DNA of 32,111 nt. It comes from Atractiella rhizophila. Its lineage: Eukaryota. Below the pieces are notes generated by a model. The model was not told where the DNA came from, made no database searches, and saw only the letters and a program-made list of their open reading frames with translations. The position numbers and the translations under genes were made by a program. How positions within the stretch are numbered: position 1 is the first letter of the stretch; the number at the start of each line of letters is the position of its first letter. Shown one piece after another: positions 1 to 32,111 of this stretch. The stretch lies in NCBI GenBank assembly GCA_021432655.1, contig MU271688.1, positions 1-32,111 of the forward strand, read 5' to 3'.

Positions 1-354
1 CGAGAGAGCGAACGGCGAGCATCGTGAGGGAGCTCCATGGTGTGTATCTCACTACCTTCGATCTCTCCAGTGCTTACTCCACGGACAGTCTACGGACAAT
101 CAGTCCCGCTCTCTTCCCGGAATCCAAAACTGTTCCAACATCAAGGTTTTGGGACCCTCCTGATGGAAGAAGCGGAGCGGATAGCTAGAGAAGAGCATGG
201 AAGTCGGAAGATTGCAGTCATTTCCGGTGTCGGCGTGAGAGACTACTATCGTAAGCTAGGATATGTGAGGGAAGGGGTGTACATGACGTGAGTCGCTTTT
301 CGGTTACAGTTTTAAATAAGCTAATCAATGAGAGGCAGGAAAATGTTGTGGTAA
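1..354 (+). CDS. ELP3: Elongator complex catalytic subunit Elp3, 3' end (partial)
   Basis: Spliced translation ...[78 protein letters not shown] matches the conserved Elp3 KAT C-terminus. GT-AG introns at 40-88 and 288-338; TAA at 352-354. Confidence 0.97.
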
Positions 355-414
355 AGCATGTGTTCTAAAGGTGCCTGTATACTGGCTTTTCGCTGCAACC
401 ATATATCACATGTA

Positions 415-1658
415 TCAGGAAGCATTCCACTCAACTTTTAACACGACTCTCTCCATTCCCCCCGTCCCGCTACTCCACACTTTCTCCACCTCACCCTTCC
501 GCTCCTCCACCCTCTTTCTGAACTCCCATTCGCCAACTCCTCCTTCCATTCCAAAATACACACTCTTGCACGCCACATAAACCCTGCTTGTCGGGTCTGA
601 GTGATGCTCCATCACATCTATGAGGGAAGGAAGGGAATGTAACGCATAAATCGTCTCAGACGTAAGAATGTGTGTGAACTTTGCATCTGCAAGAGAAAGG
701 GAAGAAGAGAAAGACGACCAGGGACCAGAGAAGAAGCGGAGAACAATGCGACGTTTGTACAGATGTGATGTGAATGCCTCAATGAGTTCAGAAGTGATCG
801 GAACCTCATTCGAGTTCAGAGCTTGTGCGTCCGTGCGCTGAAGGTATGTGAGAAGGAGATTTGGAAGTGTGATGAGCTCCAGAACTGTGTCACTGATGTT
901 GGACCAGGTTCGGCGACACACATCGAAGAGCCCAGCGCACCTTCAGCATTATAATCCTGCAGAAAAATTTCACTCTGCGCAGAGACTTCCCCCTCTGCTG
1001 TCTCCTCCAGCAGTTTATCGAGCGCCCAACAAGCAGGCAGAGCGGAGCCGCATCCAAGCTATCCAGCCAAAACAACGAAATCAAGCTAGGTTTGTTCGTC
1101 ACAAATACAAAATCAGGGAGCGTACCTCCAGAATCCTCTTTCCGTTCATCGTCCATGTCTTCTCTCTCTCCGCCATCTCATGTAAACAAACGACTAAATC
1201 GACACCTCCTTCCCAAGTTTTCAACCCTCCTTCGTAGACACCCTGGACGAGGTCACTCTGCTCGCTCAGCTCCAACAATTTTTCCGTCCCAGACTCCTTT
1301 CCTTCATTTCCTTCGTCGAGAATGGAGCTGGAAGATCGTACTTGAAACTTCGCGTCATAAAGATCGCGCCGGAAGAGAGAGATGTTGGCAACTGGAGAGA
1401 ATGAGATGACAGGTGGAAGGGTAGACAGCTGTCTTCACTTCATCAGCTCTCAACGAGATGTGAAAGAGTTATGCTCACAAGATCGGAAAGGGAATGCTCT
1501 AAGAAAGGACGCTTAATTTCGCTGGAACCCATGGATACATCATCGGGATGTGAAGACGATGGAAGAGATGCAACCATCTCCCCAGTGGCAGGATCGTCCA
1601 TTTCATCCAGAGCATCAGATAGTGACGACATATCGAAGTTGAATTTGAACACTATCAT
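415..1658 (-). CDS. HPM1: Histidine protein methyltransferase Hpm1/METTL18-like, multi-exon
   Basis: Minus-strand exon motifs FKFNFD, RRDLYDAKFQ, DLVQGVYEGGLKTWEGGVDL, ILE|LGCGSALP (SAM motif I), QDYN, ILTSETIY and VYVACKSVYFGMEGGV. Exact start uncertain. Confidence 0.88.
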
Positions 1659-2744
1659 AAACGTTAGTACGAGTGCTCGTTACAGGTGTGAAAGATTAGG
1701 TACAAGGTCATCTCTATTTTCCAGGGAAATAGTCACTATTACTGTGCCTCAAAAATCCAGGCAAAGTGCACGCACTAAGTGATCGCACAATCTCCATCCT
1801 CATTTGCCATTTGCGTCATCAAAAACAAGTGCTCTTTCAATTTATGCAGCGCTCCCTGCTGCAGTGTCTCTCCAAAGCTTATTCAAATGCAATATTGCTG
1901 TTGTGAGCCAAATCTTAAAGGTCTCGAAAATGGTCACTGAAAATATGAATAATCACGGGCATCACTCCCGCCTCATTAGTTATACCAGACGGTTGGGATA
2001 TTCAATAGCTTTATTCCAGGATGTGCAGTCAGGACGTTGTATCAGTGGACACGGATCGAAGAGATGCGACAGCAACGCTCATCCTGAGCATGAAAAACTT
2101 TCATGGGAAAGCTTGAGGAAACTCACTCGTTGCCGTTGTCAAAAGGGTCTTCTACCAATAAATCAATTCAATCGCTCAAAGTGCTCTCTCTGCTGCCAAA
2201 TGTAACCAGGATTCTGAAGGAACTATGAGGCTTTGAACATTGATGATCTTTGCTGCAAATATCCATCTATCCATCCGAAACAGGCAACTCAATGGCGCAC
2301 GGCTTGCCTTCAAGTTATATACTCTCCACCGTTATAACAATGCTCCAGTTGCCATTTGATATTCAGGAAGGCAGGGATTTACAATGCCTAGAGCAAAGCC
2401 AATGTATAAGTGAGCTCATCGCGTTTCTCGACCAGGACTATCACGCGACTTGAAAAGCTTGCAGCTGAGTGAGGTGGTATTGACGGCCTCGTTCTCCTTA
2501 CTACGAATATTCCCAGACGTTCCATGGAGTAGAGAGAAATAGTAATTTCTCTGCATTGGAAAACAAATTAGGATGCATGCATAGCTGTTAGACAGTATGG
2601 GTACATGACAACAGATCTTGAATAAATGAAGCGACTTAAGTCTTTGATTGAGAGTGAATTTGTAAGTTCGTTGAGCTTGAGCTTCAGTGAAACTGGAATA
2701 TAACCTCTGCAACCCAACATTTGGTATTACTGGAAAGAATAAAT

Positions 2745-3221
2745 TTATCTGTTCAAAGCTTGATTTTGTGGAGCTGGGTTTGCCAAAGCGACTCCTATAA
2801 CCCTTCCGTCTACAATTTATCAGTATTACCTTCTTTCAGGGTTAACTAGGTCTTACTCTGTCCCCGCTCCTCTTAGATAAAAATGGAGTGGAGCAATGGG
2901 AAGCTTACCAGTCTAAATCCATTCATTCCCGCAACAGCGGCCTGAGCATGATCAGGTTCCCTGTACCTAGATCATCATCCGTCAGGAATACCCCTATTAT
3001 GTAACAGTAAAGACTAACGTAGCGAAGGCAAACCCACGAGACTTTCCCGTCTCTTTGTCCATCATAACCACTAAATCGCGCAGAGGGCCAAATTGAATGA
3101 ATTTTTCCCGCAGAAGTTCTTGTGTCGTTTCGTAAGAAATATTGCCGATCCAGACTTTGGTTTGTGCCCTAAGAACAACAGTCATTCGTCCCGCTACCCT
3201 CCATAAAAGATGCACCGACAT
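2745..3221 (-). CDS. Small single-RRM RNA-binding protein (91 aa model)
   Basis: RNP2 VWIGNI and RNP1 RGFAFATY. Proposed exons 3221-3220, 3168-3019, 2966-2909, 2857 and 2809-2745 total 276 nt and give MAQTKVWIGNISYETTQELLREKFIQFGPLRDLVVMMDKETGKSRGFAFATYREPDHAQAAVAGMNGFRLNGRVIGVALANPAPQNQALNR*. Confidence 0.85.
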
Positions 3222-3971
3222 TTTGTTCCCGAAGTCAATGCACAGATTTTCTTTTAGATGGTACGTATGCTATGAGAATAGGGAGAGAAGGAGTGTAATG
3301 AGGAGGCCAACGAGCAATATAAGAGCGCTGGAAGATGGCGTTGGGTCTTTATTATTTAGCCCTCGAATCCTAGAATACGCCACGAGTACCACAATCTTCC
3401 AGTAGCACTATAGTGGTTGATGATTCCATGCCCAAAGACAGGACGTGCGGAGTGACCACTCTTTTGAGGAACTAAGTTCGAGGCTTTCTTTGAGACTGGT
3501 CACGACCTTCCATTTTGACCTTGAAAGACGAAGATCACTTCGACAACCCCTATCCACGCTGACCTACAGTCTTGGAATTCTCAGATGGAGAAGCATCGGA
3601 AGACGTGCCCCTGGTCGGAGATGGCGCCTCCAGATCATCTTTCCAGGACAAACTTTAAGAACAAAGGGATCTCGAAATTTGCGGTTGTTGAAACCGTTCT
3701 GTACATGCGCTTGATGGAGAACTCTCGTGACAATCTCATGGGTCTCCATCTCATGTGTGCATTGTTGTTCTTTTGTTCCTGATTGGGATTGAGACTCCCT
3801 CTTCTTTGGGTCCAATTTACCCAGAAAGTTTACTGCACCAAACATTCGCGCCACAATTTCTCACAGCTGAACTTTTACGTTTCAGCCTGAAATCCTACAG
3901 CTCTTTTCGTTTAGATCCAAGGGGATTCTGCACATGTGAATGGTTTCCTTTCAGCTCTCCTTCTTCAACTT

Positions 3972-4147
3972 NNNNNNNNNNNNNNNNNNNNNNNNNNNNN
4001 NNNNNNNNNNNNNNNNNNNNNNNNNNNNNNNNNNNNNNNNNNNNNNNNNNNNNNNNNNNNNNNNNNNNNNNNNNNNNNNNNNNNNNNNNNNNNNNNNNNN
4101 NNNNNNNNNNNNNNNNNNNNNNNNNNNNNNNNNNNNNNNNNNNNNNN
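3972..4147. other. Assembly gap (176 N)
   Basis: Run of N characters. Confidence 1.
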
Positions 4148-5552
4148 GCTTTAGCAGGTTGCCATACGGGTTGCGGAGTACGATCCTCGGAAGGCGTGGT
4201 GGGGTCGGGGACGAGAGAGGATGCTAAGTTTGGAGGGAGGCCAGCATCGGTCTGACCTGTTTCATCATTGTGCTCGGTACCAGTCCGATGATAGGGAAGG
4301 CTTGTGGTTGGGTCGTCCTCAGTAACGTGTTGTGGAGTAGAGTTGGCGGGGGGGCTCTTTTGTGACGAGGGGAGACTTGAGAGAGCAGCCTAGCTTTGTG
4401 AAGTTGAATGGAGCTCTGGAGCTTTAGTAGGGAAGGAAAAGGTGAGTGGGTCCTGTGTGGAGGTAAACTGAGGAAGTAGCGACTAAGTTTCCTTCTTCGA
4501 GAGGTCTTGAAATTGCTTGAATTCCTTCTGCTCCCCCTCTAGACCTAAAAATGCCTACCGAGCTCCTGTCTCCTTCCCCATCGAACACCGGACCGATACT
4601 GCTTAGGTTTCTGCCGCCGTCCTATATCCGAATCGTTGATGCTGCTGTTGTGTCAAAAGCTTCGCCTTGAGTACCCGTAACTAGCGCCGGACCGTAACTC
4701 GTAGCGCGAGTTATTGAGTGCTCCTTGTGAAAGGAGCCAGGCATATAAGTGCCTAAGGGTCCGTCGTCAGTTCTTAAACAGCTTTTTTGGGTTTACGTTT
4801 GGCCCTTAACCATAACAGGAGTTGTAGTAATTTAACCGGTTGTTTAAAGCTCTAGAGAAGGGCCATACGAGGCAGAGGGAAGTGACCTAGGGACCCGTTT
4901 GTTGTAGTTCCCGTTGCTCGAGCGTCTGTGTCGGCGTTTGTTTCGGTGTCTAGGTCTTAGTCGAGTTCCAGTGTAGTCTTAGGGTGCTTCGGGGAGGCGA
5001 GAGTTTCGTTAGTAGTGGTGGCTGTTTAAGTAGGGGTTCCATGGGCGGGGAGGTCAGAGAAGGCCGTTTGTGGTGGCGAGGAATCGCCGTGAATAGGAGG
5101 CTTGTCTGGAAGCTTTACGATTTCCTTTACGGTGCTCGTGTCCGTAGCTAGAAGCAGGTTGACGCTAGACCAGTGTAGAGATTGTTGTTGATGGACGTAG
5201 CTTATCCCTAACGCCTTCTTGGCTTGACGCTGAGGACGCCGTACTCCCTATGTCAGTGGGTGGAAAAAAAACTTACACTCCTCGTACTCCTTCTTTCTTC
5301 TTTTGAATCTTCCTCTGAGCGCTTTTTCCTACAAGCAAAGTCTAGGGCCCCCGCTGGACGACTCGCTTGGCCTTCGCTTGGTCCACCATACCCTTAAATA
5401 ATCTGCCTCGCCCTTTAAGTTCAATACCTAGTGTTCCCGGTGTCTCCCAAAACCTATCTTCCTTCCGTTTTTCCTTTGTTAGTCGCCTCCGTTCTCCTCT
5501 TTTCCTGCTGTCGTCCCTCCTACCCTTCTAATTTCTGTTGTTCAATGCAGGT

Positions 5553-8326
5553 CTAAAAAGTGAAGGTTTGACTCCGTGGAAAACGTCCTTGGGTTGCGTG
5601 TTGCCTCCAGCCTTGAGTAAAGTGGATGTGTGCCTTTGCTTTCCTCTCCCATCGGCGTCCCAAACTAGGACCCTCCAGGCGAGCGGCTCCTCCTGCTTTC
5701 TTTCCAAGGTGGTGCCAGATAATGGCGTTGTTGTCCGTCATTGCGCAGATTGCAGCCTCAAAGAGGCGCCAATAGTGTGATAGAGGTATTTCTTTTGTGG
5801 TGTTGGAGAGTGTCGCCAGAAGGGAGAGCGAGGACTTCGCCTTCTTCTCGATCGCTTTTAAATGAGAATTGAAAGTTAACCTGGAATCGAGGAGCATTCC
5901 CAGGTATTTCATCTCAAGCGACTGCTTTATGGTTGTGGATCCTACACGAATTGTGAGCGTGCCAAATCAGGACTTCATCCCCTTCAGTTTCCCGTAGAGG
6001 ACGAAGTCCGTCTTGGCTTCCTCGAAAATGGCACCATGTTTCTCACCCCAGGCCATTGCTTTGTCGAGCATCACCTCGAGGTTAGCAATGGCCATCGGAG
6101 GGTTCGTTGCACGGGCATTCATGTGGATGTCGTCTACGAACCCGCATTTCAGAGATTCCCCTTCCGGCGCCTGTATTTCAAGGAGATCAGCATTGTAAAA
6201 CAGGTAGAGAATAGGAGAGAGGGGGATCCTTGTGCCAGTCCTATGGCAAGGGCGAATGGCTTTGAGGTGTAGCCGTCGAAGTTGTAGGTTGTCTCCCTAT
6301 CCATAAGCCACGATTGGATGATTTCAATCTTGCTTTCTGGGACTGCTCTTTTCCTTAGGTCGTCGATTAGTTGAGGGTGGACCACTGTGGGAAAGGCGCC
6401 TTTGACGTCCAAGGAGACTGAAGCCGTTACCTCTCCCTTCCTCCAGCCTTCTCGAATGAACTCTGTCACAGTTAGTAAGGCGTCGTTGGTGGATCGACCT
6501 GGCCTGGCACCGAAGTGATGGGAGGGGAGGGCACCATATCTCTCTGCGTGGAAGGTGAGTCTGGCTGAGATAATGCCGTCGAAAACTTTTGCCACACAGT
6601 CCAGGAGAGCGATGGGCCGGTAGGCTGAAGGTAGGGAGTAATCCGGTCGTTTGGGCTTTCTGAGAATGACCGTCGTGAAGCTTTTCCAAGACTTTGGGTA
6701 ATATTCAACAAGGTAGCAAGCTGAAAAGATGGTGAAGAGGGGTTGGCGAATCTCCGACCTAACCTCTTTTAATACCTTGTTGGAAATGCCAGTCAGCCCA
6801 GGAGCAGAGCTTGTTTTGATCCTATCTATTGCTTCATCAATTTCTTCAATCTTTAGCGGAACGGAGGGGGCAGAGGAAGGGGATGGGGATGGAATGTCAG
6901 AGAGGTCGCAGCATCGAGTGGAGGGGTTAAATGAGGAATGCAAAAGAGATGCTATTTCAGCTGGGGAGGAAACAGTGTCATCGGGACTGTTTGGGTCAGT
7001 GAGGGGAGGGATGTCACGACACTGTTCCTCCCTCTTTCCGTACTTATGCGCCGTCCATATTGAGTTTTTGTCCAGGTCAGCGAGGAAATCTTCGAAGTGT
7101 TGGGACTTTGCCTGCCTGATATCAGCGTGGAACTGGTTAGCCGCTCCTCGCCATCGCAGGCGGGTTTCCTCCATAGTTTCCTTACTGCCCCTTTTCTTAG
7201 CTTTGAGAAACCTGTTACGAAGTTTGTTGACCATCTTTCGCTTCTCTGACAGTTGATCCGTCCACCATCACTTTGTTGATTGTCCTTTAGATGCTACAGG
7301 TATCAGCTTCGTACCTTCAATCAACGCCGCTGTGAGGAGTTCAACTGCATCGTCTATCTTTTCTCACGTCGAAAGCCTGTCCACATCCCCTGGGATCCCT
7401 GCAAGTAGGTCAGACTTTTGTAGGTGTTCCCTTACCAGCTCCCAATTAGCTGACTGGGTGTTATATTGGACGTGGATCGAAGGCTGTCGGGAGTAGCGAA
7501 AGTTTGGTCACTAACTTGTAATGGTCCAGTTGTGACTGTCTTCCCCTTGGTCAGTAACACAATATGTTATATATTCGTCAGCTGTTTCGTTAGTGAAAAT
7601 GAGATCGATAGTAGTCTCGTAGCCTAAAGCGCTGATGTACGTTGGAACTCTGCTTTGTGAGCGTAAGGTGAGACCTATTTCCTCAAAACTTTCGAGGAGA
7701 TATTCTGCGTTGCCATCCATGCGGGTGTACCCTTCAGGGTTCCACTTGCAGTGATGCAGATTGAAGTCCCCCCCTACATATACCAGGTCTTCTTCACCCA
7801 GCAACCCTCTCTCTTTTGAATCAGCAAGGAGTATCATGATGTTGTCGATAGATTGTGTTCCTCCTGCTGCATTGTATACGTTGACGATAAAGAGATGCTC
7901 CCCTCCGCTCAGTGAAATCATGATTGCGGAAATGTCTGGAAATTTGGTTGGGATCTCAGTGAAGGAGTCTCCTTCGAAGGTTTTTAGATTAACCAGGATG
8001 ATTGAGCGTGAGACTTCTGACCTCGAGTCAGATGTTTTGATCTTTTTTGATAGCACTGCTATGTATCCTGGGAAGCGTATAAGGGTTCCACTGTCAGGAA
8101 GGACTGTGGGTGGTTCTTGAATAAGGATGATGTCCGCTAATCTGTCATTCGAGTTCATAAAAGAATGTGTAATGGTACCCCTTTTATCGTGGTTTTGTTG
8201 TATGATGGTAATGTATTTTTCCCAGCGAAGTGAAATGGGCGTAATAGGAGGAGCAGGTGGGTTATTTCCACTGTCTGAAGATGTGTCGCTTTCGTCATCA
8301 GACCATCTAAATATTTCATCTATCAT
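5553..8326 (-). pseudogene. LINE ORF2 (APE endonuclease + reverse transcriptase), with frameshifts and stops
   Basis: APE motifs ILIQEP, NVYN, GGDFNLHH and TIDLIF. RT motifs SSAPGLTGI, YRPIALLDCVAK, HFGARPGRST, SLDVKGAF, GLAQGSP, GFVDD (~6128-6142) and KYLGMLLDSRLTF. In-frame TGA at 7268-7270 (K*WW); frameshift at the C5 run ~6221-6225. Confidence 0.9.
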
Positions 8327-10173
8327 TCAACGACTTCATTGTTGCTCAATACCGGCAACTCTGACGTTTGACTCTCCATTTCTCGGTTTGGGGTGTTCTC
8401 TTTTTCCATATGTTCTCCCTCTGGACTTCTGGGTGCCCCTTCCGGTTCGTCATTCCAGTCGTCCTCCTTCTCAAAGAATTCTCCCAATTCCTTCTCTACG
8501 AGTCTCGCCTTTGCTCTGTCTGCTCTTTTTCTCAGGCAATTGTCTCCTCCGTATGCGCCATGGGCACCGTGTCCCTTATCTCCACAGTAGGCACATCGCA
8601 GAGAGACCCTAATGTGAGAGCAGGGCATTCCTGCAAGAGGAGGGGGATTATCGCCACATGGTGTGGGATTAGTGCCCTCTTGCATGAAGCAGGAGAGGTT
8701 TTTCATATAGTTTTTTGTGTCATGATCTTCCGCACAAGCTCCGCAGACCGGTCTGCCTTTCCTATGGCAATTTCTGCCAAAGTGTCCCAGTTGAAAACAG
8801 TTGAAACACTGAGGTAAGGCTCGAATCAATTTTTCAGCATTCAGGCGTCTGCCATTGAAGAGCACTCCTCTTTCAATGGCATCGTCCGCAACTTTGCCGT
8901 CTTTGAAGAATATCAGCAAGGATGAGAAGCTTTTCAGAACGCTGCTTTCTACATCCTTGTCCTTAAATACTTTCTTCGAGACCCATTCTAACTTCAGAAT
9001 GTCTGTCTCCGTCCAATTATTTCGCTCAAGAAGTAACTTCTTGACATGATTCTCATCCTTTATGTTCCTGTCTGTTGGGACTCTGTGAATCACCACCACG
9101 TCCGTTGGAACATTCCGAATGTATCTCTTAAGTTCACCGCATGCGTCAAGCCACTCTGTAATGGTTTCCGTAGCTCTGTTACAGTTGACGGTGTCGTTGA
9201 ACCATAGAGTTAGTCCCCCTCCAGGTAGTTTGTCGACTGCTGACGCAGTAACAATACTGTTATCCTGTTCTTCGGGGGTCTCATCTCTTGTTGGTTCTCT
9301 GAACACCATTCTTTTGACTAGAGCATTGTTCACCTGAGTAAGCAGATCCGCTTCGGGTTTATCAACATAATGGCATTCCAATCAGGTGGAGGGAAAAGTG
9401 TCAGCTTTTTGAAGCGATTTCTCCTCTGGCGAGCTTTCTTAGAAGCGGCCTTTGAATGGATGGGAGCATTTTTGATGTCTAGAAGTGATGGAAGAAGGCT
9501 AAGTGGAGGGAAATCCTTTGCATCCGGGACCCAAGCGGGTCGGATGTCGTTCCTTTCACGAACGTGGATTCCCTCTGCGAGTTTGCTTTCAATCCCATCT
9601 AGTCTGTCTAGAATCAATTCGATTGACTTGTTTGTGATAAGTTGATTGCGAAAGATGTGACACATTTCACTAAGAGGGTCTACCTTGAGGAGAGAGAGAC
9701 ATGTTTTTAGAAGGGTACTGATATTGTCTACTACGGTTTGATCCGTTTTAAATTCCCCTCTAGCATTCCTAAGTTTGTTGTTCCTGCACATAGCACGAAA
9801 TTCTGTGAACGTAAAGTCCAAAAGTTGGACCGGATCGTTTTGGATCTCTTCATCAATGCCCAAAACGTCCACAACTCTTGGAAAGGAAGGGGTGGCATGG
9901 ATGGAATGAGATGGGGCAGACTCCCAGTTCGAACCACTCTTATCAACGAGGTATGTACTATTGGCCCTTCCTCCTCCATCGCTTTCATCGACAGCCCTCT
10001 GGCTATTCCTCATGGTTCCTCCTTTGTTAGCACCTGCGGAGGAGAGCTGGCTTTGGGGATCGGGGGGCGCGTGTAGAAGTTGGTGCAAATTCTACTCGCA
10101 GTTCCCCTCCTTTCCCAGTTCTAGAAGTGGCCTTTCCGCCCTCTTGCGAAGGGTTGGGGCCTTTCTGGGGCAT
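8323..10173 (-). pseudogene. LINE ORF1 (gag-like nucleic-acid chaperone), frameshifted
   Basis: Probable ATG at 10173 (MPQKGPNP...). Frame breaks near 10065 (C6 run) and near 9370. Contains VVIHRVPT, QCFNCFQLGHFGRNC (CCHC), CGACAEDH and CAYCGDKGHGA. Confidence 0.85.
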
Positions 10174-10362
10174 GGTGGTGGGTGGTTTGTGTTGGAGAGT
10201 CGGTTTTGATGCAGGGTGAAATATAGGAGTCGCGGTCGTTATTCCTCATCTTTTTGGTAATCATTATAGTATATTAACCCCGTGACCTCGTTGTCTGGTG
10301 ATTTCCAACAGAGTTAGCAAATCTAAATGACCATACTTTGCTAATCGCACTGTCTAGAATAT

Positions 10363-13300
10363 TTTCATGTAATGGACACCTGGGCAAAAAGAGAATGGCA
10401 CAACTCTTGGTGGTTAAACGATTTTGATGGCTTTGCTGAGTGTAAACAAGGCGGCGAAAAAAAGCAGTGAGTAATATCGACGTCGCAGGGATTTACTAAT
10501 GTTTAGCAAGGGGAACATGAATTTTCCGTCTCGGAGTGCACTGCAGGCTGTCCGGGAGATCACATGTACAACACAGGCAACAACAGGTTGGTGAGATGAT
10601 ACGATCATAGGCGATATCAAAATGAGGGCAAAGATACAGTCATAGACAATGTTAACCTCACCAACGACGACAACATCATGGGTGATGACAGCGTGGTAGA
10701 GGGAAGCGGCGAATCATCTCGTGTGAAGTCTCCCCCACCACCTCCACAATTTGTCAGACCTTTACACCAATTTGACGACATCAAATCCACTCCGAGCTTC
10801 CAAACGTTCTCACGTTGCAGCCCTGCAGGTTCTCCTGCATTGCGTCGGCACCACATAGAGTGTCGTTGCTTCTTTGCTTGAATCGATGTTCTCTTGGTTG
10901 CGTCTTGTTGTGGTGGTAGATGGACGCTGGCCAGGGTTAGGATGAGTTGGTTGGCATTAAGAGTGGTCGAAAAGAGAGCAGAGCTGTCGCGCTTTGTAAG
11001 GTCTGTCGAATCAGCAAGGCAGAGAAACAAATTATGGAGCCCCTCAACACAGCGTAACTGTCAGATCCACCTGCTACAACAACTGGTGAGAAGGAAAAAT
11101 TGACCCCTGGGAGTTTGCCGATTCAGTCCCCACAAAGTCGCACGCTTGCCTAAACCTTACTTTTTGCTCCTGTCCAGGAAATGTGAGTAACTCTCTGCAG
11201 GGTATCAAGTGTTGACTTGTTGCCAAAAGGGTGATCGGAAGACCAGGCGTCGACTTTCCAGTCATCTGTCCCTGGAAAGATCCTCCACCTTTTGTAAGGT
11301 GGAGCTCAGAGGAACCTCGGTCCAGTCTTGGATGGCTACTCGAAGGAGAATTATACCGATCCATGAGCATGGAGTTCTTGAACAGGCCAGATGGAAATGC
11401 TGACAAAGCTGCCTCATCTTTGTGCTAAAAAGTGGGAGAGTGAGAACATGTTCGTCAATCCCTGAACCGCCCTTCGATATCTTACTACATTTAATGTGTT
11501 AAAGGGAAGGTCCACTTGCTGGATTTGACTTCTTGAAAGATGGGGATTTTATTACTGTGCTCACATTTGCAATGAACACATCAAAGACGCTGCTGAACAA
11601 AGCAGTGGATGAAGTGTATGTGCAGAGAGGAAAGAAAGTGTTTGGAATAAAGGAGGATCCTCAATGGTATTGGGTTGGTGGAAGAAGATCCAGGGAGTAG
11701 TCTAGCATTTACAAAAGGCTGCATTGTCTAGCTAAGTAGATGACTGGATAATCAAGATAATCATAGTGTATTACTTTGTTGCCTGTTGGTATTATTGCCC
11801 CTGTATCAATGCTAACCCTTCCATATCCTCACATGCAGCATACTGTCCTCTCCTTCATCATGAGCCTCACACAGAATGTCTTTGAAGTTAATGCCATAAG
11901 TCTTGTTGCAGGAATGTGTCTTTGTGCAACCCAGTGGAGTTGATTTGGTAGCTATAGATCAAATGACCTTTTGGCTCAAAAGTGAGCAGCAAATAGGATA
12001 GTCAGGGGTCAAAGGCTAGATGAATACGACTGGTATGTGCAGTTCTTGTCTCATACTCTTCAAGAGGTATATTGATGACATCTTTGCCCTCACCCTGGAA
12101 TACGGGACCAAGTGGAAGCCTTTGTCAATGAGTGCAACTCTTTGAACCCCACAATACGTCTCACACACAATATGTCCACTGAGTCAGTGGACTTCCTTGA
12201 TCTCACCATCTATAAGGACAAGGAACTGTCCTTGACGACTGGCCACCATGATCTTTCAAAAGAAGGTGAATCAGTACCTCTATCTTCCCTTTCACTCATA
12301 CCATGAGCATAAACAGAAGACTGGGTTCATCAAAGGAGAAGCCATCAGATAAGTTAGGGCATGCTCAAGTGTCAAAGAATTTGACAAGATGATCCCACTC
12401 TCTACAGTATGCCTGGATACCCCCTCAAGATCATAAGGTCACAACTATCTATGGTCATGCACAAAGATCACTGGCTCTATCTCGAAGAGAAGGAGAATAA
12501 GGAAGATATCCTCCCACTCCTCTTCAAAGTGGAGTCGAACCCATACCCAGAAACGGACAGGATTTGCCGCCTCCTGGATGAATTTGCCTCTACTGTCACA
12601 GAACTTCTTGGAATCAACTTCATGCATTCATGCACCAAGCATGAAGAAAGCTCATTTCAGCCTTTAAAAGTGGGGAGGATCATGGGAAAATATACAACTC
12701 GTAGTTTAGATCAAGTTATATTGTGCTGCAACTTTCATCTATAACTAGTATTTCCGAACATAACCGTCTTACAATTACACGGTTACTCAGGTGCAGCCAG
12801 TTATGAAGCTCATCCAGCAATCATAAGGCTCTTTCACCGTAGCAAATATCCATGTCTAACAGACATAAACTTACCTGAGCCGCTAGCATTTATTTTCTCC
12901 CAACTCACGACCTTACCCTCGCTTTGCTTTGGTGGCATGGCATGCATGCAATGTCATTCTGTCATTCTGCACAATTGCCAGAATGTGTGGTAGTTTCACG
13001 TAGAGTTTCACGCATTCGAGGTTCACCAAATATTTCACAGCTTTTCTTCAACAGAAAATGTGAAGAGTCGACGACCTGCTACCGAGACACTTCCTGAGGT
13101 ACTTGATACGGCGTAGAGAGGAGCGAAATCTTTTATTTGGCGCGTACAGAGTAATAGAACCGGTGGTGAGAGGTCAGTCCATGTTTTTTGCAGAAAGAAT
13201 GGGAATGTTCTGTGGGAGAATGAAGATGCAAGAATCTCTTTCTTTAAGCGCCCCCTTAGTCCCGGTTGAGGGCTCGCTCATTTGTTTGTTTCAAGTGAAA

Positions 13301-13496
13301 TTGAAGCAGATGTTTTGGTTTTGCCATGCTCATGCGCTTTGAAGCAAACTTAGCTTTCTTTCGCGAATTGCTGGGAAACTCCTTGAACAATAACAGCCAT
13401 AGTATGCCTTGGATTCAAATTGATGAGACATCCTTAATATGAGTTCCAGACATTCTTTGCGGAGAGGAGGTTTATCGTTTCCCAACTCCTCAATGA
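10363..13496. repeat. Tandem duplication, copy 1 (~3.13 kb)
   Basis: Begins TTTCATGTAATGGACACCTGGGC and ends CCCAACTCCTCAATG. Near-identical to 13497-16639, and the same ORFs recur in the ORF track at a ~3.13-kb offset. Confidence 0.97.
11870..12560 (+). mobile_element. Penelope-like element reverse transcriptase relic (copy 1)
   Basis: Fragments QNVFEVN, LFKRYIDDIF (YIDD at 12068-12079), VEAFVNECNSLNPTIRLTHNMSTESVDFLDLTIYK, FQKKVNQYLYLPFHSYHEHKQKTGFIKGEAIR*VRACSS and GYPLKII match the PLE-type RT palm and thumb. Several frameshifts and a stop. Confidence 0.82.
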
Positions 13497-16400
13497 TTTC
13501 ATGTAATGGACACCTGGGCAAAAAGAGAATGGCACAACTCTTGGTTGTTAAACGATTTTGATGGCTTTGCTGAGTGTAAACAAGGTGGCAAAAAAAAGCA
13601 GTGAGTAATATTCGACATCGCAGGGATTTACTAATGTTTAGCAAGGGGAACATGAATTTTCCGTCGGAGTGCACTGCAGGCTGTCCGGGAGATCACATGT
13701 ACAACACAGGCAACGACAGGTTGGTGAGATGATACGATCATAGGCGATATCAAAATGAGGGCAAAGATACAGACATAGACAATGTTAACCTCACCAACGA
13801 CGACAACATCATGGGTGATGACAGCGTGGCAGAGGGAAGCGGCAAATCATCTCGTGTGAAGTCTCCCCCACCACCTCCACAATTTGTCAGACCTTTACAC
13901 CAACATGACGACATCGAATCCACTCCGAGCTTCCAAACGTTCTCACGTTGCAGCCCTGCAGGTTCTCCTGCATTGCGTCGGCACCACATAGAGTGACGTT
14001 GCTTCTTTGCTTGAATCGATGTTCTCTTGGTTGCGTCTTGTTGTGGTGGTAGATGGACGCTGGCCAGGGTTAGGATGAGTTGGTTGGCATTAAGAGTGGT
14101 CGAAAAGAGAGCAGAGCTGTCGTGCTTTGTAAGGTCTGTCGAACCAGCAAGGCAGAGAAACAAATTATGGAGCCCCTCAACACGGCATAACTGTCAGATC
14201 CACCTGCTGCAACAACTGGTGAGAAGGAAAAATTGACCCCTGGGGGTTTGCGGGATTCAGTCCCCACAAAGTCGCAAGCTTGCCTAAACCTTACTTTTTG
14301 CTCCTGTCCAGGAAATGTGAGTAACTCTCTGCAGGGTATCAAGTGTTGACTTGTTGCCAAAAGTGTGATCGGAAGACCAGGTGTCGACTTTCCAGTCATC
14401 TGTCCCTGGAAAGACCCTCCACCCTTTGTAAGGTGGAGCTCAGAGGAACCTCGGTCCAGTCTTGGATGGCTACTCGAAGGAGAATTATACCGATCCATGA
14501 GCATGGAGTTCTTGAACAGGCCAGATGGAAATGCTGACAAGCTGCCTCATCTTTGTGCTAAAAAGTGGGAGAGTGAGAACATGTTCGTCAATCCCTGAAC
14601 CGCCCTTCGATATCTTACTACATTTAATGTGTTAAAGGGAAGGTCCACTTGCTGGATTTGACTTCTTGAAAGATGGGGATTTTATTACTGTGCTCACATT
14701 TGCAATGAACACATCAAAGACGCTGCTGAACAAAGCAGTGGATGAAGTGTATGTGCAGAGAGGAAAGAAAGTGTTTGGAATAAAGGAGGATCCTCAATGG
14801 TATTGGGTTGGTGGAAGAAGATCCAGGGAGTAGTCTAGCATTTACAAAAGGCTGCATTGTCTAGCTAAGTAGATGACTGGATAATCAAGATAATCATAGT
14901 GTATTACTTTGTTGCCTGTTGGTATTATTGCCCCTGTATCAATGCTAACCCTTCCATATCCTCACGTGCAGCCTACTGTCCTCTCCCTCATCATGAGCCT
15001 CACACAGAATGTCTTTGAAGTTAATGCCATAAGTCTTGTTGCAGGAATGTGTCTTTGTGCATCCCAGTGGAGTTGATTTGGTAGCTATAGATCAAATGAC
15101 CTTTTGGCTCAAAAGTGAGAAACAAAGAGGACAGTCAGGGGTCAAAGGCTAGATGAATATGACTGGTATGTGCTGTTCTTGTCTCATACTCTTCAAGAGA
15201 TATATTGATGACATCTTTGCCCTCACCCTGGAATATAGGACCAAGTGGAAGCCTTTGTCAATGAGTGCAACTCTTTGAACCCCACAATACGTCTCATACA
15301 CAATATGTCCACTGAGTCTGTGGACTTCCTTGATCTCACCATCTATAAGGACAAGGAACTGTCCTTGACGACTGGCCACCAAGATCTTTCAAAAGAAGGT
15401 GAATCAGTACCTCTATCTTCCCTTTCACTCATACCATGAGCATAAACAGAAGACTGGGTTCATCAAAGGAGAAGCCATCAGATAAGTTAGGGCATGCTCA
15501 AGTGTCAAAGAATTTGACAAGATGATCCCACTCTCTACGGTATGCCTGGATACCCCCTCAAGATCATAAGGTCACAACTATCTATGGTCATGCACAAAGA
15601 TCACTGGCGCTATCTCGAAGAGAAGGAGAATAAGAAAGATCTTCAAAGTGGAGTCGAACCCATACCCAGAAACGGACGGGATTTGCCGCCTCCTGGATGA
15701 ATTTGCCTCTACTGTCACAGAACTTCTTGGAATCAACTTCATGCATTCATGCACCAAGCGTGAAGAAAGCTCATTTCAGCCTTCAAAAGTGGGGAGGATC
15801 AAGGGAAAATAAACAACTCGTAGTTTAGATCAAGTTATGTTGTGCTGCAACTTTCATCTATAACTAGTATTTCCGAACATAACCGTCTTCCCGTACACTG
15901 ACACGGTTACTCAGGTGCAGCCAGTTATGAAGCTCATCCAGCAATCATAAGGCTCTTTCACCGTAACAAATATCCATGTCTAACAGACGTAAACTTACCT
16001 GAGCCGCTAGCATTTATTTTCTTCCACCTCACGTCCTTACCCTCGCATTACTTTGGTGGCATGGCATGCATGCAATGTCATTCTGTCATTCTGCACAATT
16101 GCCAGAATGTGTGGTGTTTGGGAAACTTTCATGATAGTTTCACGTAGAGTTTCACGCATTCGAGGTTCACCAAATATTTCACAGCTTTTCTTCAACAGAA
16201 AATGTGAGGAGTCGACGACCTGCTACCGAGACACTTCCTGAGGTACTTGATACGGCGTAGAGAGGAGCGAAATCTTTTATTTGGCGCGTACAGAGTAATA
16301 GAACCGGTGGTGAGAGGTCAGTCCATGTTTTTTGCAGAAAGAATGGGAATGTTCTGTGGGAGAATGAAGATGCAAGAATCTCTTTCTTTAAGCGCCCCCT

Positions 16401-16639
16401 TAGTCCCGGTTGAGGGCTCGCTCATTTGTTTGTTTCAAGTGAAATTGAAGCAGATGTTTTGGTTTTGCCATGCTCATGCGCTTTGAAGCAAACTTAGCTT
16501 TCTTTCGCGAATTGCTGGGAAACTCCTTGAACAATAACAGCCATAGTATGCCTTGGATTCAAATTGATGAGACATCCTTAATATGAGTTCCAGACATTCT
16601 TTGCGGAGAGGAGGTTTATCGTTTCCCAACTCCTCAATG
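13497..16639. repeat. Tandem duplication, copy 2
   Basis: Same start and end strings as copy 1. Differs by scattered substitutions, a ~14-nt deletion near 15640 and ~20 extra nt near 16115-16135. Confidence 0.97.
15003..15680 (+). mobile_element. Penelope-like element reverse transcriptase relic (copy 2)
   Basis: Same motifs as copy 1; YIDD at 15201-15212. Confidence 0.82.
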
Positions 16640-16697
16640 GTTACTTTCACAATGTTCCGCAACTGAACTGCTCTAAACAGCGGCTTCCCCATTCACG

Positions 16698-17522
16698 ATG
16701 CCCGTACGACCACCCCTTCCCATCTCGCGACGATTTCTATCCTCGCCTCCACCAACAATGCACCGACCAGCGCTTTCGTCCCTCCTTCGGTTAGTCAACA
16801 ATTCCTACGCAACGGCATCCACGTCTCCTTTGGTTCCACGAGATCAGCATCGCTACATCATTCACGTCCGGTGTCACAAGCACAATACTCATTTTACCCT
16901 CTCCTACCTCGATTCTCACCCTACTGGTGTTCCGCTCGAACGAGCAGCGAAAGCTGGAGGCATCCTGAAGGAGCGGGAAAGCACGGCTCCTGTTTCAGAG
17001 AAAGAGGCAGAGTGGGCATTGGCGAATCCGTACGGTGTACGGCAGCCTTATTCCAAGGTCGTGATTGCGATGACTCCTGGAAACCTGGGATTTAAAAAAG
17101 CACAGCGAAAGTCCCCGGAGGCTGTCACCATGGCCTTTCTTCGATTTATCTCCCTTATAAACCACCACCTCATCCTTCGAGGACGCGCACCTCGGACTGC
17201 ACTTCCCTCACACATGCTTACACCCGCAACAGAGGATGGAGATGAAGAGGGTTCATCGTCGTACCGCAAACACTTGCCCGCTCCCAGCCTTGATCCAACT
17301 TCCGTATACAGCAAACGAATGGCTCTTTGGCCTGAACCGACCGACATCCACTTCTATCTTGGCGGTAACCCGATTGGAGGGTCGGGACGGAATGTAGTCA
17401 TTGAGTTATTGACGACGTCGAAAGAGGCGGATAGGCTCAGGAAGAAGATCACCGTGGTTGGAGATAATACCAAAGTCCCGTTGATCGGAGTGCGACCAAA
17501 GAAGAAGCGACGGCTGCAGTGA
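16698..17522 (+). CDS. uS11m: Mitochondrial small-subunit ribosomal protein uS11m (yeast Mrps18 / human MRPS11 family)
   Basis: Intronless 274-aa ORF with an Arg/Ser/Leu-rich presequence-like N-terminus and S11 motifs IIHVRCHKHNTHFTLS, GNLGFKKAQRKSPEA, GSGR and ITVVGDNTKVPLIGVRPKKKRRL. Confidence 0.88.
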   Translation: MPVRPPLPISRRFLSSPPPTMHRPALSSLLRLVNNSYATASTSPLVPRDQHRYIIHVRCHKHNTHFTLSYLDSHPTGVPLERAAKAGGILKERESTAPVSEKEAEWALANPYGVRQPYSKVVIAMTPGNLGFKKAQRKSPEAVTMAFLRFISLINHHLILRGRAPRTALPSHMLTPATEDGDEEGSSSYRKHLPAPSLDPTSVYSKRMALWPEPTDIHFYLGGNPIGGSGRNVVIELLTTSKEADRLRKKITVVGDNTKVPLIGVRPKKKRRLQ

Positions 17523-17804
17523 TCCCAAAAGTACTACTATGGTATATTTGCGTATATTGTACACCGTTATCTAGTTGGAAATGCAGTCCATCTTTCTTTA
17601 CCTCTCTGCAGCGTTATCTAACTTCCTCCTGAACTTCAGCCTAAGTCTCCTCTCTTTCTACTTTGCCCTGCATCCTTTATTTGTTCTGCCCTCACCTTGC
17701 CACAGCTGTTGCTGTCATTTCCATTTGCATCGAGTTCATCACCAACACTGATGATTGTAAGGAAATACTTAGTAGGCAACCATTCTTGCAAAAAGACTGT
17801 GGAC

Positions 17805-19839
17805 TCAGTACTCATCAATGCAGAACTTCAGGTTGGCGATATGTTCGGTCATTTTAACTGCTGGTCCGGTGCAACACTTGACATCGAAGGTAGTCAGGGA
17901 TTTGAGGGATTTGAGTTGTTGATGCTGTCGAAGACGAATAGGTGTTTGGCTACAATGTTCAGAACATTCCACCACGATAAATATATTGTACCACCTTAAT
18001 CAGTCAGAAATGGCGTACATCTTTCTTTACACCATTTTTACTTCCGTTATCCTTCGTCCCCACCAACTGTCCTTCCAACCCTCCACCGTTTCGAGGTCAG
18101 TTTCCCACCCACCTACTCCCATCCACTCGTTTTGTTTAGCATCGTTGTCCAATCTCCCTCTGGTGCTTTCAAAAGTTAACAGCTTGTTCTCCTCCCAAAT
18201 GTTGGTAGTCGCGATTCGCTGACGAATCGTATGTTCGTCCGGCTTCTCTAACAAACTTCCACAGTACTCGACGATCCTTTCCACATCTTTTCGTTCCTGA
18301 CTTTGGGGATCCCTTTGAAAGATTTGAGCTGGGTCCCGCAAAAAGGCAGAACTGTGCTTCCATATCGAATGACGTCGCTCGTAATTGGGTAGCTGCCGTT
18401 CACATTCCAGCAGGAGGATTTGCCGGGCTAAAGGAATAAAAGAGAGATGGTAGACATATTCGAAAAAGACTGTCAATGGGTTAGTGCGTGTCGCCTGCAG
18501 GGAAGGAAAGCGTGCGTGGCCAAGTCCGTTGTGTTTGCAGCACCGTTTCAATCGTCACTCTCTCCCGCCGTGGATCGGTTGGAGCGTTGTGGAACCATAT
18601 CCAGCTTTACCAGCGATCAGTTACAGATCATAGCCAAAGAGGACGGTATTCACATCAGAGTGTTCCGCAACATTTCGAGCGATGGTAGCGGCTCCAATTT
18701 CCACCATTGCTCACTGTTCGCACCATCACAACGGTAAGGGAGATATGATGAGAAACACTTACACAAGCTTCGCACCATGTTGATGGCTCCATACGGCGAA
18801 TCCTCTCTTTTCTTTCTTCAGGTCATTGATACGAGGCAACTCGTCCTGTGACTTGCCGTGGAAGAAGGTAATCGATTTCTCAAGACCTTGATTTGCGTTC
18901 GCTGTTACAGACGAGATCAGGGGATGTTGTATGAAGGCTAAAACGTACGAATGTAACGCAGAATGCCACCAAAACGCCTTCGTGTCAATTCGGGCTTAGA
19001 AAAGAAGCCAGACAGATCACTGGGAACTCGAAGCAGATCAAAGTCTTTGGTTTCAGATTCGTCCAATGTGCAATACTCTGGACCGACAATAAATTTTCGC
19101 ACTTGATCCATCATTGTTTCAAGTCTGCTGTAACAGTAAGATGGGAAATCAGTGATAAAGGATGTACCCTTCCCATGACCAATAGGAACTAGAAGGCAGG
19201 TTAGGACCTGATGTGATGTTTACACTCAACCGTGAGATGAGCTCCTTATTTGCGTTCCTCTGAGAAATTCTTCCAGTGATTGTGATGGATGGAATCCCCT
19301 CCTTTGGGACTGAATGGTTGGCACGCTCCTTGTTCTGTATAACGCTCTGCTCTCGTTTTGTTTGAGGTGCTGGTTTGGTGTTTATTTTCATTTTCCCAGC
19401 TTCGACTGGACCTGGTTCCTCCCCCTGACCCAAACTTGTGGTTCGCGGTGACTTCAACTCTCTCCGATGCCTTTTCGAGGGTCGCTCTGCGTCCTGCTCT
19501 TGAAATTGAGCGTCCCGTCGCTTCTTACGTTCGACTAAATGAGCAGGCTCAGCTTCCGGTCCTGAACCGCTCGTTTCTGCGAATCGCTAATGTCAGCGGG
19601 CTTAGATAGGATGATAAAGGATTGGGCTCGCCAGCATCTCCTGCCACATCGTTACTTCCTTCACCATCATCTGTTGCGTCTTGCGCTTTAGCTTCCCGCA
19701 ACCGTCTCTGCCTCTCCAGGAAGTCCTTTTGAAATGTGCTGAGCGTATTCTCCAGTCGATCCTGCCAGGATGTTGTCGATTCTGGGCTGAATCGTAATCT
19801 ATCGATTATCGGTTTTGTCTCCTCCGCGTCAGAATCCAT
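17805..19839 (-). CDS. Hypothetical multi-exon protein; exon structure and ends uncertain
   Basis: Minus-strand coding-like blocks (MDSDAEETKP..., RKKRRDAQ...SKRHRR, RLETMMDQVRKF..., FEYVYHLSF...WKDSWWGRR) separated by short GT...AG segments. Family not recognised. Confidence 0.55.
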
Positions 19840-20630
19840 CAGGCTGTAAAGAAAAGTCGAAAGCACAATTAGCTGTCCATACATACGCTGAAGACAGACC
19901 AGATGTACATATTCGCTGGTCAACATTCAAAAAAGACGGGGTCTGTTGCTGTGGGATAATAAGACAAGACAACTAAAATCGAAGTCCAACCCATCCTACA
20001 TTCATATCACGCTGCCATTTCACTGCTTTGATTTACGCCTTACTGGTCACGTGATCCATGAATCTCAAGGCTTCTCGTCACCCAATAATATTGGACACAA
20101 CTATGAATGTTGAGCCAAGGTCCTGTCTGCTCTATATCATGAGCAGGGCGTTGAACATTATACCAATTCTTCGAAAGAAATCTGGATATGAAGATGAACA
20201 GCACACCTGTGCTTCCCCCGTAATACTACTACTAGTAGACGGTCTGTGACGATGTCGAATTTCTACTTAATCCACCAACATCTCCACTTCAGAGTGAGCG
20301 CGTCAATAAAAAACATGGACGTCGCGTCGGTTGTGCACGCATGGTCGCCATTTTCCTAGAAGGGGAGGAGCCGACCATGATTTGTGCATTTGGCGGATGA
20401 ACTTCCATTCATTCAGGGTCCCAATGAGGCAGCCGTCGAAGTGCAGACGTGCTGAGCTAGGGACAGGTTCAACACTAGGAAGACCGAGAAAGAGTGATAT
20501 GTGAGCCATACTCCTTCAAGTTGGCTATAGAACTGTAAATAGAACTGAGCATTCATAGACTGCTACCCTTGTGTACTAATTGACCGCACAATATACAATC
20601 CTGATACAATCTGTATCAACTCTGGACGCA

Positions 20631-21869
20631 ATGACAGCTTGCGTTGGATTTGGCGCTCTCCCGATCGAGTTGCAGCTCCACATCCTGCCTTTCTGCACGG
20701 GGAGCCAGAAGACCCTCTCCCTCATCTGCCGGCCCATCCGTTCTCTCGTCCTCCCTATCCTTTTCTCGACTCTGTCCCTCTCCCGCTTCCGCAATCCGGA
20801 CGGGGACCTTTCCACCTTCCTCTCCTTCCCTCCTCACCTGGGCGCACACGTGCGGAACCTCAAACTGTGCATCGGGGATGTTTGGGACGGGTCTCAGATG
20901 GCGGAAATGTTGAAGGCCGTTTTGCTTTGGGATTGGAGGATGGAGGTTGAAGGGGTAGAGGTTTGGATGGAACAGGGCTCATTGAATTGGCAGGCGGTCG
21001 CGGCCTTTTCTCGTCCTCTCTGCGCCGCCATCACCGCACTCCAACCGAAACAGTTGCGGCTGGAGATCGGGTCTCGCTTGGATGGGTTCCTCTTCCGTAA
21101 GGAGTGCACGGTGTGGAACACCGACCTTTTGGCTTGTTCGTACCTCCATCTCACCCATCTACACCTCGCCATCGCCTTCTTCGCGCGCGATGTCTTCGAG
21201 TCCCTCAAATCCCTCCACCTCCAGTCCCTCACGATCGCACTCTTCCGCTCCTTCAGCTCCCTGCGAGGTTATTATGGCCCATCCCCCGATCCCGCCTGCT
21301 ATCCTTCCCACATCAAGCATCTCCATATCCAATCGCTCGATTCAGAAACCTCTGAATGCCCAATCTCCTTCGACGTACTCCATGCTCTGCTCTACGCCTG
21401 TCAAGATACGTTGGAGAAGGTGACGCTATCGAGCCTGCTGGTGATCGGCTTCCATGCTCAATCGCTTTCCCTCCCCCTCCCAAACCTCTCCCTGCCAAAA
21501 CTGAAGAAAGTGAAACTATACCGAATCTTCGAGTCCAGCCTCGAGGTCGACGCCTTCCTTACCAACCGGATCTTCCAACATTCGCCAGCGAAGGAGCTGG
21601 AGATAGTGAGGGACATGGACAACGATACGCTGGACGCTGTACTAGGATCGGAAGTAGCTCGAATTCTCGCCAACAATGGAGCAAGGGTACAGAACCTCTC
21701 GTTTGAGAGTGGCCCACAAGGGATGCTGGAGGAGCTGGTGAGGAAGAGGAGGGCAGGCGAGAAAGTGTGGAGTGGGTTGGAGGTTGTGAGAGTGAACGAG
21801 TGGAGCAAGAGAGGGTGCGATGCCCTTAGAGAATGTGGCTTTCGCGTTATGGTTCTGAGGGAAACTTGA
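20631..21869 (+). CDS. F-box-like protein with Leu-rich (RNI-like) C-terminal region
   Basis: Intronless 412-aa ORF from the ATG at 20631. N-terminal LPIELQLHILPF...LSLICRPIRSLVLPILFSTLSL is F-box-like; LxxLxL repeats follow (HLTHLHL, HLQSLTI, IKHLHI, LPKLKKVKL). Confidence 0.7.
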   Translation: MTACVGFGALPIELQLHILPFCTGSQKTLSLICRPIRSLVLPILFSTLSLSRFRNPDGDLSTFLSFPPHLGAHVRNLKLCIGDVWDGSQMAEMLKAVLLWDWRMEVEGVEVWMEQGSLNWQAVAAFSRPLCAAITALQPKQLRLEIGSRLDGFLFRKECTVWNTDLLACSYLHLTHLHLAIAFFARDVFESLKSLHLQSLTIALFRSFSSLRGYYGPSPDPACYPSHIKHLHIQSLDSETSECPISFDVLHALLYACQDTLEKVTLSSLLVIGFHAQSLSLPLPNLSLPKLKKVKLYRIFESSLEVDAFLTNRIFQHSPAKELEIVRDMDNDTLDAVLGSEVARILANNGARVQNLSFESGPQGMLEELVRKRRAGEKVWSGLEVVRVNEWSKRGCDALRECGFRVMVLRET

Positions 21870-22629
21870 TCGTTCGCTGACGATTCCACGATTTGAGGAC
21901 CGCATGAAAAAGCCTTCTCTCTCCGCTTTCTTCTGCCCTGCAGAAGGGCTTGAAGTGTCACAATTCTTTCTTCCGAGGTCGTCACATACCACGTTGCGAC
22001 ACCCCGCCTGCTCACCGGTATGGCATAGGAAGTCCACTCAATTCCAACCGACTGTTGGTTGAAAAAAAATCCTGCTGTTGGATACGATTTGCCCATTAGA
22101 GTCTCAAGCAACTGCCAATTGAACATGACTGCGAAGTCAAGCTGTAATGGATCAATTGCAAATGACGATTGTTGTTCTTGTTATTACTTTTCATTTTGAA
22201 ACAATGCAAAAATATGAAGTACGCACACGTTCGCACTGTGAGATGAAAAGTAACAAGACAGATTCCCGATTGTTTCGACAAACAAGAAGCCGAGTTAGCG
22301 TGTTCAAGCGGGGAATGCGCCGCGGTTAGGAAGCATTTTGAACAGGAAGCAACGACGATTTTGCTTCTTCCTTGAATTTTCGCTCTTTTTTTGGCTCTGA
22401 AGCACTGAAGGTTGTCGTTTGGATTGCTGCTCATTCGAGATTTCGCAGGAGATTTCGAGATTTCGAGTCGACTGGATTGCGCTGGGCGACTTCCATTTCC
22501 GTAACTTTTGTGCGTCTCTTCCCAACTCAAATTGATTGTTCTTTTCTTATCATCTGCCTATCTCTCTACCTGTTCCACCTTATTCCTCCTTGATTCAGCC
22601 GAAAAAATATAATAATTTGCAAGTCTGCG

Positions 22630-24553
22630 ATGGAGATCGACCCACCATCCACCCCATCCACTCGCTCACGGTCCTCTGTCCTGTCCCTCATCTCCACCTT
22701 CCTCTGCCACCCACGCCTCCGCAAGTCACGTTCTCACGCCGACGTGCTTAATCACGAAGGGGCATCGGATGGTAGAAAGTCCAAGCTCTCGTCTGAGAAA
22801 TCGCCACGTCCCTCCGCTGGCCTTGCGAGACCCGTGTCAGGTATGTCCTTGTCCGTCTACATGCGTTACTCTTCTGTTGACACTTGTGACACATAAGCCC
22901 TTCTGTCGTCCAACTACACCACTTCCCATCCCACACCTCAGACGCACTATCACACCGCTCACGATCCTAATGCTGACGTCTTCCCCACCTCCCATCCACA
23001 AGGTCGCTTCTCTCCCCTCCCACCCACGCCTTTCTCCGGCTTCCCCAAGGCCCCCTCCTCTTCCTCCCTCAACAACGTCAACACGAGCAATGCGTATGGA
23101 GCGCGGGGCACATCCCCAGAACGGCGGTACGGTTCTCCAGCGAGCTACAAGGCGGGAGCTGGAGGAGGCTATTTTGGGAGCGATGAGGGAGGTGGGGGGG
23201 AGGTGCGAGAAGGATACAACGAGGAGGCGTACGACACCTCGGACGATCCCCGGAGACATCGCAAGGCCGAATTGGATAACCTCTCCCTTGCAGAAGTCGA
23301 GAGCGTGATCCACGCCAGTAGGACGAGGAGCGAGACAGGCGACCATGTCAGACAGATCCTCAGCAGGACAGGGTCCTTGGCTAGATCCGTGGATTCTTTT
23401 GGTTTCGTTCCCGGCGCTGGTCTGGGAAGGAACGATTCGAATCCACGATCCATCCTGGGGAGGAATTCGAGCCTTCCTTCCCGCGACTCTCATGGGCACG
23501 CCGGTCAGACTAGCTTGGGGAGGAACGGCTCGATGCCGCGTTCAGATCTAGGGAGGAGCAAGAGCGGAAAGAGTGGAGCCGAGGAGAGCATTAGTGAGGA
23601 GAGCGAGGTGGTGTTCGTTCCGAGGAAGGACAAAGGCAAGGCGAAAGCGCTTGATCAAGACGCCGTCGATGGATTCTCGTTCGAGAATGAGAATCCGAAT
23701 CCGAACTCGCTGCAGGCGTTGGTGAGAGAGGAAGAGGTCCACACCGACCATTCCGCTTTCACCTCTCCCGATGCCTCGCCTGCTGTAGGCGCGACCGTTC
23801 CCCTTCCCATCTCCACCAAACCCACTCCCGTCCTTCCCACCACAAACAGCAACGGCAACATCACAACCGTTCCCTCCCCTACTTCCCTCCCGAAGCTCCA
23901 GACCGCCCTACCCGTCCCCGCCTCCGCCCCGGCATCAGCCATCTCTCCCTCCGTCTCCATCCGTCGTCTTCCTCCCGAACCAAACGCTCCCTCCAAAGTC
24001 TCGACCCCAATCCAACCCTCGCCCATGCGCGCACTGCCGAACCCAAACGGCCCTTCAACCGCGCAAGTGTACGAGCGAGCTCTGTCCCCGGCCATCTCCT
24101 CCTTCTCTCACACCTCCTCCTCTCAACCTTATCCACTCGCTCATGACGACGCCCCCTCACCTCCTCCTAGGATGCCGAGCCTCCTGTCACAGTATCAGCA
24201 CTCTCACTCCCATTCCCAATCTCAGTCACTTTCCCATTCCCACTCCCGAGCGTCTTCTACGACGGGTTCGAGGAGGATGCTCCCCTCCCCTCCTCCCATG
24301 CCTTCCACGACCCCCTTCTCGACCAGCAGTCACGGTTCGAGCTATGGAAATGGAGGGGACATTCCAATCTTTCTCCGCTTTCTCCCCGTCGCCACTGAGC
24401 AATGGTGCCGTCGGCGGAGGCAATGGATTCGTGAGGACGGATCTGGCGAGGGACGACTACGATCCGAGGATGAGAGATAACCTCATGAGCTCACCGGTTT
24501 ATCCAAGGCCGGTTCAGGGTAGAGGGGTGGCACCGGAGGTGCAAGACTATTAG
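22630..24553 (+). CDS. Hypothetical Ser/Pro-rich low-complexity protein; 3' frame ambiguous
   Basis: ATG at 22630, intron 22841-22897 (GTATGT...AAG), then a continuous frame into the 23203-24480 ORF. It ends at 24480 as read, or at 24553 if there is an indel near 24355. Confidence 0.65.
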
Positions 24554-24992
24554 ATGAAGATGGTGGGAGAAGGTTGTGACATCAGATGAAAGTTGGTAGA
24601 AGGAGGATGCAGGTGGAGTGGTCTGTTCGGTCTGATTGACGATGGGGATTTTGGGTTCGGATTTGTTCTTTGGGCTTTGAGCGACATTCGCTTTGGATTC
24701 TGGCGCGTCCTCGCCTCTCGAGATTCCTTCTCTTATTATCGTTAACATTCAAAATAACCAGGTAGCTCAACCTCTTTATTGCTCTTTAATCGTGAATATG
24801 CAATCCTCAGTCCTCAATCAAATCGAAAATCGTTACATTGCTTCACTGACGATGAATTGCAACCCTTACCTCCCACTCACTATCCACATTGAACCCTGAA
24901 CGAAATCTGATCATGAAGATCAGGGGGAAATGCAATCTACACCTTGATCATTTGGACTATGACAATGCGATTGGTTTCTTCTGGCTGAGAAT

Positions 24993-25944
24993 TTAGAAAC
25001 CTTTGTTGTGTCCTCCGTCTTGGCTGAAACCAGGGTCATTATTTGTTTGGGAAGAGGACAGAGAGTGGGAAGGACGAACTAGAATTTCTCCATGTGGTCG
25101 ATGATCTTGCCCAAAGCGTCGAGCCAGGCACCGAGCTGTTCTTCGACCTTCGCCTGGTCCGAACCCAGCTTTGCGTAGAAGTCCTTGCGGTATGGGCAAG
25201 CTTTCATGGCCAACTACTCATCATCGATCGCATCAATATCGCGAGCGAAAAGAGGAGACGAAATGCAGAGAAGGGAGAACACATACGGTGAAGACACCCT
25301 TGACGACAAAGTTGTGGAACTGTTTCAAACTTCCCTCATATGCCTTGGTGAAGCTCTCCGTGAGCTCTTCGCCCTTGTTCTGCAGCGATCGAGCCATGGC
25401 AGCGTGCGTGAACCTCAGTCCGCGAAGCAGCCACATCAGTCCTTCGGTCGCAGTTCGCTTCTTCTCCCCCTTCTCGTTCTCGACCAGCGATTCGAGAGTT
25501 CCCGACTCGGCTGGTGCGGCGGCTTGACGCGCTCTGATTTTCTGTACACGATGAAATCAGTATTGATGGTATCTTGAGCTGGCTGGCTGTTGTAAGGGCG
25601 ACTTTTATGATCGACACCATGCACGAAGACGTCTCCGTGATAGATGTCAAAGTAATGGGACTCATTTCTTCACAATCCCAGCTCCTGATCATGCGAAGAT
25701 GAAGGGCTCACAGCAATGTTTCCATTCATATCAGACGTGACAGCTGCAAAGGCCTTACTTCCCAGAAGATCTATCGTCCCACAAAATAAATCAGAAAACA
25801 AGAGAGATGTTATGGTAGAAAGGTACCAAAGAGAGCAACGACTCCCTCCGTCGCCTCCAGGAACTGGGTGGTGTCCACTCCAGGTGTGGTTGAGACATCA
25901 GCGTAGGAGCGCTTGATGGTATCAAAGTATCCAGGTGTAGCCAT
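24993..25944 (-). CDS. Glycolipid transfer protein (GLTP / HET-C2-like)
   Basis: Spliced translation MATPGYFDTIKRSYADV...FLEATEGVVALFDLLGSKAFAAVTSDMNGNIAKIR...TATEGLMWLLRGLRF...AYEGSLKQFHNFVVKGVFTLAMKACPYRKDFYAKLG...FYQDGGHNKGF*. Retains the GLTP headgroup-binding D, N, K, W, R and H residues. Confidence 0.93.
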
Positions 25945-26150
25945 TTTGATGTTGATTTTGTGCTGATCTGGGTGGGAGATTTGGAGGAGGCCTTCGTTTT
26001 ATGCTTTTATGCAAGTCAATCGGGATGCACTCGATCGAGATTGTTTGCTCGTATTTGAATTGTGGTGCATACTGTATCCTAACTAAAGAAGTACCACAAA
26101 AGTACCCAAACCACCACTTTAGACCTCTTTCTGGCCATTTCACTTTCACG

Positions 26151-26447
26151 ATGAGCGTGCGTATTTCTCCCTTTTTGTATCACTTAATCTCACGGAATCG
26201 GCTGCATGTTCAGGCAATCACCAACCTTTTCAAGCGCAATTCCGTCTTCGTCTCCACCGTCGCCGTGACAGCCTTCGGCTTCTCCATCGTTTTCGAGAAG
26301 GCCACAACCGCTTTCTGGGACAACCACAACCGGGGTGTAAGCCTCTTCCTCTGTGTACTTTTGTGAGGACAGAAGGAGCTGATGGAGGGATGGGAGCAGA
26401 AACAGTGGAAGGATATCAGACACAAGTATGTGGAGGCTGAGGAGTAG
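26151..26447 (+). CDS. QCR9: Cytochrome b-c1 complex subunit 9 (Qcr9/UQCR10)
   Basis: Three exons: MS|AITNLFKRNSVFVSTVAVTAFGFSIVFEKATTAFWDNHNRG|KQWKDIRHKYVEAEE*, with the hallmark NxGKxWKDI. Confidence 0.95.
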
Positions 26448-27274
26448 AGCAGAGCAGAGAAGCAATGGAATTTTTTGAGCATCGCTGATTTGTTTGAACG
26501 TGAGTGGATGATGGTTGGTTGACGTGGTGTGTGTGCTCCCTTCTCCCGTCTTCCTCCGGGTGGGAACAGGAGGTCTTGTCGTAACCTGCCTTGGCTCATT
26601 GTCTTCTATGAGCGTTCTACCTCACACTCGTACGCCTAGTTTGCGCGAAGCATCTGCATTGGCCGGAAGAGCAGATGTTTATGTGAGCTCTGAACTGTTT
26701 TTCTTAGCTCTTTCGGCTTTTCTGCCATTCAGACCGTTAAGTTTGCCCTCGACATTATTGCGATGGCATGAACGGAAAGACTGAGAGTGAGAAGCTGGCT
26801 AGCATTCAGTACTCTTTAAAGCGAAGCCGTGTAGTCGTGCCAAACGGAGATAACCAAAAATCGGTTTGAGGTTACATCAACTCGTTGGAGTTAAAAGTGT
26901 GGAAACAAGCTGTCAATCATATCTATAGCACTACGGATTGAGAAATATGATCAGCTCAGCCGGTGCTTTCCCTCCCAAAGCGCTGCAAGCTTGGGGTATG
27001 GAACGTTGGCGTGAGGGGCCAGCGTTCTCAGCTCAGCGTTCCGTTCCCCAGATGAACTAAGCACTCTTGGGAGTGGCTTCAATGGCAGCTGCTTCGGACC
27101 CGCGCGGCGTGACTATTGCTTGACATTCGGTGTGAGCGTCGGTGCGAGCCAACACTTTGCAAGGAGATGGTGAGGTGGAAGGAGCCGTTGGTCCGAGCTT
27201 CAATACGTGCTCAGGTTCTTGTGGACCCACTCTGTCACACCTTCATGTCATGTTGTGTGACTCAACTCAAGGGA

Positions 27275-27281
27275 TATAAAA
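27275..27281 (+). promoter_or_regulatory. Candidate TATA box for LanC-like gene A
   Basis: TATAAAA about 60 nt upstream of the ATG at 27342; based on motif and position only. Confidence 0.45.
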
Positions 27282-27341
27282 TAGTGGGCATTATGGCCCC
27301 TTCTAGACCTCTCATTTGTTTGTGAGTTAAGAACGGATAAA

Positions 27342-29074
27342 ATGGGCGATCGCTACTTCGAGAATCCTTTCTTGTCCCTTCCTAAGGATGGAACTATAGC
27401 GGATGAAGAAGAGAAGACGGTCCTAAGGCAGGCAATTATGGATAACATACTGAAGGCGGCCAGGGACCACCCAATTCAATGTGAGAAACTGGTAAAAGAT
27501 ATGCCTGAAATGAAGGAGCATTTGGAACGGTCCATGAGAACCATCTTTCTAGGCACGCCTGGTGAGCTTTCTCACTTGCAGGAGTGTTCTTGCGAACTTC
27601 AAATCGACTCAAATCGATTAACAGGAATACTGTACGCATTGCAACGAGTACTGAGACAACGTTTGTTCGAATACTCTCCCGAATTCTTGGAAGCTCTCAA
27701 GAAATCCATGTCCTCACTTCAAGAGTATCAGGATCAACTCGACGCTGAATCCAAAAAGGGGACTGGCCCAAACGGGAAAGAAATATATTGCTGGGAGAGC
27801 TCGCCTGTTTTTACCCCTGTCAGCGAGACATTCGTCTCGATTTACCTCCACCTCGGTTCTGGCTCACCCGTCCCTCCTGAACTAATCGATGCAGTGAAGA
27901 ACACTATTATTCCAGCGTATTGGAGAGAAGGGGAATATTTCGGAGGGTGGCGAGATCCTTCTAAACCTTTTAACCAGGAAACAGTGAAAGGTCTGGCAAC
28001 GGAATGGGGGAATGGAAGGGCTGGCTTGCTTGCTGGTTTGTTGTGGTTGAGAAAGCTTGGGGTGGATATTGTTGATGATGGTATGGTGGAGAAGATGGTG
28101 GATACGATGATGGAGACCGCTAAGGCAGATGCTCCCATTTATGCAGAGCGCTGCTCGGATATCGATCAAGAACCTCCAGACCATCTTTGGCTCTTCAGTG
28201 CAGCGAAGGAGAAAACATCCTCCTACTTGGGTTACGTGCATGGTATTGGTGCGTTACAACTCTCTCATTTTATCACGCTGTTGATGAGAAATGAATGGGG
28301 AGTAGCTGGTATACTGCACACAATGTTCAACGCACCATACACAACTTGGAAGAAGCACGAGTCCGCGCTTCTGAAAACGATCGAATGGATTCTCCGCTTC
28401 CAGCAAGGCGATGGCAACTTCAAATGCACTCCAAAGGATGAGAAGACAGAACTTGTGCAGTCCGTCGTCTCCCACTCTCTTCCATGTCTGATTCGCCAGC
28501 TCGTAGCTTTTGTCATGGAGCACCTGGCTTTATCCTCCTCATCTCTCGTCTGCTCTCCTTGCACGCAGAAGGAACAATCGTCCTTGCCCCTGAGCTGAAA
28601 GACAAGTTAACAGTTTCTCTTAAAAAGGCAGCGGATTGTGTGTGGCAGAAAGGTTTGTTGAAGAAGGGGATCAACTTATGCCACGGAGTCTGTCTTCTTT
28701 GCTCTTATGCTAAACCACAGGCTGACCCTTGCATCCAGGTTGCAGGCTCGGCCTATGTTCTCCTGCAGCTGGCTGTCCTCCCCAAAGGAATCTTGAGCGA
28801 CGACGAGAGAAGAGACTACTTATGGAAAGCAACTCGCTTTGCTTCCTTTGGAACAGATTGGAAGACAAAAGGATTTGAGACAATGGACGTGGAAAATAGT
28901 CTCTTCTTCGGAGTTTCTGGTGTACGTCTTCCTTTCGATCTAGACCCTCAACTAGCTCTCTAAGTAATGCCACAGGCTGTGGTGATGTGGAGTGATTTGT
29001 TGACTGTGCTCGAATCAAAGGATGGGAGGGGGGACGGAAAATTCATAGGATTTCCTTTCGCTTGCGACTACTAA
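27342..29074 (+). CDS. Lanthionine synthetase C-like protein (LanCL family), paralog A
   Basis: Six exons (introns 27562-27624, 28249-28305, 28460-28506, 28688-28738, ~28922-28976). Motifs RYFENPF, FLGTPG, EWGNGRAG, YLGYVHGIAG, LVHFCHGAPG, GLLKKGINLCHGVAG and SLFFGVSG form the GxxG barrel loops with Cys/Cys/His zinc ligands. Confidence 0.9.
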
Positions 29075-30042
29075 TATTGAAGATAACAAAGGGCCACACT
29101 CTCAGACCAACCCCATTTGTTATGTATATTACCACCTGTGGAGGCAATAGTTCATGGACCTTCATACGCTCATATGTTCATGTTGCTTCTCAAAGGAATG
29201 TGCTGGGTCGGTGATTGCCTTTTCGGAAAATGCCGCCACAAATTAAATTCATCCTCTTCGTGCATGTCGGCAATGGAGGAAAGTGAAGGGAATGATGGTT
29301 GCGACGAAAAGAACATGAAAAGAAGTGACTTTATCACAGTATGGAAAGAGTCAAACTGAATGAATAAGTGAGCATTTGTTTCCTCCATGACAAGCTTTAC
29401 TGCGGTGATGTGATGAAAAAAGGCGCCATGCGCCTGAAATCTAATAACCCAGCTCGTCGAGAGCCTTCACCTTTACGGTGTTGGACGATGAGATCGAAAC
29501 CTTTCTGAACCATTCTCTCCTGTTAATATTGATTCTGCACTATGTACTGATTTATTCTCTCTAGGACGACTCTTCCGACCCATCAGGCTGAAGAACTAGG
29601 CGATGCTGCATGAAAGCAGAGATTAGTCACCGAAGCGCAATAAAGCCTTCCTATGCTCGCCATCGTTAGCAAAGTGAAGAGACCTTTCGATCGGGCTGCA
29701 ACGAATTCTCTTAACCTTCACATGCTTCGGGCTACAATACTGTAGCCTGTGCCCGCGTGAAGTTGATGCATACACTGTGGGAAGTTCTGAATATTTGAAT
29801 GTTCACATTCGTCTGGTCGAACTTTGCAACACTCTCCTGCTTGTTAGTGAGTCGGTCGCAGTACCGCAGTCGCACAAGGCTGCGCAATCTGGCATCCGCA
29901 GCTATTCCTCAGGAATGTGCTGGTTTTTGGCTGGTTAAAAGGAGGCAGCAATCCTTACTTGCTCAGAGCAGCTACCACACACAAAATCTTTCAGCACCAG
30001 TCGACACTGTTACTCCTCCTACTTTCATACGAAGTAATCATC

Positions 30043-31894
30043 ATGGCCAATCGGTATTTTGAAAACCCATTTTCCAATCCCCCTCATCCTGCAGCCCAAA
30101 ACAATGAAGTTATGACCAGCGAGGAGAAAAGCTTGCTTTGCCAGTCTATACAGTCTTTGATTATCCAAGCTGGTGAGCTCCATCCCAGTCTGACTGAGAA
30201 GGCGTTGGAGAATCCGGAGAAGGCGGAAGAGGCGAAGGATTTGGAGGTGACACCTTTCTTTGGCACTTCTGGTTAGTTGCATTCTCAGTCGCTTCGTTCC
30301 TTCGAGCGCGCTGGCAGTCGTCTGTGAAGTTGGGGCTTGCATCTCCATTCAAGATAGAGCTTTTCTTCGTTGCCTGATTTTCCCGGACGATACAGTTGTG
30401 ACATAGGATGCCCCCCTTACCGCATCGAATGTCTGAAAGACCACCATCTCAGTGCTAACTGTATCTCCGTCTACAGGGATTCTATATGCTCTGCAAAGAC
30501 TCCTTAGACAACAGTCTTTCGATTATCCGCCTTCCTTCCACGATTCCATCAAAAGGTCCGCAGAAACACTCACTAAATTTCAAGCAACTTTAGCTAGAGA
30601 CCCTGCTCCAAAACAATGTTACGAGGTCTCCCCAATGTTCACTCCTGTCGGTCAACTCTTCATCGCTATCTACCTACACGCTGCTTCCGGCTCTCCTATC
30701 CCCTCAGATCTACTGGAAACGCTGAAAAGCAAAATCATCCCAGCGTTCTATAAGGACGATGAAGAAAACACTAGTAAATATCGTGATCCGAAGAAGCCTT
30801 ACGAGCACGGACAACTGAGAGGATTAGAGACTGAGTGGGGGAATGGAAGATCCGGTTTGTTCGCTGGTTTGTTGTGGCTCAAAAGATTGGGGGTGACTGT
30901 GGTGGATGATGCGGAGCTGGAGAAAATGGTGGATGTGATGATGGAGAGCGGGAGGAGCGACGCGAAGGTCTATAAAGAGAAATATGGAGATGAAGACTCG
31001 CCGGAGGTCCTTTGGCTCTGGAGTACGGTGGGAGAGAAACCTTTCATGTACCTGGGTTACGTACACGGTATCGGTTCGTCCCTTTCACTTCTTCCCGTTT
31101 GTTGTATACTGAATCGAATGCAGCTGGCATCCTCTCGTCAATTATCAGTGCCCCTTTCGCGACGTGGAAGAAACACGAATCAGCAATCTTGCAACTCATC
31201 GAATGGTCTCTCAAATTTCAGGCTGAAGACGGCAACTTTCTAACTTTCGTCAACGAAGGGCCGCCAGTTCGCCTACAGTGAGCTCCCTATCTTCCACAAG
31301 CCAACAAACGTGACCGCAACGCCTTTAGTTTCTGCCATGGGGGGCTCGGTTTCGTCATTCTTTTTTGTCAACTGCTCTCTCTCCATGCTGAAGGCACGCT
31401 TTCTCTGCGGCATGAGCTCAAGGAAAAGCTCCTCGCATCCGTTCGCAAGGCAGCCGATTGCTTATGGCAAAAAGGTCTCCTGAAAAAGGGCATCAACATC
31501 TGTCATGGTGTCCGTCTCCTTCCCTTCTACCCTTTACAACACTGATGGGAGTACTAAGGTTGCTGGCTCCGCTTATGGTTTCTTGCATCTTTCAAACCTT
31601 CCTTCCAACATTCTAAGCAACGAAGAGAGGCATGATTATCTCTGGAAAGCCACGAGATTTGCGCTTTTTGCAGTGGATAGGGAGAGGGAAGGATTCGAGA
31701 AGATGGACTTTGAAACGAGTCTTTTCTGCGGAACACCCGGCGTACGTTATCCTCCTTCTCCCTTTCTGTAGAAATAGTATGCTGAAGCGAAAGCGCAGAC
31801 GGCACTCATGTGGAGTGATTTGTTGACTGTCGTCAATTCTAAAGACGGAAGAGGGGATGGGAAATTTTTGGGCCTTCCCTTCATTTTTGATTAG
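30043..31894 (+). CDS. Lanthionine synthetase C-like protein (LanCL family), paralog B
   Basis: Same five intron positions as paralog A. Motifs RYFENPF, FFGTSG, EWGNGRSG, YLGYVHGIAG, LHFCHGGLG, GLLKKGINICHGVAG and SLFCGTPG; TAG at 31892-31894. Confidence 0.9.
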
Positions 31895-32111
31895 CACGCA
31901 TAATCCAATACGATGCAGCGTACTTTCATCCGTCATCTGTCACGTCATATCACCGCGTGCAAGGATATCCTTGCTGGAACGTTGACTCTGCCTTGTCACG
32001 TTACAATGGATGCACCTGTTCCGAAACAATGCTACGCAGGTGCTGCGAAAGATCGTGACTTTGGTAGAGAGGGGTTGGAAGACGGGCTGCTGACGTATTT
32101 TTCCGTGTGGA

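Follow-up and report, generated by a model that had tools for sequence, protein, structure and literature searches.

One-nucleotide exons in plants and fungi

Exons of a single nucleotide that have been verified by RNA are described for Arabidopsis APC11 (PMC4674806), for plant VPS55 (PMC8831610), for the cytochrome P450 gene CYP621A of Fusarium (PMC12940212) and for the basidiomycete Coprinopsis cinerea (PMC12230235). The kind is already known, in basidiomycetes too, and the exon reported here, the A at position 2857 of a scaffold of Atractiella rhizophila, is a further case and not new biology. An earlier note on this DNA had called one-nucleotide exons very rare; rare they are, but "very rare" is an overstatement in view of the 13 recorded in Coprinopsis cinerea (PMC12230235).

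In plants, APC11 and VPS55 are reported to carry clusters of one-nucleotide microexons that are missing from reference annotations (PMC8831610). The Atractiella exon resembles those of Arabidopsis APC11 (Guo & Liu 2015) and VPS55 in being a single base between two spliceosomal introns, essential for the frame and misannotated (PMC4674806, PMC8831610). The APC11 exon is constitutive, and its authors propose a sequential removal of the two introns (PMC4674806); for VPS55, natural forms without the exon are reported (PMC8831610). The introns in these plant cases are longer than those of the present gene, and function was tested in plants with GFP fusions and base substitutions (PMC4674806, PMC8831610).

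In fungi, the long-read annotation of Coprinopsis cinerea (2025) lists 13 exons of 1 nt in 13 genes, 57 exons of 2 nt and 27 exons of 3 nt (PMC12230235). Coprinopsis is, like Atractiella, a basidiomycete with short introns, in which ultra-short internal exons break gene models if they are omitted; it differs in being an agaricomycete and in that its data are a genome-wide tally, with no individual case described in the passages cited (PMC12230235). The one-base exon of Fusarium CYP621A was confirmed by SRA reads (PMC12940212), and Nelson & Syed (2026) count it as the second case overall and the first for fungal genes (PMC12940212), a claim preceded by the Coprinopsis annotation of 2025 with its 13 one-nucleotide exons. 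As an origin they propose a cryptic site of the AG-N-GT type that rescues a lost base (PMC12940212). Like the Atractiella locus, CYP621A is a nuclear fungal gene in which AG and GT enclose one base, within a region about twice as long as a usual intron; in both, that base keeps the frame in a conserved motif, was missed by the annotation and is confirmed by public RNA data (PMC12940212). The CYP621A exon, however, belongs to an ascomycete P450, where it supplies the G (AGGGT) in the middle of a Gly codon and is conserved in at least 20 species (PMC12940212), whereas the exon described below supplies the A that opens an Asn codon in an RRM gene of a basidiomycete.

Two other arrangements of abutting splice sites are related to this one. 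Fungal stwintrons (Fekete et al. 2017) likewise consist of two abutting short introns that are removed consecutively, but there a splice signal of the external intron is interrupted by the internal one, and the mRNA retains no base (PMC5587772). The Atractiella locus is not a stwintron, as the signals of both introns are already complete before splicing and the mRNA retains one base. At the ratchet points of recursive splicing (AG/GT, a zero-nucleotide exon) a 3' splice site also adjoins a 5' splice site and removal is stepwise; there nothing is left behind and the introns are very long, in contrast to the one base kept and the introns of about 50 nt in Atractiella (cited in PMC4674806). Titles and abstract openings of the literature yielded no report of a one-base exon for Atractiella or the Pucciniomycotina.

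Organization of the RRM gene and its public models

Atractiella rhizophila is a root fungus, a basidiomycete of the Pucciniomycotina, and the window, that is, the whole stretch of DNA analysed, is a scaffold of 32111 nt. A gene for a small protein with a single RRM lies on its minus strand. With A 2857 included, the coding sequence (CDS) has 276 nt (91 codons and a stop) in five exon pieces (Table 1).

Table 1. Features of the single-RRM gene of Atractiella rhizophila, listed in the direction of transcription; positions are those of the window
Feature	Position	Strand	Description
First exon	3220..3418	minus	5' UTR and AT (3221-3220) of the start codon; 5' end approximate
Intron splitting the start codon between AT and G	3169..3219	minus	51 nt, GT..AG; joint 3167->3219, "cut +1", in X3, X7 and X12
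Coding exon	3019..3168	minus	150 nt: G of ATG, AQTKVWIGN...GFAFA, two bases of a Thr codon; covered by RNA contigs
Intron	2967..3018	minus	52 nt, GT..AG; joint 2964->3017, "cut +2", in X3 and X12
Coding exon	2909..2966	minus	58 nt, ...YREPDHAQAAVAGMNGFRL; last codon is a complete CTG (...GGA TTT AGA CTG)
Upstream flanking intron	2858..2908	minus	51 nt, GTAAGC...CTAAG...ACAG; present in the X1 DNA contig, missing from all RNA contigs
One-nucleotide exon	2857..2857	minus	A, first base of the AAC codon (Asn71); in all three bridging RNA contigs
Downstream flanking intron	2810..2856	minus	47 nt, GTAAGA...TACTGAT...TGTAG; present in the X1 DNA contig, missing from RNA contigs
Last exon	2575..2809	minus	AC, GRVIGVALANPAPQNQALNR and TAA; CDS ends at 2745 (coding part 2809-2745, 65 nt), then 3' UTR

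The first exon contributes only two coding bases because the start codon is split (3221-3168, minus strand), and the MAQTK start of the public model corresponds to the same reading. By eye, no ATG is present on the minus strand between 3418 and 3222. Cover of this exon by RNA contigs is unbroken from 3219/3220 to 3354 (run X12), to 3418 (X3) and beyond 3500 (X7), while the 3' UTR ends at about 2575-2587, the contigs stopping at 2587 in X12 and at 2575 in X3. The 150-nt coding exon carries RNP2, RNP1 and most of the RRM (RRM_1 match, E 8e-12).

Several other features of the scaffold were recorded. About 750 nt upstream of the gene there is an assembly gap of 176 N (3972-4147). On the minus strand, a 372-aa open frame at 6149-7267 has a match to the reverse transcriptase domain RVT_1 (E 7e-14) and is adjoined by more open frames (5553-6296); this region is probably a retrotransposon remnant. 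Two nearly identical stretches about 3.1 kb apart, at about 12760-13070 and 15890-16190 on the minus strand, came to light through AGGGTAAG sites; they resemble a repeat, dispersed or tandem. On the plus strand, 28-291 matches the final part of the GNAT acetyltransferase domain Acetyltransf_1 (E 1.8e-05); the frame is already open just inside the scaffold start, and the gene is probably truncated by the scaffold end.

The 99-nt region between the last two long exons (2908-2810) reads on the minus strand GTAAGC...ATCTAAG...GGGGACAG-A-GTAAGA...TACTGAT...TTGTAG, followed by AC GGA AGG GTT ATA GGA GTC. A script that searched these 99 nt for a single base between AG and G[TC] returned A 2857 only, in the context ACAG-A-GTAAGA at 2859-2851. 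The introns on either side would each be workable alone, with 51 and 47 nt as against the 51 and 52 nt of the two other introns of the gene, both confirmed by RNA. Their donors are GTAAGC and GTAAGA, and their candidate branch sites, judged by resemblance to CTRAY, are CTAAG and CTGAT; the candidate branch A would lie 15 nt from the 3' end of the upstream intron and 10 nt from that of the downstream intron. Between candidate branch site and acceptor the upstream intron is purine-rich (GAGGAGCGGGGACAG), which is unusual, and has no classical pyrimidine tract. The word AGNGTAAG occurs five times in the window against 2.49 expected, a number reached by 9 of 100 shuffles and so not significant. 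Its other four sites lie in sequence that is repeated or looks non-coding. The case for the one-base exon is made by the reading frame and the transcripts and not by the motif count.

With A 2857 the peptide across the junction is GFRLNGRVIG (GFRL-N-GRVIG); without it, GFRL is followed by TEGL and a stop at codon 75. No single intron solves the problem, as by eye there is no in-frame AG acceptor before 2809 and no phase-1 GT donor within 2909-2966, and retention of the upstream intron leads the frame into a stop. Position 2908, just after CTG, and position 2810, just before AC, both hold a G, so that a splice site displaced by one would give GAC and not AAC; no single cut, canonical or displaced in this way, can supply the A. 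Every statement of the earlier note about this sequence was checked and holds: its layout (...CTG, GTAAGC...CAG, A, GTAAGA...TAG), the introns of 51 nt (2908-2858) and 47 nt (2856-2810) one base apart, which a script confirms, the 276-nt CDS that completes the RRM in the frame GFRL-N-GRVIG, and the L-T-E-G-L-stop that follows from splicing the region as one intron. The size of the two introns is typical for the gene.

Two NCBI proteins of Atractiella rhizophila match the gene by search with exon 1 and by cluster look-up. KAH8916014.1 (91 aa) lies on the 32111-nt contig and reads ...GFRL-D-GRVIG..., with Asp at residue 71; KAH8923032.1 (70 aa, "partial") lies on an 87688-nt contig, represents a second copy or allele, and ends ...MNGFRL. 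The former is reproduced exactly when G2908 or G2810 is kept as exon, which implies a non-canonical TA..AG or GT..TA intron. It differs from the RNA-supported protein only at residue 71, with D in place of N. The earlier note's expectation that gene predictors would misannotate the gene was borne out, one model having acquired its Asp through a non-canonical intron and the other being cut off at GFRL. In the 91-aa model (P0005), RRM_1 (PF00076) is matched over profile positions 1-69 of 70 (E 1.9e-20, 72.9 bits, gathering cut-off 20.7), whereas in the model cut at GFRL the match covers positions 1-63 only. The last exon in frame completes the RRM, and A 2857 is needed for the reading frame of a conserved part of the protein.

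Word-based protein searches with exon 1 and with the public 91-aa model returned the own-species cluster only and no orthologue. A HMMER search found 38713 proteins at E <= 0.001; multi-RRM proteins dominate the 150 matches listed, among which the own-species cluster (P0004) is the only one above 46% identity. A metagenome scan with the public model gave 277 pattern matches, none of which was confirmed by tblastn.

Transcripts, genomic DNA and alternative readings

Four public runs (of 24 listed) were aligned to positions 2500-3500 of the window, all in the form of assembled contigs: X1, X3, X7 and X12. X12 is a root metatranscriptome; the kind of X3 and X7 is not on record, and these are taken as RNA-derived. 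All three are treated as RNA-derived because all introns are missing from them and splice joints are present. X1 was guessed to be DNA (share 0.91) and may be the sample behind the assembly of the window. Contigs of this type drop rare variants, and proportions, minor isoforms and splicing intermediates are invisible in them.

The joint between 2809 and 2909, which skips 99 positions (CT..AC on the plus strand, equivalent to GT..AG on the coding strand), is spanned by one contig each in X3 (depth 15.1), X7 (100) and X12 (8.28), three runs from three different sources. All three bridging contigs have one letter between 2909 and 2809, a T on the plus strand and hence an A on the coding strand, and read CTG-A-ACGG. 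The extra A anticipated by the earlier note is therefore present in the transcripts, and neither of the two outcomes it had named as telling against the exon was seen: no contig of X3, X7 or X12 uses another acceptor, and the X1 DNA shows no missing G beside the splice sites. RNA contigs do not cover 2840-2907, and the intron bins have a depth of 0 in X3, X7 and X12, a result that carries weight only in combination with the joints. The inclusion form alone was seen in the three runs, at the level of contigs from which rare variants are dropped.

The X7 contigs equal the exons and UTRs of the window without differences, apart from one alignment overhang. The X12 contig has 7 differences from the window in 567 nt, and X3 contains a second allele; the junction is unchanged in both. 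The transcripts may come from the copy in the window or from the second copy on the 87688-nt contig.

Two further contigs were recorded. Contig 10 of X3 represents a rarer transcript variant at 3168-3237 (depth 4.56 versus 11.5) with four other letters, and 12 letters at its 5' exon end are unaligned. Its appearance is that of an allele whose 5' UTR has base changes and whose intron is unchanged. Contig 12 of X7 (200 nt) joins about 2711, in the 3' UTR, back to about 3030 on the minus strand. Its tail of 24 letters repeats the exon-exon junction near its own start, a 6-nt word being common to both places. A template-switch chimera, a loop of the assembly or a circular molecule could each account for it.

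In the DNA, contig 3 of X1 (1648 nt, depth 374) is unbroken over 2554-3500, introns included. Its only departures from the window are C>T at 3005 and an additional base in the G-run of the intron at 2862-2865 (G on the coding strand); at 2908/2909, 2857 and 2809/2810 the two agree. The joined form is found in no X1 DNA contig at any of the four joints, in a search whose filter may omit records. The kept introns, the matching bases at the splice sites and the lack of a joined form argue against a missing G, a retrocopy and a single non-canonical intron alike. At 2553, X1 has two DNA variants with depths of 268 and 191. Given that a second copy exists on the 87688-nt contig, the X1 differences suggest two haplotypes or a duplication of recent date, or else that the assembly slipped in a homopolymer.

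The mature RNA has exactly this extra A, and the DNA has two introns and no joined form. A probability of about 0.93 is given to the reading that the gene for the 91-residue single-RRM protein has a genuine spliceosomal exon of one nucleotide, A 2857 on the minus strand.

The strongest of the other possibilities keeps the one-base exon and adds to it the on/off or autoregulatory switch suggested by the earlier note, in which skipping would give a 74-aa product lacking beta-4 and inclusion would be controlled, perhaps by the RRM protein itself. Skipping does lead to a frameshift and an early stop, and precedents exist in plants, where VPS55 transcripts with and without the one-nucleotide exon are reported to coexist in some lineages (PMC8831610) and where a third of the transcripts skipped an artificial one-nucleotide exon of potato invertase (cited in PMC4674806). 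However, among the contigs of X3, X7 and X12, which include a probable culture sample and the root metatranscriptome, there is no skipped form and no half-spliced intermediate, although this is weak evidence since contigs drop rare variants and cannot prove absence. A switch of this kind is considered unlikely.

It is a good deal less probable that the copy in the window is a broken and silent pseudogene and that the transcripts stem from a different locus, either a processed retrocopy or a paralogue of another structure, with a contiguous CTG-AAC-GGA. The second copy on the 87688-nt contig would provide such a locus, and X1, with its two DNA variants at 2553, suggests two copies or haplotypes. 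Yet the X1 DNA, subject to the same filter, has a joined form at none of the four joints; the "partial" model of the second copy ends at GFRL, as a predictor would on the same layout; the X7 contigs match the exons and UTRs of the window itself, overhang apart; and the four RNA joints coincide with GT..AG introns of the window locus.

An assembly error, by which a G beside a splice site was lost (for example CTGG/GT), would restore one ordinary intron of 99 or 100 nt and a GAC codon for Asp. Asp is common at the equivalent of residue 71 in RRMs, KAH8916014.1 has it there (...GFRL-D-GRV), and a one-base difference in homopolymer length between the window and X1 does occur nearby, in the intron. 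This explanation is nevertheless hardly credible: the junction base is A and not G in three of three bridging contigs, the X1 DNA equals the window at 2908-2909 and 2809-2810, and the model of the second copy breaks off at GFRL as well. Equally close to nil is a single non-canonical intron (TA..AG or GT..TA) combined with a G-to-A polymorphism or editing in the transcripts, which would account for the public 91-aa protein exactly through the keeping of G2908 or G2810 but needs an odd splice site and a base change at the same place in three runs, one of which (X7) is otherwise identical to the window, while the X1 DNA has G at both positions and the canonical AG-A-GT in the middle of the region explains the A with no extra assumption.

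Splicing of the one-base exon and its implications

The one-base exon is flanked by two ordinary short GT..AG introns, each with its own donor, candidate branch site and acceptor. Both are removed, and the lone A is ligated between ...CTG and AC GGA... to give the codon AAC (Asn71) and to keep the frame for strand beta-4 of the RRM (GRVIGV). A few bases at a donor must be held by U1 and the spliceosome during processing. At the donor of the downstream intron these bases would include the acceptor AG of the upstream intron; simultaneous processing would then be impossible, and the two introns are probably removed one after the other. Either order would lead to the same mRNA, the splice signals looking alike before and after the first step. 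For APC11 of Arabidopsis the authors argue likewise, with intron definition and a scheme of the recursive type (PMC4674806).

Inclusion of A 2857 looks constitutive in the material seen. The arrangement could have arisen from two introns gained side by side or from a lost base rescued by a cryptic AG-A-GT. On a more speculative and rather improbable view, the one-base exon acts as a checkpoint: a fixed order of intron removal, with the purine-rich 3' end of the upstream intron and the abutting donor, would make inclusion sensitive to the levels of the spliceosome or of the RRM protein, and the fungus would tune, or the protein itself autoregulate, the choice between a full RRM and the beta-4-less product of 74 aa.

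For the public record, the genuine one-base exon means a correction of KAH8916014.1, which should have Asn and not Asp at residue 71, with two canonical introns around the one-base exon; KAH8923032.1 ends prematurely at this point (GFRL). For the fungi, it is a transcript-backed exon of one base in a third lineage, the Pucciniomycotina, and in a new gene family, that of the RRM. Along with the cases in Coprinopsis and Fusarium, it supports the idea that exons down to a single base are tolerated by fungi with introns of about 50 nt and intron definition. Annotators can search for an "intron" about twice as long as usual that has flanks out of phase and contains an AG-N-GT, and can look for it in models that are marked "partial" or include non-GT/AG introns. 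Atractiella, like Coprinopsis, might hold dozens of exons of 1-3 nt behind models that have been forced into non-canonical introns or left "partial".
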